Made by a program: the position numbers and the translations under genes
Part shown: positions 1-64,000 of the stretch, one piece after another
Layout: each line of letters starts with the position of its first letter
Numbering within the stretch: the first letter of the stretch is position 1
Notes under the pieces: model-generated
Told to the model about the DNA's origin: nothing
Seen by the model: the letters and a program-made list of their open reading frames with translations, nothing else
Database searches by the model: none
Source of the DNA: an uncultured Lactobacillus sp.
GTDB lineage: Bacteria; Bacillota; Bacilli; Lactobacillales; Lactobacillaceae
Direction of reading: 5' to 3'
DNA: 64,000 nucleotides
Assembly (NCBI GenBank): GCA_945971245.1
Contig: CAMFOZ010000001.1
Coordinates: 140-64,139 of the forward strand

Positions 1-305
1 TTAGAGCTGTCGGCGGCTTTGTTGGCCTGGTCCATTGCGGCGTTAGCTTTGTCAACAACTTCTGCAATTTGAGCAACCTGTTCCTGGACAACTTTAGCGA
101 CCTTGTGTAAGTCAGCTTCCATGTTCTGCTGGTCTTGAACGTCATTAATATTTACCCAAGAGCCATCAACCATAACGGACGTCTGAACCATCTTGGTGTG
201 ATCAGAAATTTGATGAGGTACAAAAGCGTTGTCATGGCTATCTGGAATAATAGGTGCTGAACTAGTATTTCTTGTCGTTGGAGTTATTTGATTGTCTTCC
301 GCCAT
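1..305 (-). CDS. phage structural protein with coiled-coil segment (fibre/baseplate-like); 3' end runs off window
   Basis: ATG at 305-303 with GGAGGAGGTG 9 nt upstream. Frame stays open to position 1. Translation MAEDNQITPTT...EADLHKVAKVVQEQVAQIAEVVDKANAAMDQANKAADSS. Absent from the ORF track because there is no stop in the window. Confidence 0.55.
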   Translation of the reverse strand, partial: MAEDNQITPTTRNTSSAPIIPDSHDNAFVPHQISDHTKMVQTSVMVDGSWVNINDVQDQQNMEADLHKVAKVVQEQVAQIAEVVDKANAAMDQANKAADSS

Positions 306-3030
306 TAGTCTTTTCACCTCCTCCACTATGGCTATGATCGTTATCTGTTTTATGAGGGTTATCGTAATCTGCAATGATAGGTTTTACCCAAATAGCTCCA
401 TTCCGCACGTTTTCGGTTTGCGATGGATCATCTTTTGAATAATAAACCTGTGGAACACGATCCATATTTCGATTCATTAATGACTTTAGGTTTGCTAATT
501 GTCGCTTAGGCGAAGAAAGTGAAAGCAAAGTAGCCGGAATGTTATCGTAAGTAATATCAGTCCCTTGGCTTGGATTAAATGGATACCACGTGTATGCAAC
601 GACCGTGACATCGGTGTTGTAAGATCGTTGTGTTCCCTTTCTTCCTAAGATGGTGTCTTGATCAGGAATTGTTAATTTTCTGATCTCACCCGCTATCGGC
701 ATTTCATTACTGTGCATAGTTATTTCAACCGTAATAGCCGGATCAGGTTGCAATTGTTTCGACGCGTACTTACGCATAGCATCAGCGTACTTAAAACGGT
801 CATCTTGGATGTCAGCCATCGGGTGTAGACCCCACTCTTCAATACTGTGTGGCAGACTAATAATGAACGGCTCAAAGTAATATTCCACCTTAGCATTACC
901 ATCGGTGGCGTCATTGCTACCCGATACAGATAAAGTCATCGTGTCTGGCTTAATCAGTTCACTATCGTCAAGACCATCACTGATTGTAATCTCAGATGGT
1001 TGTGCTACTTTAGCATGCATCGCATCATTACGAGCAAACCAGCTTGGCGGGAAGTAGCTTACTGGTTCAGACTTACAAACCTCTCCGGGCTGAGGTTCAT
1101 AGATCATTGTGTTGTGATCTAGTAAAAGGGAAATGTGCGTTGTCCCGCCGTGCGGTCCGTAGAATCCAACATCTCCGGCCCCCGCTTCGCTATACGGAAT
1201 TTCATGGAATGATGGTTCCATTGCTTGAGTTTGTGCCGGAACATGAATTCCGAAGTCTTGGTAGACTTGTGATACGTAAGATGAGCAGTCCATTCCAGAG
1301 AACGGATTACCACCACGCGCACCACCAGCACCACCCCAAACATACGGAACACCCAAGTATTTTTTGGCATCGGCTACAAAAGCGTCTGTAGATGAGCCGC
1401 TTCGTTTAATAGTGATGTCATCACCACTAATATCGAAATCCGGGGTACTATCACCATTGTTATCGCCGATATTAATGGACGGGCTAGAAGTGTCTGTGCT
1501 ATTATCCTGAGTTTCCTTTTGTGCACCAATAACCCGAACCTGGTTGGTAATATTGGTTGAATCTTCCGTTAGCTTAATATCACTAGTATCGTGGATATAG
1601 GTAATTCGCTTACCGAAGTTTTTCTTAAAGGCGTCAGCACTGTAAACGTCCAGTCGAAGCCCAACTGGATAAATAATTGTTCCCGGCCAAGTATCCGTAA
1701 TTTTCTGGATCATATCCTTACCAGAAGCATTTCCCAGGTTTTCAATTTGCTGTTTATCGAAGTCACCATAAACGTGATAACTGAATCCAAATGGATTGGC
1801 TGTTGAATCATTCAGAAAGTAATTCAATACGTCCTGAACTGTATAAGTCAGCACACCATTGCGAACGTTGTGCTGGAAAACACGACCAATTTCACTGTTA
1901 ACAAAATGAATTGCAGTTACTGTGTAGAGGCCAACGCCGTTTTCATCTTCCTCAACATTTTTAATAACATAAGGCTCGTTATTAAAAGTAACCGTTGATT
2001 CAACAGCAATATAATTGAAGCTTGGTGAACCATCGTCGTAGGCAACAAACTGGATTTCATTAGTGCTGTTATCCTCGTATTGCACTTGAAAACTATCGCG
2101 CATAAAGCAGGTCATTGGTACCTTCTGCTTGGCATGAAGTCCTTGAATTAAAACTCTTTGGTCAAATTGAGGGACATCTGATTCGTCAACATCAACTTCA
2201 GCAGTAACCTTATCATTAACGATGATGGATCCATGCCGCATCTTAAATGAGGCTCGTGTCTTAGTCAGCTCAGTCCATTCCATAATGTTGTCACTGGTAG
2301 ACGAACGAAAAACTAAGCCGTTACCATCAGTTTGATCAGCAAACAAACGAACCACATTACCATCTAAGAACAGCTCCGGCCCTTCAACCCATCCAGCAAT
2401 GCCGCTATCGTGGCTGTTGTACTTTTGCGGTGCGGGTGCAAAGTTAACGGGGAACTTCTGATAGGGGCCTAGATAGTTATCTGAACTAAAAATATAGTTA
2501 CCGCCTATTGCTAAGTAATAAACACCATCGTGTACAAAAATATCCGGATCAATTTTGTAACTGTTGTCAATGGCATCGGCACGGAACGAAATTGTTTGTT
2601 CTACATTACTGATTGTGTCTGTTGCGGGGTCAAAATCAGCAACGTAATCATTTAACACCCCTTGATCAGAATCACCAGCGCAATAAACAATGTGGTATTT
2701 ACCGTTTAGATCCTGGAATATTTCAGGCGCCCATAGAGTTTTGAAATTACTTTTGTTTGGTATGTAGTCAAGGGCTTGAAACTCGATGAAATCAGATGTC
2801 TTATAAAACGCACCCGTTCCAATAACGTAATAGTTATCACCGATCTTCTTGACATAACCATCACGTAACGGTTGAATCCCGTTAACTTCGCCGATAGTCT
2901 TCCAGCTAACCAAATTATCGGAATACGCCATCATTGGTGTGGCTTGCCAAGGATCCTTATCGGTTGGATGAGACTGAAAACCAAAATATACATAACGGTG
3001 GTCTTGTAATGCTTGTAGTGCAGAAATCAT
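262..3030 (-). CDS. tail-associated lysin (Tal)-like protein: N-terminal beta-propeller glycosidase-like region, tail endopeptidase core and NlpC/P60 peptidase
   Basis: 922-aa ORF after Dit. NlpC/P60-like GVPYVWGG...DCSSYV...H motif. The central region resembles prophage tail endopeptidase N-domains. The first ~290 aa carry WAPEI and EGPELF motifs typical of GH43/GH32-type propellers. Confidence 0.8.
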   Translation of the reverse strand: MISALQALQDHRYVYFGFQSHPTDKDPWQATPMMAYSDNLVSWKTIGEVNGIQPLRDGYVKKIGDNYYVIGTGAFYKTSDFIEFQALDYIPNKSNFKTLWAPEIFQDLNGKYHIVYCAGDSDQGVLNDYVADFDPATDTISNVEQTISFRADAIDNSYKIDPDIFVHDGVYYLAIGGNYIFSSDNYLGPYQKFPVNFAPAPQKYNSHDSGIAGWVEGPELFLDGNVVRLFADQTDGNGLVFRSSTSDNIMEWTELTKTRASFKMRHGSIIVNDKVTAEVDVDESDVPQFDQRVLIQGLHAKQKVPMTCFMRDSFQVQYEDNSTNEIQFVAYDDGSPSFNYIAVESTVTFNNEPYVIKNVEEDENGVGLYTVTAIHFVNSEIGRVFQHNVRNGVLTYTVQDVLNYFLNDSTANPFGFSYHVYGDFDKQQIENLGNASGKDMIQKITDTWPGTIIYPVGLRLDVYSADAFKKNFGKRITYIHDTSDIKLTEDSTNITNQVRVIGAQKETQDNSTDTSSPSINIGDNNGDSTPDFDISGDDITIKRSGSSTDAFVADAKKYLGVPYVWGGAGGARGGNPFSGMDCSSYVSQVYQDFGIHVPAQTQAMEPSFHEIPYSEAGAGDVGFYGPHGGTTHISLLLDHNTMIYEPQPGEVCKSEPVSYFPPSWFARNDAMHAKVAQPSEITISDGLDDSELIKPDTMTLSVSGSNDATDGNAKVEYYFEPFIISLPHSIEEWGLHPMADIQDDRFKYADAMRKYASKQLQPDPAITVEITMHSNEMPIAGEIRKLTIPDQDTILGRKGTQRSYNTDVTVVAYTWYPFNPSQGTDITYDNIPATLLSLSSPKRQLANLKSLMNRNMDRVPQVYYSKDDPSQTENVRNGAIWVKPIIADYDNPHKTDNDHSHSGGGEKTNGGRQSNNSNDKKY

Positions 3031-3052
3031 AAATAATCACCTCACTAATTTA

Positions 3053-3084
3053 CGCAAAAGAAAAAGACCACCGTTGGTGATCTT
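3053..3084 (-). terminator. rho-independent terminator-like hairpin between Dit and Tal
   Basis: Minus strand AAGAUCACC-AAC-GGUGGUCUU (9 bp including one G-U) followed by UUUCUUUUG. Confidence 0.5.
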
Positions 3085-3113
3085 GATAATTTTTCCATTA
3101 ATTTATCGCCTTC

Positions 3114-3989
3114 CTAGTTAAGGTAAACAAACCGAAAGTGAAAGGTAACATCGACATCATCGTAGCCGAAGATCTTAATGTCGTTCCAGCCAGGAGCTAA
3201 CCGCATCCAAGCATAATTGCTATTAAGGTTATCAATTTCTCCATTCTTGTAGACATTAAGATCACTAAATACGAGCTTATCTTCAGGCTCAATACTACCG
3301 CTATAGATGATTTCATCCCCAGTGGTCTGATTAACCATGTCAAAATGACCATTATATCCTGTCACAATGATTTGTAATGGATATCTTTGTAGCGGATCAA
3401 TGGTGATATCACTAGCGTTGTAGACCTTGAAGTAATGTTGGTTCACAAAGTGATATTTCAGATCCTGACCGTTAGGCAGATTCATGCCGTACTGCCACAA
3501 GTCTTTTTGATATTCCATAAGATCATCGCTATATGCATACGACCATTTAACTCCAGAAGGGTTGTCCCACGGAATCGTAAATTGAATATCATGGGATTGG
3601 TCTTCTTGAGAAGCAATCGTATAGGTGCTTGGCCGAACAAAGGCGATCTTACCGGGTTCAGCATCGGTTCGAATACGGTATAGACCTTTTTGAGAAAAGA
3701 ACTGGGCGATTTCGTGCTTCTTCATTTTGTAATCGTACCAATCACCAAAGTGAAGCCAAAACCGACCAGTTATCGTTGTCTTATCGTATTGAGAATAGGA
3801 ATATACCTGGCCATCTAATCCAGAATCAGCCGTATAGTTGTTGGCTAATACCGGATTAGTGTCATCATCAAGATAACGCAGACCTGCTGTGATGTTTTCA
3901 GCATCAATTTCATCACCATCAGGAGGCTTAATGAACAGCTTTGGCCAGTTATATTTCAAAGACTTGATGTCTAAATCTCTTCCAGTCAT
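3114..3989 (-). CDS. distal tail protein (Dit)
   Basis: 291-aa ORF directly after the tape measure gene. Position and size are typical of siphovirus Dit. Confidence 0.7.
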   Translation of the reverse strand: MTGRDLDIKSLKYNWPKLFIKPPDGDEIDAENITAGLRYLDDDTNPVLANNYTADSGLDGQVYSYSQYDKTTITGRFWLHFGDWYDYKMKKHEIAQFFSQKGLYRIRTDAEPGKIAFVRPSTYTIASQEDQSHDIQFTIPWDNPSGVKWSYAYSDDLMEYQKDLWQYGMNLPNGQDLKYHFVNQHYFKVYNASDITIDPLQRYPLQIIVTGYNGHFDMVNQTTGDEIIYSGSIEPEDKLVFSDLNVYKNGEIDNLNSNYAWMRLAPGWNDIKIFGYDDVDVTFHFRFVYLN

Positions 3990-4000
3990 CTATTCACCTC

Positions 4001-7000
4001 CTAAAATGATAATCGTTGATAGTCACTCAACAACGTGTCCTTAGCCGTCTGCTTGTAACGTGCCATTGGATCGTTGGCTGAGTTAGTTGCACCAATTAGC
4101 TTACCTAATAAACTAATCATTTCTGAGTTTTGCTTTACCAAAGCGTTAAACCGCTCAATTACGGTGTCATAACGCTTCTTACTTTCCTCAGAGTTGTTGG
4201 CGTAGCGATCAGGCAATCCTGAACCACCGCCATCTTTTTCCATTCGAGTTAAGGTAGCATCAATCATTTGACGAGCACGAGGGCGCTTGTTGATATCCAT
4301 TGGAATAATGGATTCAAGCTCATTGCCTTCTGCCATTTCATATAGGCCGTGTTGGTTAACAAAACCACCATCAGCCCATCCATGACCGTTACCAACGTTA
4401 CCCCAACCACCTTCGCCACCACGATTAAGAGTGGCAATGGCGGCAAGGATTTGGTCATAACCAGACCAGATGTTGTGGTGCCCAGGCACGGCATCTGCTT
4501 CAAAAGTCGATCGTTTGAATTGAAGTAAACCAAGAGCACGACCAGATCCATCTCCATCAGGGTCATCACTTGGGCCTTGCTGAGGAAGCTTTTCATTACC
4601 ACCAGATTCGGTTTGGATCTGACGAAGTAACTTACCGATCTGTACTTCACTCAAATGAACACCCAATTTAGCAGCGGCAGATAAAATAACCGGACGCCAG
4701 TCACCATTAACGGGTTCCTTCTGCTCGCCTAATAGATCTTTCAACTTGTTGGCAATTCCAGTAGCAAAGGCAATTGCTTCCGCTTTACCGAGTGATGGGT
4801 AAATTGGCGCACCATCCCAATGAGTCTTTTGAAGGATTAACTGCTTTGAAGCTTGCTTGGGGTTCTTTTCGAAGAGTTGGGAAATCTTATCCATTTCTTC
4901 GTCGGACATATTACCTTTATCGTACCGATGCACACCCAAGGAATTCATAAAGGTATACGTCTGCTCACCAGACATAACTTTCGTCCCTCGAGGAGCATTC
5001 GGAATCAAGGTATTCCGGCTTTGTGGAATGAATGCTTGACCATTCGGCAGAAGAACTAATTCCTTCCAGTGTGGCCGAACGGAATCGTTGACCAGCATGT
5101 TACCACCAGGGTGGCCACCAATGTCTTTAGTACCATTAGCGTAGTTGATCTTTTCAAGCTTCTTGTCACCACCAAAGTCGCCGATAACAGCGTTAATCCC
5201 AGTGATACCTTGGTTTAACCGCCGGATGATACCACGAGAAGCGGTCCGAGCATAACCAGGGAGCTTGTTAAAGCCCACACGCATGTAATCACGCACCGCA
5301 TCGACCCAAGTCTTCCATGCCTTCAAGTGTGCTGATGTGAACTTATCTTCATCAGACCGCATTTGGCTGAATTTTGATTGTTCAGTATCAATAACCTTGT
5401 TTAATGCATGGCTAGCAGTTGGGTTAAGCCGATTCCACGTGTCTTTCCAATCACGGTTAAACGTACTCTTGAATGAGCGTAGATCACGTTTAATCGAGTT
5501 AACACGATGACGGAAAGTTGAGGCCCAGTTGTATTTGCCGTTCATAGAACGACTAGCCAGCTGAGATTGAGTCAACATTTCACGACCGAATGGATACCGA
5601 CGTAACGTCCGATAAAGTGAACGAGAATCGTTCCCTGCTCGAGTAAGCCCATTATTCTTTCGGTTAAACGGACGCAACGAGCGATTTAACCGAGTGAATG
5701 CAGTTGATGCATTGCGCAATGGCTTAGGTAATTGCCGCCATGCACGTGCATTCTGTTGTGCTTCCCGAGATAGCAGTCGTAGATTCTTTGTTAGTCGTGA
5801 CTTATTAATTGAGCGTCCAATGTTATTGAAATAGCGAGTAACGTTAACTCGAATTAATCGTCTAAATGAGGTGTAAAGCTGTCTGGATGACCGACTAATT
5901 TGTGTAAACGTCCGTCGAATATTTACACGTTGTAGTTTGCGGAAATCATTAGTTAAGCCACGCACGGCAGACCGAACACGGTTAATTTGTTTAAGCTGAG
6001 CTGATGAAGTGTTGCCAGCTTTAGAGCCACCAGAATGGCCGCCACGAATCTTATCGATCATTTTGCCGATTCCGCGTGCGGCTTTGCCTGCTACTTTGAA
6101 TGGCCATTCAAGGATCTTAGCTAATCCTCTTGCAGCAATAGTTGCTCCCTTCTTAATTACAGGCCAAGCTTTACCCAGAGTGCGGCCAATTGCTTTACCA
6201 GCAGTACCACCAATTGCACCACCAAGAATAGAACCGGCGACAGTACCGATTGGACCAAAAGCAGATCCTAAAGTACCACCAACACCGGTACCGATAGCGC
6301 CACCAGTAGTTTGTCCTAATGACTTACCAACGGCTACAGCTCTGTTCCGTTTAGAACTAGATCCTAACGCCGCAAACAAGTCAACAGCACCAAACGCAAT
6401 AGTAGCGGCGCCACCGATCTTAGTACCAACAAATCGACCAATACCGCCTAAACGACTGCTTTTAACAGCCATTCCCATTCGGCTGATAAAGCTGCCACCA
6501 GTTTTAGCACCGGCCGCCTCTGCTTCTTTAGGGGCATTTTCAAAGACTGCCTTAGTTGGGATAGTCTTTTTGCCTTCTTCTACAGCTTTACCTGTGTTCT
6601 CAGTAAACGAACGACCAGTTGCTCGACCAGAGTCTCTGGCTTCACTAGGAGTATTTCGGAAAGTATCTTTAACACTAACCTTTTTGCCATTACGAGTTGC
6701 TGAATCGTGAACATTACTGGAGAAGGCACTACCGGTTTCCTTACCACTACGGGCGGCTTCGTCTTTAGAGCCGTCAAACATCCGCTTGGTTGAAACGTGC
6801 TTGCTATTGCTCTTGACCGACCGATCAACATTATCAGTAAATGTCTTACCGGCCCTAGTACCATCATTAGCAATTCCCCGTTCGTCTACGCCCGGTTTAA
6901 CACGCCATGACTTGATTTTGCTAACCGCACCCTTAAAGGCAGAAACAACCTTTTTACCAGCAGCGGTAACCATGTCCAAATCAAGCAATCCGCCAGTAAA

Positions 7001-9685
7001 CATCATGAGGGCTAAATTACCAATGGTTTTGAATCCAGGAACCACAACTTTATGGAAGGCTCGAACGTACCATTTTCCGCTGGTTGCCCCAGATCTTTCT
7101 GCGGTTTGCGCAGCTTCTCTTTCAACAGATCTAGCCGCTCCTTTTTCGCCAGCGTTTTCAGCACCTTCAACTTTTCCTTTTTCACCGGCCGATGGTGTAA
7201 TGCTGCCACCTACAGCAGAATCTCCGCCGGATACTTCATTATGCTTTTTCCAAAGGTCAATGTTCGCTTGAAGCTCTTCATTTTCCCGTTGAATTTTGCT
7301 TTTTTCTTCATCAATACCGCCTAAATGGAATAAGTTTTTAATATCCTCACGGACAGCACTCATACCATTAACAACGGTCTTGAAAAGCTTGAACGCTCCA
7401 ATCACACCGACAATAGCTCCAGTAGCCCGACCAGCCCAGTTAGCGATCGTATCTTTGTGGTGAGACGACAAGCCAAACGTCTTCTCTACTGCATCAACAA
7501 TTTCGCCAAGCCAATGGATAAACTCAGCAGCGGGTTTAACCACACTTGATAGTCCTTCGACGAATCCACCAAACCAGGAAAAGATTTCGCTTGAGTGACC
7601 ACCCATAGAACTAGCAACGTCTTTAACAGCTTCAGAGACATCATGAAGCGCCTCTTTGCCCTCTTTAGTTTGTGTCCAGCTGTTGAACGCAGTACCGACT
7701 TTATTGATTTGTGGTAGAAGCTCATTACCAATAACAATACCTAAGTTCTGCATTCGAGTCTTTAACACTTGCATCTGCATCTTGGTACTTTCCATCTGCT
7801 TCCGAGCTAGTTTGCCAACATAATCATCTTCTTCGGCTTTCTTTTCTTGCTCATTCAATTTCTGTAACTCTGTAGAATGGCGAGCAAGGATACTTGCCGC
7901 TTGCATACCAGTAGTACCAAACATTGCCTTAAAGAATGCCGCTCTATCGGACCTTCCTAGGTGATCAACGTGTTTGTTAATAATGCCCATGATCTTAGGC
8001 AGTGGTTTCAGAGCGCCAGACTTGGTTTTAAAGTCATCCATCGACATGCCATACTTTTGCATCGCACTTGTTGCCGCCGTAGTTGGCGCCGTCAATGAAG
8101 TAATGACCTTACGCAGTCCAGTACCAGCTAAACTACCTTCAATACCACTGTTGCTAAGAATACCGATAGCTGCGGCGGTTTGCCGAATGTTGAATCCAGC
8201 ACCTTCAGCAACTGATGAAACAAAGTTCATTGCATAACCCATGCTTTTGAAGTCAGTAGCTGTCTTATCAGCAGAAAACGCCATATCATTAGTGACCTGA
8301 TTAGTATGGCGAAGCATGGTAGCAGTGTTGTTGGAACGCATCCCGAAGGCATCGACAGCGTTAGTAACGTCTTTAACAACCTCACCATAATCATCGCCAC
8401 TGGCCCGTGAAGCCTCAAGAATTGACTTCATTGAACCGAGCGATTGTCGGGCAGTGTAACCACGCTTAACTAACTCACCATATTGGGTTGCAATATCTTT
8501 TTGAGAATATCCATACTCATCTGAATATTTACGAGCGTCCCGCTGCATTTCGCCCAGCTTAGCTACTTCACTTCGAGCTTCTCTAGCCGAATTAGCGCCG
8601 GTATATAAGTAGTTTTTAGTCTGAACCCACTGGTTACCTAAATCAGCACTTTGCTTAACCGCTCCACCAATTGCATAGCCCAGTGGAACAGCTGCACCAG
8701 CAGCGGCCAGCATACCACCACGCAGTCCTTCAGCCCACTCTCTAGTATGTGACGTTGCGCTACGGGCCCGAGCATCCAAGAGGTTCATGGCGTTGCTCAA
8801 ACGAGTAACACCACGGCCGTTAATAGATGCTTCTGCTCGCGCTACTTCGTTTAGTGACGTTCGGACACGTAAAGCTCGGGTTGCTTGCTCAGAAAATTCT
8901 GTATTGGCTTGGGTCATCTTTTCCTTTAAGCCAACCAGTGCAGCTCCTTCTTTGCGATACTCACTAGAGTTTTCACCGTGTGCGCGACGAGTCTGGGCTA
9001 CCTTGCTTACTTGCCGAGAATACTCGCTCTGTAGGCTACTTACTTTACTTTGTAACCTAGTCGTTTCACTAACTTCAGCGCGATATTGGTTGGTTAAAGC
9101 TTGATGTTGAACTTTAAGTGACTGTGCTTGAGCTCGAGACGTCGCAAAAGCATGCCCTTCAGATTTAACCTCATTGACGTAAGCCGTCATGACATTCTTA
9201 GCACTTTGGGTTTCTGCACGGAACCGTGATAGTCCAGTGTTAAGTTTAAGCATCTCAGCACGGTCTTTCTCAATGGAAGTGCTAGTCTGATTAATTTTGT
9301 GTTGGAAGTTTTCAATTTGTCGAGCGGTTCTGGCATAAGCCGTTTCAGTCTTGTCATAGGCCGATCGAGCCTTTTGAGCCGCTTCACTTTGAGAATCGCC
9401 GTACTTCTTAATTTCTTCAAGCTGATTCTGACGTTCTTTTGCAAGAGTCTTGAGGCGTTCACGTAACTCATCTTGAGCCTTGGTGTACGTTTTAATCAGC
9501 CGTTCAGAATCTTTGATTCGATTATCGTAAGCCGCAAAAGCACCTTCACCCTGACGAATTGTTTCAAAGCTAGAGCGCATAGCTGCCTTCATCGCACTGG
9601 CATCAGCTTTGATTTGTCGAAGGGTTGTTTTAACACCACGATCTTGCATATCGACCGCGAATGTATATCCTTCTACAACAGGCAT
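4001..9685 (-). CDS. tape measure protein with C-terminal lytic transglycosylase-like motif
   Basis: 1894 aa. Coiled-coil N-terminus, Gly/Ala-rich TM-like core, internal ~30-aa and Arg-rich repeats, and a QTESGGN...LGLLQF SLT-like motif. Confidence 0.95.
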   Translation of the reverse strand: MPVVEGYTFAVDMQDRGVKTTLRQIKADASAMKAAMRSSFETIRQGEGAFAAYDNRIKDSERLIKTYTKAQDELRERLKTLAKERQNQLEEIKKYGDSQSEAAQKARSAYDKTETAYARTARQIENFQHKINQTSTSIEKDRAEMLKLNTGLSRFRAETQSAKNVMTAYVNEVKSEGHAFATSRAQAQSLKVQHQALTNQYRAEVSETTRLQSKVSSLQSEYSRQVSKVAQTRRAHGENSSEYRKEGAALVGLKEKMTQANTEFSEQATRALRVRTSLNEVARAEASINGRGVTRLSNAMNLLDARARSATSHTREWAEGLRGGMLAAAGAAVPLGYAIGGAVKQSADLGNQWVQTKNYLYTGANSAREARSEVAKLGEMQRDARKYSDEYGYSQKDIATQYGELVKRGYTARQSLGSMKSILEASRASGDDYGEVVKDVTNAVDAFGMRSNNTATMLRHTNQVTNDMAFSADKTATDFKSMGYAMNFVSSVAEGAGFNIRQTAAAIGILSNSGIEGSLAGTGLRKVITSLTAPTTAATSAMQKYGMSMDDFKTKSGALKPLPKIMGIINKHVDHLGRSDRAAFFKAMFGTTGMQAASILARHSTELQKLNEQEKKAEEDDYVGKLARKQMESTKMQMQVLKTRMQNLGIVIGNELLPQINKVGTAFNSWTQTKEGKEALHDVSEAVKDVASSMGGHSSEIFSWFGGFVEGLSSVVKPAAEFIHWLGEIVDAVEKTFGLSSHHKDTIANWAGRATGAIVGVIGAFKLFKTVVNGMSAVREDIKNLFHLGGIDEEKSKIQRENEELQANIDLWKKHNEVSGGDSAVGGSITPSAGEKGKVEGAENAGEKGAARSVEREAAQTAERSGATSGKWYVRAFHKVVVPGFKTIGNLALMMFTGGLLDLDMVTAAGKKVVSAFKGAVSKIKSWRVKPGVDERGIANDGTRAGKTFTDNVDRSVKSNSKHVSTKRMFDGSKDEAARSGKETGSAFSSNVHDSATRNGKKVSVKDTFRNTPSEARDSGRATGRSFTENTGKAVEEGKKTIPTKAVFENAPKEAEAAGAKTGGSFISRMGMAVKSSRLGGIGRFVGTKIGGAATIAFGAVDLFAALGSSSKRNRAVAVGKSLGQTTGGAIGTGVGGTLGSAFGPIGTVAGSILGGAIGGTAGKAIGRTLGKAWPVIKKGATIAARGLAKILEWPFKVAGKAARGIGKMIDKIRGGHSGGSKAGNTSSAQLKQINRVRSAVRGLTNDFRKLQRVNIRRTFTQISRSSRQLYTSFRRLIRVNVTRYFNNIGRSINKSRLTKNLRLLSREAQQNARAWRQLPKPLRNASTAFTRLNRSLRPFNRKNNGLTRAGNDSRSLYRTLRRYPFGREMLTQSQLASRSMNGKYNWASTFRHRVNSIKRDLRSFKSTFNRDWKDTWNRLNPTASHALNKVIDTEQSKFSQMRSDEDKFTSAHLKAWKTWVDAVRDYMRVGFNKLPGYARTASRGIIRRLNQGITGINAVIGDFGGDKKLEKINYANGTKDIGGHPGGNMLVNDSVRPHWKELVLLPNGQAFIPQSRNTLIPNAPRGTKVMSGEQTYTFMNSLGVHRYDKGNMSDEEMDKISQLFEKNPKQASKQLILQKTHWDGAPIYPSLGKAEAIAFATGIANKLKDLLGEQKEPVNGDWRPVILSAAAKLGVHLSEVQIGKLLRQIQTESGGNEKLPQQGPSDDPDGDGSGRALGLLQFKRSTFEADAVPGHHNIWSGYDQILAAIATLNRGGEGGWGNVGNGHGWADGGFVNQHGLYEMAEGNELESIIPMDINKRPRARQMIDATLTRMEKDGGGSGLPDRYANNSEESKKRYDTVIERFNALVKQNSEMISLLGKLIGATNSANDPMARYKQTAKDTLLSDYQRLSF

Positions 9686-9712
9686 CTTTCAACCTCCTTT
9701 CTTGAAAAATTT

Positions 9713-10302
9713 CTAGAAAGTAAAGGCATTGCTGCCAACCAGTGTGATTGGGTCTTGAATACGGTCCTTCCTAGATTTAGCATTTTGCGCTGCCATCATG
9801 TCACTGAATGAAGTGTTGTAAAAATCACTCGGGAGAATCCCGTTTTGCAGCGCTTGTTGTGCCATGTAATCAATATCTTGCGTTAAGTTATCAAGATCCC
9901 AAACGATTCGGCGGAGCTTTATTTTGGGTCCTCTTCAGTGGCGCTCTGTGCCCGATCAATCCGATCTTGCATCTTCCGAACGCTTGGAGTGTGCATCCCA
10001 GTGAAGTCGTTAACTGCCTTAGAGTAGAAATCAAACATTTCGCTGTAGGACATAGTGGATAACTTTTCTGAGTCTTCCTTGTTCAAGTTAAGAAGGTTAG
10101 AAACTTGTTTAACCACTTCTTCGGTGATTACGGCATTGTAATCCGCAAAAGTAGCATCCTTATTCTTCTTGTCCATGTCGTCAATGCTCTTGTAGATAGC
10201 TTTCATACCAGCATTGATCTTTTTGATGTTACTCATTGAGTCGATGATGGTAAAGTCTTTGCCCAATACATCTTTAGCCTTTAATGTTGCTGTTTTTGCC
10301 AT
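9713..10302 (-). CDS. tail assembly chaperone, -1 frameshift product (gpGT-like)
   Basis: The -1 frame is open from the slippery site to TAG at 9715-9713. The extension reads ...KIKLRRIVWDLDNLTQDIDYMAQQALQNGILPSDFYNTSFSDMMAAQ... Confidence 0.7.
9919..10302 (-). CDS. tail assembly chaperone (gpG-like)
   Basis: 127-aa acidic ORF between the major tail and tape measure genes. Confidence 0.8.
   Translation of the reverse strand: MAKTATLKAKDVLGKDFTIIDSMSNIKKINAGMKAIYKSIDDMDKKNKDATFADYNAVITEEVVKQVSNLLNLNKEDSEKLSTMSYSEMFDFYSKAVNDFTGMHTPSVRKMQDRIDRAQSATEEDPK
9922..9928 (-). promoter_or_regulatory. programmed -1 frameshift slippery heptamer C CCA AAA
   Basis: X XXY YYZ heptamer immediately before the chaperone stop codon (9921-9919). 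Confidence 0.7.
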
Positions 10303-10366
10303 TCATATTCCTCCTAAGTTTACGTCTCACTTTCACTCGTCTCTGTCTTTTTTCAGTTAGTCTTGT

Positions 10367-11065
10367 TTATTTGCCAGTACCAATATCACTAGATCCATGA
10401 GGGGCCGTTGCTGTGCCACCGTGAAGCGAAGCATCGGACGTACCATCATGAGAAGCCGTAACAAAGGTCTGACCAGGGAACACTGTGTCAAACAGCTTTG
10501 ATTTATCGAAACCATCAGCGCCCGCACGAGCAAAGGCGTAGTTCTTACCGTTGAACTTGTTGTAGTTCATGGAAGTGAACGTCAGCGTATCACTTTCACG
10601 GGTTTCGGCCGTATCAGTGTTGGTTTGAACGTTCTGAGTCGTTTCGGTAAATTCACCCATTCCGAAGCAGTAGAAAACAGATTCCAGAGTGATTGGTGAT
10701 TGAGTTTCAATAATCAAACCAGCGTAAACTGGCTTATCTTGATCAACCCAAATACCAGAATCTAGAAGCTTCCGCCCCAGGATCTTCTGTTTAACTTCTG
10801 GATTAATCAAGTTAGCAGTGATCGCAACAGATGGTGAGGAAGGTGGGTTAGTAACATCAACAACTTCATTGTTACCGGAAATCTTAACTGGGTTACCGGA
10901 AAGGTTTGAGATGTTAGCTGTCTGAGCACCTAAGTTCATGTGCGATTTATTTGTATCGATTGCATAAACACCATCGGCAGATACACCAGTGGTGGCATCG
11001 GTCAAGACGGTACCATCTTCATTTTTGATACCGACGTAGAGCATTTTGAGACCAACGTTAGCCAT
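10367..11065 (-). CDS. major tail protein
   Basis: 232-aa ORF upstream of the chaperone pair. Canonical position. Confidence 0.8.
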   Translation of the reverse strand: MANVGLKMLYVGIKNEDGTVLTDATTGVSADGVYAIDTNKSHMNLGAQTANISNLSGNPVKISGNNEVVDVTNPPSSPSVAITANLINPEVKQKILGRKLLDSGIWVDQDKPVYAGLIIETQSPITLESVFYCFGMGEFTETTQNVQTNTDTAETRESDTLTFTSMNYNKFNGKNYAFARAGADGFDKSKLFDTVFPGQTFVTASHDGTSDASLHGGTATAPHGSSDIGTGK

Positions 11066-11447
11066 CTAATTCATCCTCCTTATACGTAAATTTCAAGGTA
11101 TTTGTTATGTTTTCTGTGTCAGGGGTCATAATGTGTCCGGCATTGAGGTAGCGGCGGATATTTTGCGTATACAAAAAGGACTCAACTGATTTCTCAATTG
11201 AGTCCATATCACCCTCGAAATTGATGGGGTAATAAAACATGATTGAAAAGCGGCGAATAGTCGAAAGAATAACATCGTTCCCCATATCCCGTTGGCCATC
11301 GCCGTCTTCCGAAACGACCAAAATGGCGTTCGTATTATCGACGTTCTCGTTATCAATCTTGTATGCACAAATGTTGTCGGGAGTTACGCCCTTTAGCTTG
11401 CCTATGTTGTCAGTTAGCAGGCCAACGATCTTTGCTGTTGGTGTCAT
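11058..11447 (-). CDS. tail completion / tail terminator-like protein
   Basis: 129-aa ORF. Start and stop overlap neighbours within the head-tail joining cluster. Confidence 0.55.
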   Translation of the reverse strand: MTPTAKIVGLLTDNIGKLKGVTPDNICAYKIDNENVDNTNAILVVSEDGDGQRDMGNDVILSTIRRFSIMFYYPINFEGDMDSIEKSVESFLYTQNIRRYLNAGHIMTPDTENITNTLKFTYKEDELDG

Positions 11448-11899
11448 TAGCCTCTAACCTTGCCGTCCATAATTTGTTTGGCTTTTTGCGCCATTGCTTC
11501 GCCCATTTCTTTATCGTGATCTTTACCGATACGAGCGATAAAGTCATGCCATTCAGCATATTTTTCACCTTTAGGAGCAGTTCCATAAGGACCTCCGTGT
11601 TGGTTCTTAGGCCGCCAGCCATCATTTAACAGACGAGCAACATAAGCTTTCTTGCCTTTCTTAGAAAAGCCGATCTCGTAGCTTCCGTCATCCTTGATTT
11701 CATGAGTTAACGTGTTTGCTAAGTGTTCAGTTCCCTTTTTGTACACACGATCGCTCTTGTGACTGTCCAGGAATTGTTGCATAGCACGCTCATAAATCTT
11801 GTCGCCAGCTTTATTGATTCGCTTATGTTCCTCTAGGGTTAATCCGTCGCTGAGATCGGCCAACACTTTATCGAAATTATTATCAGTAATTTCAAGCAT
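11447..11899 (-). CDS. HK97 gp10-like head-tail joining protein
   Basis: 150-aa ORF. Position and N-terminal MLEITDNNFDKVLADL pattern are typical of the gp10 family. Confidence 0.6.
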   Translation of the reverse strand: MLEITDNNFDKVLADLSDGLTLEEHKRINKAGDKIYERAMQQFLDSHKSDRVYKKGTEHLANTLTHEIKDDGSYEIGFSKKGKKAYVARLLNDGWRPKNQHGGPYGTAPKGEKYAEWHDFIARIGKDHDKEMGEAMAQKAKQIMDGKVRG

Positions 11900-12248
11900 G
11901 ATTTACCACGCTTTTGTGGCACGTAATAAGGTCAAAACCATCAGGGGTTAAACCATCATCATAAGAGATACTATCAATCGTATAGATATTCTGGCCCCGA
12001 CGAATTAAATATTCATCGTTGACCTTATTACTGTGCCGAATAAAGAAGACGACAGCATCTTTGATGCCGGCACCAGCTAGAGTGATTTGTTGAGTTTGGT
12101 TCAACGTCCATAACCCGGCATATTTTGTAAAGTGTGGGTTAAAGCCCTTAACAGCTTTACCCGTATTAAGATTTTTCTTTCCGGTGGGTTCGTTTTTACC
12201 AAACTCAAGCTTGAAACGCATTCGAGCTGGATTGATACCTTTAGCCAT
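11892..12248 (-). CDS. head closure / head-tail adaptor protein
   Basis: ORF track 11892..12299. The likely start is ATG 12248 (MAKGINPARM...), 8 nt inside the upstream gene, with AAGGAAG upstream. Confidence 0.6.
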   Translation of the reverse strand: MAKGINPARMRFKLEFGKNEPTGKKNLNTGKAVKGFNPHFTKYAGLWTLNQTQQITLAGAGIKDAVVFFIRHSNKVNDEYLIRRGQNIYTIDSISYDDGLTPDGFDLITCHKSVVNHA

Positions 12249-12669
12249 TGTCTTCACTTCCTTTTTGACCATTCTGATCTGAACCTGCTGCACTATCATC
12301 TGCTACTTCATCAGCATCTTGATCAGGGTGATCTTTTAGCCACATCCGGTAGCGATATTCGTCCTTCAAAGAATTAATTAGTGAATATTGAACCATAGGT
12401 ACTTCAAACTCTTCCTGAGTTGAAGTCGAATCGCGGTGATTGTATAGGTGCCCTACTTCTACCAATACTGCCATCGTAAAAACGTCATTATTGTCGAAAA
12501 AGTCATCAATCTTGTCACCGACTTGGTTAATAATGTCTTGCCGTGCCGTTTTAATAAGCATTCGAATCAAAACGTCATCAAACGTATCGTCAGGGTCAAT
12601 TCGCAAGCTAGTTTTGGCCTGTGCCAAGTCGTCGCCTGTAACTGTTGTTCTTAATTCTTGAATTGACAT
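12241..12669 (-). CDS. head-tail connector (gp6-like)
   Basis: 142-aa ORF with AAGGTGGTG SD. Position follows the capsid region. Confidence 0.65.
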   Translation of the reverse strand: MSIQELRTTVTGDDLAQAKTSLRIDPDDTFDDVLIRMLIKTARQDIINQVGDKIDDFFDNNDVFTMAVLVEVGHLYNHRDSTSTQEEFEVPMVQYSLINSLKDEYRYRMWLKDHPDQDADEVADDSAAGSDQNGQKGSEDNG

Positions 12670-12692
12670 AAATAATCACCACCTTGCTATAG

Positions 12693-12836
12693 CTATTTAA
12701 CTAGCTTGAGTAAATCGACTTTGTTGGCCGTTGACGGATAAGTAATCCCGTGATTGTCGAGATAAGCTTTAATTTCAGGAATCGTCTGAGCGTCAGTTGG
12801 CTTTACGCTACCTTTTGGGTCAAACCCATCGGACAC
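12693..12836 (-). CDS. HeH/SAP-like domain ORF; frame is open up to 13031 without a canonical start
   Basis: Frame -1 relative to the capsid gene reads IVSPSGDDGKKTTPSTPTAGG...SVKPTDAQTIPEIKAYLDNHGITYPSTANKVDLLKLVK*. The only canonical start is GTG 12836. See finding. Confidence 0.45.
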   Translation of the reverse strand: MSDGFDPKGSVKPTDAQTIPEIKAYLDNHGITYPSTANKVDLLKLVK

Positions 12837-12997
12837 ATCGCTTGTTGCATCAGCAGAAGCAGACCCCGTGCTTGCTCCCGCTGATTTATTAGTGCCAGCA
12901 TTCTTACTGCCGGTGCTGGTACCGGTACTTGAATTATCCCCACCTGCTGTTGGTGTTGATGGGGTTGTCTTTTTCCCATCGTCACCTGATGGGGAAA

Positions 12998-14131
12998 CTA
13001 TTTTGACGCTACTTCTGCGATACGGAAGGCGTTAGAAAGCTTGATTTGGTGATCCATCCAAGCAGTAACAACAAAGTAGTTGATACCAGTCTTAACATCC
13101 TTATCTTGGTCGTAGAGAGTGTTGATGTCGTAGTTGTATTGACTGTATGAGAAGTCACCAACGATAGGTTTTACAGCGGCATCAGTGAATACAACTGGCT
13201 TGCCAAGCACTTGTGATGGTTGAGCACCGTAAAGGGTTGCTGAACCGTTAGCCAAAGTCCGAATGATCTTCAGGTAGTCCTTGTAGCTCATAACGATAGT
13301 TGCGTTTTCACGGTATGCTTCGTGAAGATCGGCAATAGCGTTAGTGATAGCTTCGTACAGATCAGCGCCAGATACGCTCTTGATGTTGTTTGAAGCATCG
13401 TAGAAGGACATGTGCTTTTCAGCTTCACTGGTTGGTGCAGGGTTAAAGGCTACTGAACGTTCCTTGACAGTGACACCGTTGCGCAGACCGTTTTCTACGT
13501 ATTGAGTCAAGTTAGCGTCAGAGCCCAAAAGAACAGTTTCGGACATGCCGACCATAACCTTGAACTTGTTACGAGTGAAGGCTACAGTTTCACCCTTTGC
13601 TTCAATTTCCTTGGCCGTGTCGGTGTCTTGGATGAATGAGTCATCGCCCAGAGTGAAAGTCAGCCGTGGAATTTCCAGGTTAGGGATTTGAGTAATCGTA
13701 GAAAGCTGCCGCAGTGGGTTAGTTTCATCCGGTTGAGTAATGATGTTGGTAGATACGGTCTTAGGCAGGAACTTGTTACCACCAGTAGTGTCGTTGTCGC
13801 CTAATGCTTCGTATACGTTACGACTAACAGCTTCCTTAGCCATGGTGTTACGAACCAATTCAGCAAAAGCCTTATCACGCTTTTGTTCAGGGGTTAAAGT
13901 GTTAACTTCCTTTGCAGGCTTCAGGTTCTTCTTTTCTTCGGCTTCTGCCTTTTCCATTTGCTTTTTAGCAACTTCGTAGCGTTCCTGTGCGGCATCTACT
14001 ACCTTTTGTTGTGCAGTGATGTCTTCGGTTGCTACTTGTGGGTTAGCAAGCATTTCGTTTAACTTTTCGTTAGCTTGCTTAGCTTCATCCGCCATATCCA
14101 TGGCGTTCTTTTTAATTTGATAAAAGTTCAT
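12998..14131 (-). CDS. major capsid protein (HK97 fold family)
   Basis: 377 aa. Coiled-coil delta-like N-terminus, then capsid body. Follows the ClpP-type protease. Confidence 0.9.
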   Translation of the reverse strand: MNFYQIKKNAMDMADEAKQANEKLNEMLANPQVATEDITAQQKVVDAAQERYEVAKKQMEKAEAEEKKNLKPAKEVNTLTPEQKRDKAFAELVRNTMAKEAVSRNVYEALGDNDTTGGNKFLPKTVSTNIITQPDETNPLRQLSTITQIPNLEIPRLTFTLGDDSFIQDTDTAKEIEAKGETVAFTRNKFKVMVGMSETVLLGSDANLTQYVENGLRNGVTVKERSVAFNPAPTSEAEKHMSFYDASNNIKSVSGADLYEAITNAIADLHEAYRENATIVMSYKDYLKIIRTLANGSATLYGAQPSQVLGKPVVFTDAAVKPIVGDFSYSQYNYDINTLYDQDKDVKTGINYFVVTAWMDHQIKLSNAFRIAEVASK

Positions 14132-14136
14132 CTCGG

Positions 14137-14904
14137 TTATTCCTCCTTCATATTCTTTAAGTCGAGATTTAGAGCTTCGAGGTTTGTTTGATAGCGTTGT
14201 AAGAGCTTGTCTCGCATAGCCTTGTCGCTCTCCTTGTCAGCCTTTTGCTGATCCTTATCTGGCCGAATCAGCTGTTCCGGGACGTGCTGGTAACGTTGTG
14301 CAAAGGACTTGCTAATAGAAGCCGCTGCCTTGTTTGGTTCCATAACTTCATCAGCCAGGCCATAATCAACGGCCTCCTGCGCGGTCAGCCAAGTTTCGTT
14401 GTCCATCAATTGCGTCAGGGTCTTTTCGTCTAACTTGTCACCCGCTTTAGCAAGATATGTTTGGACACTGGACTTGGTGATCTGATCAAGATCGTCAGCT
14501 TGCTTACGAAGCTCGTTCGCATTACCGACAGCCATCGTCCACGGGTTGTGGATCATCATCATGGCGTTTGAAGGCATAAAAATAGCGTCACCGCTCATTG
14601 CGATAACGCTTGCGATTGAGGCCGCTAAGCCATCAACATAGACATTGATATGGGCTGAATTTTGTTTCAGCATGTTATAGATTGCGATTCCTTCAAATAC
14701 AGAACCACCTGGAGAGTTAATATGCAGATTGATGTTCTTAACATCCCCTAGTGACTTCAAAGCATCGCGAAAACCAGCTGCTGAGGTATCGGTATCCTCG
14801 TATTCATCAGTTACGATTTCACCATCAATGAACATTTCGGGCGTGCTGGTTTTGCTTTCCTGCTTGATCGTCAGGTACTTGGGAATCATCGTTTTCTGTG
14901 CCAC
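14137..14904 (-). CDS. ClpP-family prohead protease
   Basis: INSPGGSV and MSGDAIFMPSNAMMMIHNP motifs. The likely start is GTG 14904 (SD GGTGG, 5-nt spacer) or ATG 14889, rather than the track start 14997. Confidence 0.9.
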   Translation of the reverse strand: MAQKTMIPKYLTIKQESKTSTPEMFIDGEIVTDEYEDTDTSAAGFRDALKSLGDVKNINLHINSPGGSVFEGIAIYNMLKQNSAHINVYVDGLAASIASVIAMSGDAIFMPSNAMMMIHNPWTMAVGNANELRKQADDLDQITKSSVQTYLAKAGDKLDEKTLTQLMDNETWLTAQEAVDYGLADEVMEPNKAAASISKSFAQRYQHVPEQLIRPDKDQQKADKESDKAMRDKLLQRYQTNLEALNLDLKNMKEE

Positions 14905-16162
14905 TATTTCCACCCCCTTTCGGTGCGTCGTTAGTGGTGGTTGAAGTGTTTTTACCGTTACGTTCAGCCACATCGGAATCCAGCGGATAAAGGTCACCGG
15001 TAATCCAAAGTTGGTCAGCGTTTTTGTTATCTGACGGTGGAAGTTCTTCCAACTTACGTAAGTCGTTAGAACTAGCGATCCCGTTACGAATCATCATTTG
15101 ATAGAAGTTCGTTCGAGCTGCGGTGTCACCACGAAGCAACCCATTAACGTTGAACTTAAAATAAAAGCCCCTAGCACGTTCGGAACGCGTTAAGAGCTTG
15201 CGATTAAATTCAGATTCATATTGTTTAACAATTGGCAGTAACGTCATTTGAACGAATTGAGCCATTACTTGTTCGTTCGATTTACCGTTTCCTGTATCAA
15301 GGGTCTCGTTTAGAAACGATAGCGGTACATTAAACGCAGTTGCTACTCGTGACCGAGTTACCGAGTTGGCTGATGAAAGGTCGCCCGGTTGGAACGTGCT
15401 TTCGTACCTTTCAATATCAAAACCACGTTCTTGGACAATCGCTCCACCGTTGTTATTAACCATGTTTCGGAAACTATCCAATAAAGACTTGAGCTTTTCC
15501 TGGCTAATTGAACGATCATACTTGATAATGTAGTTATCTTTCTTTTTCATTTCGTTGAGTGAAAAATCTTCGATAGCCTTTTGAAGTTTCATCGGGTCTT
15601 TCAGGACATCCAAAGGAGAGATTCCAACTACACCAGTCAGCGGCGAAATGTGCTTAACGTGGATGATTTCGGTGTTAAATACCAAAAAATGATATTCATC
15701 ACTATTCACTTCATACCAAATAGAATTGTCATCGATATTCCGTTTAACAATGATCGTTGCAGGATCAATTGGCCATAGATGAATAGGAGTCCCATTAGTG
15801 TCTCGTTCAATCCAGGCATATGCATTACCCTCGCTGTTTCGGGAAACTTCCATCTGATTAATTAATTGAAAGGCCGACATCGAAGGATTAGCTTCTGAGG
15901 AAAGTAAATCTGAGACATCAGTAGTAACTTCCTTGTAGTTCTTATATTCATGGATCGGTAAACTCGAAACAGTATTGGCCAAACGACTAATAACGCCAAA
16001 GATTTCTTCATTAGTCCGAAGCATCCCATTATGACTTCCCCAGAAGTTACTATTCTTCCAGTTGATAAATTGGAATCCTGGACCATTCCAGCCATCAGAA
16101 TTAGGGGCTTCTTGTTTAACATCCCCCGTAAAGGCAGACTTAATATTTTTCCATAGTCCCAT
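14825..16162 (-). CDS. portal protein (HK97 family)
   Basis: 445 aa, between terL and the protease. Confidence 0.9.
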   Translation of the reverse strand: MGLWKNIKSAFTGDVKQEAPNSDGWNGPGFQFINWKNSNFWGSHNGMLRTNEEIFGVISRLANTVSSLPIHEYKNYKEVTTDVSDLLSSEANPSMSAFQLINQMEVSRNSEGNAYAWIERDTNGTPIHLWPIDPATIIVKRNIDDNSIWYEVNSDEYHFLVFNTEIIHVKHISPLTGVVGISPLDVLKDPMKLQKAIEDFSLNEMKKKDNYIIKYDRSISQEKLKSLLDSFRNMVNNNGGAIVQERGFDIERYESTFQPGDLSSANSVTRSRVATAFNVPLSFLNETLDTGNGKSNEQVMAQFVQMTLLPIVKQYESEFNRKLLTRSERARGFYFKFNVNGLLRGDTAARTNFYQMMIRNGIASSNDLRKLEELPPSDNKNADQLWITGDLYPLDSDVAERNGKNTSTTTNDAPKGGGNSGTENDDSQVPDDQAGKQNQHARNVH

Positions 16163-16190
16163 CTATACACCCCCTTTCCGGCTAGACCGT

Positions 16191-16379
16191 TTATTTGTGT
16201 TTAAGCTCGTCAATTGCTTGCCAAATCATGGAAACAGTCATTGCCAGCACAATTAAAAGCGCCCAGAGGCCGTAATAAATAATTAAAGGTGAAAATACTA
16301 GCCACCACGACCACGTAATTGCGCCAGCTAGACGCGCTCCAGCAAACATTGCCGTTAGCACCATTACTAGATATTTCAT
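16191..16379 (-). CDS. small two-TM membrane protein
   Basis: 62-aa hydrophobic ORF between terL and the portal gene. Confidence 0.5.
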   Translation of the reverse strand: MKYLVMVLTAMFAGARLAGAITWSWWLVFSPLIIYYGLWALLIVLAMTVSMIWQAIDELKHK

Positions 16380-16388
16380 GTTTTCTCC

Positions 16389-17726
16389 TTAATCAAATGA
16401 GATATATGTTGAAACCGGCCCGTCATCTTCGGGTTCTACCAACATGTCGATCACTGATACATGCGCATCTAGCGCCGCCGCAAAGCCATCAATTTTACGT
16501 GATTGTGAAGTCTTAGTTGGCAACCAATTATCATTCCGGTCTTGCCGTAAATGTACGTTGTTGAGGTACCACTTAAACATTGATTGCTCATTGAATACAA
16601 CCTTGCCATCCAGCAGAAGCTCTTTGAAGTTCTGCATTGGTCCACCAAGGGTTACAAACCCTTGCCGAACCTTTTCGGTAGTAAAGCCAGCTTCTTCTAG
16701 CTCTTTATTGAGGCGCAATGCCTTAGCAGGGTCGTAATTTATTTGGACGATGTTGTATTTCTCGGCTTTTTCTCTGAACCAGTCAAGTACGTAAGAATAG
16801 TCGACATAATCTCCAGGAATAATTGTGACATCCCCATCGTGTTCCCACTTTCTAATTCGTTCAGGGTTCTTGTCACGTTCATAACGAGCGTGTGGAATCC
16901 ATGAATGTTCCAACACAAAAACGCCACCATCATCTAACGGAAACTCAAGACAAGCAGAAGTAAAGTCCTCTGTGTCCGATAGATCGTAACCACCAATGCA
17001 GTCACGGTCCATAAGCTCATTTAGATCAAAGTGACGTGTATTTTTATTTAAGATTTCGGGAGTAATGAAGCTTAATTCATCAACTTCCGAGAAGATGTTG
17101 AACCGCTTGGTTAACCAATCGGCAAAACGAGCAGGCACACGGCGGTCGTCTTTGAAGTCGCTAATCATGTCGGCCAATTGCATTAAGCCAATGTTTGGAT
17201 TGGCCTTAACCCACTTGGTTGGGTCGTTGACTTCTTCCTTATCGTCTAAGCACGCAAGGTAATAGAAGGTTCGCGTGTCAATGTCATCGTCATAATTATC
17301 AAGAGTATCGTGCCCCTGATCGACCATATCCACCAAAGGGCCGTCCAAAACGTAACCAGCAGTCGTGATATAGACGATTAATGGCTGTGTACGTGTCCCG
17401 CGAGAGTTTTTCATGACGTTGATAAGCGAGTAGTCCTGGTATTCGTGAATTTCATCGAATACAGCAAAGTGGACGTTCTCACCATCTTTGTTACTCTTTT
17501 CAGCAGACATGGCCATGATCTTACCGCCCGTCTTTGGATAGCGAATTTCACTTCGGTTAGGAACAAACCGTTCAGATAACCAAGGCGATTTTTGGATCAT
17601 GGTCCGTGAGCCTTCAAAAAGCAGACGTGATTGTTGCTGAGAATTGGCTAAAAAGTAGACGTTTGGGCCGTTTTCCCCGTCAAAGCCGGCCATATAGTCG
17701 GCTAAACCCGATTCCAACTCAGTCTT
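16389..17726 (-). CDS. terL: terminase large subunit, exon 2
   Basis: Continues ...GRKNG|KTELESGLADYMAG... after splicing. Carries the Walker B-like VFDEIHE motif and the nuclease domain. Confidence 0.9.
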   Translation of the reverse strand, partial: KTELESGLADYMAGFDGENGPNVYFLANSQQQSRLLFEGSRTMIQKSPWLSERFVPNRSEIRYPKTGGKIMAMSAEKSNKDGENVHFAVFDEIHEYQDYSLINVMKNSRGTRTQPLIVYITTAGYVLDGPLVDMVDQGHDTLDNYDDDIDTRTFYYLACLDDKEEVNDPTKWVKANPNIGLMQLADMISDFKDDRRVPARFADWLTKRFNIFSEVDELSFITPEILNKNTRHFDLNELMDRDCIGGYDLSDTEDFTSACLEFPLDDGGVFVLEHSWIPHARYERDKNPERIRKWEHDGDVTIIPGDYVDYSYVLDWFREKAEKYNIVQINYDPAKALRLNKELEEAGFTTEKVRQGFVTLGGPMQNFKELLLDGKVVFNEQSMFKWYLNNVHLRQDRNDNWLPTKTSQSRKIDGFAAALDAHVSVIDMLVEPEDDGPVSTYISFD

Positions 17727-18019
17727 CATTGTTATTAACCATAGGCTTTTTATCCTATGCTCTGGAGGTCGCCCTCATTTTCATCGGTTGGTCAATTCCA
17801 ACCCAGCTTAGCGTACATTTTCAATCGTTATGATTGCCGGACACTCTTGGGGGAGCTATATTTGTTCATCCCCTACGCGTTACAATGCTTACCAGCCTTG
17901 CGCTATCTGGTAAGTTATCTCGGTATTTTCTCGTTTTCGGTGCAAAATAAGCTGAAATTGCACCGATAAATCGAGGTTTCCACCGATTTTGCCCGATTTT
18001 AGAACGGCGAGATGAGTTT
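17727..18019 (-). ncRNA. group I intron (ORF-less, 293 nt) in terL
   Basis: 5' exon ends in U (GAACGGU) and pairs with intron GCCGUUC (nt 12-18), giving a U-G pair at the splice site. The intron ends in G. Ligation restores NGKTEL. Multiple 5-8 bp hairpins, including a GCGA tetraloop. Confidence 0.8.
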
Positions 18020-18484
18020 ACCGTTCTTACGGCCAACAAAAATCAAACTTTCACGGAAACGGCGAACGCCAGTCTTTTTGTTGACCCATCCAAACATCGA
18101 CCCGACAACAAAGTGCTGCCAGGGTTGCATAACTAAATGCTGGAAGCTCCCCTTAGTTGGGTGACACTTCTTCTCAATAAAGCGAATTGGTCGCCAGCCT
18201 TTTTCTTCGTTAAACGTCCAAGGGTAATCTGGATCAGATTCAGATCGTTTTAAGTCCTTCAAGTGACGCTCACAGGCCAGTTTTACCCATTTGCTAGCTA
18301 TAATGTCGCCATTTACCACCGATTGAGCATAAATAGTGGTCAAAAGTATGGGAGATGGCTTGTCTAGCACATGTCCAAGTGACTTTTCGTTGTCCATATA
18401 AGCATTAACCCACTTGGTTAGACCTGTATAGTCCATATCAAGTGGGTTTTGCTTTAGTAGTTTAGAAGTCGTCGTCATCATCAC
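18020..18484 (-). CDS. terL: terminase large subunit, exon 1
   Basis: 155 codons ending in Walker A VGRKNG. The unspliced frame reads KLISPF and then stops. Confidence 0.9.
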
Positions 18485-18920
18485 TCTTCTGGTCGTCCGT
18501 CATGTTGATGGCCAACGATGCACGAGCGGCTGGGTTGAGTCCAAGGTTCTTGGCGAGCTTATCTAGCTCCGCTGAGATCTGAAGCTTCATCCGCAGATCC
18601 GGATTCGGCTTGTCATCTACCCAACGCCCATTGCGTTTCAGTCGAGCATTGCATGACTTGTATTCTTTAGTTAAGTCACAATAACGGGCAATTTCATCAA
18701 TATCGGCTTCGTTAAGTAGATCTGTGTCCTTAAATAGCTTAATAATGGCCCGAAACTGCTTTTTTGACCCAGAATCGAGGTAAGCAGGCGGATCCATATG
18801 CTCAGCCGACACTTTTAATTTTTGCTCATTTTTTGCACGCCGTTTTAGTTCATCTTTTGGCTTGTGATTGTAGTTGCCATTAGCGACTAATCGCAGCACA
18901 TTTTTGGCTGTTTGTGGCAT
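18462..18920 (-). CDS. terS: terminase small subunit
   Basis: 152 aa, immediately upstream of terL and overlapping it. Acidic C-terminal tail. Confidence 0.8.
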   Translation of the reverse strand: MPQTAKNVLRLVANGNYNHKPKDELKRRAKNEQKLKVSAEHMDPPAYLDSGSKKQFRAIIKLFKDTDLLNEADIDEIARYCDLTKEYKSCNARLKRNGRWVDDKPNPDLRMKLQISAELDKLAKNLGLNPAARASLAINMTDDQKSDDDDDF

Positions 18921-19254
18921 GACGCAACCTCCTCCTTTCCTTGATATTTAGCGCTTGACGCCATGTTTAGTTGTGTTATTATGAAGTTGAAATATGAGTG
19001 TCCAAAATTAGCGGTTCTCCAGTGACGGAGGGCCGTTTTTTCGTGTGCAAAAAATTTTGAAAAACGAGTTTTTTGTGAAGTAAGGCATGGCACCGCTCCA
19101 TGGCAAAAATAATTTTATATTTTTTAGGGGCGGGGGGCTATATCTTGCAAAATTGCACACCACACAACGCTTTTTTGATGCTTTTTGGACCAGTTCCCTA
19201 CAGCCTCAAGGGATTCCACCGGGTGCATTTTTTGACCATCCACACGGCTTTATA
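18921..19254. other. candidate cos region between HNH and terS
   Basis: 334-bp non-coding gap at the position where HNH-dependent cos phages cut. Contains the G-rich run ggggcgggggg (19127-19137). Confidence 0.35.
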
Positions 19255-19590
19255 TCATGTTTCCGGGTTTGCCTTGAACGTGAAAACGTCTGATCGCTTT
19301 TCGGCTTTTAGTTTGCGTCGCTTGTCATGCAACGACATTGCCCGTTCGTTGTGTTCGGCATTGTGGCACGCTTTGCATATCGTCTCAAGGTTCGCCGGGT
19401 CGAGTCGCTTGCTATAGTCAACCCGCACCGGTGTGATGTGGTGCACTGTAGTAGCAGGCGTCACACGTCCGGCCCGCTTGCATACTTGGCACAAGTAGTG
19501 ATCACGATCTAGCACCTGCTGTCGTGCTGCTTGCCACTCTGCTGAATGGTAGAAACTATCATAGCTTTTAAAGTACCGCTTATAGCTCAC
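19255..19590 (-). CDS. HNH endonuclease (packaging-associated)
   Basis: CxxC...HHITP...N...CxxCH motif. The likely start is GTG 19590 (SD AGGAGG, 7-nt spacer); the track start is 19608. Confidence 0.85.
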   Translation of the reverse strand: MSYKRYFKSYDSFYHSAEWQAARQQVLDRDHYLCQVCKRAGRVTPATTVHHITPVRVDYSKRLDPANLETICKACHNAEHNERAMSLHDKRRKLKAEKRSDVFTFKANPET

Positions 19591-19692
19591 TAGCTCGCCT
19601 CCTAGCACCGTTATATGTCTACATGCCGTTTATCACGTATAGAGCTACTATCGCTCATATGGCCTAATAGCTAGGCTGTACAATGATCGTAT

Positions 19693-19723
19693 ACAAAAAG
19701 ACGCTACCGCCGAAACGGTAACG
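19693..19723 (-). terminator. rho-independent terminator
   Basis: Minus strand CGUUACCG-UUUCGG-CGGUAGCG followed by UCUUUUUGUAU. Confidence 0.55.
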
Positions 19724-19933
19724 CCTTAACCTTATTAACTTACACTATCAATATATCATTAGTTACACCGCTATGATTTCGCAATTATTCCGCTCTTACT
19801 GATCGGGTCATCGATTGCCATGTAATAGTTCGGCCCGCTGTCTGTCTCTGTTGTGGTGTGTTCGTTGCCTATCGTGTAGCGGCTTGCCTGTAGTCACACC
19901 TGGCAGCTGACACATGCCGGAATATGACAGCAT

Positions 19934-19961
19934 ACAAAAAGACGGCCCGTATTAGGCCGCC
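19934..19961 (-). terminator. rho-independent terminator ending the accessory block
   Basis: Minus strand GGCGGCC-UAAUACG-GGCCGUC followed by UUUUUGUAU. Overlaps the stop codon of the 79-aa ORF. Confidence 0.6.
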
Positions 19962-20191
19962 TCGTCTGTCTTATTAGTCTTATATGTATATCCTGTGTCA
20001 TCCCCTACCGTAACCCGGACGCCTACGCCCAAGGATTGCAGCCGGTCCACCGTTGCTAGTAATAGCTTAATCAACATGGCTTTATAGTCTTTCCGGCCTT
20101 CAAAGAAAAGTCGTTTTCCTTGTTCGCCTGGATCTATAAACTTAAACGCTGCGCTTTTCTTATCACGGTAGTACTTTTTCATCTTGTCCAT
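19952..20191 (-). CDS. hypothetical protein (79 aa)
   Basis: ORF track; last gene of the minus-strand accessory array. Confidence 0.5.
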   Translation of the reverse strand: MDKMKKYYRDKKSAAFKFIDPGEQGKRLFFEGRKDYKAMLIKLLLATVDRLQSLGVGVRVTVGDDTGYTYKTNKTDEAA

Positions 20192-20205
20192 GATCTCGCC
20201 CCCAC

Positions 20206-20607
20206 TTAGTTTCTTAGTAGTTGAGTGATTGCGCTATCAAGAATTGTCTGTTGTTTGTCTTTGCTTTCACCCCGTGAAATGCTGTCCGCTAACTCTTCTA
20301 CCAACATCCCCATAACGTTTTCTGTTGTAGCGTCTAGTCCTTCACAGTAGCCACCAACAAACCGAGCATATAGCTTGCTTGCCGTTGCTCTATTCATTGC
20401 TGGCGTGAGGTTGTACCGTAAAACAAACCGCCAATAGTTCCGCCTAAACACACGTTGTTCATAGTCGAATACAACATCGCTTTTAGATAGTGCCTGTAGG
20501 ATTCGCGTTGTCTCCATCAAGAACCGCCGTACCTTGTCATCATCATCTAGTAAAACCATTGCTTTAGTCATCAAACTTGTGTAGTCCATTTCATTAACAT
20601 TCATCAT
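20206..20607 (-). CDS. hypothetical protein (133 aa)
   Basis: ORF track; same-strand array. Confidence 0.55.
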   Translation of the reverse strand: MMNVNEMDYTSLMTKAMVLLDDDDKVRRFLMETTRILQALSKSDVVFDYEQRVFRRNYWRFVLRYNLTPAMNRATASKLYARFVGGYCEGLDATTENVMGMLVEELADSISRGESKDKQQTILDSAITQLLRN

Positions 20608-20623
20608 TTTTATAATCCCCTTT

Positions 20624-21037
20624 TTAGTTGTTTACCGTCGTTACTCGCTTGTCCGTCTTCGGTACGTTAATGATCTCTAACCCTTTAGCGCCGTCGCCCT
20701 GTTGTGCGATCATCCGTTCTTTTTTGCTGTTTGGGTAAATCGTTACCGTATAATCTCCGCCGCCGTCGTCCTCGTAGTCCAATGTGAAGCGGTCATTTTT
20801 TACTTGTTGTCCGTCCTGAATGTGTGACTCTGAGTATTTCAGTTTCTTGTTTTCATTGGTTAAATCGCTATTAGTTGCGCTTAAGTCACCTATCTTGTCA
20901 GTTGCCTTATGCATTGCTTTCTGTTCAGTTCTAATTTGGCTCTGTGTTTCGTTTAACTTCGTAGAGTCGACAAACCAATTGAGCCCGGCAATAATAAGTA
21001 AAATTCCCAAAACCTTAATTACTAAATCTTTGTTCAT
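20624..21037 (-). CDS. N-terminally membrane-anchored hypothetical protein (137 aa)
   Basis: ORF track; hydrophobic N-terminus LVIKVLGILLIIAGL. Confidence 0.55.
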   Translation of the reverse strand: MNKDLVIKVLGILLIIAGLNWFVDSTKLNETQSQIRTEQKAMHKATDKIGDLSATNSDLTNENKKLKYSESHIQDGQQVKNDRFTLDYEDDGGGDYTVTIYPNSKKERMIAQQGDGAKGLEIINVPKTDKRVTTVNN

Positions 21038-21049
21038 AATAAATTCCTC

Positions 21050-21376
21050 CTAGTATTCTTTGTAGCAAGTTCCATCGAGCATTGTTCTTGTTCCTTGTTT
21101 GAGTTGATCAAAGTAACAAGGGTCATCTTTGTGTAGCTCTTCGCCGTTTATAAGTGGGTATACAAGTGTTTGCGTGTCTTCACTGTAATATCCCTCGTCA
21201 AGTGCCGCCGCTATATCATCCTCACTATAGAAGCCGTCTAGCTCGTTCCCATTCCAATCACAAAGTGAGTAGTACCAACTAATCGCGTATAGCTTTCCGT
21301 CCTCGTATTCGTTTGGCTTACGGTATATAAAGTACCGTTGATATTTATCGTATGTATGTAATTTGTAAGCTTTCAT
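21050..21376 (-). CDS. hypothetical acidic protein (108 aa)
   Basis: ORF track. Confidence 0.5.
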   Translation of the reverse strand: MKAYKLHTYDKYQRYFIYRKPNEYEDGKLYAISWYYSLCDWNGNELDGFYSEDDIAAALDEGYYSEDTQTLVYPLINGEELHKDDPCYFDQLKQGTRTMLDGTCYKEY

Positions 21377-21389
21377 TTTGTTGTCCTCT

Positions 21390-21656
21390 TTAATATGCTT
21401 TCAAGTATTCGTATAAGTCGGTCCCGTCTGCGTTTTCTAGCGCTTCGTGTGATGAGTGAAAATTACACTCGCATAAATAATCTAAAATTCGTTTACCTAA
21501 CCGATCGTCCTTGTGTTGCATGTAAGCCAAGCCCATGAGCATATATTGGTCGGTGGTAATCGCCCAATCATTCGCACCGGCTACCGCTTGGATTGGCTTG
21601 TTGCTTTCTAAATCGTTGAAAAATTGTTTTTGTTGTTCGTCTAATTTGATTTCCAT
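21390..21656 (-). CDS. hypothetical protein (88 aa)
   Basis: ORF track. Confidence 0.5.
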   Translation of the reverse strand: MEIKLDEQQKQFFNDLESNKPIQAVAGANDWAITTDQYMLMGLAYMQHKDDRLGKRILDYLCECNFHSSHEALENADGTDLYEYLKAY

Positions 21657-21695
21657 GATAATTACTCCTCTCGTCTTTAGTTGTTTCCAGTCATT

Positions 21696-21932
21696 CTATA
21701 AAGCTTTAACCCGTGCAATATCCTTTTTTAGGTCTTCCCGTGTGTACCATTCGGGCACGTCTTTATCTGTCCAGAGGTCCATTAAAAAGATTAATTCTTT
21801 CAATACTTCTTCTGCGCCTTTCTTGTTGCCGTTCCTAATCTCATATCTAACCATCATTGAATCTTTTCCAGTCATTTGATAATGAAATTTTTTGTTTTCT
21901 AATAAGCGTTGCTCTAATTCTTCCTTAGTCAT
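21696..21932 (-). CDS. hypothetical protein (78 aa)
   Basis: ORF track. Confidence 0.5.
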   Translation of the reverse strand: MTKEELEQRLLENKKFHYQMTGKDSMMVRYEIRNGNKKGAEEVLKELIFLMDLWTDKDVPEWYTREDLKKDIARVKAL

Positions 21933-21945
21933 TTTTGTTTCCTCC

Positions 21946-22251
21946 CTAGTAATTGCTGTTCATTGATTCCACAAATTCATCGTATTTGGTTTGTAGTTCG
22001 TTCTGATTTATGCCATCCAAGACTGGGCATCCATAATAAAGCGAGTGATTAAAGAGCCATTTATCATCAACCACCTTTGCGAAGTCTTCATGGTTAAGGT
22101 GGTTTTGATCTTGCCAATCCTGGCCCCATTCTTGACGGTAAAGATAATGCTCACCATCATATAAAACTTGATCATTAAGTAATTGGGTTCCTTGTTCAAC
22201 GTCTAGCCGACCGCCAAACATCTTTTTGTTACTTACTACATAAACAATCAT
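21946..22251 (-). CDS. hypothetical protein (101 aa)
   Basis: ORF track. Confidence 0.5.
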   Translation of the reverse strand: MIVYVVSNKKMFGGRLDVEQGTQLLNDQVLYDGEHYLYRQEWGQDWQDQNHLNHEDFAKVVDDKWLFNHSLYYGCPVLDGINQNELQTKYDEFVESMNSNY

Positions 22252-22264
22252 TTTTATTTCCTCC

Positions 22265-22483
22265 CTAATCTAAAATCTCAACAATCTTGTTTTTCCGTGC
22301 TACGAATAAATCACAACCGACAAGCTTATAAATTGATTTGTTTGTGTTTGCCTTTCCTTTTTCTAATAGCTCATCTCCTGCCGTTGGGATTTCCTCGCTT
22401 GTAAGTCCGTCATCTTCTAAGGCGATATATAAATCGCTTATGCTGTCGAAACTGTCCAAATATTTGTATTCGATTTTGATCAT
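22265..22483 (-). CDS. hypothetical protein (72 aa)
   Basis: ORF track 22265..22501. The likely start is ATG 22483 with AGGAGGAA SD. Confidence 0.5.
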   Translation of the reverse strand: MIKIEYKYLDSFDSISDLYIALEDDGLTSEEIPTAGDELLEKGKANTNKSIYKLVGCDLFVARKNKIVEILD

Positions 22484-22495
22484 GTTTGTTCCTCC

Positions 22496-22514
22496 TAACA
22501 CGCTACGTGATTAT
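22496..22514. repeat. 19-bp direct repeat copy 1 (taacacgctacgtgattat), putative operator
   Basis: Perfect match to 22562-22580. Lies just upstream of the SD of the 22483 gene. Confidence 0.8.
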
Positions 22515-22561
22515 TAGTGTAAAAATAAAATTCTCTGTATTTCCTTTCGACAACTATATGA

Positions 22562-22580
22562 TAACACGCTACGTGATTAT
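22562..22580. repeat. 19-bp direct repeat copy 2, inside a promoter spacer
   Basis: On the minus strand it follows TTGACA (22585-22580) and precedes a TCATAT-like -10 element. Confidence 0.8.
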
Positions 22581-22608
22581 GTCAATATAAAAAATAGAAA
22601 AAGTAGAA

Positions 22609-22845
22609 TTACTTTTCTAAATTTTCTAAAGTAGAGTCTATTAAAGATTTCAGCTTTTCTAAATCGTTTTTGTAATTCTTATGGCCGTAGTCACTTGTTA
22701 CATATATATGAGCTTTCGTACCTTCTTTATTGTAAGCATTGGCAAAATTAAAGGCGTTTCGCTTGAGCGTGTTATAGCCTGTTCTGTCCGGATTATTTCG
22801 CTCGTATTTTCGCGATGCTTTTATGTGTGCTTTAGTCACTGCCAT
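22609..22845 (-). CDS. small basic protein (78 aa), paralogue-like of 22905..23117
   Basis: ORF track. Shares the K/R-rich ...Y.R.N...Y...F.N...L..LID..LE pattern with its neighbour. Confidence 0.5.
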   Translation of the reverse strand: MAVTKAHIKASRKYERNNPDRTGYNTLKRNAFNFANAYNKEGTKAHIYVTSDYGHKNYKNDLEKLKSLIDSTLENLEK

Positions 22846-22889
22846 GTGGTTGCCCTCCCTGTCTTATAATAAATATATTATACCAGGGC

Positions 22890-22904
22890 AAACGCCCGAC
22901 GCTT
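22890..22904. repeat. third copy of the aaacgcccgacgctt motif
   Basis: Identical 15-mer at 23666-23680. On the minus strand it sits just upstream of an extended -10 TGgTATAAT. Confidence 0.7.
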
Positions 22905-23117
22905 CTAATTTTCACTAATTTCTTCTAGTCTTTCATCAATTAACACCCGCAACTCTTTTAACTCTTCTGCCGTTGCGTCCTTGTTAATAAAAGACTTTGC
23001 CCGTGACTTCTTTTGATTGCGGTAGGCTTCTTTTTTGTGTGTACGGTTATACTCAGCATTCCGGGCCAATTGTCGTTTATATGCTTCTTCTGTTGTAAGT
23101 TTCTTAGATCTAGCCAT
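22905..23117 (-). CDS. small basic protein (70 aa)
   Basis: ORF track. Confidence 0.5.
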   Translation of the reverse strand: MARSKKLTTEEAYKRQLARNAEYNRTHKKEAYRNQKKSRAKSFINKDATAEELKELRVLIDERLEEISEN

Positions 23118-23259
23118 GGTTTCGTTGCCCTTTCATTTCCTTAGCTTTTTGCCTTATCTTTTTAGCTTTTTTTAAGTCGTTAGAACCTGATTTAATTAGT
23201 CGGTAACTAACATATAAGGCAACAGCCAAAATTACTATATCAAACAGAATTTTCAGCAT
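23110..23259 (-). CDS. single-TM peptide with basic tail (49 aa)
   Basis: ORF track 23110..23334. The likely start is ATG 23259 (MLKILFDIVILAVALYV...) with AGAAAGG SD. Confidence 0.45.
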   Translation of the reverse strand: MLKILFDIVILAVALYVSYRLIKSGSNDLKKAKKIRQKAKEMKGQRNHG

Positions 23260-23343
23260 TTCTAAAACCTTTCTATTTTTGCATTCCCATAGTATAATTA
23301 TATACGTAAAAGGGAACCGCGCCACGATTCCCAAAATTGTAAA

Positions 23344-23496
23344 CTATCGTTTATTTTTTGCCTTATCTAAGCGTTTGGCCCGCTTCTTTAAGGCTTTTTC
23401 TTTTAGGCATTGGCCTTGCCAGTAATCTTTATAGCCCTTACAGGCTAACCGATAAGCTGTTGCTATTCCTAAAAGGGCGCTTACTGCTATAAGCAT
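23344..23496 (-). CDS. single-TM peptide with basic tail (50 aa)
   Basis: Hand-translated MLIAVSALLGIATAYRLACKGYKDYWQGQCLKEKALKKRAKRLDKAKNKR. Below the track size cutoff. Same architecture as 23110..23259. Confidence 0.4.
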   Translation of the reverse strand: MLIAVSALLGIATAYRLACKGYKDYWQGQCLKEKALKKRAKRLDKAKNKR

Positions 23497-23657
23497 AGCC
23501 CCCAAACTCCTTTCAACTAGTATTTTGAAATTTGGGACTGCTTAAGCTAGTAATTAGCTTACATTTATATAATATCACACTATCATACATTGTCAACGTA
23601 TGATAGAAAATAAATTGAAAAAGATCTCTACTATATATACACGCTAAATTGTTGCCA

Positions 23658-23677
23658 ATTATGAGAAACGCCCGACG
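23658..23677. repeat. left copy of 20-bp perfect inverted repeat attatgagaaacgcccgacg
   Basis: Reverse complement is present at 24767-24786. Confidence 0.9.
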
Positions 23678-23823
23678 CTTTCCGTGCTATACATGAGTAT
23701 GTAGAGAGGTTGACGGTTGCCAGTTTGAAAAATAAGCAGGTAATTGGTCGATAAAACCGCAGTGGCAAAAATTGAGTTTAATTTTGGAATGTAAATTTTC
23801 GCCTGCGCGGGAGGAATTCATAT

Positions 23824-23843
23824 ATTTAAAAAGCATGCTTACT
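23824..23843. repeat. 20-bp direct repeat atttaaaaagcatgcttact, copy 1
   Basis: Perfect second copy at 23938-23957. The two copies flank the terminator hairpin. Confidence 0.85.
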
Positions 23844-23858
23844 AACAAAAAGTAAGCT

Positions 23859-23911
23859 AAAAATTAAAAACAACGAGAAAGTTTTTCTCAAACATTTTCT
23901 CGTTGTTTTTT
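23859..23911. terminator. bidirectional terminator downstream of the HNH-family gene
   Basis: 12-bp stem aacaacgagaaa / tttctcgttgtt (23869-23880 / 23896-23907) with an A-run before and a T-run after. Confidence 0.75.
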
Positions 23912-23937
23912 CACTATTTTTCACTTGTTTTTTGCTC

Positions 23938-23957
23938 ATTTAAAAAGCATGCTTACT
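23938..23957. repeat. 20-bp direct repeat copy 2 (overlaps the stop codon of the HNH-family gene)
   Basis: Identical to 23824-23843. Confidence 0.85.
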
Positions 23958-24729
23958 TACTATTTGTAAGTGAATTAGTTTGATCACCATCTTTTGATTT
24001 TTCAATCATGTTTTTAATTAGTTCTTGTGGGGTTAGATTTTGTTTTTGAGCCTTTTTCATCAGTGCTTTATAATTATCAACATCATCTTCATCCCACTTG
24101 ATTTCTAACCTTCTGATCGGCTTCATACATACATGAGTATAATTGATAGGGTCATACCAATAACAACTCTTAATTATGCTCATGTCATCTGTTTTATAGC
24201 AGGTTTTAGCGCATCCTTCATCTACTGCTTCTGCCTTTTTTCGATTGCACTCTGGGCATAGAAGTAAGTAATTTTGAGGATCGCGCTTTTCTTTTTGGCT
24301 TAGCTCTCCAAAGTATTTAACTGGTAGTCGGTGATCAACTTGCAATTCTCTTGGTTCTAATTTTTCACCACAATAAGCACACCTTGCACCATAAATACGG
24401 ATAAGTTTCTCTTTTATTCCTTTTGGTACCAATCGCCGTCCATCTTGCCACTCTGGATGTATGTCTCTCCTATCGCCAAAAGTATAGCGCACAACAGGAT
24501 TCCGAGATTCAGGCGTTTTGATGCGGCTAAGTGCTTGTATAGGAATACCGTGATCTTTCAGATCTCTTATAGCTCTTGCTGTTTGGCTTGGTGCAACTCC
24601 CGCACGTATCAAGTCATACTTGGTAACTATGCCATTCTCTTTGAGTGCGTCAATTGTCTTTCTACCACGCGCATATAGTTTGTCGTAGATTTCATCAGCG
24701 TATTCTTCAACATTAGAATATTGCTTCAT
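23953..24729 (-). CDS. HNH-family endonuclease with N-terminal wHTH-like region
   Basis: 258 aa. CAYCG...DHRLP...N...LLCPECNRKK motif. Confidence 0.75.
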   Translation of the reverse strand: MKQYSNVEEYADEIYDKLYARGRKTIDALKENGIVTKYDLIRAGVAPSQTARAIRDLKDHGIPIQALSRIKTPESRNPVVRYTFGDRRDIHPEWQDGRRLVPKGIKEKLIRIYGARCAYCGEKLEPRELQVDHRLPVKYFGELSQKEKRDPQNYLLLCPECNRKKAEAVDEGCAKTCYKTDDMSIIKSCYWYDPINYTHVCMKPIRRLEIKWDEDDVDNYKALMKKAQKQNLTPQELIKNMIEKSKDGDQTNSLTNSK

Positions 24730-24766
24730 AATAATTACCTCCTTGACTGTAATTTATCACACGAAA

Positions 24767-24786
24767 CGTCGGGCGTTTCTCATAAT
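24767..24786. repeat. right copy of the 20-bp inverted repeat
   Basis: cgtcgggcgtttctcataat is the reverse complement of 23658-23677. Confidence 0.9.
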
Positions 24787-24886
24787 CAAGGAGTTTTTAG
24801 CATAATTTTTTAAATACTTTTCAGCATTAATTTTCGCTTTGAGAGTCATTATTTTTAGCTCTTAAACGTGTGTTTGCTTTACGCGA

Positions 24887-24934
24887 ATAAAAAAAGACTA
24901 TATACTTAAGTTGTCACATCAAGTATATAGTCTT
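24887..24934 (-). terminator. strong terminator after mazF
   Basis: 14-bp stem aagactatatactt / aagtatatagtctt, followed on the minus strand by UUUUUUUAUU. Confidence 0.8.
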
Positions 24935-24967
24935 TCTGTTCCATCGCTCACTTAGCCGATGGATTTT

Positions 24968-25312
24968 TTAGTATGTGGCATTGTTTACTTTCAAAACATC
25001 TGCCAAAAAGCTTTGGGGAACCTCATCCAGAAGTTCAAAGGAACGATCACTAAGGTCTAAGGTTCGCTCTTGATCTAGCTCAACAACACCATGAACATTC
25101 TCAAGTGCGGGCAGTTTGATGTGAAGTGGGAAATACTTCGTGTTAGAAGTAATTGGCGCCACTTTTACCATTCCGCCACACAATTGGTTAAAGTCGTCGT
25201 TCGACAAAACAATCGCTGGACGAGTTTTCTTTTGTTCATGGCCTTTTCCTGGATCAAAGCTAACCTTAATAATCTGGCCTTGAGACAGTTCCTTATAGTT
25301 GTTAATCATCAT
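24968..25312 (-). CDS. mazF: MazF/PemK-family toxin endoribonuclease
   Basis: GQIIKVSFDPGKGHEQKKTRPAIVLS...VAPITS pattern. The likely start is ATG 25312 (SD GGAGGG); the track start is 25378. Confidence 0.8.
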   Translation of the reverse strand: MMINNYKELSQGQIIKVSFDPGKGHEQKKTRPAIVLSNDDFNQLCGGMVKVAPITSNTKYFPLHIKLPALENVHGVVELDQERTLDLSDRSFELLDEVPQSFLADVLKVNNATY

Positions 25313-25378
25313 AGTATAACAACCCTCCATAGTAAAATATTTTATTGCCATCGCCGAGTAACGGCCAGGCTCCGGCAA

Positions 25379-25657
25379 TTAAAATAATTCTTTACCCTGA
25401 GGTTGCCCCCAATCAGTTTCTTTATTACCGTGCTCATCTTTGAAATATGCATCCGTGTCAAAACCATCAAACATTTTTCTCAATGGGCTTTCTTTCTTTT
25501 GTGGTGTTAAAACTATTTTGTTGTCCTCTATCTTATAAGACAGCTTGTCTCTATCCGCTAAACCCAAGGCAGTTGATACTTTCTTTGGTATACGAACCGA
25601 CAAACTGTTCCCCCACCTTGATAAGGTGAGGTCTCCTTTTACAGTCGTGTTCGTCAT
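25379..25657 (-). CDS. mazE: AbrB/MazE-family antitoxin
   Basis: SRWGNSLSVRIPKKV swapped-hairpin motif. Directly upstream of mazF. Confidence 0.8.
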   Translation of the reverse strand: MTNTTVKGDLTLSRWGNSLSVRIPKKVSTALGLADRDKLSYKIEDNKIVLTPQKKESPLRKMFDGFDTDAYFKDEHGNKETDWGQPQGKELF

Positions 25658-25716
25658 GAGTGGTCCTCCTAAAAACTAAATTTAGTAAATACAGCTCCTT
25701 TTACAGAACCATAATT

Positions 25717-25745
25717 ATTATATCATCACCACCACAAAGTATCAA
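25717..25745 (-). promoter_or_regulatory. sigma-A type promoter for mazEF
   Basis: Minus strand TTGATA (25745-25740), 17-nt spacer, TATAAT (25722-25717). About 60 nt upstream of the mazE start. Confidence 0.7.
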
Positions 25746-25966
25746 CGTAAAATGTATCGACATTATGCATTGCAAAAAGAAAAGCCTGCCCCATATCATG
25801 AAGCAAGCTTTTTCGACACTTATACTCTATCTCCAGGCATATCTGATGTCAATATTTTTATTTTTAAATATCCTGGTTCATGTCGGACATTTCACGCACG
25901 AAGTCAGACACCGTAGTCTTAACCCAGTGGTTAGCTCGTGGACCCAGTCTATCGCCATTTAATGCA

Positions 25967-26003
25967 AAAGGCTTACATCCCCACGTTGAGGACGTAAGCC
26001 TTT
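25967..26003 (-). terminator. terminator-like hairpin ending the upstream accessory operon
   Basis: 10-bp stem aaaggcttac / gtaagccttt, immediately after the stop at 26007. Confidence 0.5.
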
Positions 26004-26006
26004 TTG

Positions 26007-26390
26007 CTATACCGTCGAAAACAAAATTATCATCGTATCTATCCAAATGGCAATCATTATCGATGATGCAGTGTCTGTTCTACACCCTAGTACGATAATT
26101 GGCACCCCAATAAGCACAGAAATCCAATAACCTTTTCGTGCTACCCAACGGCAAATGCTCTTCCAAATACTTCTCCAGAACAGCTTACGACGGACTTTCT
26201 TAAGTGTTTTCTTTATAGTATTCTGCCGAGTATCTTCCTCTTTAGTTGTAATGGTGATAACGTGTTCCGCTGCATCAAGGGAGACATCGTACCCTTTGTG
26301 ATAGACCATCCCCAACACCTTAAGCACGGCATCCGCTGTAGCTTCATTGTCATCGAGTTTGATATGATATTCGGTCATGATTCTAATCAA
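26007..26390 (-). CDS. hypothetical protein with C-terminal TM segments (127 aa)
   Basis: ORF track. Confidence 0.5.
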   Translation of the reverse strand: MIRIMTEYHIKLDDNEATADAVLKVLGMVYHKGYDVSLDAAEHVITITTKEEDTRQNTIKKTLKKVRRKLFWRSIWKSICRWVARKGYWISVLIGVPIIVLGCRTDTASSIMIAIWIDTMIILFSTV

Positions 26391-26605
26391 TCCTTTTCAT
26401 CCTGGTTCATAACTGAAATGGCTTCATCAGCCGACTTACACATCGTAACCTTCCCATAATCAACGGGAAAATGATGTTGTTTAAGCCACAAAGCAAAGTC
26501 AAGCATTGCATCCGCATTGTCAAATATAACAAATTGCTCGTCCCCATTTTCTACGAAGGCGCAGTAATAAGCCTGCTGATTATCACTTGCTTTTTCCTCA
26601 GCCAT
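26387..26605 (-). CDS. hypothetical protein (72 aa)
   Basis: ORF track 26387..26626. The likely start is ATG 26605 (SD GGAGGG). Confidence 0.5.
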   Translation of the reverse strand: MAEEKASDNQQAYYCAFVENGDEQFVIFDNADAMLDFALWLKQHHFPVDYGKVTMCKSADEAISVMNQDEKD

Positions 26606-26619
26606 ATATGTCCCTCCGT

Positions 26620-26907
26620 TTACCATTCAATAAGCAAAGCACCTAATGATGAATTGCCGAACATCTTAGTAACAGTGTAACCAGCTATCTCCAGCTGGCA
26701 TGCTAATGAATACAGCGTCAGACGTTTCTGCTTTGTAGATTCAAAATTAACTAACACTGAAGTTTTGCCATCATTGGCAGCCTCAACGATCCTCTTGTTT
26801 ACCATTTCAATTGTTTCGTCCGGGATCGGTGCATTGTTCATTTCGGATTCAATCGTCCATTTAGGGATAATCTCCACGCTCATATCTATCTCACAGCCCC
26901 CAGTCAT
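26620..26907 (-). CDS. hypothetical protein (about 90 aa)
   Basis: ORF track. The start is uncertain (26907 or 26883). Confidence 0.5.
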   Translation of the reverse strand: MTGGCEIDMSVEIIPKWTIESEMNNAPIPDETIEMVNKRIVEAANDGKTSVLVNFESTKQKRLTLYSLACQLEIAGYTVTKMFGNSSLGALLIEW

Positions 26908-27241
26908 GTTCTTTGAGCCATTTCACGCGCCACTTATCTCTGTCTGTTTTCATACGAGACTTGTATAACACATCGATGACTTTCTTCAATTCGTCTTTGG
27001 GGATGGTACTGCAAGTATCATCAGGTTCAAACAGGTCTACGTCACTAACAGCATCAAAGCTATGTAAAACTTGGTACACGCTCACGTATTGATAAACCTC
27101 AGGGCCGACAATCCTAAGCAGTGAAGTCTGCATTTCCCAATGGGACGGAGGTAGCTTATAAATATCCCATAGCGCTCTGTGCTTAGCTCTTTCTAACGTT
27201 CCGCACACAATATAAGTATGTCGTTTTAACCATTCATCCAT
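26891..27241 (-). CDS. hypothetical protein (116 aa)
   Basis: ORF track 26891..27373 begins at TTG inside the upstream ORF. ATG 27241 (MDEWLKRH...) with a GGAG SD is more plausible. Confidence 0.45.
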   Translation of the reverse strand: MDEWLKRHTYIVCGTLERAKHRALWDIYKLPPSHWEMQTSLLRIVGPEVYQYVSVYQVLHSFDAVSDVDLFEPDDTCSTIPKDELKKVIDVLYKSRMKTDRDKWRVKWLKEHDWGL

Positions 27242-27275
27242 TTGACCAACTCCAATCGTATTCGCCACATCTATA

Positions 27276-27452
27276 CTATGGATCCTGCAAATCAACGCGA
27301 CGGCGCCAGTACGTTTTATATCCTTTTTCCTTAGCCTCACGTGTGAATTTGCAAAAAGCATCAAAGTTGTCAAAAGCTTTGATAGCTAGTTCACCGTGTT
27401 TCGAGGTTTCAGCTAATACTACCCAAACACGTAGTTTATTTTTATCAAGCAT
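27276..27452 (-). CDS. hypothetical protein (58 aa)
   Basis: Hand-translated MLDKNKLRVWVVLAETSKHGELAIKAFDNFDAFCKF... SD GAGGTGAG. Below the track cutoff. Confidence 0.45.
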   Translation of the reverse strand: MLDKNKLRVWVVLAETSKHGELAIKAFDNFDAFCKFTREAKEKGYKTYWRRRVDLQDP

Positions 27453-27466
27453 CACTCACCTCATTA

Positions 27467-27895
27467 CTAACTATCTCCACCATATAAAAAACTCCAGTAC
27501 GAATTGCCAAAGTCTTCCAAAGAAAGCCAATGATTATCAAGGAGCTTACTTATAATGGTTAAAAGCGGATAGACAAGCACTATCAAAAATATCCAAGCGT
27601 AAGTCGCCAACAGCACAGATACGGTCGCAAGAAGCAAGGCAATAAAGAACTTTACATTTTTAAGCGTGCTTGAATGTGATCGCTTGTATACCTTTAATGT
27701 GCTTTCCCCGTCTGACGATTTGTTCAGCTCGTAATCCAGTTCTTTGTCCTTTATCTTTTGCAAGACAGTTGGCAATTCAGCATTGCTCACGCTGTATTGA
27801 TCTAAATTAAATTTATGGCTCTCGCCTATTGGCCACCACTGGTCACTAATTAGCTGTAGTAAATCATCCGTATTTTTGACATTTTTATTGGCCAT
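27467..27895 (-). CDS. hypothetical protein, soluble N-domain plus two C-terminal TM helices (142 aa)
   Basis: ORF track; FFIALLLATVSVLLATYAWIFLIVLVYPLL. Confidence 0.5.
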   Translation of the reverse strand: MANKNVKNTDDLLQLISDQWWPIGESHKFNLDQYSVSNAELPTVLQKIKDKELDYELNKSSDGESTLKVYKRSHSSTLKNVKFFIALLLATVSVLLATYAWIFLIVLVYPLLTIISKLLDNHWLSLEDFGNSYWSFLYGGDS

Positions 27896-27912
27896 TTAAT
27901 CACCTACTAAGA

Positions 27913-28653
27913 TTAAAGTTTCTTTAGTCCCAGCTTCTTACGTCCGGAGTTAAACCAAGGACTCACCGTAAATGCGAGAACATCATTGATGACATAAATA
28001 GAACTGTTAATAGCCATTGCCAACGTAGCATCCCCTTGTGCGTAGGTAACGCCCCAGAGAATTAATTGGAAGATACCGGATGCAAGCCACCAAAAATATT
28101 GGTTGTTGTAACGCATAAAGCACATAACACCCGCCGTCAAGCTAATAGCAAAGCTAATGGCATCAATCCAAGGGCGTGGATCGTTGGTGAATTTACCAAT
28201 CAAGTAGCCCGAGATTACATATACAAGTAGTGTCCCAATAATAGCGATTAACCATTGCTTACCGCCAAACTTGCGGAGGTGGTTCTTAGTATCGTTGTTC
28301 CACGACCGAACTGCTAAGATAACTGGCAAGTCCAGTGTTAAGACATAAGCCACCTGTTCAAAGATCGATAAGTAGTTCTTAGCAGACCACCCTGCGTAGA
28401 TAAAGCAGGCAGCGCTAACTAGCCCCAGCCAACCGTTAATGGCCTTGGTGGCGTTAATAGCTAACACACATAGGACGCCCAACGTAGTACCAACAAAAGT
28501 AATAATTGCTACTGGAGTAACCGGGTTACTTACCAGTGTCATAATCTGGCAACCTAGACTAAAGAAAAATAGGTAATAGTTCTGTTGTGGCCACCCCTTT
28601 AATTGACTAAGTAACCACTTGAAATAGTTTTGTTTCTTTGCTGTTTGTTCCAT
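27913..28653 (-). CDS. pnuC: PnuC-like nicotinamide riboside transporter family membrane protein
   Basis: 246 aa, about 7 TM segments. Trp/Gly-rich motifs resemble PnuC (by eye only). Confidence 0.5.
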   Translation of the reverse strand: MEQTAKKQNYFKWLLSQLKGWPQQNYYLFFFSLGCQIMTLVSNPVTPVAIITFVGTTLGVLCVLAINATKAINGWLGLVSAACFIYAGWSAKNYLSIFEQVAYVLTLDLPVILAVRSWNNDTKNHLRKFGGKQWLIAIIGTLLVYVISGYLIGKFTNDPRPWIDAISFAISLTAGVMCFMRYNNQYFWWLASGIFQLILWGVTYAQGDATLAMAINSSIYVINDVLAFTVSPWFNSGRKKLGLKKL

Positions 28654-28733
28654 TTGTTTTATCTCCTTTATCTTGTTAGGTTCACGGTTGCCCGTGCCTT
28701 ATCCGTCTTACGACATCTTTCAGTGCCATCAGT

Positions 28734-29057
28734 TTACTTATTCAAATCACTATCTTTGACAAATACGCCATTGATGGTCTTGCCATGACGATGAGCAATT
28801 TCTCGCCAAGCATCATTAAGGCAGATCACCGGATCAAGGCCAACTTGCTTGCTAAAGATAATAATCGTTACAAGTAAATCGCCAACGCTATCAATTAAGT
28901 CATTGTGTTTCTCCTTGTTGTAGGCAGCACTCGTTTCGCCCAATTCTTCAACAATCTTCGTGAACTGAATGTGTGGATCTTTATCCAGCAATTCTCGTTC
29001 TTTTGCCCATTGGGTTAGTTTGTCGGCAATCTCTTCAAACGTTTTATTTTTAGCCAT
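28734..29057 (-). CDS. MazG-like nucleotide pyrophosphohydrolase
   Basis: EELGE and DSVGD motifs in a ~107-aa all-helical protein. The likely start is ATG 29057, right after the upstream stop. Confidence 0.65.
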   Translation of the reverse strand: MAKNKTFEEIADKLTQWAKERELLDKDPHIQFTKIVEELGETSAAYNKEKHNDLIDSVGDLLVTIIIFSKQVGLDPVICLNDAWREIAHRHGKTINGVFVKDSDLNK

Positions 29058-29059
29058 GC

Positions 29060-29353
29060 TTACAAATCCCCCATAAAATAATCTTTTGCAAACCTTTTGA
29101 GCCATTCATTAGGTGTCAAAGCAGTATTTGAATTTGAATCTTCATCAGCATTTTTGCTTTCCGTGCGATTCAAATAATTAGTCTCAGCTTCGGTTAATAA
29201 TTGTGTAGCCTTTATTGCAACGCTTTGCTCTGCCGGCGTACTTTTTGGGTCATTAAGAATGCCGATCATATCTTTAATAGTTAATTCCCGTGCCAACTTA
29301 GTAGTCTCGGCTTCCTGTTTATCCATTAAACGTGCTAAATCTAAGTAGCTCAT
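29060..29353 (-). CDS. hypothetical protein (97 aa)
   Basis: ORF track. Confidence 0.5.
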   Translation of the reverse strand: MSYLDLARLMDKQEAETTKLARELTIKDMIGILNDPKSTPAEQSVAIKATQLLTEAETNYLNRTESKNADEDSNSNTALTPNEWLKRFAKDYFMGDL

Positions 29354-29380
29354 TATTTTGGTGCCCCCATAAAATACGTG

Positions 29381-29605
29381 TCATCCAATAACACTAAACG
29401 TCTTAGTTAATGGTCCAATCTCGCCTTCTGGAACCTGGAATTCAACGTCACCAATAGTCAGACGGTTAGTTAACGTCTCAAAAGACAATTGCGTCACTGT
29501 TAGCCTAGTTCGATGTCCCGTTGCATCGACAAGGTATAACCCAGGTTTCAGTCCATAATATGGTCCGTTTCGTTTTGGGTACCGAATATGATGGTCATTT
29601 TTCAT
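29381..29605 (-). CDS. hypothetical protein (74 aa)
   Basis: ORF track 29381..29632. The likely start is ATG 29605 (SD AAAGGGGAA). Confidence 0.5.
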   Translation of the reverse strand: MKNDHHIRYPKRNGPYYGLKPGLYLVDATGHRTRLTVTQLSFETLTNRLTIGDVEFQVPEGEIGPLTKTFSVIG

Positions 29606-30116
29606 CTGTGTTCCCCTTTTCACTCGCTTCAAATCGTTCTAAGAACTCGTCTGGCGCATACACTTTGCTTTTGCCTTGTGAATCGGTGACAATCCAATCT
29701 TTGTTGTTAACTATGGTTGAATCGAGATAATAGTTATAGATGTAATCGCTCAGCTCAGGAGCGTCAAAATTATAAACTGTTTCAGCAGGCTCGCCGAACA
29801 CGCGTGAAAGCCATCCTTCTGAATGCTCCTTTTGTACCACTGGTGCTTTTACACAAAACATACCTTGATCATCATAAATACGAACCACACCAGTTTTACT
29901 ATTAAACCCATCAATAACACTATCTCCAACAAGAACAACGTCATCATTATCAAGTTGCCACATCAAATTTACAGGTAGATGCTCATGTGTGTCTCCATAA
30001 ACAGAATGCTTACACCTTTTAAGCATCGGGTACTTAATCAAACCGTATTTAGAAGCAAAAGCCATATCAAACTGAACGGCTTCATATTTTTGTGGTAGCT
30101 CTCGGACGGTAATCAA
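29595..30116 (-). CDS. hypothetical protein (173 aa), shares the A.QF...DW.VTD..G...Y...F motif with 30113..30424 and 39288..39539
   Basis: ORF track; paralogy seen by eye. Confidence 0.55.
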   Translation of the reverse strand: MITVRELPQKYEAVQFDMAFASKYGLIKYPMLKRCKHSVYGDTHEHLPVNLMWQLDNDDVVLVGDSVIDGFNSKTGVVRIYDDQGMFCVKAPVVQKEHSEGWLSRVFGEPAETVYNFDAPELSDYIYNYYLDSTIVNNKDWIVTDSQGKSKVYAPDEFLERFEASEKGNTDEK

Positions 30117-30424
30117 ACTTCTTCGCCTTCTTTCTTAACAAAAACCTTCTTAAACTGTTTGTCCGTATAAACCCTTGTTTGGCCTTCTTTATCAGTTACT
30201 AACCAATCACCATCGGCAAGGGCAATGTCATGATAATAAAAGTCCTTGTCCTTATTAGCACAAGCACCAATTTTGCCCTTTATATCATCTGGTAGAGGAA
30301 ACTCATAATATGCACGTTTCATCGTTACTCCAGGATATTTAGCTAATGACATTTTCTTGTGATTGGTATGAAATTGCACAGCTCCGTAGTAATCGAGCTG
30401 ATTTTCTTTATCTTGAACAATCAT
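30113..30424 (-). CDS. hypothetical protein (103 aa), same small-domain family
   Basis: ORF track. Confidence 0.55.
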   Translation of the reverse strand: MIVQDKENQLDYYGAVQFHTNHKKMSLAKYPGVTMKRAYYEFPLPDDIKGKIGACANKDKDFYYHDIALADGDWLVTDKEGQTRVYTDKQFKKVFVKKEGEEV

Positions 30425-30437
30425 ATTTTTACCTCTC

Positions 30438-32138
30438 CTACTTAAGGCTGTCGTTTTTGAAGTTTTCTACATTACCAACGCTTTGACCGTTTACTACACT
30501 TGCTTTGAAGCTTAGTTTGTCACCAGGACGAACAAGGTTAGCATTGTCATAATCGTTAGTGTTAACGGTGTAAACAGTGTTGCTGTTCTGGAGTGTGAAC
30601 ATTACTTTGTTCTTGTTTGAAACAACCGCAGCACGATCAACGACACCGCTGACTTTCTTATCTTTTGCTCCCGGCGTATTTTTAGCAGTAGCACCATCAT
30701 TAACCAGCGCCTGCCGGAACGCATCCAACGCGCTCGTTGGATTGTTCCCGCTGCCGTAGAGTGATTGATCTTTAGCATCAAGATAGTAGTAACCACGAAT
30801 TGCATGAGAACTGTCAAGGATTGTCATGACCCACGTTGGGCGTCCGTTAACGTTGTATAGAACTGGCATCTTAGCTTTCCACTGTTGAGCCTTGTAGTTT
30901 TGGTTAGCATTCTCTTTTGCACCGGTGCTATCCATAATTCCGTTGGCTGAGTAGTAGGTCAGTTTCCCTGTTCGAGCGTTAATCATTGAGTAACCCATTG
31001 CTGAGTCAGCTTTGCTATTAGGATTGGTAAAGTCCGTAAAGTAGCTGATTGAACCATCACGGTTAAAAATTGATGTCACACCATCTTCGGGGCCATTATT
31101 AGTTGGCTTAATAACATCAGTCTTGCTCCAATTCCAGAAGCCTTGCTTGTATTTACCAAAGATAGTGTTCATATCAGCTGCGGCATCACTTGTGATACCT
31201 TCATCAACGAACTTTGGCAATGACTTTAACGAGTAAGTGTTTTGCTCTCCGGTCTGTGCATTCATAACAACAACATGAAGTTTTTGGTAGTTAACACGGT
31301 GACTAAAGGCTTCTGACTTGTAGACTGTTTGTACCCAAAACGGAGTTCCACTATTATCAATTTCAAGTTGCGGTGTACTCATCGTTAACCATTCGGGGTT
31401 GTGACGGTAAATTTGGCGATCAACATCATAGCCAAAGTAGGCACTCTTAGCGTACTTATACGGTTTCTTGACAAATTCCGGTTCAGCATTTTGATTGGTT
31501 GCATCTACGATAAAGTAACCGGGGATTTTGCCTGCGCGCCGCATCGCAAAGAAGCCGTCATAGCTAAGTGGAATGATATATACTGGCTTGCCTTTGTAAT
31601 ATTGAGCCTGCACCGTGTCTGGTGTGTCATAGTATTGACTGTTAGGGATGTCAGACATCGATTTATGAACCCGGTTCAATACAGTATTAGGAGCTAAAGC
31701 GACCGGTGTTTCGTTTCGCTTAAACGTTGGTGCTTCAGTTGATTTGCTGTATTGTTTTGAGATTGATTTCCACGTTGGCTTAACCGACATAGCTGAATGA
31801 ACTTCACCAGCAAGGCCAGCGAAGAACACGACCACAAAAGCAATGATCCCAATTCCAAAAACATTCAAGCCGTTTTTGCCCGTTGCCCTGTAAGAATCTG
31901 GAACGAAACAGATAGCAATTGCTTCATAAATTGCTCCCCAAAAACCATTACTGATTAAAATACTCAGCAGGTTTCTTGATGGTAATCCAAAATAAACACG
32001 CACAAATGTGAAAATGGCAAAAGACGCCAGCAAAATACAATTCGTAATTAGCCAACCGTTATGCTTATGTTCACAGATAACATTTATTAGGAACAAAATG
32101 ATTGGCCCCAGCATATATACCAAAGTCATAGCTAACAT
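30438..32138 (-). CDS. polytopic membrane protein with large extracytoplasmic domain (566 aa)
   Basis: About 4 N-terminal TM helices, then a ~440-aa soluble region. The ATG overlaps the upstream stop (TAATG at 32140-32136). Confidence 0.7.
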   Translation of the reverse strand: MLAMTLVYMLGPIILFLINVICEHKHNGWLITNCILLASFAIFTFVRVYFGLPSRNLLSILISNGFWGAIYEAIAICFVPDSYRATGKNGLNVFGIGIIAFVVVFFAGLAGEVHSAMSVKPTWKSISKQYSKSTEAPTFKRNETPVALAPNTVLNRVHKSMSDIPNSQYYDTPDTVQAQYYKGKPVYIIPLSYDGFFAMRRAGKIPGYFIVDATNQNAEPEFVKKPYKYAKSAYFGYDVDRQIYRHNPEWLTMSTPQLEIDNSGTPFWVQTVYKSEAFSHRVNYQKLHVVVMNAQTGEQNTYSLKSLPKFVDEGITSDAAADMNTIFGKYKQGFWNWSKTDVIKPTNNGPEDGVTSIFNRDGSISYFTDFTNPNSKADSAMGYSMINARTGKLTYYSANGIMDSTGAKENANQNYKAQQWKAKMPVLYNVNGRPTWVMTILDSSHAIRGYYYLDAKDQSLYGSGNNPTSALDAFRQALVNDGATAKNTPGAKDKKVSGVVDRAAVVSNKNKVMFTLQNSNTVYTVNTNDYDNANLVRPGDKLSFKASVVNGQSVGNVENFKNDSLK

Positions 32139-34180
32139 TATTTATCCTCCTTTGGTTCTGCTAGTAAATCAGTAAACGTTGATTGGGTTAACTTGTCTGG
32201 GCTTAAACCAATGATGTCCGGTGCATCATAGTTAAACTGCACATAAGCCTGCCCGTTCTTAGTCACCATATGGTTATCTAGAATATGTGCTGAACTTCTG
32301 AGTACACTTTTCAACTCATCCTCGTCACTAATTACGTGGCCACCCAACAGCTTAATCAAGTCAGTAACCATATAGGTGTTATCCAGCTGATGTCGGAAGA
32401 TTTCGATAAGCTTTGTTGTCGTGTCGCTAACACCCGGCACCCGAACGTTACCAAAGCTAGTGGCAGTAAAGCCAATCTTCACACCCTCATCGGTCGGCAA
32501 AACAACCATCAGCATCTTAGACATTTCTTGTGGTGAAATACTATCGTGGAACAAGGCCGACTTAGAATCGATGATTTGTGTGGCAACACCTTGCTGACTG
32601 TTACGATCGACATTTGCCCCAGTAATGAAGACATCAAACTTAACGTCCCCATTGCTATGATAGTCATTCACCGAAACAATCATCGGTGCAGTCAGGGTAT
32701 TTGCCTTGATCTTGTAAAATTCAGCAGCGTATCCATATGGGTTGAGATGAGTCATATCCCCTGAGAACGTCACTGTCCCGCTGTATGAGCCATTCCATCC
32801 ATAGTGTTCACCATCAAGTGACATCATATGCAGATCAAGGTCAGCGGGCGTATTCCAGGCAACACCCAATGAAACATCCTTACCCTTGAATTCGTATGAA
32901 CTCATGTACGGTAACGTACCTACAAAATCTTTACCCGATGTCGGCAAAGCGTAGTTGATGCCTTCGGGAATGTAGAACACTTTATCGCTCCAATCTCCGT
33001 AGCGCCGTTTTAGTTCATTGACGATCATCTGGCGAACCCGGTTTTTTCGTTCAGTCTTGTTCGTCCAATTGACAATTTTAAGGCGCCAATCCTTGTTATC
33101 CAGCTTTAGGTAGCTCTTGCCGTTACGAATTTTGAAGTACCTTGCATTCATAGCGCCGTCTTTGCGTATCATGGCATTCATGATCTTGATCAATTTGTAA
33201 ATCGGAGTCTTAGCCATTGATTTACGAATTGCATCCAGTGAGACATCAAGATCCATAACATGCTCCAGCGGCGACTGCTTGCGTGGCACATACATACGCT
33301 TAGATAACTTCATTGCACGGTTAATCAGCGTCTTATCAGTGAATCGCTTACGAAGAACCAGGTACAGCTTCCGGTAACGAGTGATATTCTTAGCAACCGT
33401 TTCAATGCCGAATTGCTTAACATACTGGTTAAATGCTTTTTCTTGCCGCGCATGTGCATCACGTCCTAGCCAGTCTAACTTGGTTAGCATAGCCCGCGAC
33501 TTAATTAAAAGTGTGCTACCGGTGCCCAGATAAATCAGGTAACGAGTAAATTCATCAAAGCTCTTTGGTAAAAGATTGAGCTCTTTACACATCCGGCACA
33601 TAAACTCACGATTGCTAATTTGGTCAAGATAGTCATTAACTGGCAACTTACATCCATTAATAACGATAATAAGGTTGCTTTGTGTTACTTCATCCAGTGC
33701 CATGCCGCTTGTAAGCATGGTCTTTACCTTTTCTCCGATCTCTTCAACCGATAAGGCTTCGATATAGGTTAGGTCGTGTTCGACGTCAATATCGAGTCCT
33801 TTGAGATATTCTGGTTCGTACCCCACAATGTCACTACGATCAATTCCACGGTCATACGTGCTCATGTAATGAGCCAATTGGTCCATGCGTAGTTGCAACT
33901 CGCTACGGTTTTCTACATCACTAAATCGCTTATAGAACGTCGAGTTGACTTTTGCCATATCCACGCCGTATTCGCCAACAGCAGTGTTGATAATATCTTT
34001 AGATTCAAAAAACGAGCGATCAACAAACGCATCTGTATCAAATACCACTCCTTTTGAAATGGCCATAAGGCGTTCAGCTTTCAGCCCGGCGTGCTCTTGG
34101 CGATTACCATTTTTAAGCACAACAGCTTTGAAAAGTTTAATTGTTGCATGGTTAAGTTGGTATGCAGTCATGCGAGTCAT
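32138..34180 (-). CDS. large protein (680 aa) with TerD-like domain near residues 425-520
   Basis: SLGVAWNTPADLDLHMMSLDGEHYGWNGSYSGTVTFSGDMT...PMIVSVNDYH parallels the TerD pattern GLGWD..DLDASAFLL..FIFYNN..GSVTHTGDN..IIFVVTIHD. Alternative start ATG 34171. Confidence 0.7.
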   Translation of the reverse strand: MTRMTAYQLNHATIKLFKAVVLKNGNRQEHAGLKAERLMAISKGVVFDTDAFVDRSFFESKDIINTAVGEYGVDMAKVNSTFYKRFSDVENRSELQLRMDQLAHYMSTYDRGIDRSDIVGYEPEYLKGLDIDVEHDLTYIEALSVEEIGEKVKTMLTSGMALDEVTQSNLIIVINGCKLPVNDYLDQISNREFMCRMCKELNLLPKSFDEFTRYLIYLGTGSTLLIKSRAMLTKLDWLGRDAHARQEKAFNQYVKQFGIETVAKNITRYRKLYLVLRKRFTDKTLINRAMKLSKRMYVPRKQSPLEHVMDLDVSLDAIRKSMAKTPIYKLIKIMNAMIRKDGAMNARYFKIRNGKSYLKLDNKDWRLKIVNWTNKTERKNRVRQMIVNELKRRYGDWSDKVFYIPEGINYALPTSGKDFVGTLPYMSSYEFKGKDVSLGVAWNTPADLDLHMMSLDGEHYGWNGSYSGTVTFSGDMTHLNPYGYAAEFYKIKANTLTAPMIVSVNDYHSNGDVKFDVFITGANVDRNSQQGVATQIIDSKSALFHDSISPQEMSKMLMVVLPTDEGVKIGFTATSFGNVRVPGVSDTTTKLIEIFRHQLDNTYMVTDLIKLLGGHVISDEDELKSVLRSSAHILDNHMVTKNGQAYVQFNYDAPDIIGLSPDKLTQSTFTDLLAEPKEDK

Positions 34181-34189
34181 CCTTTCATT

Positions 34190-34226
34190 TCAAAATAAAA
34201 AAAGGTAGCTCAAAAAGAGCTACCTT
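34190..34226 (-). terminator. strong rho-independent terminator closing the RNA island
   Basis: 10-bp stem aaggtagctc / gagctacctt with a 5-nt loop, followed on the minus strand by UUUUUUUUAUUUUG. Confidence 0.85.
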
Positions 34227-34371
34227 GCTTAAGCGTAAAAGGCGGAGCGTATTCATTAAGTTTTGCAGACTTGTAATAAATAGGAACGCTCTTGTGCCTT
34301 TTGAATGTTGTGACTAGACGTAAAAATATCTCAGACATGATGTAAATATAGGAACGTCTTTGTGTCACTGA

Positions 34372-34440
34372 TGCCGATCGATGGAGTCGAACCACCTGAA
34401 GTACGAATTGAAGAGCCACACTTTTGCTCCGAGCATCGAC
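34372..34440 (-). ncRNA. 69-nt tRNA-like element a (Thr-CGU-like anticodon loop, no variable loop)
   Basis: Acceptor GUCGAUG/GAUCGGC (6/7 bp). GAGC-9nt-GCUC D-like hairpin. UUCAA-UUCGUAC-UUCAG arm (4/5 bp). T arm GGUGG-UUCGACU-CCAUC directly abuts the anticodon arm. Confidence 0.5.
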
Positions 34441-34443
34441 GTA

Positions 34444-34508
34444 AAGGCATAGCTTGTACTATTACAAAAAGGAGCTTCTCAACTCCTTTATATTGATGTC
34501 TATGCCTT
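34444..34508 (-). repeat. structured module 1: outer helix aaggcatag/ctatgcctt around the conserved hairpin ggagcttctcaactcctt
   Basis: Core at 34471-34488. Outer helix 34444-34452 / 34500-34508. Confidence 0.7.
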
Positions 34509-34509
34509 A

Positions 34510-34582
34510 TTGTGGGAGCTGGACTCGAACCAGCGAATCACGGTACCAAAAACCGTTGCCTTACCAACTTGGCTATCTCACA
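34510..34582 (-). tRNA. tRNA-Gln (anticodon UUG)
   Basis: Acceptor UGUGAGA/UCCCACA (one A-C mismatch). D arm GCC-AAGUUGGUAA-GGC as in bacterial tRNA-Gln. Anticodon arm ACGGU-UUUUGGU-ACCGU. T arm GCUGG-UUCGAGU-CCAGC. No encoded CCA. Confidence 0.85.
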
Positions 34583-34721
34583 GTAAACGCCTTAAATAGG
34601 CGAAGCTTCTTTGATCTCCCATACCTACTCTTAGCGTGCCCGTCGTCACGAGCCCCTCTGGTGAGATTATTAGCTAACCGCCTCACTTTTTTGACGGCGA
34701 TGATTTTTCCCAAGAGGGTTA

Positions 34722-34835
34722 TGCTGATGAGTGGATTCGAACCACTAGCCAAACGGGAGCGGCCCGGTTGGCTCCTGCACTTTGCAGCCGAAACTTGGTT
34801 GCGACCCAAGGTATCTACTTTGCTGTGCCATCAAC
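34722..34835 (-). ncRNA. 114-nt tRNA-like element c (good acceptor and T arms, oversized core)
   Basis: Acceptor GUUGAUG/CAUCAGC (7 bp). T arm AGUGG-UUCGAAU-CCACU. Internal hairpins CUUGG-GUCGCAA-CCAAG, CUGCA-AAG-UGCAG and AGCCAA...UUGGCU. No D stem. Confidence 0.5.
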
Positions 34836-34836
34836 G

Positions 34837-34928
34837 TTTTCAAAGCATGGAGTGTGTATTTTAAAGACGTGTTACCAACAGTAAAGAGGAGCTTCTCAAC
34901 TCCTTTTTATTTATTCATGCTTTGAAAA
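34837..34928 (-). repeat. structured module 2: 13-bp outer helix around the second copy of the conserved hairpin
   Basis: ttttcaaagcatg (34837-34849) pairs with catgctttgaaaa (34916-34928). Core at 34888-34905. Confidence 0.7.
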
Positions 34929-35032
34929 ATATGGATTATGATCATCTGCCACCATCGCGTCGGCTTTGCACCGGATTCCATACGTATTAGTTTATTATCT
35001 AGGAAGAATGACTACACTTGTCGTGAAGCCAA

Positions 35033-35105
35033 TGAACGCGGTGGGCTTCGGTCCCACGACCCTCGGATTAAAAGTCCGATGCTCTACCAGCTGAGCTACA
35101 CATTC
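35033..35105 (-). tRNA. tRNA-Lys (anticodon UUU) with non-canonical T loop
   Basis: Acceptor GAAUGUG/CGCGUUC. D arm GCUC-AGCUGGUA-GAGC. Anticodon arm UCGGA-CUUUUAA-UCCGA. T stem GUGGG/CCCAC, but the loop is ACCGAAG rather than UUCRANN. Confidence 0.75.
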
Positions 35106-35130
35106 AAATTAAAGTCAGCAAGATAGCTGA

Positions 35131-35556
35131 CTACATAACGTCGATATCAAGTTTCTGTGCTAGATTTTCTAAAAACTCATTACGCAACTCGTAAGCTCTC
35201 GTAGTGCCGACCGGGACAATGTGCTGATCACACAATTCTGGAATTGTTCGTTTAGCATAATTGTCAAAGTATAATTTCTGAATCAACTTAACGGTGATAG
35301 TCCCAGCTTCATCAAGGCAATCATCAATTGCCTGACGTTCAAGTTTTAATCGTTGAAGCCGTCGATCATCATTAATGGTAATCACAAGATTGGAAACCGG
35401 GTCGCTTCGCTTATTCAAAGCACGGCCACCGCCAACATTCTCGTCATCGTCCATTGTCGGATTTTCAAGTTCTTCTTCACGTTTCTTAATATATTGGGAG
35501 AGTTTAGGATAATCGCGTAATACGTCTTCTAGCACATGGCGAATTGATCGTCTCAA
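35131..35556 (-). CDS. ArpU/RinA-family late transcriptional regulator
   Basis: 141 aa, TTG start with GGGAGTGG SD. The LRDYPKL...LERQAIDDCL...KLIQKLYF pattern is typical of the ArpU family. Confidence 0.75.
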   Translation of the reverse strand: MRRSIRHVLEDVLRDYPKLSQYIKKREEELENPTMDDDENVGGGRALNKRSDPVSNLVITINDDRRLQRLKLERQAIDDCLDEAGTITVKLIQKLYFDNYAKRTIPELCDQHIVPVGTTRAYELRNEFLENLAQKLDIDVM

Positions 35557-35601
35557 TATTCCACTCCCAATATTAAGTTGTTAAGGGCCATTAAAGACCG
35601 A

Positions 35602-35675
35602 CGCCGAATGCCCGACTTGAACGGGCGACACTCGATTTAACAGACCGATGCTCTAACCAGCTGAGCTAATTCGGC
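35602..35675 (-). tRNA. tRNA-Asn (anticodon GUU)
   Basis: GCCGAAU-UA-GCUC-AGCUGGUUA-GAGC-A-UCGGU-CUGUUAA-AUCGA-GUGUC-GCCCG-UUCAAGU-CGGGC-AUUCGGC-G. All arms canonical. Confidence 0.9.
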
Positions 35676-35682
35676 GAATATT

Positions 35683-35751
35683 ACCAAGCGGCCGGATTCC
35701 AACCGACATTTTGCATGACCAGATCTGTCTAAGTTATCTATCTTCGCTTGG
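35683..35751 (-). ncRNA. 69-nt tRNA-like element g (CAU in a loop, weak anticodon stem, no variable loop)
   Basis: Acceptor CCAAGCG/CGCUUGG (7 bp). T arm GUCGG-UUGGAAU-CCGGC. The putative anticodon arm AUCUG-GUCAUGC-AAAAU has only 3/5 bp. No clear D stem. Confidence 0.45.
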
Positions 35752-36231
35752 TAATAAAGAGATCTCATTTTTAAGCTCACAAATTTATTACACGGATAGG
35801 AGCTTGACTCTAAGTTCGCCAGAATCGCCGTGGCTTTCTAATTACTAGAAATTGCTAAGATAAGGGAGCTACCCTTAATATTCTAGGCTGGGATTTGCAC
35901 CCAACAAGCGAATTTCTAACGGAGAGAGCAAGGTTCTATAGCGAGGCATCCTCCGGCTGTACCTATTGAGCAACTAGAATACAGAATTGATTATTTAGTT
36001 GTGATGACCCTGACGAGAGTCAATAGCCGCCGTTGGATTCGAACCAACTGTTGTGTCCACGTTACACGCGGCTGCCTTAAAGAGATAATCTCGAATCGAA
36101 AAAGCCTAGAATTTAGTCAATATTAGGTGTACAGGTTAAGCGATTGATGCTCTGTCAAAGCACATTATTAAGCTTATACCCGACGATAAATTAGTACAAT
36201 GAATACAGGTTCAACGTGAATAACTTTTTTG
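35752..36231 (-). ncRNA. candidate large structured ncRNA (ROOL/GOLLD-like or novel); boundaries approximate
   Basis: No ORF >=60 aa on either strand. 10-bp long-range helix 35880-35889 / 36103-36112. Several local hairpins. Adjacent to phage tRNAs. Confidence 0.4.
36024..36073 (-). ncRNA. 50-nt D-armless tRNA-like minihelix i
   Basis: AGCCGC/GCGGCU acceptor-like stem, GUGU-AACGUGG-ACAC hairpin, and perfect T arm GUUGG-UUCGAAU-CCAAC. Confidence 0.45.
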
Positions 36232-36756
36232 TTAATCATCATGACACCGGGCCTTTGCCTCGTTAATTAACGTTCTTCCGGAATCTACTCTTGACTTAAC
36301 GGCATCAAACGCTACCACAAACTCTTCCCATGCATTGTTAGCATTGAAGTAGGTAGTTCCTGGATTAATCATTCGCTCATTAGCACTCAGCATCTTAACC
36401 AGGTCCTGGTGAATCTTCTTGGCCGTTTCAACTTTTTTCTTATTGGAAAATTGCTCTAGCGCTCGGTTTATTGCTGATTTAATCTCTGGGTTGGTGTGCG
36501 TATTAACGGGAATATCGTCATACGCATTCTCAGAATACACAGTTACCACTGCCCGCTTCTTTGGATCCACAATCACCACAATATCATTTAGCCGATACTT
36601 GGTTCGATTTTTGCTTTGTGTTTCAACATATGTGCATTGTTGAAGTAACCGTTGAATCCAAGTATCAAGCTCCTTATTGGTAATATTGAACCGGGTAAGA
36701 ATACGATCCTTAGCATGGGCAGTAACGGTATACATGGCGTAATCTCTAACACTCAA
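36232..36756 (-). CDS. hypothetical protein (174 aa)
   Basis: ORF track; TTG start with GGAGGTGA SD. Confidence 0.55.
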   Translation of the reverse strand: MSVRDYAMYTVTAHAKDRILTRFNITNKELDTWIQRLLQQCTYVETQSKNRTKYRLNDIVVIVDPKKRAVVTVYSENAYDDIPVNTHTNPEIKSAINRALEQFSNKKKVETAKKIHQDLVKMLSANERMINPGTTYFNANNAWEEFVVAFDAVKSRVDSGRTLINEAKARCHDD

Positions 36757-36774
36757 GTCTCCATCACCTCCCAG

Positions 36775-36906
36775 CTAAAAAATAGTAACTATCAAAAGTA
36801 CCAAGATTAGTGCTCCTTCTATCTCCTCACCGGCATGACAAGCCAATGCTACAAGCAGGAGCGCAGTCAAACAAATTGTGGGCAACCAAGTTTCTAATTG
36901 TTTCAT
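36775..36906 (-). CDS. possible small membrane peptide (43 aa)
   Basis: Hand-translated MKQLETWLPTICLTALLLVALACHAGEEIEGALILVLLIVTIF. Weak SD. Confidence 0.3.
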   Translation of the reverse strand: MKQLETWLPTICLTALLLVALACHAGEEIEGALILVLLIVTIF

Positions 36907-36992
36907 TGCTAAAGCCCCGTATTGATAACCTTTGGCCGTTCAAATCGATCCGGCTTCAGTAAATACGCTTGTAGTTCACTATTGGGGTGATT

Positions 36993-37508
36993 CTAACCCC
37001 ACGCTCCAATTGATGAGAGCTTGTCTTCAACGAGATCAATTGCCTCACGCTTATTATGGGCAACACAGATTTCGCGCACCACACCAATAGGCGACATCAC
37101 ATAGTAAAAATGTAATCCGTTTGCGCTATTCTCATCAGTCATGTACTTAATGCTTTCTCTGACTGCATCGTTTGGAATAAAGGTATCTCCGCTAAACTTA
37201 GCCGAGTCACCATCTAGTTTTAGTTGATGCTTATGATAATCGTAGAGCTCGTATGTATCTTGGTCTTGCAAGTCGTAAACATCAAGGTACATTTGTTTCA
37301 GATCACCGTTGTAAGTAACTTCGTAGTAATGGCCGTCTCCATCGAGCGGGATTCCCAATAGAGCTTTATAGTTCTGAATCGTCTTACTGAACCACGTTAC
37401 ATAAACGTCATCAGGATTGACCTCTTCACGATTCCTATGTTCAAAAAGATGGTCCGCATATTCGGCTACCTTTTGTTTTGCCAATTCAATAAATTTTTCA
37501 GTGTTCAT
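36993..37508 (-). CDS. hypothetical protein (171 aa)
   Basis: ORF track. Confidence 0.55.
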   Translation of the reverse strand: MNTEKFIELAKQKVAEYADHLFEHRNREEVNPDDVYVTWFSKTIQNYKALLGIPLDGDGHYYEVTYNGDLKQMYLDVYDLQDQDTYELYDYHKHQLKLDGDSAKFSGDTFIPNDAVRESIKYMTDENSANGLHFYYVMSPIGVVREICVAHNKREAIDLVEDKLSSIGAWG

Positions 37509-37710
37509 TATTCTTCTCCATCTTGATTTTCATTGTTCTCCGTAATTGCTCCGGTTTAACACCGTGTAACTCTCTTCCGGTATATGCTTCTCTCAAAGTA
37601 ACGGTCTGCGTTTTATCGTCCTTATTGACCACGTTGCAACGCTGGTTGTGATAGTACACAGGGCCACCAAATAAGAAATGTTTGATCAGCTCTTGATAAT
37701 CAATCATCAT
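37498..37710 (-). CDS. hypothetical protein (70 aa)
   Basis: ORF track 37498..37731. The likely start is ATG 37710, next to the upstream stop. Confidence 0.5.
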   Translation of the reverse strand: MMIDYQELIKHFLFGGPVYYHNQRCNVVNKDDKTQTVTLREAYTGRELHGVKPEQLRRTMKIKMEKNNEH

Positions 37711-38140
37711 CACTTCCCAACCGTCTCCCACACATTGGGCAATAATTAATTGATGCCCAGTATTTAAGTGGTACGTTTTTTACAATCCAACCACCCGGTT
37801 CGTAGTCATCACCAACGGTGAAGTCTTTATACCAAACAGCAATTGAATGTGGATGATGTTTATCATTTTTTAAATTAAGAACAATTTTTCTAGCCTTGTT
37901 ATCTTTAATGTAAAGCGCTTTATGGTTCTCCCCGCCGTGGCAATACAGACAATTCTTCTGTTGCTCTGTTTCTGCCTTTTCCTCGTTGTCCAGTCCCTCG
38001 TCAACGATTCGTTCCAGAACCACAAGGGCATTATCAGCAAGAATTTGATAATCTAATCGTTGTACTTCTGGGTCATATAACATGTTGCCAAACCGTTTCC
38101 TGAGAGTGTGGAAGTACACTTGCAAATCAGACTTCTTCAT
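37700..38140 (-). CDS. hypothetical protein with CxxC...CxxC zinc-ribbon-like motifs
   Basis: CLYCHG...CPMCGRRL. The start ATG 38140 overlaps the upstream stop (TAATG). Confidence 0.55.
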   Translation of the reverse strand: MKKSDLQVYFHTLRKRFGNMLYDPEVQRLDYQILADNALVVLERIVDEGLDNEEKAETEQQKNCLYCHGGENHKALYIKDNKARKIVLNLKNDKHHPHSIAVWYKDFTVGDDYEPGGWIVKNVPLKYWASINYCPMCGRRLGSDDD

Positions 38141-38373
38141 TACTTCCACCCCTTGATTGTTTTGGTAGCTTCATACAGCGGTTTATCCATACCGTCCAGA
38201 CTGCAATAAGCATCAATAACTTTTTCCTTGTTAGGGTATACAATGCCATCGTCTTCTGTGTCGCCACTCGTCCACACTGCCAGTATTGAGATGGGGTAAC
38301 CGATCGACCCAACACCCTCGCCAAACGTTACAAAGAAGTTATACAGTGTTAGCTCATTATCATTCATTTCCAT
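38140..38373 (-). CDS. hypothetical protein (77 aa)
   Basis: ORF track. Preferred over the overlapping 38127..38324 frame. Confidence 0.5.
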   Translation of the reverse strand: MEMNDNELTLYNFFVTFGEGVGSIGYPISILAVWTSGDTEDDGIVYPNKEKVIDAYCSLDGMDKPLYEATKTIKGWK

Positions 38374-38566
38374 GTTTCTTATACCTCCATGTTAAGCCAA
38401 TAAACATTGCAACAAATGCTACTGGCGGGATCAGCCATAAGCACCATTGAAACCAAGCTGGTGAAGCATAGTAAGCAATTGCATACCAAGTCCCCCACAC
38501 GAGGCAGCTTAGCAGAGATAAAGTTGTGATCGCAAACGCACTACCTAGTCTATCTATAAGCTTCAT
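38360..38566 (-). CDS. small membrane protein (68 aa)
   Basis: ORF track; two hydrophobic helices. Confidence 0.5.
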   Translation of the reverse strand: MKLIDRLGSAFAITTLSLLSCLVWGTWYAIAYYASPAWFQWCLWLIPPVAFVAMFIGLTWRYKKHGNE

Positions 38567-38874
38567 TAATTTTTCTCCTCGTATTTATGTATCTTTACCA
38601 GCCGTCCATTCTTAGCTACAACGAATCCGTCAATCACTACAGTAATTAAGACAGATTCCAGACTATTGCGGCTAAGCAATTCTAAAATGATCTTTTTCTG
38701 GTAATCTTTGCTAATTCTGGCAAAGCTAAGTGGCATCATGTTAGCGTCATAACACCATAGCCACAAAAGATTATCTTGATTGTTCTTTGGCTCGGGGATA
38801 AGTTCTACCGTCTCGTATCCTTCAAACAGTGAAAAGCCGCCCTTGTATTTCTTATTAATTTCAATCTGCTTCAT
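38566..38874 (-). CDS. hypothetical protein (102 aa)
   Basis: The start ATG 38874 overlaps the upstream stop (TAATG). Confidence 0.5.
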   Translation of the reverse strand: MKQIEINKKYKGGFSLFEGYETVELIPEPKNNQDNLLWLWCYDANMMPLSFARISKDYQKKIILELLSRNSLESVLITVVIDGFVVAKNGRLVKIHKYEEKN

Positions 38875-39047
38875 TACTTCCACCACTTTCGTCCACGATC
38901 TTTAGTGCCACGATACTTCGGCTCATGACGAACGTTGACGGCAAAGAAAATCTCTCTTTGATAATGACGATCAACTTGCCTGTGACACCATTTGACAGCT
39001 TTTCCATTTTTGACAGCAATCTTGTGTTTTTCTCGCTGTTTGCTCAT
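38874..39047 (-). CDS. small basic protein (57 aa)
   Basis: MSKQREKHKIAVKNGKAV... ATG 39047 with AGAGGTGGA SD. ATGA overlap with the upstream stop. Confidence 0.5.
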   Translation of the reverse strand: MSKQREKHKIAVKNGKAVKWCHRQVDRHYQREIFFAVNVRHEPKYRGTKDRGRKWWK

Positions 39048-39295
39048 TTTTTCCACCTCTTTCGATTAAGTTGTCTTGCCGTAACTGGGCTAAATTTGTG
39101 ACGATACGATAGCGTTGACGGATGGTAATAAAGCAACCCTTTGACGTAGTTAGACTTCTTTGAATTTCGATAAGCCACTGCCGCATAATACTCAATCCAC
39201 ACATGACTGGTAGAGTACGGGATCCCGCGCTTTTGTGCTTTGTCTGCTTCTTCGTTGATCACTACACCCCAGTGTTTGTCACGTTGTTTACTCAC
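39044..39295 (-). CDS. small basic protein (83 aa), N-terminus paralogous to 38874..39047
   Basis: GTG 39295 with AGGAGG SD. VSKQRDKHWGVVINEE... Confidence 0.5.
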   Translation of the reverse strand: MSKQRDKHWGVVINEEADKAQKRGIPYSTSHVWIEYYAAVAYRNSKKSNYVKGLLYYHPSTLSYRHKFSPVTARQLNRKRWKK

Positions 39296-39539
39296 AGTGT
39301 TTAACCTCCTCATACGTCCGCCGGAAGATGTCATTTGCTATGGGCCAATGTTCTCCATCAATGCCGGTAGCGATCCAGGCACCTTTTTTGATAATCATCT
39401 TGCCTTCCTTAGTAGACAAATAAGGTACAAATCCATACTCTCCAATATGCCAATGAACGTCATACTTGTTCGACATTTCATCAGACCCGTCGAACTGTTC
39501 TGCCTTGATGGTTGTCTTCTTTCGATATTCTTTAATCAT
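39288..39539 (-). CDS. hypothetical protein (83 aa), KAEQF...GAWIATG..G family
   Basis: ATG 39539 with GGAGGAAG SD. Confidence 0.55.
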   Translation of the reverse strand: MIKEYRKKTTIKAEQFDGSDEMSNKYDVHWHIGEYGFVPYLSTKEGKMIIKKGAWIATGIDGEHWPIANDIFRRTYEEVKHCE

Positions 39540-39744
39540 CGCTGCTTCCTCCGAAGAACCAATCCAGTTCTTCATCTATTTTCTTTTGGAAAATCTTTTT
39601 GCGAGTTTCCTTGCAAAAATCATAGAAAAGGATCATAGCTGTCAGTTGTTCCTGTGTGAAAACAACTTTTCCGTCCTTCATAATTCCTTTTTCTTTGTTC
39701 ATTGCAAAGCCATCACCCATATCAACTTCTTTGCTCATCTTCAT
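39532..39744 (-). CDS. hypothetical protein (70 aa)
   Basis: ORF track. Confidence 0.5.
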   Translation of the reverse strand: MKMSKEVDMGDGFAMNKEKGIMKDGKVVFTQEQLTAMILFYDFCKETRKKIFQKKIDEELDWFFGGSSDD

Positions 39745-39892
39745 CCTCCTCTACGTATAAGATTGAGCTAATAGGAATGCGAATTTTATTGCCGACATCT
39801 GTCCGTCCATACAGCCAAAGATTATCTATAACATCCACACTAGACAGGTCCAGGTACGTCCTATCTTCGTCGTTCAGATATACAGTTGTCAT
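39722..39892 (-). CDS. hypothetical protein (56 aa)
   Basis: The start ATG 39892 overlaps the upstream stop (TAATG). Confidence 0.45.
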   Translation of the reverse strand: MTTVYLNDEDRTYLDLSSVDVIDNLWLYGRTDVGNKIRIPISSILYVEEDEDEQRS

Positions 39893-40059
39893 TAGATTCC
39901 CATCTCCATTCGTCCAAATAGCACACAAATTGTAAATGTAATCAGTGTAATTACAATCTCAGCAACCAATAGCGTTTTGTTGCCAAGTAACTCGTAATCA
40001 CGCTTGATTTGCCTAACCGGCCATAGCCATAGTAGAGAAAATAAAATATCAAAGATCAT
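39892..40059 (-). CDS. small membrane protein (55 aa)
   Basis: Hand-translated MIFDILFSLLWLWPVRQIKRDYELLGNKTLLVAEIVITLITFTICVLFGRMEMGI. ATGA overlap with the upstream stop. Confidence 0.45.
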   Translation of the reverse strand: MIFDILFSLLWLWPVRQIKRDYELLGNKTLLVAEIVITLITFTICVLFGRMEMGI

Positions 40060-40295
40060 GATTGTAAATTACTAATACGTGAGCTTTCATGATCTTTTGC
40101 TTCATCGATTCGTGGTGCATCTAGTAACCGATTGACCACATCTTCCAGCTCGCCAAGAAGTCCCAGCGCGGTGCCTACGTCATGCAACTGTTGATCGTTT
40201 TCAGTTGGATACTCCACAAGTTTAACTACCAGATCGCTAATATAATCGTTAAACGTTAACACTGGCCTTTTAACCCCGTTAAATCTAGTGATCAT
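40056..40295 (-). CDS. hypothetical protein (79 aa)
   Basis: ORF track 40056..40496. The likely start is ATG 40295 (SD GGAGGTGG). Confidence 0.5.
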   Translation of the reverse strand: MITRFNGVKRPVLTFNDYISDLVVKLVEYPTENDQQLHDVGTALGLLGELEDVVNRLLDAPRIDEAKDHESSRISNLQS

Positions 40296-40560
40296 CGTTG
40301 CCACCTCCGATAACGTTGTGATACCAACCGTTGAAAATGTGGCGGTAAGTGCCATGTATTGTTTCTTTGCTAAATTCCCAGTGATCGCAATCACTGCTAC
40401 AGTTAAAGGGCTTGAAGCCTCGCTTAGCTTGTCGTTTTGTTTCGTGGCCCAGCCACTTCTCACAAGACGCTTTATCTGTAAACACTTGAACGTCAAGACT
40501 TGTCATGTAGTCATCTAAAGCATCATAATTCTCAATTACTAGCGCATATACTTTACTCAT
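40285..40560 (-). CDS. hypothetical protein (91 aa)
   Basis: ATG 40560 with GGGAGGGTG SD. Confidence 0.5.
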   Translation of the reverse strand: MSKVYALVIENYDALDDYMTSLDVQVFTDKASCEKWLGHETKRQAKRGFKPFNCSSDCDHWEFSKETIHGTYRHIFNGWYHNVIGGGNDDH

Positions 40561-40729
40561 TGTCACCCTCCCGAGAAGCATCAAGCGTAAGCTCAATAGC
40601 TTCGTCCGCTAAGTCATGTAGCTGCATAATGCAGTCACCATCAAAAGCATATGGATCTGACTCATCGTAGTAGATTTCGTCTAACTCATCACGTTTAGCA
40701 ATTAACTCCTTGAGTTTTTCGTTAGTCAT
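40553..40729 (-). CDS. acidic hypothetical protein (58 aa)
   Basis: Hand-translated MTNEKLKELIAKRDELDEIYYDESDPYAFDGDC... ATGA overlap with the upstream stop. Confidence 0.45.
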   Translation of the reverse strand: MTNEKLKELIAKRDELDEIYYDESDPYAFDGDCIMQLHDLADEAIELTLDASREGDNE

Positions 40730-41040
40730 TTTGCCGTCTCCTTATATCCTCCCATCTGCTGGTCGATCTTCTTCTCAACACTCTCCAGCTCCAAGTCAAT
40801 GAATTTCGCTGTGTCATTGAGCGTATGAATATCGGTAGTGCCGGCTCTCATCATGATGTATGACTTCACCACTGAACCAAACGTTTGGAAATAAAGCACC
40901 TTCCCGTTGTACCCTTTACCTTTGCCCTTAAGAGCTGGTTCTCCAGCCTTGCGCTTGATTAGGATCGGATAACCCCAGCGATCAATCATAACTGTGTACT
41001 CATCATCTAAATCAATCTTTAACATCATTCTCGACCTCAT
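40726..41040 (-). CDS. hypothetical protein (104 aa)
   Basis: ORF track. Confidence 0.5.
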   Translation of the reverse strand: MRSRMMLKIDLDDEYTVMIDRWGYPILIKRKAGEPALKGKGKGYNGKVLYFQTFGSVVKSYIMMRAGTTDIHTLNDTAKFIDLELESVEKKIDQQMGGYKETAK

Positions 41041-41080
41041 TTTTTAAGTAATATCTAAGCTGTTGAGATTCATAGTTTGC

Positions 41081-41446
41081 TTATTTCCAAACATCATAAG
41101 TCCCATTGCCATTATCAACAATCTGATCCCCAACTTCAGCGGTTTTAATCTCTTTGCCATTCCACACGAAAGCACGGAAACCACTCATATCAGAATCGAG
41201 CGGGCCATTATAGTTACACTTCTGAGTAATGATTAGTCCTCTACTCATTGCATTCATAAACCAACTCGGTAGCGGGTCACCTAGGGTCATTATCTTATTA
41301 GGTTCAGCCCAATGCTTAGCCAGTTGTTTACGCACCCTATTCGCGCTTACTGCCGCGTCATGTTTCCCCGTTGCTGAAATACGATAGTTAGCAACAGAGC
41401 CGTCTGGCCTGGCAAACGAATATCCGTATTGCCTCATTGTTTCCAC
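41081..41446 (-). CDS. hypothetical protein (121 aa)
   Basis: ORF track. Confidence 0.5.
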   Translation of the reverse strand: METMRQYGYSFARPDGSVANYRISATGKHDAAVSANRVRKQLAKHWAEPNKIMTLGDPLPSWFMNAMSRGLIITQKCNYNGPLDSDMSGFRAFVWNGKEIKTAEVGDQIVDNGNGTYDVWK

Positions 41447-41622
41447 CTCGTGTAAATACAGATTCCAAGTCCAATCAGGAAAATAATCAATTCAATTCCG
41501 ACAAATATAAACGCCATTATTTTGTAGTTGGGATGTTTGATAAAGTCGATTACTGTCAGATATATTCCAAACACCAGCGTGCTGATCATCAGTCCCTGAC
41601 CTAAACCATATAGAAAGTTCAT
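41434..41622 (-). CDS. small two-TM membrane protein (62 aa)
   Basis: ORF track. Confidence 0.5.
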   Translation of the reverse strand: MNFLYGLGQGLMISTLVFGIYLTVIDFIKHPNYKIMAFIFVGIELIIFLIGLGICIYTRWKQ

Positions 41623-41648
41623 ACGTCCTCCTTAATAGTTGCTTCGTC

Positions 41649-41813
41649 TTAGTCGCAATACGTAACTACTACAGCAAGCAGCCTTGCACTGTCGCTATCC
41701 GAGCAAGCACTTATATCCATAACATTATGCTGACTGCAAAATTTATTTACCTCATCTTCGAATTTATCGTCAAACATACTAATGTTTCCTTGACGAAAAA
41801 TTTTAATTTTCAT
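41649..41813 (-). CDS. hypothetical protein (54 aa)
   Basis: Hand-translated MKIKIFRQGNISMFDDKFEDEVNKFCSQHNVMD... Overlaps the upstream gene by 11 nt. Confidence 0.4.
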   Translation of the reverse strand: MKIKIFRQGNISMFDDKFEDEVNKFCSQHNVMDISACSDSDSARLLAVVVTYCD

Positions 41814-42297
41814 CGTCTGTAATCTCCTTCTTTAGGGCATCTACTACCGGTGCGAGAGCTGGATCATTTCTTTTTATGTTTTTTAATTCAGTTTCGGTGA
41901 ATTCTGTTGGCTCACCGCTATAAATAATCTTTGAGTAATCGCTACAACACTCAAACTTCTTTATATAGCCGGTTTCAGCAATAGGACCTGAATAATACCG
42001 TACCGCTTCCAAATAGTATTTCTTTTCTGATTTGCGGTCTTCCAGCGGCGTATCGAGATACTTGCCAATAGCGATCGAAATACGCTCTCTAGTAGAGCTA
42101 GTAAATTCTAGGTTCAGCATATTAGGATTTAGATACGCAACCTCAAGCCAATTCATCGCATTGCTAAAAATACGCAACACCAAGTCATCGTACTTGGTAA
42201 AAATGCTAATTGCTTGAAGGCCGCTGCTGAGCTTACGTAGTTTTACATTCACTTGCTCTTGTTCTTTTAGCTGTTTAACTAATTCTTCAGTTGTCAT
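41803..42297 (-). CDS. hypothetical protein (164 aa)
   Basis: ORF track. Confidence 0.55.
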   Translation of the reverse strand: MTTEELVKQLKEQEQVNVKLRKLSSGLQAISIFTKYDDLVLRIFSNAMNWLEVAYLNPNMLNLEFTSSTRERISIAIGKYLDTPLEDRKSEKKYYLEAVRYYSGPIAETGYIKKFECCSDYSKIIYSGEPTEFTETELKNIKRNDPALAPVVDALKKEITDDEN

Positions 42298-42778
42298 CGT
42301 CTTCGCCTTCCATCTTCCGCTTCATCTCATTCAGCAGATCATCATCAGCTTTCTCATCGTCACGGTCACGATAAACTTCAATAGCCTTATAGTAATAACC
42401 GTGTTCGTCAGGAACACCCCAACGTGAAGTTGTACTTTGCAAATGAACTTTGTTATCACACTTAGGACACTTCAGATAACGATTCCCATATAGTGTCGTA
42501 ACATCCTGGCATTTACCACAATAGGGGCACATGAGTTTAGCTTTGACGGGTTGCTTCCAGCCAGGCGTTCGGTCATCTTCTTCTCGTGTATAGTGTGTTT
42601 CGCGCTTAGTCGTGCTATCGGGACTGGCCTGTTTAGTCCCCTTCGTGTCTACTTCGTTGAGCGTAATAGTGTCGCCCGTTACGATCTCGTATGCCTTAAC
42701 AACAAGTGCAAAGTTAAAGTCATTGTCTTTCATAGTCAGCTTCAAGCTGGCTTTTTCTGTTTTCAGTTTTAATTCCAT
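42287..42778 (-). CDS. zinc-ribbon protein (163 aa)
   Basis: CPYCGKC...CPKCDNK. The likely start is ATG 42778 (SD AGGAGAA). Confidence 0.55.
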   Translation of the reverse strand: MELKLKTEKASLKLTMKDNDFNFALVVKAYEIVTGDTITLNEVDTKGTKQASPDSTTKRETHYTREEDDRTPGWKQPVKAKLMCPYCGKCQDVTTLYGNRYLKCPKCDNKVHLQSTTSRWGVPDEHGYYYKAIEVYRDRDDEKADDDLLNEMKRKMEGEDDDN

Positions 42779-42788
42779 TTTATTTCTC

Positions 42789-42944
42789 CTAATCGAATAT
42801 GTAGCCCACGGCAATCATCACCGATATAATATTTAGCCAATCATTATTAGTCGGCTGACCGCCAAAATAATGTGGGCAATTAATAGCTAGTCCAATCAAT
42901 ACTAGAAAGAAACATCCAGCAATCTTTCTGCCCTAGTGATTCAT
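42789..42944 (-). pseudogene. small membrane-protein ORF interrupted by an in-frame TAG at codon 4
   Basis: ATG AAT CAC TAG GGC AGA... then GRKIAGCFFLVLIGLAINCPHYFGGQPTNNDWLNIISVMIAVGYIFD*. The ATG overlaps the upstream stop. Confidence 0.4.
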
Positions 42945-43117
42945 ATCAGTTCCTCCGGTTTTATTTCCTTGGGGATGGTAAACATTGGAGCAGTGCTATT
43001 TTCACGAATCGTAACCGTTCCAAGTAATTCATTGTGCCCAATAACGAAATACATTCGTCCTTGATACGTAACCGGCAAGCCATAGTTCTCATAGTTAACT
43101 GCTGTCTTAAAATCCAT
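42941..43117 (-). CDS. hypothetical protein (58 aa)
   Basis: Hand-translated MDFKTAVNYENYGLPVTYQGRMYFVIGHNELLGTVTIRENS... Confidence 0.4.
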   Translation of the reverse strand: MDFKTAVNYENYGLPVTYQGRMYFVIGHNELLGTVTIRENSTAPMFTIPKEIKPEELI

Positions 43118-43123
43118 ACTTGC

Positions 43124-43714
43124 TTACTCCGTTTCTAGCAATTCCTCAACAGTTGTATTGCCAAGTCCCGCTATTGTTTCAAGATTTTCTTTAGTCGGCA
43201 GATAAACACCCGTCTCCCAGTTAACAACTACTTGCCTAGCACTCGTGCTAGCCAGTCCTACTCTTCTGCCAAAATGAGTTTGGTCAAGCCCTAGCGCTTT
43301 GCGAATCAATGAAATTTTCTTACCGACTTGCTTGCGGTGCTCATTCTTGCGCTGTCGCTGTCGTCTTTGTCGAAGATAGCGTTTTGATTGATACAGCTTT
43401 CGATCTTCCGGATATGTCTTCATAATCCGTTCAACATCAGCACGATCAAGATCGCCAACCTTATCGGCAATTTCATCAATAAAGAAACCGCGATTGATGA
43501 AGAAGCGAACGGCTCCCAGCATTTCTGGGCTAACATAGTATGCTCGTGACCGTTCGCCAAAAGCCTGAATAGCCTTATAGTCATCCTCGCAATGGTTCTT
43601 CCTCACAATCTCAACCACTTCTTTCAATGGCTTGCTGAGGACACCTTCACCGCACTTAGATTCCAAATGATGAAGATGATCTAGCATTTTGTAATAACCA
43701 ACTTTTTCTCTCAT
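43124..43714 (-). CDS. protein with C-terminal XRE-type HTH and Arg-rich linker (196 aa)
   Basis: ISLIRKALGLDQTHFGRRVGLASTSARQVVVNWETG. Confidence 0.6.
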   Translation of the reverse strand: MREKVGYYKMLDHLHHLESKCGEGVLSKPLKEVVEIVRKNHCEDDYKAIQAFGERSRAYYVSPEMLGAVRFFINRGFFIDEIADKVGDLDRADVERIMKTYPEDRKLYQSKRYLRQRRQRQRKNEHRKQVGKKISLIRKALGLDQTHFGRRVGLASTSARQVVVNWETGVYLPTKENLETIAGLGNTTVEELLETE

Positions 43715-43902
43715 TCATTGATCGCCTCCAATTGGTCTGGAGACACTCGGCGACATGTTAATTGGCCTGGGCCTTCATATTCACCTTTCTCAATTAGGGC
43801 CTGGTTATCTTTTGGATCGACATCAATAACCGCATAAATTTCGTCTTGGTATAGAACGAGACCGCCCTCTTTATAGATTGCTTGTGCATTCTTAATATCC
43901 AC
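43711..43902 (-). CDS. hypothetical protein (63 aa)
   Basis: ORF track. Confidence 0.5.
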   Translation of the reverse strand: MDIKNAQAIYKEGGLVLYQDEIYAVIDVDPKDNQALIEKGEYEGPGQLTCRRVSPDQLEAINE

Positions 43903-44251
43903 AGTTATCTTTCTCCTCCATAAGCTTCTTCAAAAGTTTCTTGGTTTTATGGCGCATTACAAACCAAACAATTTCTCCAATCGCCCATACAGCCAAAAGG
44001 ATCCACACAACAACCGTTAATATATTTGATCCGCCAAAAACGTTGGAGATAAGGGCGTTGCCAATAGCGAGAAGCATATTTCCAAACGCTAATACCAACA
44101 ACCGATGGCCTAACTGGTCAGTGCGTCTTTCTTGTTTTTCATATCTGCCCAAACCTTTACGATACTTTTCATAGGCTTCAAATTTCTTCATGTAAGCTTC
44201 ATATTCAGCTTTATATCGCTCATCTGAATTATTGTGGTCCAAGCTGATCAC
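43892..44251 (-). CDS. membrane protein (119 aa)
   Basis: ORF track; two TM helices. Confidence 0.5.
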   Translation of the reverse strand: MISLDHNNSDERYKAEYEAYMKKFEAYEKYRKGLGRYEKQERRTDQLGHRLLVLAFGNMLLAIGNALISNVFGGSNILTVVVWILLAVWAIGEIVWFVMRHKTKKLLKKLMEEKDNCGY

Positions 44252-44757
44252 CTTCCAATTGTGTCGTGGATGTCATAGTTAACGTTGTGGTGCACATCGT
44301 AATACTCGTACATTACACTTCCGCTTTTGTTGTACTTTACGTTGCCGTGCCGATCGCGCCTGGCATGAGCACTCTGCAATCGCGGATTAGTGAAACCGTA
44401 GAATTTTGCTTTGAAGTCATGCTTACGAGGAACAACCACTTCAACAGGGATTCCATACCGCTTTGCAAAGAGTTTGAAGCGCAACTTAGCAGCACTGTCA
44501 ATGGCTCGTTGGCTCAGCGACGTCTTTACGTCATAAACGTGAGCGATCTCATCACTATCGAATACTACGAAGTCTGGAGCGTAACTGATCCCGCGCATCT
44601 GGTAACCGCCGACAGGAAACTTGTCGGCTAATGGGTAACTAGGATGGACGTGATAGTTCTTGCCGCAATTCTTAATGAAGCGTAGATAGAAAGCAGCCTC
44701 TTTCTCAGAATCGAACTTGATCCCATCACACTCCACTTTTTTGCCAAAGTGATTCAC
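44248..44757 (-). CDS. DUF1064-like putative nuclease/resolvase
   Basis: GIKFDSEKEA..Y....YAPDF.V...VYDVK pattern. GTG start. Confidence 0.55.
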   Translation of the reverse strand: MNHFGKKVECDGIKFDSEKEAAFYLRFIKNCGKNYHVHPSYPLADKFPVGGYQMRGISYAPDFVVFDSDEIAHVYDVKTSLSQRAIDSAAKLRFKLFAKRYGIPVEVVVPRKHDFKAKFYGFTNPRLQSAHARRDRHGNVKYNKSGSVMYEYYDVHHNVNYDIHDTIGR

Positions 44758-44939
44758 TAGCGTACCTCCATATTCGCAAGGGAGGCCAGTTTTAGCTCGT
44801 TTAACCTTATATCCGCATAAATTCCCACACCGTCGTCAAGATCGACTGTACCGTCGTTATACGTGCTAGTGATGTAGCACTCCGTTCCGTTAAAAATGAC
44901 CGGCTTCTTCAGGAGCATTAAATCAATTGCGTCCATCAC
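44757..44939 (-). CDS. hypothetical protein (60 aa)
   Basis: ORF track. Confidence 0.45.
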   Translation of the reverse strand: MMDAIDLMLLKKPVIFNGTECYITSTYNDGTVDLDDGVGIYADIRLNELKLASLANMEVR

Positions 44940-45781
44940 AGGTCACTCTCCTTTCTCATATCTTCCATATCGTTAAACGCCAAGCGATGTTCTGGTTTCA
45001 TCGTGATTAGGCGACTGATCGTCCGTGAGTTATAGATCCGCTCTAATTCTTCCTGAACGTTGTTAGTTGTGATGATCGTGCTTCGAACCGGGTGAGTTAA
45101 TTCAATACCTTTTTTATTGGCTTTGATCTTGTCTTCCTTGGTTCCCTCAAATCTGTGGCTAGCAATATCATAGATGAGTCTCTGCATATCACGACGAACA
45201 CCATTAAAGTCTTTGCTGTTTACCTGCTTAACGCTTCCGGCTTCAGCCCCTAAGTCGTCAAGAATCAATACATCTGCATAGTTCATAAAATGCATTCTGT
45301 CTCTCAATTTTGCTTTTAGTTCAGGGAAATCATACTGATCGTTGCAAAGCCTAAAAAGTTCATCGGCAGATACAAACATCACGGTTTTATCGTGTTGCTG
45401 AAGTATCTCGGCCATCATCAAGGCTAGTGACGTCTTCCCAACACCAGCCAGGCCAGACATAACCACGTTGAATGACTTATTAACCATTTGGTGGGCAAGT
45501 TTGTAGGCTTTATTGCCTAGCTCCCGAGCTTGCTTTACGTTTTTGCGACGATTAGGTTGCCAATCATCTACACCAAACTTTAATGGTGCACCTTCCCACA
45601 ACGATTTATCTTGATAAAGGCGGATCCGATTTTCAATTGCTTGGCGGTTATACATCTCCACCATCTTCTGATTGCGCTTTTCAGCACGCTCCTTTAAATG
45701 AGGATCATTAATATCAACGTGTTCACTGAACAGGTCATTCAATGAACCAAATTCAACTTTCTGGATACCCACATCAACCAC
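44936..45781 (-). CDS. DnaC/IstB-like AAA+ helicase loader
   Basis: Walker A GLAGVGKTSLA and Walker B VLILDDLG. Confidence 0.8.
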   Translation of the reverse strand: MVDVGIQKVEFGSLNDLFSEHVDINDPHLKERAEKRNQKMVEMYNRQAIENRIRLYQDKSLWEGAPLKFGVDDWQPNRRKNVKQARELGNKAYKLAHQMVNKSFNVVMSGLAGVGKTSLALMMAEILQQHDKTVMFVSADELFRLCNDQYDFPELKAKLRDRMHFMNYADVLILDDLGAEAGSVKQVNSKDFNGVRRDMQRLIYDIASHRFEGTKEDKIKANKKGIELTHPVRSTIITTNNVQEELERIYNSRTISRLITMKPEHRLAFNDMEDMRKESDL

Positions 45782-45784
45782 CTC

Positions 45785-46540
45785 CTACCAGTAACGGCGA
45801 TTATTGTTGTTGGCAGGCATGCCCGTATTAGTTTGCTCGTTGATGTAGCTTTCCATCTTGGTACCAAATAACGTTTCTGGTCTTAGGTACTTAGACATCT
45901 TGGCGTCCGAACCCCAATCAGCAATTTTGTTATCAATAGCCTTTTTGAAGTCTTCTAGTTTGTACCCTTCATTTAGACGAGCATTGATTACTTGTTTGTT
46001 CTTAGTAGCATTGGGTTTATACCTAGTACCAAGTTTGGAATTCAGGTAAGAGATAATCTCCTTTCTAGTTTTGGAGGTATCGTCAGGCCGTGCCTGACTA
46101 TTATTGCTAGTATCTGAGTTAGTATCCTGGTTAGTATCTGGTATAGGATTACCCAAATTGGGTAATTGAGAAGATCCCAAATTGGGTTCTCCCTTTACCC
46201 CAAATTGGGTCATTCGATTTACCAGCTCAACTTGGTCAATCGAGTACCATTTAGTACGATCAAACTTATATTTATTAAAGTTTCCTGTTATCACAAAATG
46301 ATCTTTTTCAAGCGAATCAAGCGTACGTTGAACAGTATTCTTGCTCCAGAATGGGAATTGCTCATTCCAGTCCTTGATGCGGTTGTAAACCCACACCTTT
46401 CCGTTAATCTTCTTAGCGGATCGGCTATGGAGCCAATAGTTCAGCTGCTGCAATACGATTGCTTGGTTAAGACCGATTACTTGAGCAAGCTTGACGTCAA
46501 TGACGAGAGGATGCTCATCAAATAACCACGTTGCTTTCAT
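45785..46540 (-). CDS. replication initiation / replisome organizer protein (wHTH N-domain plus conserved phage C-terminal domain)
   Basis: 251 aa, directly upstream of the helicase loader. C-terminal ...YLNSKLGTRYKP...NARLNEGY..EDFKKAID.K...W. Confidence 0.7.
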   Translation of the reverse strand: MKATWLFDEHPLVIDVKLAQVIGLNQAIVLQQLNYWLHSRSAKKINGKVWVYNRIKDWNEQFPFWSKNTVQRTLDSLEKDHFVITGNFNKYKFDRTKWYSIDQVELVNRMTQFGVKGEPNLGSSQLPNLGNPIPDTNQDTNSDTSNNSQARPDDTSKTRKEIISYLNSKLGTRYKPNATKNKQVINARLNEGYKLEDFKKAIDNKIADWGSDAKMSKYLRPETLFGTKMESYINEQTNTGMPANNNNRRYW

Positions 46541-46550
46541 AATCTATCTC

Positions 46551-46817
46551 CTAGAGCGAAAAACGGCGTGCACGTTCTTCGTCTGCTTTTCTGCTTCCAA
46601 CATATGCTTTAGTGACAATTGATAATGGAATATCAGATCCATTCACATGTAGAAAGGCATGTTCTCCAATTCCATAGCAAGGGACTTCTGTAAGCGACGA
46701 TGCACCATCTACTTCATACTTTACGTAATGGAGTTCATCGCCAACCATTTCGTTTGAATTATGGGAAATGTTTTTTACTTGGTTAGTTACAATTGTTAAA
46801 TATTCGTCATTGTTCAT
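46551..46817 (-). CDS. hypothetical protein (88 aa)
   Basis: ORF track. Confidence 0.5.
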   Translation of the reverse strand: MNNDEYLTIVTNQVKNISHNSNEMVGDELHYVKYEVDGASSLTEVPCYGIGEHAFLHVNGSDIPLSIVTKAYVGSRKADEERARRFSL

Positions 46818-47487
46818 AGTTTCCTTGCACTCCTATTCTTTTAAGTGTCTGTGCGTCTACTCTGATCCCTAAATTGGTTAGCCTATACTTTTGGCAAAAT
46901 AGTTGGTTGCCGATCTTATGTCTTTCCGTATGATGAGTTCGACATAAAGCTGCCAGCCTAAACTTGGTGTGATTTAGGTGCGTCCGGTTACGCCCGGCGC
47001 CAATTTCATCTATGTGATCGATGTCAGCACGCTTGCCACAAATAAGGCATTGCCGGTGCTTGATGCACTCATACTGAAAGTAGTTCTCGTCTTTCGGCAA
47101 CAACGGGTAAGCTTCGTTAACTGGTACATTGAATTCAAAGATGAAATCAATCACTTCCTGGATCAGCTTAGTTGCGTCACTAACCGTATTGGTGGTGTCG
47201 TTGGCCAAGCTTATTTCATTTCCGGCGGTCTTGATCGTGTATTCCGTGTAGAAATACTCTTTCAACCATTCGGTCGGTTCGCCGGACCAGTTGTGTATGT
47301 CACCGATCAGTGCAAAGAACAGCGCCCGTTGTCTTGGCCTTGCTTGACGTGGATCAATCATTTCGTAATGAACTGGCACGTTACTGACGGAGCCATCATT
47401 GATTGTGCTGACGTGCTCTAAATTAGGTGGTGTATCTGGATAGATGATCCAGTGATCGTTTTGCCAATAAGCTTTACCGCTTTCCAT
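46807..47487 (-). CDS. HNH-motif nuclease-like protein (226 aa)
   Basis: CLICGKRADIDHIDE...LCRTHHTERH. Confidence 0.6.
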   Translation of the reverse strand: MESGKAYWQNDHWIIYPDTPPNLEHVSTINDGSVSNVPVHYEMIDPRQARPRQRALFFALIGDIHNWSGEPTEWLKEYFYTEYTIKTAGNEISLANDTTNTVSDATKLIQEVIDFIFEFNVPVNEAYPLLPKDENYFQYECIKHRQCLICGKRADIDHIDEIGAGRNRTHLNHTKFRLAALCRTHHTERHKIGNQLFCQKYRLTNLGIRVDAQTLKRIGVQGNYEQ

Positions 47488-47945
47488 TAGAACGGCAGAT
47501 CACTAGGATCAACTTGTGCATCGTTCTGTGGAGCGTTGTTAGGCTGCTGGTAGCCGTTTGCGTTGTTAGATGGATAATTGCCTTGCTGATTGTTTTGCTG
47601 TTGGTTATAGCCGCCTTCCTGGCTGTTACGCGACTCCAGAAGAGCGAAGTTGTCGACGATAACTTCCGTGACGTAAACTCGTTGCCCTTGTTGGTTTTCG
47701 TAGTTTTGGGTTTGGATGTGACCATCAATGCCAACTAACGATCCTTTGCGAGTAAAGTTAGCGAAGTTCTCCGCTGACTTTCGCCAAACGACACAATTGA
47801 TAAAGTCGGCTTCTCGATCACCGTTCTGATTACGGAATTGACGGTCTACTGCCAGCGTGAAAGAGGTAACTGCCGTGCCGCTTTGGGTGTACCGTAGTTC
47901 AGGGTCCTTAGTAAGGCGTCCGGTTAATACTGCTCGATTGATCAT
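47487..47945 (-). CDS. ssb: single-stranded DNA-binding protein
   Basis: OB-fold N-terminus [20 protein letters not shown], Gln/Asn-rich linker, C-terminal DLPF. Confidence 0.9.
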
Positions 47946-48658
47946 TAGTTGTTTCCTCCATTTTCTGTTTGTTGAATCATGATGTTTACGACATTAGTTG
48001 CCTTGTTGATCTTGGCATTCTTATCTTTGATAGCTAGATACTCTTTATTGTCATTAAGAACATTTGAAACCGTTGCATTAGCTTCTGCAAAACTTACGCC
48101 AATCAACGAAGCGTATTTGGATACAGCGGCCTTGTACTTGTTCTCAAGACTGGTAGTTACCGCTTGACCCGCTACGTTTTGATTCTGCTGAGCTGGGTGA
48201 TTTGGCTGTTGTGAACGCCCATAATTATTACTTTGCGGTTGATTCTGCCGCTGTGAAGGCTTGCGATTATTGTTCTGCCGTTGATATTCGCCTGAATCAG
48301 CATCCTTTGTATCGTCAATAAGGAACAGACCGTTCAACGCATATTTACGAGCATAACTAGAAGCGGTACCCGTAATTTGGCTTTCGTCCATCCCCTTTTT
48401 ACGTTCAGCTTCGCGAGCATAGCCGGTGACGATAGTTTTCTTCTGATCCTTATCGGTGAACGTTGCTGTTGCTTTGATGTAGTGCCATTCACCAATCAGA
48501 ACAGATTCATCACTGAGATCTAAGTCATCGCCATATTTAACGAGTAACGGTTTTACTGCTGACAAGATATCCTCCGTGCTTCGGTAATTGTATTTACCGA
48601 ATCGGTTGTATTGGTTTTTAGGAGCCTTTAGTTCTGCTTGAATTTGTAATAACGTCAA
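47945..48658 (-). CDS. ERF-family single-strand annealing recombinase
   Basis: [29 protein letters not shown]-terminal signature. Confidence 0.75.
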
Positions 48659-48669
48659 TGCCTTTCCTC

Positions 48670-49170
48670 CTAGTCGATAACGGTCTTATGAGTTTCAACA
48701 ACCTCTGCTCCAGGGACTTGTTCTCCAGAACGGATAGCCTTACGAATAGCGCTCTTGTCAACTTTCCAGCTGGTTTCCTCTTCCTTGTAGTTAGCAGGAA
48801 TCTTTGCTTCGTCCAAGATATTGGTTACATACGACTTATGCTTGACCTTGAATAAGTGCTTGCCCGTCCGAACAGTGTTCTTGCCAGTAGTCATGATTAC
48901 TTCGGTCATGTAGTCGTGCAATCGATCATTCTGCTTCTGGAGAGCCTCCTTAGTTTTCTGGGCATGTTGGTACTTGTCGATGTCTACTTGGATTGAAGCA
49001 ATGTCTTTTGAGTTCTGGTACATCAGATAGGCAATGCCTTCGAGCTTGTCATTAAGTGGTGCTTCCAAACTATCCATCGTGTCTTTGAGCGTTTGTTCGT
49101 CCAGCCCTTGAACAAGACTGAGGTCATGGATTTTCTGGGCAATGTCAATTGCCGATTCACTTTCTGCCAT
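48670..49170 (-). CDS. siphovirus Gp157-like protein
   Basis: 166-aa coiled-coil protein upstream of the recombinase. Typical synteny. Confidence 0.55.
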   Translation of the reverse strand: MAESESAIDIAQKIHDLSLVQGLDEQTLKDTMDSLEAPLNDKLEGIAYLMYQNSKDIASIQVDIDKYQHAQKTKEALQKQNDRLHDYMTEVIMTTGKNTVRTGKHLFKVKHKSYVTNILDEAKIPANYKEEETSWKVDKSAIRKAIRSGEQVPGAEVVETHKTVID

Positions 49171-49305
49171 TTATAGTTCCTCCATATCTGTTTTGTATTC
49201 GTCTTTCTCTTCTCGTGTCGGTTCATTATCTTCGTCTAGCCAAGGGCAAACCGGCAATTGCTCGTCGTGTTGCTCTTGCAGGCGATCCCAGTCAATGTTG
49301 TTCAT
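49171..49305 (-). CDS. acidic hypothetical protein (44 aa)
   Basis: Hand-translated MNNIDWDRLQEQHDEQLPVCPWLDEDNEPTREEKDEYKTDMEEL. Its stop abuts the next ATG. Confidence 0.4.
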   Translation of the reverse strand: MNNIDWDRLQEQHDEQLPVCPWLDEDNEPTREEKDEYKTDMEEL

Positions 49306-49549
49306 TGTTTTCCTCCTTTAGGCCAATCTCACACAGTTTCAAGCCCGTTAAATAACTGGTTTGTAAGTATGACTTGAGAGATTTCAGTTCCCATTTACGT
49401 TCATCGGACGTAACTGCATCATCCTGCACTAACGCAAGCCGCTGGACCTGTGCTGTCGATCTAAGCAGTGCGTCAAAGTTCTTATAATATTCATTCGCCT
49501 GTTTTGCCGTTTTAACGTTAAAACGTGGTAATTTTTGATAATTAGTCAT
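49292..49549 (-). CDS. hypothetical protein (85 aa)
   Basis: ORF track. Confidence 0.5.
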   Translation of the reverse strand: MTNYQKLPRFNVKTAKQANEYYKNFDALLRSTAQVQRLALVQDDAVTSDERKWELKSLKSYLQTSYLTGLKLCEIGLKEENNEQH

Positions 49550-49615
49550 ATAATTCTCCTTGAATGTTTAGTTTTGTTGAGCACAGTGACCCCCATCGCT
49601 GTGCTCTTTTTCTTT

Positions 49616-49759
49616 TCAATCAATCCATTTCACTAGCCAGCCGCCGGTTAGCACAACGATTAGCCCGGCTAGGCTAACGCTGATGGTCATGTTCCCAATA
49701 AGATTGAAGAAGGTTGCCATCATGGCTATGAATAGATCAAAGATTAGTAATGCCTTCAT
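49616..49759 (-). CDS. small membrane protein (47 aa)
   Basis: Hand-translated MKALLIFDLFIAMMATFFNLIGNMTISVSLAGLIVVLTGGWLVKWID. Confidence 0.4.
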   Translation of the reverse strand: MKALLIFDLFIAMMATFFNLIGNMTISVSLAGLIVVLTGGWLVKWID

Positions 49760-49770
49760 TTGTATCCCTC

Positions 49771-49899
49771 TCAATGCTTCTTCTTGTATCTATGAAATAG
49801 TTTCTTCATGCTGTCCTCTTTGAAGATGTGATCGTTATTGATGTGATTGACCACTTCACCAAGTAAGAAAACAGCAATGATAATGATTAAGGAAGTCAT
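49771..49899 (-). CDS. small membrane peptide (42 aa)
   Basis: Hand-translated MTSLIIIIAVFLLGEVVNHINNDHIFKEDSMKKLFHRYKKKH. Weak SD. Confidence 0.3.
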   Translation of the reverse strand: MTSLIIIIAVFLLGEVVNHINNDHIFKEDSMKKLFHRYKKKH

Positions 49900-49902
49900 A
49901 TT

Positions 49903-50151
49903 CTATACAGCCCTTCGCTTTCCTTTAGCTAGACGGCCGAACTTCTTTTGGTGGTAATCTGAAGCTTTAGAATCTAGGAATTTTACCCACAAATCTTCAT
50001 GTACCCAGAACGTCCGGCCGGTAATACGGATAATTGCTTCCCAATAATCATTGGAGCATTCACATTCCAACACCAGATCATGAAAAGCAGATTTTCCTAG
50101 ACCATATTTCTGCTGAATTTCACTGGACGTTTTAACGTCGTTATCCTTCAT
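49903..50151 (-). CDS. hypothetical protein (82 aa), possibly DNA-binding
   Basis: ORF track. Confidence 0.5.
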   Translation of the reverse strand: MKDNDVKTSSEIQQKYGLGKSAFHDLVLECECSNDYWEAIIRITGRTFWVHEDLWVKFLDSKASDYHQKKFGRLAKGKRRAV

Positions 50152-50593
50152 TACCGTTCCCCCCCTCGCCTAAATCACTGTTGATGTGTCGAATGTGTAT
50201 TCCTTGTGGCTCAAAGAAAGCAGTCAACATATCCTGACCCGTTTGACGTTGATGGAACGTATCAAGGATGTGCATAACCTGGACTGTTGCAAATTGGACA
50301 TCACGGTTGAGATATTCCATTAGAAATTCGATACCGTTAGGAATCTTCTTATTCCAACCGATATTCTCTGAGATCCAGTCGGTAACCGTGTAGTAATCTT
50401 TGTTCCCATATTTACGGCCCTTGTATTCCTTAGTAACCGGAAAGATCTGTGCAAATTGCTTTGGCGTTAACCGCTCGATCTCATCATTCAACACTGACAT
50501 ATATGCTTTTTGCATTGCCCAATTCTGCTTATCGATAACAGGAGCCCAGGTATGGATAAGCAAATAGACAAATTGTTGTGGTGTTTTAGTCAT
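50141..50593 (-). CDS. hypothetical protein (150 aa)
   Basis: ORF track. Confidence 0.55.
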   Translation of the reverse strand: MTKTPQQFVYLLIHTWAPVIDKQNWAMQKAYMSVLNDEIERLTPKQFAQIFPVTKEYKGRKYGNKDYYTVTDWISENIGWNKKIPNGIEFLMEYLNRDVQFATVQVMHILDTFHQRQTGQDMLTAFFEPQGIHIRHINSDLGEGGNGNEG

Positions 50594-50990
50594 CGCTATT
50601 TAGCTCCTTGATATCCATGCGCAATTCTTGCTTTGGCTGCCAGGTGCTTACGAAGTCCATGCCTTCCTGGTACTGTTTGGCCGGCAGCTCACCATAACGA
50701 GGAACATCAAAGTAGTGCTTGAACTCACTCCAGATCGAAGCAAATGTCTTTCTACTTAGTTTCTTGTAAGCTGGAGTACCTTTACCACCGAGAGCTTTAA
50801 CAACCGCAATGGTTCCGGCTTCATGAATTTTGTATTCTTGTACCCCACTGATTCGCATAGTGTCTTCCAAACCAGTAACACGGGTATCAAGATCCTCAAC
50901 GGAATCCAGCAAGCCTTGTATGAATGCGGTCCGTTTCTTTTGAACTTCATGGCCAGTGCTTCGGCCGACAATACTGTGTTTAACGCTCAT
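50586..50990 (-). CDS. hypothetical protein (134 aa)
   Basis: ORF track. Confidence 0.55.
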   Translation of the reverse strand: MSVKHSIVGRSTGHEVQKKRTAFIQGLLDSVEDLDTRVTGLEDTMRISGVQEYKIHEAGTIAVVKALGGKGTPAYKKLSRKTFASIWSEFKHYFDVPRYGELPAKQYQEGMDFVSTWQPKQELRMDIKELNSDD

Positions 50991-51906
50991 TAATAATCTC
51001 TCCTTCTACTGTGCGACGCCCAGAAGTAATGTTGCGTTGGTCGTCGATCCATTTCTGTAAGTCGTCAAGCTTTTTGTCGTAACTTGCCAGAGCTTCATCT
51101 CCGGCATCGCAAGCGGCTTCCTTATCTTCTGAAAGCAAGGTGTTAGCGGCTAAGAAATCAGTGATGTGACTACTGATTTGATAAACGCTGAGACGCCCTC
51201 GACTCTTCCAGTGTTCAGCCTTGCGATTCTGCTTATCGATGTCTTCGTAGTCACGTAGCTTCTCGTTAGCTTCGTCGAGTTGCTTTGCCGCATCATCTTT
51301 CTGCCGTTGAAGTCGTGCTACGTTAGCTTTCAGTTCGTCATAGTCATCAGGCTTTACAGGGACTTCTTTAGTAACCGTCTTGGTAATCACCTTTGGTTCT
51401 GGTTGATGCTTATTTGCTTCAGTAAGGCGGTTATTGAGTTCCAACTGAGTTTTGCGATTGTCCTCTAGTTCGGCTTGCTGGTCGGCAATTTGAGCATCCT
51501 TATCAGATAATTCCTGTTCGCGTTGCTTAAGTTGACGTTTTAATGAAGTAATTTGTTTTACGGTAGGATCGTTACCATTCTTTATCTGCTCTGCTACTTG
51601 TTCCTTTTGTGGTTCAGGAAGCGTAGCTATCTCATAAAGGACTCTCATCCCCAAATGCGACCACGTGGTCGCATTTGGGATCTCCGTAGCAACCTTTACA
51701 AACCTTTGCGCTTGTCTAGGCGTTATACCCATGTCATCAAGCCACTTAATATATCGGCCGTGAGCTAGATCATGCTCTTTTACCCATTTGAGTCTGCGAC
51801 CAATTTCGAATATTGCTTGGCCTCCAACCGTTTGGTAAGTTTTGATCTCGGTCGTAATCTTAGTCAGATCATTGGACAATGGTTCAAGTTCATTCGTGGT
51901 AATCAC
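50980..51906 (-). CDS. early protein with N-terminal globular region and long coiled coil (308 aa)
   Basis: ORF track; central KQLKQREQELSDKDAQIADQQAELEDNRK. Confidence 0.6.
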   Translation of the reverse strand: MITTNELEPLSNDLTKITTEIKTYQTVGGQAIFEIGRRLKWVKEHDLAHGRYIKWLDDMGITPRQAQRFVKVATEIPNATTWSHLGMRVLYEIATLPEPQKEQVAEQIKNGNDPTVKQITSLKRQLKQREQELSDKDAQIADQQAELEDNRKTQLELNNRLTEANKHQPEPKVITKTVTKEVPVKPDDYDELKANVARLQRQKDDAAKQLDEANEKLRDYEDIDKQNRKAEHWKSRGRLSVYQISSHITDFLAANTLLSEDKEAACDAGDEALASYDKKLDDLQKWIDDQRNITSGRRTVEGEIINER

Positions 51907-52106
51907 TCCCTCTCGTATTTCAATCCGAAGTCTTTAATCAATGTGATGATGAACCGATTAGCAGCAGGATTTGTTTTGCGCCCTGCTAGATAATCAGAAA
52001 CATCTTGCTTATTCATTCCATACATGATGGCAATCTGCGAGCGCGAAATGCCGTGTTTATTCATGTAGTCAACAATGCGTTTACGTCCGCTTAAAGTTTC
52101 TGGCAT
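51903..52106 (-). CDS. Cro/XRE-type HTH early regulator
   Basis: MNKHGISRSQIAIMYGMNKQDVSDYLAG. Confidence 0.65.
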   Translation of the reverse strand: MPETLSGRKRIVDYMNKHGISRSQIAIMYGMNKQDVSDYLAGRKTNPAANRFIITLIKDFGLKYERE

Positions 52107-52163
52107 TATTTAGCCTCCTTTCTGCTAGAATCTAATTAGTCCGAAATAAAGGTGGTGTTCACA

Positions 52164-52394
52164 ATGGACTTTAACGACGTATATCAAGTTGCTTCTGTAA
52201 CAGACGATGAAGCTGCAAACAAGCTTCTGAGTCATGGATGGAAGCTCTTGAAAGTAACGGTTAATGCTTCGGCAGATGAACGTTATCTCGAACGTGGAGT
52301 GTTCCAGATTTCAACGCCTGTATACATACTTGGAGCTTCGAAAGACGTAGCTGGTACATATTCAAAAGCAGAAGCTACTAAACGTTCCTATTAG
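52164..52394 (+). CDS. opposite-strand small protein (76 aa) embedded in the early region
   Basis: ATG 52164 with AAAGGTGGTG SD. The 3' end overlaps the convergent 52378..52608 gene by 17 nt. Confidence 0.5.
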   Translation: MDFNDVYQVASVTDDEAANKLLSHGWKLLKVTVNASADERYLERGVFQISTPVYILGASKDVAGTYSKAEATKRSY

Positions 52395-52608
52395 GTTTCA
52401 ACTTGCTATAAAGGCTGTTGTCTGCATAGACAATGGCCTTTTGTATTTCTGAATAAGAAAGACCACTGTTTTTGCAAAGCCCGATAATTGAATCAGATAA
52501 ATCAAACGTCTTTTTATCTGACATAGTTAACTGGCCCATAGCGGTTAACCTTTGAAGCCCAAGAACATGAATCTTTATTTCTGCATCCATGTCGTTAACT
52601 TGCTTCAT
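52378..52608 (-). CDS. first early-operon gene (76 aa), possible regulator
   Basis: ORF track; divergent from the CI-like gene across the switch region. Confidence 0.5.
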   Translation of the reverse strand: MKQVNDMDAEIKIHVLGLQRLTAMGQLTMSDKKTFDLSDSIIGLCKNSGLSYSEIQKAIVYADNSLYSKLKPNRNV

Positions 52609-52695
52609 GATTTAATTTCTCCTTTCTTTCCGGTTCCTCCTACCCGCCCAGCGTAAGATTAATTGGTAGAAAAATATTCGACATTCTATTGCATT

Positions 52696-52878
52696 ATGTA
52701 TACATATAAGCTACAATCAGAGTGTAGAAAATAAGCCCATGTAAAGCTTGTCCCCGCCAGGATTGCTTGTTTATGAGCGCCGTTTTATATTGGCTTTTTT
52801 CTATCGAATTAACTTACAGCTATTATTATATACAAATATCCTACAAAGTCAACGACTATTTTAGACAAATTTGTATAC
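52696..52878. promoter_or_regulatory. genetic switch region with three TGTATA(C/T)-core putative operators
   Basis: atgtatacat (52696-52705, a 10-bp palindrome), atatacaaat (52828-52837) and atttgtatac (52869-52878). Confidence 0.5.
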
Positions 52879-52912
52879 GGATAAGCCTGTAGTAAGAAAG
52901 GCTTGAACAAAT

Positions 52913-53347
52913 ATGGATAACGAAACTCTTTACAGTCGAATCAAAGAGCTTGCTAGCAAACAGAATCTTTCCATTCGTCGCTTGGAAGAAAAGCTCGGTT
53001 TTGGAAACGGCGTTATCAACAGATGGAGAAAAACTACTCCGGGCATTGACAAAGTAGAAGCCGTAGCAAGTTTCTTTGGTGTCACCACTGATTATCTCCT
53101 TGGTCGCACTGATACACCGCAGTTCACTCAAAAAGATGAAAAGGATGTTCAGAAAACACTAGAGGATATGATCCAGGGTCTTAATAATAAATCGTCTCTC
53201 GCCTATATGAAGAACGGTGATCAGGAGATTGACCCAGAAGATGCTGAATTATTAGCGGCATCCCTAGAAAATGTTGTCCGTCAATCCAAGTTGCTTGCTA
53301 AGCAAAAATTCACGCCTAAGAAATATAGGAAGAATCAGGATCAGTGA
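52913..53347 (+). CDS. CI-like XRE-family repressor
   Basis: N-terminal HTH LSIRRLEEKLGFGNGVINRWRK. Paired with a downstream ImmA-like protease. Confidence 0.8.
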   Translation: MDNETLYSRIKELASKQNLSIRRLEEKLGFGNGVINRWRKTTPGIDKVEAVASFFGVTTDYLLGRTDTPQFTQKDEKDVQKTLEDMIQGLNNKSSLAYMKNGDQEIDPEDAELLAASLENVVRQSKLLAKQKFTPKKYRKNQDQ

Positions 53348-53357
53348 GGTGACTTGT

Positions 53358-53807
53358 ATGCTTACTAAAGAATGGATTAAGCACAAAGCACACCAAGTAG
53401 TCTATTCCGCTGGTACTCACGATCCTTTTAAGATCTGCGAAGCTAATAACATCCCGGTTTATCATCACGATCTTGGTAAACAGATCATGGCCTACCACAC
53501 CACTATAAAAAGAATACCCGCTATCGTATTATCAACACGGAATAGCGAGTTTGAAGATAATTATGCTTGTGGTCACGAATTGGGCCATCACTTCTGTCGA
53601 CACAAAGGTAATGCGGAGTGTTTGCAGCGAAGCAATCGTCGCTTCGTTACATACGGTGATGAGTTCGAGGCTAACGAGTTTATGGCAGACATGTTCCTAG
53701 ATGGTATAGACATTGATGACTATGAAACTAAGGATCAGTTAATGATGGCCTGCCACATTCCTACGTGGGCCGAGAAATACATTGACTGGGATTCAGTAAT
53801 TAAATAA
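53358..53807 (+). CDS. ImmA/IrrE-family zinc metalloprotease
   Basis: HELGHH motif. ATG 53358 with GTGAGGTGA SD (track start 53271). Confidence 0.8.
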   Translation: MLTKEWIKHKAHQVVYSAGTHDPFKICEANNIPVYHHDLGKQIMAYHTTIKRIPAIVLSTRNSEFEDNYACGHELGHHFCRHKGNAECLQRSNRRFVTYGDEFEANEFMADMFLDGIDIDDYETKDQLMMACHIPTWAEKYIDWDSVIK

Positions 53808-53855
53808 AGTACGTCCAAACGTGAATGACGTTAAAAGCTATTGGGAGGTCAAACA

Positions 53856-54365
53856 ATGGATTTAGATGAATTCAAACGTGTATTAGATAGGCAGGAGAAA
53901 GCAGAGCTAGATATGTCTTCTGCTGTAATTGCTCAATTAAACCACTACCATGATGATATTAAGAAGTTGGCAAGTTACTGCTCGGACTTAGTAGATTCAC
54001 AGGGTAACAAGATTGCTATCGATACCTATAAAATTGGGCTGTTCCGAACACACGCTTTCGATTGGAGGGGCGAAACCGATGGCGTAGTTTACCTCGATAT
54101 GCTTGAACCCCAGATCGCTATTGATATACGGGATACCTCGCACGATGAAGAAGATATTGAACTGGGTATCCCTAAGGGGCCAGCTATGCCAATGAAATTA
54201 ACAGCTAATAATTTAGCTTGTTGCATAGCCGACAATAACAACTTTGAAATGGCTATGCTTGCTACAAATCCAAACACGCTTATTAAATACGCTGTTGAAG
54301 ATGGCAATAAACGAGTCAAGGATATCAACAATCGAATTAAAGAATTCAACGGAGGGAACAATTAA
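53856..54365 (+). CDS. lysogeny-module hypothetical protein (169 aa)
   Basis: ATG 53856 with GGGAGG SD. Confidence 0.55.
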   Translation: MDLDEFKRVLDRQEKAELDMSSAVIAQLNHYHDDIKKLASYCSDLVDSQGNKIAIDTYKIGLFRTHAFDWRGETDGVVYLDMLEPQIAIDIRDTSHDEEDIELGIPKGPAMPMKLTANNLACCIADNNNFEMAMLATNPNTLIKYAVEDGNKRVKDINNRIKEFNGGNN

Positions 54366-54970
54366 TGCATATCTGGGCACACATTTTCTTTTACCTATCG
54401 ATCATAGTTATCTTATTGTTGGTAGCTATGTTGTTTACTCCCGAAGGTAGAGTAAGAGCTAAATCCAACAAGACTAAATACGCGTTTGTAATTCTATTTT
54501 GGGCCTGCATCGGCGTGTATACTCACAACATCTATAAACCATCGAGCTCCACATCTGCCACTAGTCAGCAAGTCACTAGTGGGTATCAGCAATTAGGCCA
54601 CAAGATTAAAAAGAGCGAAGCCAAGAAAGATAAGGATGGATTCTATTACACCGATAAGACGGATAAAAAGATCCGCTACTTTACAGATGATGATGGCACT
54701 ATCACCGCTGTTAAGTGTAACTTCATGCCAAATCCAATGGGCTATACTGCCGTGCAGAGTAAACTTAACGGCATCTTGAATGATGACCACGTTAAATATG
54801 GCAATGATAAACTTGACGCAGATGAGACAGATCTCAAAGGCGATAACTATAACGTCTACTCACCTAAGCATAAGAAGTGGTACCACATGTCTATTCAAAA
54901 GGACGATGATGGCAAGGTATCTGAATTCAGTGTTTGGCCAGGTAAGCAAGGGCAAGGCGATATAGAATAA
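54365..54970 (+). CDS. membrane-anchored lysogeny-module protein (201 aa), possible superinfection exclusion factor
   Basis: Two N-terminal TM helices, then a soluble domain. Sits between the repressor module and the integrase. Confidence 0.55.
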   Translation: MHIWAHIFFYLSIIVILLLVAMLFTPEGRVRAKSNKTKYAFVILFWACIGVYTHNIYKPSSSTSATSQQVTSGYQQLGHKIKKSEAKKDKDGFYYTDKTDKKIRYFTDDDGTITAVKCNFMPNPMGYTAVQSKLNGILNDDHVKYGNDKLDADETDLKGDNYNVYSPKHKKWYHMSIQKDDDGKVSEFSVWPGKQGQGDIE

Positions 54971-55051
54971 AAACGTTAAGACGGTCAAATCCGTGGCCGT
55001 TTTAAATATCACGTTTTGAGAACATATGTTCTTATAAAGGAGGTGGTGCCT

Positions 55052-55087
55052 ATGCAAAATAAAAAAGCCTATTTACTACTGCAATAG
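55052..55087 (+). other. 11-codon mini-ORF (MQNKKAYLLLQ) with a strong SD, overlapping a hairpin upstream of int
   Basis: AAGGAGGTGG at 55037-55046, ATG 55052, TAG 55085-55087. Confidence 0.3.
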
Positions 55088-55128
55088 TAAACAGGCTTAA
55101 GATCGTCATTCTTACTGCAATAAGAATG
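55066..55128 (+). promoter_or_regulatory. two adjacent hairpins sharing the loop motif tactgcaata
   Basis: agcctatttacta-ctgca-atagtaaacaggct (55066-55097) and cattctta-ctgcaa-taagaatg (55107-55128). Confidence 0.5.
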
Positions 55129-55212
55129 GCATTAGAGTTAAAAATACTGCTGACACATTATTTTTAACTCCTTCATTATAGCATTGGTATTTATATGAAT
55201 GGAGGAATTATT

Positions 55213-56409
55213 ATGTGGGTTCACCCATATAAAAGTAACGAAGAACGTAAAGGTAAAATCGTCGAAGTGACTCATTACCAGTTTCTCGAACGATATAAGG
55301 ACCCAAAAACCGGTAAAAATAAAACGGTTTCCGTTTCTTATGACCGTAACACACCGCAAGTTCGCAAAGAAGCAACGAAGAAGCTGGAGAAAAAGATAGA
55401 GAAGAAGATTCGAGAAGTTGAAGCGAGCAACACAGATATTACGTTAGAAGAGCTGAAAGATGAGTTCTTGGATTACTATAAGCACCACGTTGCATTGAGA
55501 ACATACCTGATTAATAAGTCTGTTCTTAAAACAACCTGCAAGATTCTCGGCGGTGACACACTTGCTCGGCGTATAACGACACCTATGCTTAACAAATATT
55601 TTGACGATCGTCTCTACAACGAAGACAAGCCAGTCTCAAACAGCACAGTAAGAAATACTCGTAAAGCATTATCGCTTGCCTACAAGTTTGCTAATCGCTA
55701 TGGGCTCTTAACCGTTAATCCCGTCAAAGACACACAAGTTAACTGGCGGGACGAGGTTGATGCCCGTCGAGATCGTATTGAAAATAAGTACCTGACGCGC
55801 GATGAATACCATAAGATCTTGGATTACTGCGCTAAAAAGCATAAGCAATATTATGTTGACGCATTTGAACTTCAATATCTCACCGGACTACGCTTCGGTG
55901 AATTAATTGGCTTACAGGTTAAAGACGTTATCAAACAAGATGGACGGATCTATCTTGATATCAACGGAACTATGGTAGTAACTGATGATCACTCTAAACA
56001 AGTTAAATCAGATCGAACCAAAAGCATTTCTGGTATTAGGCGGATCATTCTTTCTAAAGACGCTACTGAGATCGTGGAGCGCAACATTAAGGGCAAGAAA
56101 GCCAATGATTGGATAATTACCCGGCCCGCATCCTATAATCTCCCAGAACGTCCCCTGAAGCTAAATACGATAGACACATTTCTTAGGAGAACAGCTAAGA
56201 GATTGGGGATTGAAAAGAATGTTACTACCCACTTCTTCCGACACACGCACGTTTCAAACCTCGCCGATTTGGATGTTCCCCTTCGAGTAATTCAGAAACG
56301 GGTTGGCCACGCCAACAGCGAAATTACTCGGCGAATATATCTACACGTAACTAAGCGTACAAGCGAAAAGTTCGTTGATATGATTGACTCAATAGACAAG
56401 CTAAATTAG
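55213..56409 (+). CDS. int: tyrosine integrase
   Basis: C-terminal HFFRHTHVS...RVGHAN...RIYLH catalytic pattern. ATG 55213 with GGAGGA SD. Confidence 0.9.
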   Translation: MWVHPYKSNEERKGKIVEVTHYQFLERYKDPKTGKNKTVSVSYDRNTPQVRKEATKKLEKKIEKKIREVEASNTDITLEELKDEFLDYYKHHVALRTYLINKSVLKTTCKILGGDTLARRITTPMLNKYFDDRLYNEDKPVSNSTVRNTRKALSLAYKFANRYGLLTVNPVKDTQVNWRDEVDARRDRIENKYLTRDEYHKILDYCAKKHKQYYVDAFELQYLTGLRFGELIGLQVKDVIKQDGRIYLDINGTMVVTDDHSKQVKSDRTKSISGIRRIILSKDATEIVERNIKGKKANDWIITRPASYNLPERPLKLNTIDTFLRRTAKRLGIEKNVTTHFFRHTHVSNLADLDVPLRVIQKRVGHANSEITRRIYLHVTKRTSEKFVDMIDSIDKLN

Positions 56410-56463
56410 TTCTTATTTTTGCTATATTGATGCAATATTGGCTAATTTAAGGATTATAAATAA

Positions 56464-56499
56464 CCCCTACAGGCCGCGGCCTATAGGGGTTTCTTTGTT
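56464..56499 (+). terminator. terminator after int (also usable on the minus strand)
   Basis: cccctacaggccgc / gcggcctatagggg stem followed by tttctttgtt. Confidence 0.7.
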
Positions 56500-56507
56500 G
56501 ATTGTCG

Positions 56508-56530
56508 AGTTGTCTTGAAGACAACTTTTT
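56508..56530. terminator. hairpin agttgtct-tga-agacaact followed by a T-run
   Basis: 8-bp stem in the int-rluB intergenic region, where the att site must lie. Confidence 0.45.
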
Positions 56531-56605
56531 AATTTTACAATTTTAATTCTATCGATTTCTTTGCGAGCTGTCAATAATTTTGTCTAGGCCTGCACAAGCT
56601 ATTAA

Positions 56606-57322
56606 CTATAGTTGTTTCAACTTAGTAACTTCTTCGGGCCGCAATTCACGGAATTCTCCCGACTGCAGTCCCTGCAAGTTCAAGAAACCGTATGTCTCCC
56701 GGTGCAACTTAATTACCGGGTGACCAACGGCTTCAAACATCCGCTTGACCTGGTGGTAACGACCTTCATGAATTGTCAACTGTACCAGACTGGTCTGATG
56801 ATGGCGGTCAACTTCCTTTAGCCTGGTCTTAGCCGGCTTGGTCTTCCGCCCATCAACCCGGACCCCAAGCCGCAGCCGTTTCAACTCATCGTTTTGAATA
56901 ATCCCCTTGACCTTTGCAACATAGGTCTTGGCAACCTCGAAGCGGGGATGCATCAGCTTGTTAGCTAGGGCCCCATCGTTTGTCAGGAGGAGAATTCCGG
57001 TCGTGTCATAGTCTAACCGGCCAACTGGGTAGATCCGCTCCTCAATCTCGTCTTCGCGGAGAATATCCACCACGGTCTTGCGCCCCTTGTCATCGTGGGC
57101 ACTGGAGATAACTCCCCGCGGCTTATTTAATAGGTAGTAAACGTGTGGTTCCCGGTGAATTGGTACCCCGTCAACCTCGACCTTATCACGACGACTGACC
57201 TTGGTTCCCAGTTCGGTAACCGTCTCACCATTGACCTGAACCCGGCCACTTTGAATTAGCTTTTCAGAGGCGCGCCGGGAGGCTACTCCCGCGGTGGCCA
57301 TCACTTTTTGTAATCTCTCCAT
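56606..57322 (-). CDS. rluB: 23S rRNA pseudouridine synthase RluB-type (S4 domain plus RsuA/RluB catalytic domain)
   Basis: VASRR S4 motif and GRLDYDTTGILLLTNDG catalytic motif. Confidence 0.85.
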   Translation of the reverse strand: MERLQKVMATAGVASRRASEKLIQSGRVQVNGETVTELGTKVSRRDKVEVDGVPIHREPHVYYLLNKPRGVISSAHDDKGRKTVVDILREDEIEERIYPVGRLDYDTTGILLLTNDGALANKLMHPRFEVAKTYVAKVKGIIQNDELKRLRLGVRVDGRKTKPAKTRLKEVDRHHQTSLVQLTIHEGRYHQVKRMFEAVGHPVIKLHRETYGFLNLQGLQSGEFRELRPEEVTKLKQL

Positions 57323-57925
57323 TTAATCTTTTCCTCCTTGCTTGCGGGACTGGAACGCTGCTAAAAAGAGATCCCCACTCAGGTCGGCACTATCGAGGTC
57401 CTCTTGCTCCGGCAGCGGTGGCAGATCCTCCAGTGACGACAGGCCGAAGTAGTCCAGAAAGCTTTCCGTCGTGACGTAGCGAAATGGCCGACCAGGAGCA
57501 TCCAGGCGACCATGGGTATCCACCAGTCCCCGGGCCATTAGCTTCTGCAGTGAACCCGAGCTCTGCACTCCCCGGATTTCGTCGATTTCTAGACGGGTGA
57601 TCGGCTGGCGGTAGGCGATGATTGCCAAGACCTCTAATAGGGCATTCGTCAGCGGAACCGTCAGTGGAATCTCAAAGTATTGCTTGATCACCGGGGCCAG
57701 TGCTGGCTTGGTGGCTAAACGGTAAGTCTGGCCACTGTGCAAAATTACCAGTGCACTGTTAGGATCAGCCGCATAGCGTTCAGCTAGTTTGTCAAGGGTG
57801 GCGGTGATTGCCGGCTTCATAAAGCCCGTGATTTTCGCCAAGTCACCAACCGTGATCCCTTCATCCCCGCTGATGAACAGCAGGCCTTCAATCTGGGCGG
57901 TATTCGTTATTTCGGTAGTCATCAC
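57323..57925 (-). CDS. scpB: segregation and condensation protein B
   Basis: [13 protein letters not shown]...[24 protein letters not shown]. Confidence 0.9.
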
Positions 57926-58682
57926 TCTTCAAACCTTCCTTGATAATTATTGGTGCAAACAGGCCCGCCTGCTCGATATGGACGGCCTGGTGCTTAGCCA
58001 GTTCCAGGATCGCCAGGAAAGTGGTTACCAGCTCATCCTTCGTCACCGCACTCGTCAACAGGTCAACAAAGCGCTGCGGACCGGCCAGCACTTTTTCAAA
58101 GACCGTCTGCATCTGCTGAGCCACGCTGACCTTCTCGGCCGCCACCGTTTCCACGGCCGGCTGAATAAAGCGGTGGCGCTTAAGAACCTGGGCAAAGGCT
58201 TCCTGGAGCTGGTCAAGGCTCACCCCGGGTGCAACCTGCTCACTCACCAGGTCACGGGGAACCCGCATTGCCGGTCGGGTATACTCCTGTTGACGGTAGC
58301 TCTCCTTATCCTTGAGATGGTCGGCCGCCTTCTTGTAACGCTGGTATTCAATCAGTTGGTCGACCAGCTCTTGCCGGGGATCAACCGGTTCTTCCGCCGG
58401 TTCCTCATCGTCAAGCGGTGGTGCTTGGGGAAGCAGGAGCTGACTCTTGATCCGCATCAGGGTGGAGGCCATCACAAAATACTCGCCGGCAATTTCCAAG
58501 CGGTGGGCCTTCATCTGGTGAAGGTAGTCCATGTACTGACTGGTAATGGTCGCAATCTTAATATCATAGATATCCATCTTGGCTTCCCGGATTAGGTGCA
58601 ACAGGAGGTCAAGGGGCCCCTCAAATCCGCCAAGCTTTAAAGTTGGCTGTTGACTAGCCGTTACGGTCTCATTTTCACTCAT
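57888..58682 (-). CDS. scpA: segregation and condensation protein A
   Basis: [12 protein letters not shown]...EYQRYK pattern; upstream of scpB. Confidence 0.9.
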
Positions 58683-59031
58683 TAGCCTTCCCCCACGTTG
58701 TAATCAATGGTTGCGTACTCAGGGTCCCCATCAGCCGCCGGTCCGGGTATTCCTCGTGAATGGCGTTCAGGAGGGCATAAACATTGCGTCCGGACCGTTC
58801 GCTCGGAGTAAACGAGATTCGGCGAAGCAGGACATAGTCGGTTCCCAATTCCAAGATAACTACGGCAATGAAATGATTGTCTTCCTGGTCCTTCCAGAGG
58901 TAGATTGGGTTCTCCTCCTCCAGGGCCCAGTGAAGCTCATCCTTGAATCGCCGCTCATCACGAAGCTCAGGAAGCAGAGAGAGTAATCCCATTGCGATCT
59001 TTTGGTAGTCTTTTCGATAGCGTACTAACAT
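58675..59031 (-). CDS. RibT-like GNAT-family protein
   Basis: Position upstream of scpA, as for Bacillus ribT. The likely start is ATG 59031 (SD GAAGAGGGG). Confidence 0.5.
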   Translation of the reverse strand: MLVRYRKDYQKIAMGLLSLLPELRDERRFKDELHWALEEENPIYLWKDQEDNHFIAVVILELGTDYVLLRRISFTPSERSGRNVYALLNAIHEEYPDRRLMGTLSTQPLITTWGKANE

Positions 59032-59050
59032 ATCTATTCCCCTCTTCGTT

Positions 59051-59941
59051 TCATGCCCGTGGATGGTATTTTTCATAGGTCGCGGCAAGTTCCTGCGGCG
59101 TGACCTTCAGGTAGGGCCGCAGCATGCGGAGCTCAGTATAGCCCAACATCTCCTGAACTACCTGACCACTGGCCCCCCGCGAAAGCATCTGGACAGCCAG
59201 CGTGTAGCGAAAGGTTTGGGGCGTCACCTGCTTGGTGATCCCCGCCTGCTGAACCCATTTTTTGAAATTCTTCCAGATGCCCTGGCGGGTCAATGGGCGC
59301 CCGTGGGCATTGAGAAAGACGGCGCTCTGATCACCATCAACTAGTTGGGGACGAACTGTCTTCAAGTAGCGCTCAAGCCACTGCACCGTTGGCCGCCCCA
59401 GTGGCACCATGCGTTCATGCTGGGCATTCCCCTGTAATTGCACAAACTTGATATCAAGGTGGAGGGCCGTCAGCGGCAGGGTTGCTAACTCTGTCACCCG
59501 CATCCCGGTCGCATCGAGTAATTCTAAGATTGCCCGGTCACGAATTCCCAGCGGGGTTGTCGTGTCCGGCACGGCGAGGAGGCGGTCAACCTCCTCCTCC
59601 GTCAAGATCACTGGCGATGCCAACTGTGCGCTTGCTGGACGGTGGTCAATCGTCTCCATCGGGTTGGCAACCAATTGCTGCTGCCGAACCAGGTAGTGGA
59701 AGAATTGACGCAGGCTTGAAATCAGCCGGTTAATGGTTGCCACCGATTTACCAGCCTGTTGCTGCGCCGTCAGGAAATCCATCACCGCATAACGGTCAAC
59801 TGCCTGCCAAGTGGTGACCCCCTGCTGGGTAAAGAAATCCTTAGCCTTCACCAGGTCACGCCGGTAGTTATCCCGCGTATTCACTGCCAGCCCCCGCTCG
59901 TCCTTAAGCATCGTAATGAAGGCAGTAATCTCATCCATCAT
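59051..59941 (-). CDS. xerD: tyrosine recombinase XerD
   Basis: 296 aa. RDRAILELL...HERMVPLG...TFRYTLAVQML...LGYTEL. Confidence 0.85.
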   Translation of the reverse strand: MMDEITAFITMLKDERGLAVNTRDNYRRDLVKAKDFFTQQGVTTWQAVDRYAVMDFLTAQQQAGKSVATINRLISSLRQFFHYLVRQQQLVANPMETIDHRPASAQLASPVILTEEEVDRLLAVPDTTTPLGIRDRAILELLDATGMRVTELATLPLTALHLDIKFVQLQGNAQHERMVPLGRPTVQWLERYLKTVRPQLVDGDQSAVFLNAHGRPLTRQGIWKNFKKWVQQAGITKQVTPQTFRYTLAVQMLSRGASGQVVQEMLGYTELRMLRPYLKVTPQELAATYEKYHPRA

Positions 59942-59943
59942 TT

Positions 59944-60822
59944 TTAATCATTCTTTTCTAAGAGGATTAACCGGCCATCCTTTTCCTCAACCAGCCGTTC
60001 CTTAAGCAGGTGCCCAACCGCCCGCTTAAATTGACCCTTACTGATCCCGAATACGGACCGGATTAGCTTCGGATCGCTCTTGTCAGTGTATGGCAGACGA
60101 TGGTGCTGGTCCTGCTTTAACATTGCCAACAGCATCTGGGCATCCTCACCGATTGCTTGATAGGCCCGGGGCTTCAATGAAAGGTTAAGGCTATTGTGCG
60201 ATGAGATCCCGATTACCCGGGCCTTAACGCGTTGCCCCAGCCGGGGTTCCTGATCCCGCTCGCTCGGGTGAATGAAGCCCAGGTGGTAGCCATCCGTCAA
60301 AACATGGGTCCCGTTAAGCTTTAACCGGTAAACCGTCGCGTAGGTATCGTGATTCTGCAGCCGCGGTGATGGTGCCGCTGAGATGGTGTTGAAGATGGCA
60401 TCATCGGCCAGCTTCCCCCAGATCCGGTCCTTATTATCAACCGTCAGGGCAATCATCAAACGGTCACCCGGTTGCGGCCACAGGTGCTTGGGTTCCGGTA
60501 GGTCATCCAAGGAAACCACAATGTCCTTGTTCGGTAAGCCGATGTCGACAAACACCCCGAGATCACGCCGGACTCCAACCACGGTTCCAAAGTCATAGTG
60601 GTCAACCTGAACTGTTGGGATGTGCTGACAGGTCATCTGTAACTGGTGATCTTCATTCTCATACACAAAACCCCGAACCTGGCCACCGATGTGCAGAACC
60701 TGGGGACTCTCTTCCTTTGGCAGGCGGTATGTCTGCCCGTTCCGCGCTGGTTGAACAAAGTAATAATCATCGTTTTCGTCGATCATAACCGCCGAAACGA
60801 CTTTTCCTAATGCAGAGTTCAT
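59944..60822 (-). CDS. cvfB: CvfB/YitL-family S1 domain RNA-binding protein
   Basis: Repeated S1-like segments and a C-terminal wHTH-like GISKGQFKRAVGHLLKERLV. The likely start is ATG 60822. Confidence 0.7.
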   Translation of the reverse strand: MNSALGKVVSAVMIDENDDYYFVQPARNGQTYRLPKEESPQVLHIGGQVRGFVYENEDHQLQMTCQHIPTVQVDHYDFGTVVGVRRDLGVFVDIGLPNKDIVVSLDDLPEPKHLWPQPGDRLMIALTVDNKDRIWGKLADDAIFNTISAAPSPRLQNHDTYATVYRLKLNGTHVLTDGYHLGFIHPSERDQEPRLGQRVKARVIGISSHNSLNLSLKPRAYQAIGEDAQMLLAMLKQDQHHRLPYTDKSDPKLIRSVFGISKGQFKRAVGHLLKERLVEEKDGRLILLEKND

Positions 60823-60900
60823 ATTCTTACCCCACTTATCTCTTCTAGATTGCATACTAGAACTATTTTACACGGCGAACCCGCCTTTGACCAGTTTCCG

Positions 60901-60936
60901 ACAAAACAAAAAAGAGCACGACCGTAATCGTACTCT
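60901..60936 (-). terminator. terminator after pyk
   Basis: Minus strand AGAGUACGA-UUACGG-UCGUGCUCU followed by UUUUUUGUUUUG. Confidence 0.75.
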
Positions 60937-60958
60937 TTTCATTTAACGTTAATAACGA

Positions 60959-62380
60959 TTAGTCAATCGTCTTAACCCGCATCAGGTTAGTAGCACCTGG
61001 GACACCCAAAGGCACACCAGCAACGATGATGATCTTGTCACCCTTCTTAGCGAAGCCGAGTTCAACTGCCTTTTCAGCAGCCAGGTCAAACATCTTGTCA
61101 GTATCCTTCATTTCAGAAACAACGTAAGGTTGAACACCCCAGTTGATCATGAGGCCCCGTTCTACCCGCTCGTTAGGAGTGAGGGCAACGATGTCGGCGT
61201 TAGGACGGTACTTGGAGATCATCTTAGCAGTGTAGCCTGAAGCAGTGTAGGCAACAATGGTGTGGATGTCCAAGTCCTTAGCAGCGTTAGCAACTGCAGA
61301 ACCGATCGTTTCAGTAACGTCAGACTTGTCCCAATCAAAGGTTTCAGTACCGAATTCCCAAAGGTGGTTTTCAGCCTTGATGTCAATAGCGTTCATCATA
61401 GCAACAGACTTAACTGGGTAGTCACCGTTGGCACTTTCACCAGAAAGCATCGTTGCATCAGTACCATCAAAGACGGCGTTAGCAACGTCAGATACTTCAG
61501 CACGAGTTGGACGTGGGTTTTCTTGCATGGAGTCAAGCATTTGGGTAGCAGTGATAACTGGCTTACCTAATTCGTTGCACCGCTTGATCATGTGCTTCTG
61601 AACGATTGGCACATTTTCAGCAGGAATTTCAACACCCATGTCACCACGAGGAACCATCAGACCATCAGAAACTTCGATGATTTCTTCGAAGTTGTCGATA
61701 CCTTCTTGAGATTCGATCTTAGGGAAGATTTGAACGTCTTCCATGTTCTTTTCCTTGAGGAGTTCACGAATGTCAAGAACGTCTTGAGCCTTACGAACGA
61801 ATGAAGCAGAGATGTAGTTGATCTTGTTATCAAGACCGAAACGAATGTCACTGCTGTCCTTTTCAGTAATCCCTGGCAGGTTGATGGAAACACCTGGGGC
61901 GTTAACACCCTTGCGTGAACCAAGAACACCGTGGTTCAGAACGTGGCAAACTAATTCCTTGTTTGCTTCGTCCTTTTCATCGATCAGCATGTCGATCAGA
62001 CCATCGTCAAAGAGAACGTGGCCACCAACATGAGTATCGTCGTACAGACCTGGGTAGGTAACGGCGATCTTGTCGTGGGTACCTTCTAATGAAGCATCCA
62101 TGGAAATACGAACCTTGTCACCAATGTTGTATTCGATCTTACCGTCCTTTTGAACAGTAGTCCGAATTTCAGCACCCTTAGTATCAAGCATGATACCAAC
62201 GTGCTTACCAGTGATCTCTTCGGCCTTCTTAACGTTTTGCATCCGGCCCAAGTGTTCTGGGTGGTCACCGTGTGAGAAGTTGAAACGGAAAATGTTTGCT
62301 CCCGCTTGGATCAGCTTAACAATCGTATCAACATCAGTACTTGCAGGACCAAGGGTACTTACAATCTTGGTTTTCTTCAT
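60959..62380 (-). CDS. pyk: pyruvate kinase
   Basis: MKKTKIVSTLGPAS...NFSHG...MVPRGDMGVEIP. Confidence 0.95.
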   Translation of the reverse strand: MKKTKIVSTLGPASTDVDTIVKLIQAGANIFRFNFSHGDHPEHLGRMQNVKKAEEITGKHVGIMLDTKGAEIRTTVQKDGKIEYNIGDKVRISMDASLEGTHDKIAVTYPGLYDDTHVGGHVLFDDGLIDMLIDEKDEANKELVCHVLNHGVLGSRKGVNAPGVSINLPGITEKDSSDIRFGLDNKINYISASFVRKAQDVLDIRELLKEKNMEDVQIFPKIESQEGIDNFEEIIEVSDGLMVPRGDMGVEIPAENVPIVQKHMIKRCNELGKPVITATQMLDSMQENPRPTRAEVSDVANAVFDGTDATMLSGESANGDYPVKSVAMMNAIDIKAENHLWEFGTETFDWDKSDVTETIGSAVANAAKDLDIHTIVAYTASGYTAKMISKYRPNADIVALTPNERVERGLMINWGVQPYVVSEMKDTDKMFDLAAEKAVELGFAKKGDKIIIVAGVPLGVPGATNLMRVKTID

Positions 62381-62547
62381 AAATGAATCTCTCCTTTACA
62401 TTTATGCATCAACTGCGGTCTGCAATTGCATCCCTCATTTGCACACTTGTATAATAGCACTTTTCAAAAACAGTGTCTTTAATTTTTGTGTAGAAATTAT
62501 CAAGAAACCGCTATCACTTCAAAATTGACGATAATTCTCATTTAGAT

Positions 62548-64000
62548 TTAATTTTTTAAAGTCTGCAGGACCACGTTATCCTTCCCGAACAAGCGATTCA
62601 ACGCCTGCGCGGTTACCTGCTCACGGTCCAGCCACTTACTACGTGCCTGAAGGTGCTTGGCATCCGTAGCGGGATAGTAGAGCAGAACCGGAATGTTGCC
62701 ATGATGGGCATGCATCACCGCATTGAGTCGGCTCATCACCTGGCGATTGGCTTTATCGGGGAAGACCCGGATGACCCAACGTTGATTAGGTACCAGCTGT
62801 TTCTGCAGCGTGGCGGCCGACTGAATCTGGTCTGCCAAGAGCTGGGTCCCCCGCCCCGGCCGGACCTCAACCTTACCGTGCACCACTAAAACCTGGTTAT
62901 CTTTCAGTTCCGCAGCGTAGCGCTGGTATTGTTTTGGAAAAGCCGTGACGTCAATGGTCCCGGTCTGATCAGAGCCAGACACAAAGGCCATTGGGCGGTG
63001 ATCACGCTTTGTATAGATCGTCTTAACATGGTTGACAAAGAGGAGAATGGTGACGCTTTGCCCCGGCTGCAGACGATCAATGGTCTGAACATGCAGGGCT
63101 GCCCCTAGCCGTTGATATTGGGTGACCGGGTGACCGGAGAGGTAGACGCCCAGATATTCATTCTCCTTCAATAGCCGGGTGGTTAACGAAAACTCGTTTC
63201 GCCGTTCAATCGTTGATTGGAGGCTCGGATCGTCCTGGAAGCTGCTCAGGAGCTGGTCAATCCCTGACACCATTTCTGGCAAAGCAGCGATCATCTCCGC
63301 CCGATTATAGCCCAGATGGTCAAAGGCCCCGGCATAGATCAAGGGCTCAATTAACTCCTGCTTACGGAAGTTAGCCGGGACCCGGTTGACAAAGTCGCGC
63401 AGGTCTTTATAAGGCCCGTTGGCACGCCGCTGTTTGATAACCTCAGCCGTAAAGTCCCGCCGCATCCCCTTAATATCGGCTAGGCCAAAGTAGATCTGAC
63501 CATCGTGCAGGGTGAATGACTCCCCACTGACATTAATCCGCGGTCCGTTCACCACCACCCCTAATTTACGGGCATTGGCAACGTGCTGCCGTAACTTAGT
63601 CAGGTTGGTCTCGGCACCCATCAACGCCGTGTAGAAGGCATTCGGGTAGTGGCACTTCAGGTAGGCCAGTTCAAATGCCAGCATGGAATAAGCAACCGCG
63701 TGGGACCGGTTAAACCCGTAGTTGGCGAACTGGTCAATGTAGTCAAACACCTGCTGGGCCCGTTCCATGGTGAAGCCATTTTTGACGGCCCCCTTAAGGA
63801 ACTTGTCCCGCATGCCAGCCATAACGGCGGCTTTCTTCTTACTCATCGCCCGCCGTAACAGGTCGGCCTCACCCAGGGTAAAGCCGGCCATGGCCGATGC
63901 CAGCTGCATAACCTGTTCCTGGTAGACCAGGATGCCATAGGTAGGTGCCAGAATCGCACGCAGGGCCGGATCCGGGATCTGGTACTTTTCCTGACCGTGC
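62548..64000 (-). CDS. dnaE: DNA polymerase III alpha subunit, C-terminal part (5' end outside window)
   Basis: The frame is open to the window edge. GILVYQEQVMQLAS...FNRSHAVAY motifs. Confidence 0.9.
   Translation of the reverse strand, partial: HGQEKYQIPDPALRAILAPTYGILVYQEQVMQLASAMAGFTLGEADLLRRAMSKKKAAVMAGMRDKFLKGAVKNGFTMERAQQVFDYIDQFANYGFNRSHAVAYSMLAFELAYLKCHYPNAFYTALMGAETNLTKLRQHVANARKLGVVVNGPRINVSGESFTLHDGQIYFGLADIKGMRRDFTAEVIKQRRANGPYKDLRDFVNRVPANFRKQELIEPLIYAGAFDHLGYNRAEMIAALPEMVSGIDQLLSSFQDDPSLQSTIERRNEFSLTTRLLKENEYLGVYLSGHPVTQYQRLGAALHVQTIDRLQPGQSVTILLFVNHVKTIYTKRDHRPMAFVSGSDQTGTIDVTAFPKQYQRYAAELKDNQVLVVHGKVEVRPGRGTQLLADQIQSAATLQKQLVPNQRWVIRVFPDKANRQVMSRLNAVMHAHHGNIPVLLYYPATDAKHLQARSKWLDREQVTAQALNRLFGKDNVVLQTLKN

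Follow-up and report, generated by a model that had tools for sequence, protein, structure and literature searches.

Anticodon-arm-less tRNA-like RNA genes accompany three normal tRNA genes in a Limosilactobacillus prophage

The tRNA-like domain of tmRNA, which is processed by RNase P, pairs an acceptor stem with a T arm; its D region is reduced, and it lacks an anticodon arm. A tRNA-like fold is likewise found in the P1/P7 C4 antisense RNA, the P4 CI RNA, the MHV68 vtRNA-miRNA and mascRNA, where it lets the tRNA enzymes of the host make the RNA ends. Of these, mascRNA is described in 10.64898/2026.01.19.700226. Among the bacterial Y RNAs, which occur in bacteria and phages, the non-decoding YrlA is defined by a Ro60-binding stem, lies adjacent to an rsr gene and combines a T arm and a D arm with an acceptor-like stem; in M. 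smegmatis it can be cut by RNase P and receive CCA (PMC4201824). For phage tRNA genes proper, recent work has demonstrated a use in counter-defence: the tRNA islands of T5 and of mycobacteriophages consist of complete decoding tRNAs and vary between relatives, and phage-encoded Lys and Tyr tRNAs rescue infection from tRNA-cleaving defence (PMC10264068, PMC11464382, PMC11555353). Next to tRNA islands, the prophages of Lactobacillales encode the ornate RNAs ROOL and GOLLD, which are abundant and structurally striking (PMC5737381, PMC12286853). Finally, prokaryotic genomes contain tRNA gene fragments, one-sided remnants (typically 3′ halves) that come without evidence of selection and are mishandled by annotation tools (PMC9897764).

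Here, we describe a Limosilactobacillus prophage in which at least five small, non-decoding tRNA-like RNA genes lie beside three normal tRNA genes (Table 1). It is located in a 64,000-nucleotide stretch of DNA, which we analyzed as a whole and refer to as the window. The five elements, a, c, g, h and i, each combine a genuine acceptor stem with a T arm on which it stacks, and have no working anticodon arm. An earlier sequence-only reading had listed four of them (a, c, g and i) as having acceptor and T arms around an abnormal core; all four lie where it had placed them, some structural details need correction, and its inventory has to be extended by the fifth, h.

Table 1. Features of the tRNA island and their positions in the window
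Feature	Position	Strand	Description	Basis
Element a	34372–34440	minus	69-nt RNA	fold and conservation
tRNA-Gln(UUG)	34510–34582	minus	canonical tRNA	ARAGORN; Rfam, 60.3 bits
Post-c spacer	34638–34721	minus	conserved structured RNA, not tRNA-like	
Element c	34722–34835	minus	114-nt tRNA-shaped RNA	RF00005 match below cut-off
Element d	34930–34982	minus	three-way-junction RNA, not a tRNA top-half mimic	
tRNA-Lys(UUU)	35032–35106	minus	canonical tRNA	ARAGORN; Rfam, 62.8 bits
rinA-like gene	35131–35556	minus	RinA-family (DUF722) late transcriptional activator	NCBIfam TIGR01636, 79.5 bits (cut-off 31.9); PHROG 36; PF05263 in relatives
tRNA-Asn(GUU)	35600–35676	minus	canonical tRNA	ARAGORN; Rfam, 64.9 bits
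Element g	35683–35751	minus	69-nt RNA	acceptor/T-arm scan
Element h	35879–35980	minus	102-nt cloverleaf-like RNA	acceptor/T-arm scan
Element i	36024–36073	minus	50-nt mini tRNA-like RNA	

Like the known phage tRNA islands, this locus is a variable tRNA cluster, whose canonical members here and in the relatives are Lys, Asn, Gln, Tyr and Phe; unlike them, it holds at least five units that have no usable anticodon arm and whose structure appears to be under selection. Both strands of the acceptor stem are present and covary, which distinguishes the elements from tRNA gene fragments. With tmRNA they share the acceptor stem and T arm in the absence of an anticodon arm, but we rejected this assignment: the G3:U70 pair occurs in no element, there are neither pseudoknots nor a tag ORF, and the tmRNA search of ARAGORN returned nothing in the whole window at the default threshold and, with the threshold lowered to 80%, only a spurious permuted call. 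YrlA or another Y RNA was likewise rejected; the RNA's own 5′ and 3′ ends form an acceptor stem here and not a Ro60-binding stem, no Rfam match was obtained, and no Pfam domain was found in the two large neighbouring ORFs, to which the scan for TROVE was limited. An antisense RNA of the C4/CI type, known from enterobacteria and, in its viral counterparts, from mammals rather than from the Firmicutes hosts considered here, was rejected as well. There is no C4 match at E up to 10, and no antisense target or binding partner was found: the best complementarities within the prophage, 13 nt for c and 12 nt for a, are no longer than chance would give, and the 13-nt target of c is not conserved among the other relatives that carry c. 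Lastly, the elements occupy the niche of ROOL and GOLLD, i.e. prophages of lactic acid bacteria beside tRNA islands, but are small, modular and tRNA-shaped; neither ROOL (RF03087) nor GOLLD is found in the window at the gathering score, or in 33800–36600 at E up to 10.

On the minus strand between 34372 and 36073, ARAGORN and Rfam call tRNA-Gln, tRNA-Lys and tRNA-Asn only, the three canonical tRNAs that had already been seen among the elements. In default, -ps, -ps80, relaxed, intron and mitochondrial modes alike, ARAGORN leaves all five elements in the window uncalled. The Rfam tRNA model RF00005 (gathering score 29 bits), with the search of 33800–36600 extended to E up to 10, does not match a, g, h or i; only c gives a match, carried by the acceptor stem and the T arm, and its score of 17 bits (E = 5.2) falls short of the cut-off. 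Neither program folds a, c, g or i as an ordinary tRNA, in keeping with the earlier reading.

In 5/5 elements, an acceptor stem of 6–8 pairs sits on a 5-bp T arm, with the loops UUCGACU, UUCGAAU, UUGGAAU, UGCAAAU and UUCGAAU in a, c, g, h and i, respectively; an anticodon arm of standard form and position (5-bp stem, 7-nt loop) is absent from each. A scan for this combination (5-bp T stem, T-loop-like heptamer, at least 6/7 acceptor pairs) yields seven matches in 34373–36106 of the minus strand and a single one in the rest of the window, both strands included. Forty dinucleotide shuffles gave 2.7 matches per window, which corresponds to 0.036 expected in the island (Poisson P ~1e-14). Since the G·U pairs of the elements appear solely when the minus strand is read, selection would act on RNA rather than on DNA.

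The smallest element, i, is built from a 6-bp acceptor stem, a 4-bp GUGU/ACAC hairpin, a 3-nt linker and the T arm, followed by A73 and UU; its minimum-free-energy fold is the tRNA-like one (z = -2.2). The stem, hairpin and T loop had been recognized before, together with the statement that a D arm is missing. This last point does not hold, as a GG within the hairpin loop in every relative marks the hairpin as the analog of a D arm, not of an anticodon arm. Element i is only 74–83% identical among relatives. For six distinct homologs, RNAalifold finds 16 pairs, in eight of which both partners have changed; the share of paired alignment cells is 97.9%, compared with 89.9% in shuffles, and the observed values are reached by 0–1 of 500 shuffles.

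Element c has a 7-bp acceptor stem (with one G·U), its T arm and the discriminator A73, and its fold is more stable than expected (z = -3.0). The acceptor stem and the UUCGAAU T arm are as first described; RNAalifold prefers a cloverleaf, in which a 4-bp GCAC/GUGC stem encloses one hairpin and is followed by a 9-bp arm with a 5-nt loop at the position of the anticodon arm. Its alignment comprises 36 pairs with 99.5% of cells paired, matched by none of 500 shuffles, and four pairs, spread over the acceptor stem, the T stem and the 9-bp arm, are compensatory. The stretch that begins right behind the acceptor stem and runs up to the 9-bp arm, comprising the 5′ part and the middle of c, is near-invariant: 1/6 sequences has a single change in it.

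In element h, an acceptor stem AUUCUAG/CUAGAAU is combined with an unusual T loop, a D arm of the form GCUC-AAUAGGUA-GAGC, which contains a C·C mismatch in the window's copy, a 5-bp 'anticodon' stem that closes a loop of 26 nt (23 nt in most relatives), and a variable region of 15 nt. The fold is no better than that of shuffled sequence (z ~0); in the h family, with relatives in L046, L051 and phage Sha1 included, 7/20 pairs show compensatory changes. The motif CCUUGCUC(U/A)CUCCGUUAG is almost invariant, while the stems vary.

Elements a and g vary little, and their structures rest mainly on conservation. The minimum-free-energy fold of a is tRNA-like, yet z is ~0; it features a 6-bp acceptor stem with a G·G mismatch, a 5-bp D-like hairpin (GGAGC/GCUCU), the 5-bp T arm, and A73 followed by U. 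While these arms agree with the sequence-only reading, the string UUCGUAC, which it had taken for an anticodon-like loop, lies inside an unpaired 15-nt linker that replaces the anticodon arm. Element a is 93–99% identical in 14 relatives and deleted in one (L021), and all of its stem substitutions keep pairing (U·G to C-G, U-A to U·G, G-C to G·U), none of them involving both sides. Element g, with a 7–8-bp acceptor stem, one internal hairpin, its T arm and the discriminator U73, occurs in only four relatives at 96–99% identity, and has one compensatory acceptor pair (C-G / U-G / U-A). Here it precedes tRNA-Asn at a distance of 6 nt; in some relatives, it is followed after 7 nt by a tRNA-Tyr.

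Instead of drifting freely, homologs of i, c and the h family preserve the pairing of acceptor stem and T arm by compensatory change, which again favours the earlier reading over the outcome that would have refuted it. On comparative grounds, this argues strongly that the elements are working RNAs and not dead tRNA genes. By contrast, sequence conservation alone cannot single them out, as several spacers are just as conserved (87–95%); for the coding sequence of rinA, identity is no more than 77%. Recent recombination could have inflated the conservation of elements and spacers.

The same modular array surrounds a RinA-family late activator in about 30 related metagenomic prophages. Between close relatives, units are gained, lost and exchanged for real tRNAs: g is present or absent, tRNA-Phe takes the position of c in some, and that of tRNA-Gln is filled by a 72-nt tRNA-like unit or by nothing. 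By comparison, tRNA-Lys(UUU) is found in every close relative whose contig extends to its position, and tRNA-Asn(GUU) is 97–100% identical in the relatives that carry it. These two flank the rinA-like gene, tRNA-Asn ending 43 nt upstream of its start codon and tRNA-Lys beginning 24 nt past its stop codon. Similar spacings recur: in several clades, a tRNA or mini-tRNA ends 33–48 nt before the start codon of the regulator, and in close relatives one starts 22–27 nt after its stop codon (up to ~100 nt in distant phages). The architecture is retained even beside regulators of only 30–60% identity, for instance in the Lactobacillus phages Sha1 and Lb, where unannotated mini-tRNAs of 43–60 nt without anticodon arm flank a RinA-type regulator. 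Metatranscriptome contigs of related phages cover a, the d–Lys–rinA segment and h, although, being assembled contigs, they could include DNA.

The ends of the units carry consistent signals. None of 95 distinct units, canonical and non-canonical, encodes CCA; position 74 is U in 47/77 non-canonical and 16/18 canonical units, where the background frequency of T is 0.27, and C in just 3/77 and 1/18, respectively. Most units have the trailer A73-U74-U75, as expected of RNase Z substrates, an enzyme that is inhibited by C residues after N73 (PMC7479834). By the requirements compiled in the same work, the minimal substrate features of RNase P and RNase Z are all present: a coaxial helix of ~12 bp, a T loop, an unpaired N73 and a CCA-less trailer. 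The acceptor/T helix, kept everywhere, and the D/T elbow, kept in some units, match the footprint of these maturation enzymes. In the Streptococcaceae, which are related lactic acid bacteria, CCA-less tRNAs depend wholly on RNase Z (PMC8549757). However, arm-deleted pre-tRNAs that are substrates of archaeal RNase Z enzymes were reportedly left uncut by the RNase Z of B. subtilis (PMC7479834), so that it is uncertain how efficiently the most reduced units would be cleaved.

Our preferred reading, to which we give about an even chance, is that the elements are tRNA-derived, non-decoding 'top-half' mimics that would be excised by RNase P and RNase Z, capped with CCA and active in trans, and would also help to trim the rinA mRNA. 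Their anticodon arm would have been lost or replaced, with the acceptor/T helix, the unpaired discriminator and a trailer that lacks both CCA and C74 retained. In the course of events that we infer, the units would be transcribed together with the real tRNAs of the phage and the rinA-like late activator as one RNA island, in which host RNase P would cut the 5′ end of each unit, RNase Z would cut after N73 and the CCA-adding enzyme would cap the 3′ ends. Stable tRNA-shaped RNAs of 45–115 nt and structured spacer RNAs would be released, and the rinA mRNA reduced to a short, defined unit. The excised RNAs might then act in trans as accessory cassettes, through either their tRNA shape or a conserved insert.

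An alternative, though in our view unlikely, explanation is that the units act purely in cis, as RNase P/Z cleavage signals in a polycistronic transcript that define where the rinA mRNA and its neighbouring RNAs end and how stable they are, with the excised pieces functionless. Punctuation of this kind was among the options first raised, and seems to fit the conserved acceptor/T helix, the N73 and the U-rich, CCA-less trailer. It would account for the tRNAs or tRNA-like units that bracket the regulator in several clades, with spacings that are short and conserved. It would also explain why conservation across families is limited to the top half, and why the acceptor sequence can covary freely. 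Yet real tRNAs already flank rinA here, which makes five extra signals redundant; i, h, c and a are far from ORF boundaries, and the units are individually dispensable in close relatives, as would better suit accessory cassettes. Furthermore, the near-invariant interior of c and the motif of h, in a setting of variable stems, argue for a role beyond that of a cleavage signal. If the RNAs do act in trans, they may, as decoys of the kind also raised at first, compete with host and phage tRNAs for tRNA-recognizing proteins, most likely tRNA-targeting defence effectors with specificity for the acceptor end or elbow. This would extend the preferred reading rather than exclude it, and we regard it as rather improbable in this specific form. 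The tRNA shape is kept while the acceptor sequence drifts, the gain and loss of cassettes in close relatives is typical of counter-defence loci, and Lys and Tyr are species that phages supply against PARIS and retron effectors (PMC11464382, PMC11555353). However, these RNAs have no anticodon loop, which is where most characterized tRNA-targeting effectors cut (PMC10264068, PMC13056530), and no defence or partner gene is linked to the units.

The remaining explanations fare worse. That the elements are domains of one or two large ornate RNAs, which embed tRNA-like modules in the manner of GOLLD, and not independent small RNAs, was likewise among the options first raised. We hold it to be very unlikely, even though conserved structure abounds throughout the non-coding island, as in d, in the post-c spacer and in a 13-bp long-range stem within 34836–34929, ROOL and GOLLD lie near prophage tRNA islands and the GOLLD linker can hold tRNAs (PMC12286853), and the relative L028 has a ROOL in the corresponding region, ~1.8 kb downstream of the regulator. 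In the window there is no such match, the island is interrupted by a protein gene (rinA-like), long-range base pairing from one unit to another was not observed, and the units shuffle, vanish and swap independently. Decaying tRNA pseudogenes from island turnover, conserved only through recent divergence, had also been suggested, and we consider them highly improbable. The elements do lie among real tRNAs and are clearly tRNA-derived, the spacers around them are equally conserved, a and g show few changes, and the window's copy of h has its D-stem mismatch; against neutral decay stand the compensatory changes, by which i keeps its pairs at low identity and which extend to c and the h family, and the recurrence of the array next to the divergent regulators of Sha1 and Lb. 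On this comparative evidence, the explanation appears already largely refuted. Finally, it is barely conceivable that the elements still decode, as atypical tRNAs with a giant anticodon loop, an intron or a suppressor role. For instance, ARAGORN labels the h homolog of L046 'tRNA-Stop(tta)' and makes odd tRNA calls in phage TMW 1.1393 P1, and in c, a 5-bp stem in hairpin 1 closes a 7-nt loop that includes U33 and A37. The L046 call, however, requires an unpaired variable region of 30 nt and is not conserved across the h family; a, g and i are without any anticodon stem, and the prophage ORFs are read through in the standard code.

Taken together with the described systems, the locus suggests a use of the tRNA fold by phages that is distinct from translation. 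The set of non-decoding, tRNA-shaped RNAs is unannotated even in the published phages Sha1, Lb and TMW 1.1393 P1, and this gap is systematic, as ARAGORN misses all of these elements and the Rfam tRNA model catches only the least degenerate ones. More speculatively, and we are doubtful of this broader idea, phages of Lactobacillales may encode an undescribed class of anticodon-less, tRNA-scaffolded small RNAs that are matured by the host and serve in trans as decoys, or as partners or cargo of ROOL/GOLLD cages. In that case, the targets of such decoys would be immune effectors or toxins that recognize the acceptor end or elbow of tRNAs. The system offers a tractable entry point, with short RNAs, inducible prophages and clear predictions for end mapping.

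Two conserved structured RNAs without tRNA likeness, d and the post-c spacer, were absent from the earlier reading. In relatives, the post-c spacer is found 3′ of either c or tRNA-Phe; it has no match in Rfam, and the whole spacer 34583–34721 folds with z = -3.6, RNAalifold giving 23 pairs, four of them compensatory. As it lies between two tRNA or tRNA-like units, its excision by RNase Z and RNase P would follow from their processing. Element d consists of a closing stem (UAUGGA/UCCAUA) and two hairpins, all conserved, and a homolog in the distant L022 clade (L022 3426–3480) preserves the closing stem through a compensatory change.

The ~55-kb prophage that occupies the window lies in a Limosilactobacillus chromosome; the neighbouring pyruvate kinase shares 90% identity with the L. 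frumenti enzyme and 85% with its L. mucosae counterpart. Its RNA island (34372-36073) is on the minus strand, with early genes on one side and late genes on the other, and surrounds rinA, the gene for a late activator of the RinA family (DUF722). By ARAGORN and Rfam alike, the whole window holds three tRNAs and no more (Gln, Lys and Asn), the number that the sequence-only reading had counted in this cluster. The look-alikes that it had described among them are confirmed and extended by our analysis. The acceptor stems and T arms of four minus-strand units, a, c, g and i, are borne out by the sequence and by single-sequence folds, and none of the four is called a tRNA by ARAGORN, even with relaxed thresholds, in intron mode or in mitochondrial mode. 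In a permissive Rfam scan, c alone matches, at 17 bits against a cut-off of 29 bits, in an alignment that runs through the acceptor stem and T arm and includes large insertions; the elements fail the tests that define a canonical tRNA, that is, score and anticodon arm.

While all four units are indeed non-canonical, the list was incomplete, as it missed a fifth tRNA-like element, h. Some details of the proposed folds also change. The heptamer UUCGUAC, taken for an anticodon-like loop of a, is part of an unpaired 15-nt linker, and a has no anticodon stem. Element i was said to have no D arm, but its short hairpin resembles a D-arm analogue, because the loop carries GG throughout. For c, to which three internal hairpins and no D stem had been ascribed, a cloverleaf can be drawn: a GCAC/GUGC stem encloses a hairpin, and next comes a 9-bp arm whose loop has 5 nt. 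Thermodynamic z-scores support c and i and are uninformative for a and h.

Features of the prophage, its RNA island and related phages (window positions unless a phage is named)
Feature	Position	Strand	Description
a	34372-34440	-	tRNA-like unit
tRNA-Gln(UUG)	34510-34582	-	ARAGORN, Rfam
post-c spacer	34583-34721	-	between c and tRNA-Gln; conserved core 34638-34721 (84 nt)
c	34722-34835	-	tRNA-like unit
d	34930-34982	-	conserved three-way-junction RNA; closing stem UAUGGA/UCCAUA, two hairpins, one with T-loop-like UGCAAAG loop
tRNA-Lys(UUU)	35032-35106	-	ARAGORN, Rfam
rinA-like ORF (141 aa)	35131-35556	-	TIGR01636, 79.5 bits; PF05263/DUF722 in relatives; phage late transcriptional activator family
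tRNA-Asn(GUU)	35600-35676	-	ARAGORN, Rfam
g	35683-35751	-	tRNA-like unit
h	35879-35980	-	near-complete cloverleaf; normal D arm, 26-nt 'anticodon' loop, unusual T loop UGCAAAU
i	36024-36073	-	tRNA-like unit
ORF680 (680 aa)	32138-34180	-	large ORF directly 3' of RNA island
ORF566 (566 aa)	30438-32138	-	second large ORF downstream of RNA island
large terminase	16389-17729	-	
major head protein	12998-14131	-	
integrase	55195-56409	+	
Lactobacillus phage Sha1 (L060, NC_019489)	2521-2579, 2745-2825		unannotated 59-nt mini-tRNA and 81-nt h-like unit
phage Lb of L. brevis ATCC 367 (L061, NC_047983)	2500-2556, 2633-2761, 2828-2962		unannotated 57-nt mini-tRNA and two long units
Latilactobacillus phage TMW 1.1393 P1 (L062)	2517-2758		unannotated tRNA-like units

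The clustering of these units is real. A scanner looking for T stems of 5 bp with a closing G-C pair and a T-loop-like heptamer, and for six or more of seven acceptor pairs with the acceptor strand directly 3' of the T arm, finds seven matches on the minus strand between 34373 and 36106, namely i, h, g, Asn, c, Gln and a, and one on both strands of the remaining 62 kb; dinucleotide shuffles yield 2.7 matches per window, which corresponds to 0.036 expected in the island.

Decayed tRNA genes, one of the explanations offered earlier, would be expected to drift freely, and it is covariation that leads us to reject neutral pseudogenes. In i, the most diverged unit (74-83% identity; six distinct sequences), 97.9% of pair cells are paired and both sides have changed in 8 of 16 pairs, values reached by 0-1 of 500 column shuffles; pairing falls to 29-58% when the partners are slid. 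Element c has four compensatory pairs (in the acceptor stem, T stem and 9-bp arm), with 99.5% of cells paired (0/500 shuffles), and the h family, which includes homologs in the related loci L046 and L051 and in Sha1, shows compensatory changes in 7 of 20 pairs. One compensatory pair is seen in g (four sequences), and changes in a are one-sided only, all of them pair-preserving. The acceptor/T-arm pairing is thus kept in related prophages. Furthermore, G.U pairs are confined to the minus-strand reading, a sign that the structure is formed by RNA and not by DNA. Conservation of several spacers (87-95%) equals that of the elements, with the rinA coding sequence just 77% identical, and the argument therefore rests on covariation and not on conservation alone. 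In part, spacer conservation is explained by two further structured RNAs that are not tRNA-like, d and the 84-nt core of the spacer that follows c.

Close relatives were obtained through exact-protein look-ups. Among the isolated phages of INPHARED, BLAST with the whole island returned canonical tRNAs only and separate searches with i+h, a and c returned no matches; pattern scans of IMG/VR for the h and i motifs gave nothing beyond unrelated coding sequence or ordinary tRNAs, and protein-anchored scans of IMG/VR, GTDB genomes and JGI metagenomes yielded distant relatives only. Homologs of the regulator protein led to ~30 contigs from gut metagenomes of pig and chicken. These relatives have one array in common, given here in the order of transcription: ORF174 - i - h - (g) - (Tyr) - (Asn) - rinA - Lys - d - (c or Phe) - (structured spacer) - (Gln, or a 72-nt tRNA-like unit) - a - ORF680, where units in parentheses are variably present among close relatives. 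One contig, L021, lacks everything from the 3' end of c to the 3' end of a, a loss that occurred through recombination between the alike T-arm/acceptor sequences of the two. This deletion and the gain and loss among close relatives show that the non-canonical units behave as canonical tRNA cassettes do, each dispensable, yet recurrent. Canonical cassettes are likewise exchanged: between the window and the close relatives L006-L036, Phe, Tyr, Gln and Asn vary, but Lys does not. Frequent exchange or very strong constraint is suggested by tRNA-Asn, which shows 97-100% identity in relatives with a regulator gene of just 76-90% identity.

Of the flanking genes, ORF680 and ORF566 are kept in relatives, in some of which a LemA-domain gene replaces ORF566; neither ORF has a sequence match in Pfam, PHROG, NCBIfam or PDB. 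ORF174 was considered as a tRNA-binding partner for its match to TIGR00451, which we take to be PUA-like, and was dropped, the match being weak (E = 0.011, below cut-off) and without Pfam or PDB backing.

In more distant relatives, with regulators 30-62% identical, the same scanner finds many mini-tRNAs of 43-60 nt on the strand of the regulator. In each, the acceptor stem has 7 bp, the short D arm has GG in its loop and a linker of 3-10 nt leads to the T arm; there is no anticodon arm. The minis either end 33-48 nt before the regulator's start codon or start ~5-100 nt past its stop codon. Published phages carry such units as well: in Sha1, Lb and TMW 1.1393 P1 they lie downstream of a RinA/DUF722 gene. 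The 81-nt unit of Sha1 shares the AAUAGGUA D loop and the UGCAAAU T loop with h, and the 57-nt minis, missed by ARAGORN, score 46-47 bits with the Rfam tRNA model. In TMW 1.1393 P1, part of the region is annotated as a 'hypothetical protein' CDS.

The array is a form of tRNA-like non-coding RNA in phage tRNA islands. Other tRNA mimics that use tRNA enzymes include the tRNA-like domain of tmRNA, the RNase P-processed C4/CI RNAs of P1 and P4, and mascRNA. In YrlA, a tRNA-like domain is cut by RNase P and receives CCA (PMC4201824). By analogy, our elements appear to work like these mimics in borrowing tRNA enzymes. They nevertheless fall outside these families: they have no Rfam match to them, lack the G3:U70 pair of tmRNA and the Ro-binding stem of YrlA (and neither of the two large ORFs nearby has a recognisable domain) and, unlike C4/CI RNAs, have no conserved antisense target. 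Our literature search turned up no account of phage arrays of conserved, anticodon-less tRNA-like units, an absence that is not proof. These RNAs matter because they are widespread in Lactobacillales phages, unannotated and experimentally tractable, and because they adjoin the ROOL/GOLLD problem.

The acceptor/T-arm helix, which is the part of a tRNA that maturation enzymes recognise, is kept in every family, often with a D/T elbow. Among 95 distinct units, canonical and non-canonical, not one encodes CCA; N73 is mostly A, and N74 is U in 47/77 non-canonical and 16/18 canonical units and C in four in total. U74 is reportedly favoured in B. subtilis RNase Z substrates. RNase Z is inhibited by cytidines after the discriminator and by encoded CCA (PMC7479834), and in the related Streptococcaceae CCA-less tRNAs depend wholly on it (PMC8549757). 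Given the conserved helix and the CCA-less trailers rich in U at N74, we infer processing by RNase P and RNase Z. The island and rinA would be transcribed together and cleaved by both enzymes at each unit; the tRNA-shaped pieces would be given CCA and be stable, while the rinA mRNA and the structured spacers would be freed as defined fragments. Metatranscriptome contigs of related phages, assemblies without read ends that may include DNA, span a, d-Lys-rinA and h, and one such contig, which may also include DNA, links h, Asn and rinA.

Processing signals are the best supported mechanism. The excised RNAs likely also have a trans-acting role of their own beyond marking cleavage sites, for three reasons: the stems vary, whereas hardly any change is seen in the 5' portion and middle of c or in the h motif CCUUGCUC(U/A)CUCCGUUAG; the units would be redundant with real tRNAs as punctuation; and they are gained and lost like cassettes. 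An attractive role would be that of a decoy for tRNA-binding defence proteins, and the neighbouring tRNAs do include Lys and Tyr (PMC11464382, PMC11555353), but the anticodon loop, where most known effectors cut (PMC10264068, PMC13056530), is missing from these RNAs. Base-pairing with an antisense target is rejected for now, since even the longest complementarities do not exceed chance level, and since other c-carrying relatives lack the target of c.

The spacer between c and tRNA-Gln would be excised through tRNA-type cuts on either side. It is strongly structured as a whole (fold z = -3.6), its 84-nt core having 23 pairs, four of them compensatory, and it has no Rfam match. In relatives it is conserved downstream of c or tRNA-Phe, with invariant single-stranded runs GGGAAAAAUCAUC and UUAGCUAAUAAUC. 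The three-way junction d is found in every relative whose contig extends far enough; its place in the distant L022 clade is immediately 3' of the regulator. Between c and d (34836-34929, minus strand), a 13-bp long-range stem, UUUUCAAAGCAUG/CAUGCUUUGAAAA, surrounds a terminator-like hairpin, AAAGGAGUUGAGAAGCUCCU, and its loop holds a promoter-like site (34885-34858); a second copy of the hairpin lies 3' of tRNA-Gln (34466-34497, minus strand).

ROOL and GOLLD, known to occur near prophage tRNA islands (PMC5737381, PMC12286853), were not found in the window by Rfam. A ROOL RNA (RF03087, 117 bits) is present in the related locus L028 (5205-5746), ~1.8 kb downstream of the RinA-like regulator, in the niche that the tRNA-like array holds in the window. 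The stretch just past a (34275-34369, then 34202-34226, minus strand) holds two copies of the motif CACAA(A/G)A(G)CGTTCCTAT and, between them and ORF680, a strong intrinsic terminator. The motif, which may be a RinA operator or a late promoter, also lies past the array in L022, and a looser version, AACAGTTCCTAT, is found in L046.

What the first reader, a model, noticed from the sequence alone, without database searches (positions are those of the whole stretch)
34444..34928. Two copies of an 18-nt hairpin core, each wrapped by a different self-complementary outer helix and each directly upstream of an aberrant tRNA-like unit
Seen: ggagcttctcaactcctt occurs at 34471-34488 and at 34888-34905 (stem AAAGGAG/CTCCTTT). 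Copy 1 is enclosed by aaggcatag (34444-34452) / ctatgcctt (34500-34508). Copy 2 is enclosed by ttttcaaagcatg (34837-34849) / catgctttgaaaa (34916-34928). The two outer helices share no sequence, yet each is perfectly complementary. This looks like compensatory conservation of an RNA fold. On the minus strand, module 1 begins 1 nt after tRNA-Gln and ends 3 nt before tRNA-like element a. Module 2 ends 1 nt before the 114-nt tRNA-like element c. Inference: this is a repeated composite RNA unit (structured spacer plus tRNA mimic). It could serve as a processing or termination/antitermination signal, or the two copies could be domains of one larger RNA.
Basis: partly seen in the sequence, partly recalled or inferred. 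Interest (0 to 1): 0.7.

Follow-up and report, generated by a model that had tools for sequence, protein, structure and literature searches.

The report
Conserved hairpin RNA module between phage tRNAs
The two repeats are copies of an unannotated, evolutionarily conserved folded-RNA module that sits wedged between tRNAs and tRNA look-alikes in a Limosilactobacillus phage, probably cut out as a small stable RNA by the cell's tRNA-processing enzymes; its job is unknown.

Summary
The 18-nt core occurs exactly twice (0.05 expected), and both copies lie inside perfect 9-bp and 13-bp helices that abut tRNA-Gln and two tRNA-like units on the minus strand. One detail is wrong: the two outer helices are homologous (AAGGCATAG vs AAAGCATG), not unrelated. 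The copies are paralogues of one module.

- **Architecture:** a closing helix P1, an A/U-rich strand, an invariant 9-bp hairpin with a GNRA-type tetraloop, and a variable 3' strand.
- **Covariation:** relatives with 65-85% protein identity keep the core and change P1 by compensatory substitutions. All six G-U intermediates fall on the gene-sense (minus) strand.
- **Wider family:** the module also occurs in a second phage lineage, including L. reuteri prophages LR1 and LR2, where it is unannotated. It matches no Rfam family.
- **Context:** it is one bead in a tightly packed array (0-4 nt linkers) of tRNAs, tRNA-like units and other helix-closed RNAs. The array lies between a late-regulator gene and a strong terminator.

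Best explanation (inferred, not shown): RNase P and RNase Z cut at the flanking tRNA-like units and release a blunt-ended, nuclease-resistant small RNA. Termination, a single two-domain RNA and a DNA-level element are disfavoured. The function remains unknown.

The parts
34444..34508 (-). Module 1 (M1), 65 nt. It consists of P1 (9 bp), an A/U-rich strand, the P2 hairpin and a 3' strand containing AUAGUAC.
   Evidence: Sequence read. Fold energy is -22.9 kcal/mol, z = -5.4. In orthologues L005, L006 and L008, one P1 pair appears as G:C, G:U and A:U. It is the second-best hit in the whole window of a model built only from the LR1/LR2-lineage family, with exact ends.
34500..34508 (-). M1 P1 5' arm, AAGGCAUAG
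   Evidence: Perfect complement of 34444-34452.
34444..34452 (-). M1 P1 3' arm, CUAUGCCUU
   Evidence: It reads CUAUGUCUU in L005 (a G-U pair) and in L008, where it pairs with AAGACAUAG.
34468..34489 (-). M1 P2: AAAGGAGUU-GAGA-AGCUCCUUU, a 9-bp hairpin with a GNRA-type tetraloop (loop at 34477-34480).
   Evidence: Fold. The stem is invariant in all relatives; the loop is GAGA, GAUA or GAAA.
34837..34928 (-). Module 2 (M2), 92 nt. It has the same architecture, with a 13-bp P1 and a longer 3' strand ending in ACACUC.
   Evidence: I7. Fold z = -4.6. Three P1 pairs changed on both sides in L008. It is the best hit in the window of the independent model, with exact ends.
34916..34928 (-). M2 P1 5' arm, UUUUCAAAGCAUG
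   Evidence: I7; I15.
34837..34849 (-). M2 P1 3' arm, CAUGCUUUGAAAA
   Evidence: I7; I15.
34885..34906 (-). M2 P2 hairpin (loop GAGA at 34894-34897). It has one A-C mismatch or a bulged C near its base.
34722..34835 (-). tRNA-like unit c (114 nt). It has a 7-bp acceptor stem, a canonical T arm (GGUUCGAAUCC) and two extra hairpins where the variable arm would be.
   Evidence: The Rfam tRNA model scores 17 bits, below the gathering score of 29. ARAGORN does not call it. The acceptor stem and extra arm covary in L002, L005 and L008.
34370..34440 (-). tRNA-like unit a (~71 nt). It has an acceptor stem (6 of 7 pairs) and a T arm (GGUUCGACUCC), with a non-canonical core.
   Evidence: ARAGORN and Rfam do not call it. 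The acceptor stem is GUCGAU/AUCGGC in the window and GCUGGCU/GGCUAGC in L008, read directly.
34510..34582 (-). tRNA-Gln(UUG), with no encoded CCA. It ends 1 nt before M1.
34583..34721 (-). 139-nt structured element between unit c and tRNA-Gln. Together with tRNA-Gln it forms a cassette shared with other phages.
   Evidence: Fold z = -3.6. It is conserved in L012 and L275, with 9 pairs changed on both sides.
34930..34982 (-). Element 'b', a helix-closed ~53-nt RNA (AAUCCGGU....AAGCCGAC...AUGGUGGCAG) that ends 1 nt before M2.
   Evidence: Its 26 specified bases are found in 31 IMG/VR contigs. The closing helix covaries: UAUGGA/UCCAUA, UGUGGA/UCCACA, UGUGAA/UUCACA and GCGUAA/UUGCGC.
35032..35106 (-). 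tRNA-Lys(UUU), the first unit of the array downstream of the regulator gene.
34192..34226 (-). Strong intrinsic terminator (10-bp stem followed by U7) that closes the array, about 12 nt before the start codon of the 680-aa gene.
   Evidence: -15.7 kcal/mol.

Best explanation
**What it is (shown).** M1 and M2 are two paralogous copies of a conserved, unannotated structured-RNA module read from the minus (gene-sense) strand. The module has four parts:
- a closing helix P1 of 9-13 bp, which covaries;
- an A/U-rich 5' strand;
- a nearly invariant 9-bp hairpin P2 (AAAGGAGUU-GNRA-AGCUCCUUU);
- a variable 3' strand.

Each copy is one self-contained bead in a dense array of tRNAs, tRNA-like units and other helix-closed RNAs, joined by linkers of 0-4 nt. 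The array lies between a late transcription-regulator gene and a strong terminator in a roughly 64-kb Limosilactobacillus phage.

**How it most likely works (inferred).** The array is transcribed as one precursor. RNase P cuts at the 5' end and RNase Z just after the discriminator base of every flanking tRNA or tRNA-like unit. All of these lack an encoded CCA and have U as the next base. The cuts fall within 0-4 nt of the base of P1, so the module would be released as a 65-92-nt RNA with nearly blunt, helix-protected ends that resist exonucleases. The invariant hairpin would then be the surface recognised by a still unknown partner. On this view the aberrant tRNA-like units act mainly as punctuation.
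For: **Real repeat and fold**
-.

**Conservation with compensation**
- L008-L011 (65% protein identity in the neighbouring gene) keep both cores exactly.
- In the same loci, M2's P1 changes U:A to C:G, C:G to U:A and A:U to G:U. M1's P1 changes G:C to A:U through a G:U state seen in L005.
- Arm alignment of 12 distinct modules from 5 types: 99% of cells are paired, 11 of 14 pairs changed on both sides, 0 of 500 shuffles reach this, and slid controls give 33-44% paired.

**Strand**
- Six independent G-U pairs on the minus-strand RNA and no A-C pairs.
- The GNRA loop and the U-G pair of P2 exist only on this strand.

**Family**
- The same architecture occurs in L060 and about 25 IMG/VR contigs, and in L. 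reuteri phage LR1, where the module was read directly. LR2 gave a 90%-identical match.
- A covariance model built only from that lineage ranks M2 and M1 first and second in the whole window, with exact ends. It also finds the L005 and L006 copies at E of about 0.01-0.02.

**Punctuation**
- P1 lies 0-4 nt from the neighbouring tRNA or tRNA-like ends in every type.
- The tRNA-like units keep the acceptor stem plus a GGUUCRANYCC T arm, with covarying acceptor stems.
- Every unit has U after the discriminator and no CCA.
- In Firmicutes, tRNAs without encoded CCA are cut by RNase Z immediately after the discriminator, after RNase P has acted (PMC8549757, PMC1874595).

**Modularity**
- Cassettes are gained and lost between relatives.
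- L218 keeps the P1 of one module but has lost the hairpin inside it.
Against: - No transcript or cleavage data exist, so processing, release and stability are all inferred.
- A helix ending 1 nt before a tRNA 5' end could hinder leader binding by RNase P rather than help it.
- Element b, upstream of M2, is not tRNA-like. Nothing known would separate b from M2.
- The 5-type covariation count uses a hand-anchored alignment of helices that were found by requiring complementarity, so it leans towards the structure. The unbiased orthologue counts rest on few events: 1 pair in M1 and 3 pairs in one lineage for M2.
- The covariance-model E-values for the window copies (0.11 and 1) are not significant on their own.
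- One copy (L250) is truncated at the end of its array, and one (L218) lacks the hairpin, so the module is dispensable in some phages.
- No partner or target was found.
Confidence: 0.45

Rival explanations
1. The array stays as one large multi-domain non-coding RNA. The modules and tRNA-like units stack on one another and co-fold, as in GOLLD RNAs that carry embedded tRNAs. P1 serves as an architectural strut, and the GNRA loop makes a tertiary or intermolecular contact.
For: - Linkers of 0-4 nt would allow coaxial stacking of P1 on neighbouring helices.
- GNRA-type loops typically make tertiary contacts (established knowledge).
- Relatives carry ROOL RNA a few kb away.
- ROOL and GOLLD lie near phage tRNA islands, and GOLLD linkers can contain tRNAs (PMC12286853, PMC5737381).
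- Element b and M2 have no obvious cleavage site between them.
Against: - Bead content and order differ freely between close relatives. L002 lacks four units, and L008 swaps unit c and drops tRNA-Gln. That is hard to reconcile with one co-evolved tertiary fold.
- Canonical tRNAs inside the array must be released to function.
- No long-range covariation between beads was seen.
Confidence: 0.2
2. The module is a passive structured spacer. P1 only sequesters spacer sequence, so that neighbouring tRNAs and tRNA-like units fold and are processed correctly. The module is then discarded and has no function of its own.
For: - Other, unrelated helix-closed hairpins occupy equivalent positions in relatives: L012 after tRNA-Gln, and the bead upstream of tRNA-Asn at 35679-35756 is replaced by others in L002 and L005.
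- The hairpin is lost inside a retained P1 in L218.
Against: - P2 and the adjoining 5' strand are almost invariant. This holds between the two copies, across relatives with 65% protein identity, and in a second phage lineage. The flanking strands diverge over the same comparisons.
- An insulator needs pairing, not a fixed 22-32-nt sequence.
Confidence: 0.15
3. The inner hairpin is, or descends from, an intrinsic terminator or attenuator of a captured tRNA cassette. Alternatively, the module is a cis-acting antiterminator RNA (like HK022 put) that lets polymerase read through the strong terminator at 34192-34226 into the late genes.
For: - The scan flags the M2 hairpin as terminator-like.
- An unrelated bacterium has a tRNA followed by the same hairpin plus six U (L199).
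- A strong terminator sits immediately before the first downstream gene here and in L008, L012 and LR1, so read-through must happen somehow.
- The put sites also come as two structured copies (recalled from memory, not checked).
Against: - The hairpin is weak: -10.2 kcal/mol, against -15.7 for the true terminator.
- Most members have UCUUUC or UCCUUA instead of a U-tract.
- It lies upstream of units that must themselves be transcribed.
- The covarying P1 3' arm is transcribed only after the supposed termination point.
- Relatives with the same terminator architecture lack the module entirely (L012, L275, L277).
Confidence: 0.12
4. It is a DNA-level element: a protein-binding palindrome (for example for the adjacent regulator), a recombination site, or a small mobile inverted-repeat element.
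For: - The arms are perfect inverted repeats.
- Rearrangement breakpoints fall in or next to modules (L250, L218, L002).
- The regulator gene is adjacent.
Against: - All six wobble intermediates are G-U on one strand. They would be A-C mismatches in a strand-symmetric DNA cruciform or on the other strand.
- There are only two copies in 64 kb, both in one orientation and both inside the RNA array.
- The arms differ in sequence between members, so no common protein site is conserved.
Confidence: 0.04

Closest known systems
Plant mitochondrial t-elements (tRNA-like processing signals; PMC1920247)
   Same: - They are non-canonical cloverleaves that keep an acceptor stem and the GGTTCRANYCC T-arm motif. 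Units a (GGTTCGACTCC) and c (GGTTCGAATCC) fit this.
- They lie flush with the ends of neighbouring RNAs.
- They are proposed or shown to direct RNase P and RNase Z cuts.
   Different: - Here they are in a bacteriophage and arranged in series.
- They flank small structured non-coding modules rather than mRNAs.
- Cleavage has not been tested.
MHV68 TMERs (tRNA-like element followed by pre-miRNA hairpins, released by tRNase Z; PMC4838037)
   Same: Both are virus-encoded composites of a tRNA-like unit directly joined to conserved hairpins. The tRNA 3'-processing enzyme liberates the hairpin RNA.
   Different: - TMERs belong to a eukaryotic virus, use RNA polymerase III and feed into Dicer.
- Here there is no miRNA pathway.
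- The module is closed by its own outer helix and is bounded on both sides.
Structured non-coding RNAs of Lactobacillales phage tRNA islands: ROOL, GOLLD and Lacto-phage-1 (Rfam RF03087, RF03004; PMC5737381, PMC12286853)
   Same: - Same hosts and genomic niche. ROOL is present in relatives L008, L277 and L279. Lacto-phage-1 lies in the same array as the module in L060, L218 and L224.
- Function is unknown in all cases.
- All are defined by covariation.
   Different: - No sequence or structure match to any of them.
- The module is far smaller (65-92 nt) and repeated within one array.
Small stable RNAs (species 1 and 2) encoded in the phage T4 tRNA gene cluster (recalled from memory, not checked here)
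   Same: They are non-tRNA stable RNAs co-transcribed and co-processed with phage tRNAs, of unknown function.
   Different: No sequence relationship is known, the host phylum is different, and the comparison was not tested here.

Membership tests
tRNA (Rfam RF00005 / ARAGORN), for the flanking 'tRNA-like' units | A score at or above the gathering threshold (29 bits), or a cloverleaf called by ARAGORN | tested here: not met
   Unit c scores 17 bits and unit a gives no hit at E up to 10. ARAGORN calls neither. They are tRNA-like, not tRNAs.
t-element-like processing signal | An acceptor-type stem plus a T arm with the GGTTCRANYCC motif, in a non-canonical cloverleaf | tested here: met
   Unit a has GGTTCGACTCC and unit c has GGTTCGAATCC. 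Both have 6-7-bp acceptor stems that covary in L008.
t-element-like processing signal | Cleavage by RNase P and RNase Z at its ends | not testable with these tools
   This needs RACE, RNA-seq or in vitro cleavage. The only indirect signs are the absence of an encoded CCA and a U after every discriminator.
Intrinsic (rho-independent) terminator | A stable G+C-rich hairpin immediately followed by a U-tract, conserved among homologues | tested here: not met
   The M2 hairpin passes a lenient scan and M1 does not. The hairpin energy is -10.2 kcal/mol, against -15.7 for the real terminator. The tail is UCUUUC, UCCUUA or UCUCGU in most members.
Any Rfam 15 family (including ROOL, GOLLD, Lacto-phage-1) | A covariance-model match at the gathering score | tested here: not met
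   Only three tRNAs reach gathering in the window. At E up to 10 the modules hit only noise such as mir-753 at 20 bits.
The module family defined here (LR1/LR2-lineage 'L224-type' module) | P1 closing helix, A/U-rich strand, (A)AGGAG...CUCC(U) hairpin with a GNNA loop, and a 3' strand with AUAGUA; detected by a model built without the window lineage | tested here: inconclusive
   Model R1 ranks M2 (20 bits, E = 0.11) and M1 (15.5 bits, E = 1) first and second in the 64-kb window, with exact ends. L005 and L006 M1 score E = 0.008-0.02. The architecture and the AUAGUAC motif are shared. The individual E-values for the window copies are not significant.
Dispersed DNA palindromes / MITE-like repeats | Many dispersed copies in either orientation; symmetric constraint on both strands | tested here: not met
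   There are two copies, in one orientation, and only inside the RNA array. The substitutions are strand-asymmetric G-U.
Protein-coding sequence | An open frame preserved among relatives | tested here: not met
   Indels of 1, 2 and 4 nt occur between relatives inside the modules. The only ORF, on the plus strand at 34454-34864, overlaps tRNA-Gln.

The most novel reading that the evidence does not exclude
Lactobacillaceae phages encode 'tRNA-punctuated' polycistronic arrays. In these, degenerate tRNA-like units exist mainly to recruit RNase P and RNase Z. The enzymes release a set of small helix-closed RNAs: this GNRA-hairpin module, element b, Lacto-phage-1 RNA and the 139-nt element. These RNAs act late in infection, for example as decoys or partners for host RNA-binding or tRNA-targeting factors, or alongside ROOL-type RNA assemblies. 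That would be a bacterial-virus counterpart of herpesvirus TMERs and of mitochondrial tRNA punctuation.
Probability: 0.3. Interest if true: 0.8.

Novelty: new variant of a known kind. Interest (0 to 1): 0.6.

Why it matters
Phage tRNA islands in Lactobacillales are already known to hold enigmatic RNAs (ROOL, GOLLD) whose function is an open question. This finding shows that such an island is built from several small, independently folding, covarying RNA cassettes. They are packed end-to-end with tRNAs and tRNA look-alikes, and at least four of them are unannotated.

The module is also present in LR1, and by sequence match in LR2. These are inducible prophages of the genetically tractable probiotic L. 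reuteri ATCC PTA 6475. The processing model and the module's function can therefore be tested directly by RNA-seq and deletion.

If the tRNA-like units act as punctuation, phage 'pseudo-tRNAs' would need to be reinterpreted as processing signals rather than as decayed genes.

Tried and rejected
- **Close relatives in public phage sets.** None were found in INPHARED or IMG/VR using the region or the neighbouring 680-aa protein; only tRNA matches or distant cyanophage proteins came back. Exact-protein look-ups of the window's own proteins failed. Relatives came from a homologue search plus contig look-ups.
- **Exact-core scans.**
  - The viral collection gave one chance hit inside a coding sequence (L001).
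  - The genome collection gave 83 hits, roughly what I estimate by hand for 17 specified bases in that collection, and all were unrelated contexts.
  - The metagenome scan gave 112 hits, of which only L060 was related.
- **Relatives at about 50-57% identity** (L012, L275-L281) lack the core.
- **A second internal helix** (ACUAUG/CAUAGU) in the L224-type module was rejected. L231 and L239 delete the 5' half but keep the 3' half, and L229 breaks it.
- **Antisense targets** of the unpaired strands within the window: only 10-12-mers, which I judge to be chance level.
- **Small ORF after the AAGGAG.** The only start is a TTG with zero spacing, and the frame is not preserved.
- **Promoter in the core.** The scan found a single 9-of-12 promoter-like site overlapping M2 (34885-34858). 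That is no more than the shuffles give for the region (4 found against a mean of 6).
- **CRISPR-repeat mimicry (RNA anti-CRISPR).** Considered from memory only; I saw no resemblance to Lactobacillaceae repeats, and it was not tested.
- **ROOL-like RNA in the window** at 28600-29700, and Rfam matches in 35650-36300: none.
- **Function of the 680-aa protein.** No Pfam, PHROG or PDB sequence match.
- **Supplement of the paper describing Lacto-phage-1.** Not held.
Full report
**Observation check.**
- The 18-nt string occurs at exactly the two stated positions. No further copy appears even with three mismatches (0.05 expected).
- Both flanking arm pairs are perfect inverted repeats of 9 and 13 nt.
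- All genes in this part of the window are on the minus strand, so the relevant RNA is the reverse complement.
- On that strand module 1 (M1, 34508-34444) starts 1 nt after tRNA-Gln and ends 3 nt before tRNA-like unit a. Module 2 (M2, 34928-34837) ends 1 nt before tRNA-like unit c.
- Both modules fold much better than shuffled sequence, with z = -5.4 and -4.6.
- One statement is wrong. The outer helices are not unrelated. MAFFT aligns the 5' arms in one register: AAGGCAUAG against (UUUUC)AAAGCAUG.
- M1 and M2 are therefore paralogues of one module. The similarity also extends 5' of the core (32 nt at 91% identity, D2).

**Anatomy.** Each module has four parts:
- a closing helix P1;
- an 8-10-nt A/U-rich strand;
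- a hairpin P2, AAAGGAGUU-GAGA-AGCUCCUUU;
- a 15-35-nt 3' strand.

P2 has nine pairs, including a U-G pair, and is capped by a GNRA-type tetraloop on the minus-strand RNA only.

The array, read along the minus strand:

| Order | Element | Coordinates |
|---|---|---|
| 1 | Two further tRNA-like fragments | ~36060-35880 |
| 2 | Helix-closed bead, 12-bp stem | 35756-35679 |
| 3 | tRNA-Asn | 35676-35600 |
| 4 | 141-aa transcription regulator (PHROG 36; orthologues carry PF05263) | 35556-35131 |
| 5 | tRNA-Lys | 35106-35032 |
| 6 | Helix-closed element b | 34982-34930 |
| 7 | M2 | 34928-34837 |
| 8 | Unit c | 34835-34722 |
| 9 | 139-nt structured element | 34721-34583 |
| 10 | tRNA-Gln | 34582-34510 |
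| 11 | M1 | 34508-34444 |
| 12 | Unit a | 34440-34370 |
| 13 | Two 17-nt direct repeats | 34364-34280 |
| 14 | Strong terminator | 34226-34192 |
| 15 | 680-aa gene | from 34180 |

Linkers between the structured units from element b to unit a are 0-4 nt.

**Relatives.**
- The region has no close relative in INPHARED or IMG/VR.
- A homologue search with the 680-aa protein found many metagenomic relatives and Limosilactobacillus (pontis, reuteri) prophages.
- Loci at 80-85% protein identity keep M2. L005 and L006 also keep M1.
- L002-L004 lack the block [139-nt element, tRNA-Gln, M1, unit a]. The junction lies in the similar 3' ends of units c and a.
- L008-L011 (65% identity) keep both cores exactly while their flanks diverge.
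- In L008 three M2 P1 pairs changed on both sides and one changed to G-U.
- M1 P1 shows G:C (window), G:U (L005) and A:U (L008) at one pair.
- Relatives at 50-57% identity lack the module but have other hairpins between their tRNAs.

**A wider family.**
- A metagenome scan for the core found one related context, L060, from a different phage. It carries two modules with yet other P1 sequences, each abutting a tRNA or tRNA-like unit.
- Element b, used as a probe, retrieved 31 IMG/VR contigs.
- About 25 of these carry a further module type with the same layout. It follows a tRNA-like unit after 1 nt and is followed by another helix-closed bead.
- Its 3' strand (CGUAAUUGCAUAGUAC) is homologous to that of M1 (UGUAAUAGUAC).
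- This lineage includes Lactobacillus reuteri phages LR1 and LR2. In LR1 the module lies in an unannotated gap; LR2 gave a 90%-identical match.
- Across 16 distinct sequences of this type, P1 and P2 change only by compatible single steps: U-G/U-A/C-G, G-C/G-U and A-U/G-U.
- I aligned the P1 arms of 12 distinct modules of five types on their shared G-C centre.
  - 99% of cells pair, and 11 of 14 pairs changed on both sides.
  - No shuffle reaches this, and slid controls give 33-44% paired.
  - This alignment was hand-anchored and built from helices selected for complementarity, so it leans towards the structure. The orthologue counts are the unbiased ones.
- A covariance model built only from the LR1/LR2-lineage sequences ranks M2 and M1 first and second in the whole window, with nucleotide-exact ends. 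Their E-values are only 0.11 and 1. It finds L005 and L006 M1 at E of about 0.01-0.02.

**Strand.** Six independent wobble states are G-U on the minus-strand RNA and none is A-C. By a simple sign test I calculated by hand, p is about 0.016. Together with the GNRA loop, this points to an RNA read in the gene-sense direction. It argues against a DNA palindrome or an antisense RNA.

**What it is not.**
- It matches no Rfam family.
- It is not coding, because frame-breaking indels occur between relatives.
- It is not a convincing terminator.
  - The hairpin energy is -10.2 kcal/mol, against -15.7 for the real terminator.
  - The U-tract is interrupted in most members.
  - P1 covaries even though its 3' arm lies downstream of the hairpin.
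- The two copies are not obligate partners, because L002-L004 have only M2.
- Rearranged copies:
  - In L218 the P1 of one module persists while the hairpin inside it is gone.
  - In L250 a copy at the end of the array is truncated.
  - Together these show cassette-like turnover and dispensability in some phages.

**Mechanism.**
- Shown: a conserved, covarying, sense-strand RNA fold, repeated as a unit with a tRNA-like element and packed flush against tRNA-type units.
- Inferred: units a and c, and their counterparts, keep exactly the parts that RNase P and RNase Z need. These are the acceptor stem and the GGUUCRANYCC T arm, the hallmark of plant mitochondrial t-elements (PMC1920247).
- All units lack an encoded CCA and have U after the discriminator. 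In Firmicutes such precursors are cut by RNase Z right after the discriminator, once RNase P has removed long leaders (PMC8549757, PMC1874595).
- Those cuts would leave the module with a 0-2-nt 5' overhang and a 0-4-nt 3' overhang on P1. Such a form should resist 5' and 3' exonucleases.
- Selection for that stability would explain why P1 always reaches the unit boundaries, even though its length varies from 9 to 13 bp.
- The invariance of P2 implies sequence-specific recognition. The partner is unknown, and no antisense target exists in the window.
- I put this model at about 0.45. The rivals are a single large co-folded RNA (0.2), a passive insulating spacer (0.15), a terminator or antiterminator (0.12) and a DNA element (0.04).

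**Comparison and novelty.**
- Functionally the closest analogues are t-elements and the herpesvirus MHV68 TMERs. In TMERs a tRNA-like unit lets tRNase Z liberate downstream hairpins (PMC4838037).
- By niche, the closest are ROOL, GOLLD and Lacto-phage-1 RNAs of phage tRNA islands (PMC5737381, PMC12286853). ROOL is present in relatives, and Lacto-phage-1 lies in the same arrays as the module in the second lineage.
- The module belongs to none of these families.
- I rate it a new variant of a known kind: a new small structured-RNA motif in a tRNA-punctuated arrangement that, as far as my searches show, has not been described for phages.
- Interest is 0.6. The element is real, conserved and experimentally accessible in LR1/LR2, but its function is unknown and the mechanism is inferred.

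Noticed in passing
window 34930-34982 (-); L209-L239; L060 ~4590-4540 (-); L282 1509-1565: Element 'b' (AAUCCGGU....AAGCCGAC...AUGGUGGCAG, closed by a covarying 6-7-bp helix) is an unannotated RNA motif conserved in 31 IMG/VR contigs. It is also present in L. reuteri phage LR1, and LR2 gave a sequence match. In that lineage it lies 5' of a larger non-coding region which, in the loci scanned (L060, L212, L218, L224, L233), contains Rfam Lacto-phage-1 RNA. In the window it is joined directly to M2 instead. It has no Rfam match.
   Followed up: partly
window 34583-34721 (-); L012 3584-3721; L275 3235-3378: A ~140-nt structured element always sits just upstream of tRNA-Gln. It is conserved in three phage lineages, with 9 base pairs changed on both sides, and has no Rfam match. 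It may be a distinct new motif or a tRNA-Gln leader.
   Followed up: partly
window 34192-34364 (-); also L008 4815-4985, L012 4735-4985, L282 2195-2240: Two or three direct repeats (ACA[AG]A.ACGTTCCTAT) are followed by a strong intrinsic terminator that ends about 12 nt before the start codon of the first downstream (late?) gene. The terminator before the gene is also seen in the LR1 lineage; the repeats were seen only in the window, L008 and L012. Transcription into the late genes must therefore start inside the terminator or read through it.
   Followed up: no
window 35679-35756 (-): A third helix-closed bead (12-bp perfect stem TATTACCAAGCG/CGCTTGGTAATA enclosing 54 nt, with a GGAAUCCGG stretch as in element b) ends 2 nt before tRNA-Asn. 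Relatives L002 and L005 have a different helix-closed bead at this position, and L006 has an extra 60-nt tRNA hit.
   Followed up: partly
window ~36060-36008 and ~35980-35880 (-); L012 3136-3225: Two more tRNA-like units lie upstream of tRNA-Asn: a minihelix with acceptor stem and T arm, and a ~100-nt unit with acceptor stem AUUCUAG/CUAGAAU. ARAGORN calls the L012 counterpart of the second a 90-nt 'tRNA-Stop' with anticodon UUA, which could be an ochre suppressor-like tRNA.
   Followed up: no
L008 9045-9594; L277 8402-8974; L279 900-1436: ROOL RNA (RF03087, 113-123 bits) is present in relatives of this phage. It is absent from the window at the gathering score, and at E up to 1 in the 28600-29700 gap.
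   Followed up: yes
L009 11528-12037; L279 7238-9388; L280 5446-7596: Relatives encode polynucleotide kinase-phosphatase/RNA ligase (AAA_33, Metallophos, RNA_lig_T4_1) genes near the array. This is a tRNA-repair type of system. Together with the phage tRNA-Lys, tRNA-Asn and tRNA-Gln, it hints at conflict with host anticodon nucleases. No ORF of comparable length (~700 aa) lies downstream of the PnuC-like gene in the window's ORF list; no domain search was run there.
   Followed up: no
L218 6456-6519 vs L060 3811-3738 (-); L250 8150-8060 (-): One module keeps its outer helix but has lost the inner hairpin (L218). Another is truncated where the array ends and a gene begins (L250). These are natural variants useful for testing function.
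   Followed up: partly
L224 10325-10407: An 83-nt tRNA (Rfam 49.7 bits) with an insertion in the anticodon region, not called by ARAGORN, follows the beads in the LR1-type array.
   Followed up: no

What the first reader, a model, noticed from the sequence alone, without database searches (positions are those of the whole stretch)
35676..36231. ORF-free, helix-dense ~0.55-kb segment beside phage tRNAs: candidate large ornate ncRNA (ROOL/GOLLD class or new)
Seen: the ORF track has no ORF >=60 aa on either strand between 35557 and 36231. This is unusual in a prophage where neighbouring genes otherwise overlap by 1-11 nt. On the minus strand the stretch is packed with helices. A 10-bp long-range pairing, attctaggct (35880-35889) with agcctagaat (36103-36112), closes ~215 nt. 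There are hairpins at 35835-35851 (tttcta-attac-tagaaa) and 35861-35877 (taaggg-agcta-ccctta), a competing pairing 35846-35853 / 35911-35918, and a T-arm-like hairpin at 35889-35903. A 50-nt acceptor/T-arm minihelix (36024-36073) and a 69-nt tRNA-like unit (35683-35751) are embedded. Established: ROOL and GOLLD are roughly 0.5-0.8 kb structured RNAs of unknown function reported in Lactobacillales prophages, characteristically next to tRNA genes (GOLLD sometimes contains one). Inference: this is such an RNA or an undescribed relative. I cannot match a consensus by eye.
Basis: partly seen in the sequence, partly recalled or inferred. Interest (0 to 1): 0.85.

Follow-up and report, generated by a model that had tools for sequence, protein, structure and literature searches.

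The report
Phage array of anticodon-less tRNA mimics
The gene-free 0.55 kb next to the prophage tRNA genes is not a ROOL or GOLLD giant RNA but a conserved string of small tRNA look-alikes that cannot read codons, plus one new four-helix RNA motif, probably cut out of one transcript by the cell's tRNA-processing enzymes.

Summary
The segment (36231..35677, minus strand) is ORF-free and conserved in related prophage contigs. It is not ROOL or GOLLD: Rfam finds only three ordinary tRNAs, even at E<=10. It is probably not one large RNA either. The segment splits into modules:
- U1, a 50-nt acceptor/T-arm minihelix with three compensatory pairs.
- U2, a 105-nt cloverleaf-like unit with a swollen 'anticodon' arm (conserved, no covariation).
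- mod3, a 120-nt four-helix motif absent from Rfam. It has six compensatory pairs and occurs in three phage lineages.
- U4, a 69-78-nt tRNA-like unit without an anticodon arm.
Modules are swapped, added or lost between phages. Two relatives keep U1, U2 and a tRNA-like unit with no detectable canonical tRNA. Anticodon-arm-less tRNA-like genes also turned up in at least 50-85 unrelated IMG/VR phage contigs, several just upstream of terminase genes. Best reading, with function inferred: a polycistronic precursor processed by RNase P and RNase Z into non-decoding tRNA mimics and a small structured RNA.

The parts
36113..36231 (-). S0: leader between the stop codon of the 174-aa gene and the RNA modules. 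It contains the small hairpin GUGCU-N7-AGCAU and a box, TTG(T/A)AC-N15-TATA(AG/CA), that is shared with L013.
   Evidence: About 82% identical to relatives, the same as the coding flank. It is replaced by a small ORF plus a different leader in L011 and L013. The simple scan found no sigma-70 consensus promoter and no terminator here. Reading the box as a promoter is inference.
36095..36112 (-).
   Evidence: Alignments A1 and A12. Relatives read GTTCCGA followed directly by TCGAGA, so the pairing cannot form in them.
36024..36073 (-). U1: acceptor/T-arm minihelix with a short variable hairpin in place of the D and anticodon arms. Acceptor strands are 36073..36067 and 36031..36025. The T-arm is 36048..36032. 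The discriminator is A36024.
   Evidence: R2 hit of 19.9 bits, E 2.5e-6. Three acceptor pairs change compensatorily across four distinct sequences, and one T-stem pair runs U-A, U-G, C-G.
35983..36023 (-). Conserved spacer (UUGACUCGUCAGGGUCA...AAUAAUCAAUUCU) between U1 and U2.
   Evidence: Nearly invariant, including in the more distant L011 and L013. No structure or role assigned.
35878..35982 (-). U2: cloverleaf-like tRNA mimic. It has a 9-bp closing/acceptor stem (35982..35974 with 35886..35878), a canonical D-arm (GCUC-AAUAGGUA-), a 6-bp 'anticodon' stem (35955..35950 with 35925..35920) that encloses 23-26 nt, a 15-nt variable region, and a T-arm (35904..35888) with the aberrant loop UGCAAAU.
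   Evidence: Consensus fold. 98% of cells are paired, against 35-51% when partners are slid, but no compensatory change was seen; only GU/GC switches that fit the minus strand. Neither ARAGORN nor Rfam tRNA calls it.
35762..35881 (-). mod3: a four-helix RNA motif. H1 is 35877..35872 with 35866..35861 (invariant loop UAGCU). H2 is 35851..35846 with 35840..35835. H3 is 35832..35828 with 35795..35791. H4 is 35821..35818 with 35808..35805. A conserved tail, CCGUGUAAUAAAUUUGUGAGCUUAAAA, follows.
   Evidence: 98.2% of cells paired, 6 pairs with compensatory change, 0 of 500 shuffles as good. Model R1 finds it in the window lineage and in L014, L023 and L025-L030, but in none of 67 unrelated phage loci. 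No Rfam match.
35759..35766 (-). Self-complementary octamer GAGAUCUC in the spacer between mod3 and U4.
   Evidence: The same position carries (A)GAGATCTC(T), AAGATCTT or AATCATGATT in the three lineages. Statistics are weak: 14-25% of shuffled spacers contain an 8-nt palindrome.
35679..35756 (-). U4: anticodon-arm-less tRNA-like unit. The 12-bp closing stem is 35756..35745 with 35690..35679. The T-arm is 35707..35691, with loop UUGGAAU. The D-arm is degenerate. The linker GCAAAAUGUCG is shared with the L023 unit.
   Evidence: R2 hit at 35683-35751, 18.3 bits, E 1e-5. One C-G to U-A compensatory change plus three wobble-compatible changes, with no disruptions. MFE z-score -3.6. A 12-bp perfect inverted repeat or longer occurs in under 1% of shuffles.
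35600..35676 (-). Canonical tRNA-Asn(GUU), starting 2-3 nt after the U4 stem.
   Evidence: ARAGORN and Rfam, 64.9 bits.
35131..35556 (-). ArpU/DUF722-like late transcription regulator gene, embedded in the RNA array.
   Evidence: phrog_36 at E 3e-18. Homologues are annotated PF05263.
35032..35106 (-). Canonical tRNA-Lys(UUU).
34723..34835 (-). U5: 113-nt tRNA-like unit with an anticodon-like arm (loop GUCGCAA) and an insertion of about 47 nt in the variable region.
   Evidence: Rfam tRNA gives only 17 bits, E=4. Acceptor and T-stem pairs change compensatorily against L010. MFE z-score -2.6.
34510..34582 (-). Canonical tRNA-Gln(UUG). ARAGORN and Rfam do not call it in relative L010.
34373..34440 (-). 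U6: 68-nt tRNA-like unit with an acceptor stem (6 of 7 pairs), a D-like hairpin, a T-arm and no anticodon arm. It is the last unit before the terminator.
   Evidence: T-arm hit. Against L010, G-U becomes G-C in the T-stem.
34202..34226 (-). Intrinsic terminator (10-bp stem followed by a U run) that ends the RNA array, just before the 680-aa gene.

Best explanation
The segment is the upstream part of the prophage's tRNA operon. It is read on the minus strand together with tRNA-Asn, and probably from the genes upstream. It encodes three tRNA mimics that cannot decode (U1, U2, U4) and one 120-nt four-helix RNA (mod3).

Each mimic keeps the acceptor/T-arm stack that bacterial RNase P, RNase Z and the CCA-adding enzyme recognise. 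U2 also keeps a canonical D-arm. Each lacks a normal anticodon arm. The host tRNA-processing enzymes are therefore expected to cut the precursor at each mimic. That would release the mimics, and the mod3 RNA that lies between two of them, as discrete small RNAs.

Shown here: non-coding status, conservation, covariation, tRNA-likeness, modular turnover, and absence of ROOL or GOLLD. Inferred: transcription, processing, and the final role. I favour processing handles that deliver mod3, and/or non-decoding tRNA decoys that occupy tRNA-binding host factors.
For: - No ROOL, GOLLD or other Rfam family apart from three tRNAs.
- No conserved ORF.
- Homologous segments occur in six contigs at 82-97% identity. 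U2, mod3 and U4 are more conserved (88-96%) than the flanking genes (84-88%).
- Compensatory changes occur in U1, mod3, U4 and U5.
- GU/GC switches fit only the minus strand.
- U1 and U4 match a model of anticodon-arm-less tRNA-likes built from other phages.
- L011 and L013 keep U1, U2, a hairpin and a tRNA-like unit, and no canonical tRNA is detected there.
- mod3 followed by a tRNA-like unit recurs in two other phage groups, next to tRNAs and a tmRNA.
- There is no terminator inside the segment and a strong one at the end of the array.
- All units and all three tRNAs lack an encoded CCA and have A/U-rich trailers, as expected for RNase Z substrates in Firmicutes (sequence, plus established knowledge).
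Against: - There are no expression or processing data.
- Single-sequence folding energies are unremarkable for U1, U2 and mod3.
- U2 shows conservation only, with no covariation.
- The alignments hold few, closely related sequences (4-9 distinct), so the covariation statistics are soft.
- Module gain and loss between relatives would also fit a decaying array.
- No sigma-70 consensus promoter was found in the leader.
Confidence: 0.6

Rival explanations
1. The units are decaying tRNA pseudogenes and spacer debris in a fast-turnover phage tRNA array. They have no function of their own.
For: - Arrays differ between close relatives. L006 and L010 carry extra modules, including a tRNA-Tyr in L006, and tRNA-Gln is not called in L010.
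- The related tmRNA-bearing arrays contain obvious fragments.
- U2 has no compensatory change.
- MFE z-scores are mostly weak.
Against: - Substitutions in the stems of U1, U4, U5 and mod3 preserve pairing.
- Conservation exceeds that of the flanking coding DNA.
- L011 and L013 retain the non-canonical units with no detectable real tRNA.
- mod3 is not tRNA-derived and is kept in three lineages.
- Anticodon-arm-less units with intact 7-bp acceptor stems are common in unrelated phages: 50 of 119 pattern hits, against 4 of 119 in the shuffled control.
Confidence: 0.2
2. It is one large ornate RNA of the ROOL/GOLLD kind, or an undescribed relative, whose long-range helices tie the whole 0.55 kb together.
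For: - The context is right: a prophage, adjacent to tRNAs, with ArpU relatives in Lactobacillales genomes. ROOL and GOLLD share that context (PMC5737381).
- In the close relatives, a complementarity of about 20 bp links S0 to the stretch just after U1.
Against: - No covariance-model hit, even at E<=10.
- The proposed closing helix is window-specific and not beyond chance.
- The S0 complementarity has 4 broken pairs in the window, no compensatory change, and is absent where S0 is replaced in L011 and L013.
- Modules occur separately in other phages.
Confidence: 0.05
3. The conservation reflects DNA-level control of the late regulator and late operon: promoters, operators and palindromic protein-binding sites upstream of tRNA-Asn and ArpU. 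On this reading it does not reflect RNA products.
For: - A conserved TTGNAC-N15-TATA box lies in the leader.
- A self-complementary 8-10-mer is kept at one position in three lineages.
- In other phages, anticodon-less units sit 17-44 nt upstream of terS or downstream of ArpU-like genes.
Against: - Compensatory changes and GU-tolerant, strand-specific changes indicate RNA helices.
- The units are plainly tRNA-shaped.
- The palindrome statistics are weak.
Confidence: 0.1
4. The segment encodes conserved small proteins.
For: ORFs of 32-47 aa exist.
Against: - All use TTG or GTG starts.
- Frames are broken or shifted in relatives.
- The longest overlaps tRNA-Asn.
Confidence: 0.02

Closest known systems
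ROOL RNA (Rfam RF03087) and GOLLD RNA (RF01998)
   Same: Non-coding, in prophages, next to and possibly co-transcribed with tRNA genes (PMC5737381). ArpU relatives of this prophage lie in Lactobacillales genomes.
   Different: - No covariance-model match at any threshold tried.
- No conserved multistem or pseudoknot architecture spanning the segment.
- The segment is a chain of independent 50-120-nt modules that recombine between phages.
Small stable RNAs of the phage T4 tRNA cluster (species 1 and 2, rnaC and rnaD). Cited from my own knowledge, not tested here.
   Same: Non-tRNA stable RNAs of unknown function, encoded inside a phage tRNA operon and matured from the same precursor by tRNA-processing enzymes.
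   Different: A different phage group and host. No sequence or structure comparison could be made here. Expression of the present units is unproven.
tRNA-like domain of tmRNA (RF00023)
   Same: An acceptor stem and T-arm without an anticodon arm. Phages related through mod3 carry a genuine tmRNA about 200 nt upstream of mod3.
   Different: - No tmRNA model hit in the window.
- No tag reading frame.
- The two halves are contiguous rather than separated by an mRNA-like domain.
- No G3:U70 pair was seen in U1 or U4.
tRNA-like processing handles: the MALAT1 mascRNA element and the murid herpesvirus 68 tRNA-miRNA (TMER) units. Cited from my own knowledge.
   Same: tRNA-shaped modules that do not decode, recruit RNase P and RNase Z, and so liberate a neighbouring small RNA. 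mod3 lies between two such modules.
   Different: Those systems are eukaryotic. Processing here is inferred only.
Polycistrons of irregular tRNA sequences and allo-tRNAs (Mukai et al. 2017, PMC5389517)
   Same: Clusters of non-standard tRNA-like genes, some probably not used in translation.
   Different: Those units keep an anticodon arm and differ in acceptor/T-stem lengths (8/4, 9/3). Here the anticodon arm is missing or swollen.

Membership tests
ROOL (RF03087) | Match to the family covariance model. | tested here: not met
   cmscan of the whole window at gathering score, and of 34150-36300 at E<=10, returned no ROOL hit. None in 14 related loci either.
ROOL (RF03087) | [quoted passage not shown] | tested here: not met
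   The consensus fold recovers local modules. Long-range pairs have no compensatory support and are partly broken in the window. The modules occur separately in other phages. Pseudoknots were not searched for.
ROOL / GOLLD | Genomic context: prophage, adjacent to tRNA genes. | tested here: met
   Three tRNAs lie within 1.2 kb on the same strand, with phage genes on both sides.
GOLLD (RF01998) | Match to the family covariance model. | tested here: not met
   No hit at gathering score or at E<=10.
Canonical tRNA (RF00005) | Cloverleaf with a 5-bp anticodon stem and a 7-nt loop, detected by tRNA models. | tested here: not met
   ARAGORN at default and relaxed thresholds, and Rfam tRNA at E<=10, do not call U1, U2 or U4. 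U5 reaches only 17 bits.
Anticodon-arm-less phage tRNA-like units (class defined here, model R2) | A 7-bp acceptor stem contiguous with a 5-bp T-stem and a T-loop, with no room for an anticodon arm. | tested here: met
   R2 matches U1 (36024-36073, 19.9 bits) and U4 (35683-35751, 18.3 bits) over the full model length.
Anticodon-arm-less phage tRNA-like units (class defined here, model R2) | Canonical D-arm (UAGCUCAGUGGUAGAGC-like). | tested here: not met
   U1 has a short variable hairpin instead. U4 has a degenerate 3-4-bp stem with a loop of about 15 nt.
tmRNA (RF00023) | Model match, a tag-peptide reading frame and a G3:U70 pair. | tested here: not met
   No tmRNA hit in the window. Related large-phage contigs do carry one.
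mod3 motif (model R1, defined here) | Four helices H1-H4, with the UAGCU loop and the CCGUGUAAUAAAUUUGUGAGCUU tail. | tested here: met
   127 bits in the window, though the window is in the seed. L014, L023 and L027-L029, from other phage groups, were aligned with it and show compensatory changes. L025, L026 and L030 were not in the seed and score about 129 bits.

The most novel reading that the evidence does not exclude
Phages carry a so far undescribed class of genes for tRNA bodies without an anticodon arm: acceptor stem, D-arm and T-arm, 55-65 nt in total. In this lineage they are coupled to a new four-helix RNA (mod3). They may act as non-decoding tRNA mimics. One possibility is that they are decoys or sponges for tRNA-recognising host factors, including tRNA-targeting defence nucleases. 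Another is that they are RNase P/Z-dependent punctuation marks that mature late-operon transcripts such as terS, and release cargo RNAs.
Probability: 0.3. Interest if true: 0.8.

Novelty: new variant of a known kind. Interest (0 to 1): 0.55.

Why it matters
Phage tRNA genes are currently debated as counter-measures to host tRNA-targeting defences (PMC10264068). Units that keep everything the tRNA-processing enzymes need, but nothing needed for decoding, cannot be explained by codon supply. That makes the question of what else phage tRNA-shaped RNAs do directly testable.

The work also yields two concrete searchable objects that are absent from Rfam: the mod3 motif and the anticodon-arm-less tRNA-like class. 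It warns that gene-free stretches beside phage tRNAs should not be filed as ROOL or GOLLD on context alone.

Tried and rejected
- **ROOL, GOLLD and all other Rfam families:** searched at permissive thresholds. Nothing was found beyond the tRNAs.
- **ARAGORN with relaxed thresholds and intron mode:** gave only low-quality, overlapping calls.
- **GenBank phage collection:** no homologue of the segment, of a 20-kb stretch around it, of the mod3/tmRNA region of L027, or of a common anticodon-less unit.
- **IMG/VR and JGI metagenomes:** no exact matches to the U1 or U2 motifs.
- **Homologue retrieval:** flanking-protein searches in IMG/VR and GTDB genomes gave only distant ArpU relatives without the RNA region. 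Useful homologues came only from the 174-aa neighbour through Logan and ENA contigs.
- **tmRNA, or a degenerate tmRNA:** considered because related phages carry one. Rejected, with no model hit and no tag frame.
- **tRNA with an intron (U2):** rejected. A 19-nt insert is not a bacterial intron type, and the insert's 3' half is the best-conserved part.
it exists, but L011 and L013 change one arm and lack the other, so nothing supports it.
- **A dimerisation palindrome:** suggestive but statistically weak.
- **Literature:** seven searches found no description of anticodon-arm-less phage tRNA-like genes. Absence from the held library does not prove novelty.

Full report
**Setting**

The window carries a prophage whose genes run on the minus strand. 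An integrase lies at 55195-56409, and host genes (rsuA-like, pyk, dnaE) lie beyond 56.6 kb.

In transcription order the finding follows a 174-aa gene (36756..36232, phrog_5083, unknown function). It precedes, in order:
- tRNA-Asn (35676..35600)
- an ArpU/DUF722-like late regulator (35556..35131)
- tRNA-Lys (35106..35032)
- tRNA-Gln (34582..34510)
- a strong terminator (34226..34202)

The nearest genome relatives of the ArpU protein are in Loigolactobacillus and Enterococcus, at only 37-45% identity. That fits a Lactobacillales host but does not prove one.

**Checking the observation**

The stretch is free of ORFs of 60 aa or more. The short ORFs it holds (32-47 aa, TTG or GTG starts) are not conserved in frame among relatives. 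Every hairpin and both arms of the 10-bp pairing are at the stated coordinates.

'Helix-dense' is not beyond chance. The MFE z-score is -1.4 on the minus strand. A perfect inverted repeat of 10 bp or more appears in 12% of shuffles. What is clearly non-random is the density of T-arm-like motifs: 7 of the 13 minus-strand matches in 64 kb lie in the 2 kb from 34190 to 36231.

**Known families**

Rfam 15 gives only the three tRNAs at gathering score. At E<=10 over 34150-36300 it returns nothing for ROOL, GOLLD, tmRNA or any other large RNA. Fourteen related loci also lack ROOL and GOLLD.

**Relatives**

DNA searches of GenBank phages, IMG/VR and JGI metagenomes found nothing. Homologues of the 174-aa neighbour led to Logan and ENA contigs.
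- L006-L010 carry the same segment at 82-97% identity.
- L011 and L013 carry part of it at 81%.

Compared with coding flanks at 84-88% identity, U2 is 88%, mod3 92%, U4 96% and tRNA-Asn 99% identical.

**The closing helix fails**

In all relatives the 5' arm (36112..36103) is replaced. The window has an 11-nt insertion and four substitutions there.

The 3' arm is the conserved 3' acceptor strand of a tRNA-like unit whose conserved partner lies about 100 nt upstream. Whole-region consensus folding predicts other long-range pairs. None shows a compensatory change, several are broken in the window, and the leader that forms them is replaced in L011 and L013.

**Anatomy**

- **U1 (36073..36024).** An acceptor/T-arm minihelix with a short variable hairpin. 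Acceptor pairs 3-5 read CCG/CGG, UUG/CAA, UCG/CGA and CCA/UGG in four sequences, and a T-stem pair runs U-A, U-G, C-G.
- **U2 (35982..35878).** It folds as a cloverleaf with a 9-bp closing stem, a canonical D-arm, a 6-bp stem enclosing 23-26 nt where the anticodon loop should be, a 15-nt variable region, and a T-arm with the odd loop UGCAAAU. It is 98% paired in six distinct sequences. It varies only by GU/GC switches, so it rests on conservation and not on covariation.
- **mod3 (35881..35762).** 98.2% of cells are paired, six pairs show compensatory change, and no shuffle of 500 does as well.
- **U4 (35756..35679).** A 12-bp stem stacked on a T-arm, with a degenerate D-arm and no anticodon arm. 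It shows one full compensatory change and three wobble-compatible ones, with no disruption.

The GU-tolerant changes fit only a minus-strand RNA.

**The rest of the array**

Downstream of ArpU, U5 (34835..34723) and U6 (34440..34373) are further non-canonical units. U5 shows compensatory changes against L010.

**Modularity**

- L006 and L010 insert extra units between U4 and tRNA-Asn, including a tRNA-Tyr in L006.
- tRNA-Gln is not called in L010.
- L011 and L013 keep U1 and U2, then carry a different hairpin and an anticodon-less tRNA-like unit. No canonical tRNA is detected in those contigs.
- mod3 recurs in two other phage groups. L014 and L023 were reached through distant homologues of the 174-aa protein; L025-L030 through a motif scan. 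It sits in ORF-poor tracts of 1.6-4.5 kb with tRNAs and, in L025-L030, a genuine tmRNA.
- mod3 is always followed by a spacer and an anticodon-arm-less tRNA-like unit.
- The mod3 model finds nothing in 67 unrelated phage loci.

This pattern fits independent small units, not one large RNA.

**A wider class**

Of the 119 hits analysed:
- 50 have a perfect 7-bp acceptor stem at the canonical offset, against 4 with a shuffled strand.
- 85 pass a looser test.
- ARAGORN calls almost none of them as tRNAs, and 59 of the 85 have no tRNA within 1 kb.
- Twelve sit 17-44 nt upstream of a terminase small-subunit gene, and four lie downstream of an ArpU-like gene.

The high pairing rate in alignment A11 is partly circular, because I selected its members for paired stems. 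I found no description of this class in the held literature.

**Mechanism**

What the units retain is the acceptor/T-arm stack, in U2 with a canonical D-arm that could form the elbow. By established enzymology this is the substrate of bacterial RNase P, RNase Z and CCA-adding enzyme. What they lack is the anticodon arm needed for decoding. All units and the three tRNAs lack an encoded CCA. No terminator interrupts the segment.

I therefore propose a polycistronic precursor that is cut at each mimic. This would release the mimics and the mod3 RNA bracketed by U2 and U4. Whether the mimics are only handles, or act as decoys for tRNA-binding factors, cannot be decided here. The idea that phage tRNAs counter tRNA-targeting defences (PMC10264068) makes the decoy version worth testing.

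**Verdict**

This is a real, conserved, structured non-coding region. It is mis-assigned as ROOL/GOLLD and mis-drawn as one large RNA. It is a new variant of the known theme of phage tRNA-operon RNAs. It contains one new motif (mod3) and members of an apparently undescribed, widespread class of anticodon-arm-less tRNA mimics. Function remains inferred.

Noticed in passing
L034-L153 (IMG/VR contigs), e.g. L039:1986-2042, L075:406-462, L146:6384-6440: Genes for tRNA bodies without an anticodon arm: 7-bp acceptor stem, canonical D-arm, 8-18-nt linker and T-arm, 55-65 nt in total. They are common in unrelated phage contigs. Fifty of 119 pattern hits have perfect acceptor stems, against 4 in the shuffled control. 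Most have no tRNA within 1 kb. Twelve lie 17-44 nt upstream of a terminase small-subunit gene.
   Followed up: partly
L025-L030, e.g. L027:4668-5046: Uncultivated phage contigs of about 45-120 kb carry a full tmRNA (tag ANNHRVTALAA) inside a long ORF-poor tract of tRNAs and tRNA fragments. The tmRNA lies about 200 nt upstream of mod3. There is no match in GenBank phages.
   Followed up: partly
L014:502-577, L023:883-955, L029:1076-1151; L023:230-306: The related arrays contain tRNAs with unusual anticodons: Phe(AAA), with G rather than U at position 33 (read in L023), and Ile(UAU). Some carry extended variable regions.
   Followed up: no
window 34466-34497 and 34883-34914: A 32-nt repeat (91% identical) forms a 7-bp hairpin with a GAGA tetraloop after two of the RNA units. 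It is also present in L008 and L010. It may be a processing or terminator element.
   Followed up: no
window 35759-35766; L023:1244-1251; L014:924-933: A self-complementary 8-10-mer (GAGATCTC, AAGATCTT or AATCATGATT) is kept at the same place between mod3 and the following tRNA-like unit in three lineages. The window lineage has a second AGATCT inside U4 (35727..35720). The statistics are weak.
   Followed up: partly
window 30438-34180: The two large genes just downstream of the array terminator (680 aa and 566 aa) sit where terminase and portal genes are usually found. They have no Pfam or PHROG match at all.
   Followed up: no
window 36232-36756: The 174-aa gene upstream of the segment (phrog_5083) gives a sub-threshold match to the ThsA Macro domain (E 0.005, 17 bits against a cutoff of 25). 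Its homologues are the only reliable handle for retrieving related RNA loci.
   Followed up: no
L007:1981-2003 with L007:2155-2180 (aligned to window about 36205..36183 and 36016..35992): In the close relatives, a complementarity of about 20 bp links the leader to the conserved spacer after U1. In the window four of these pairs are broken and four have become G-U, and there is no compensatory change.
   Followed up: partly
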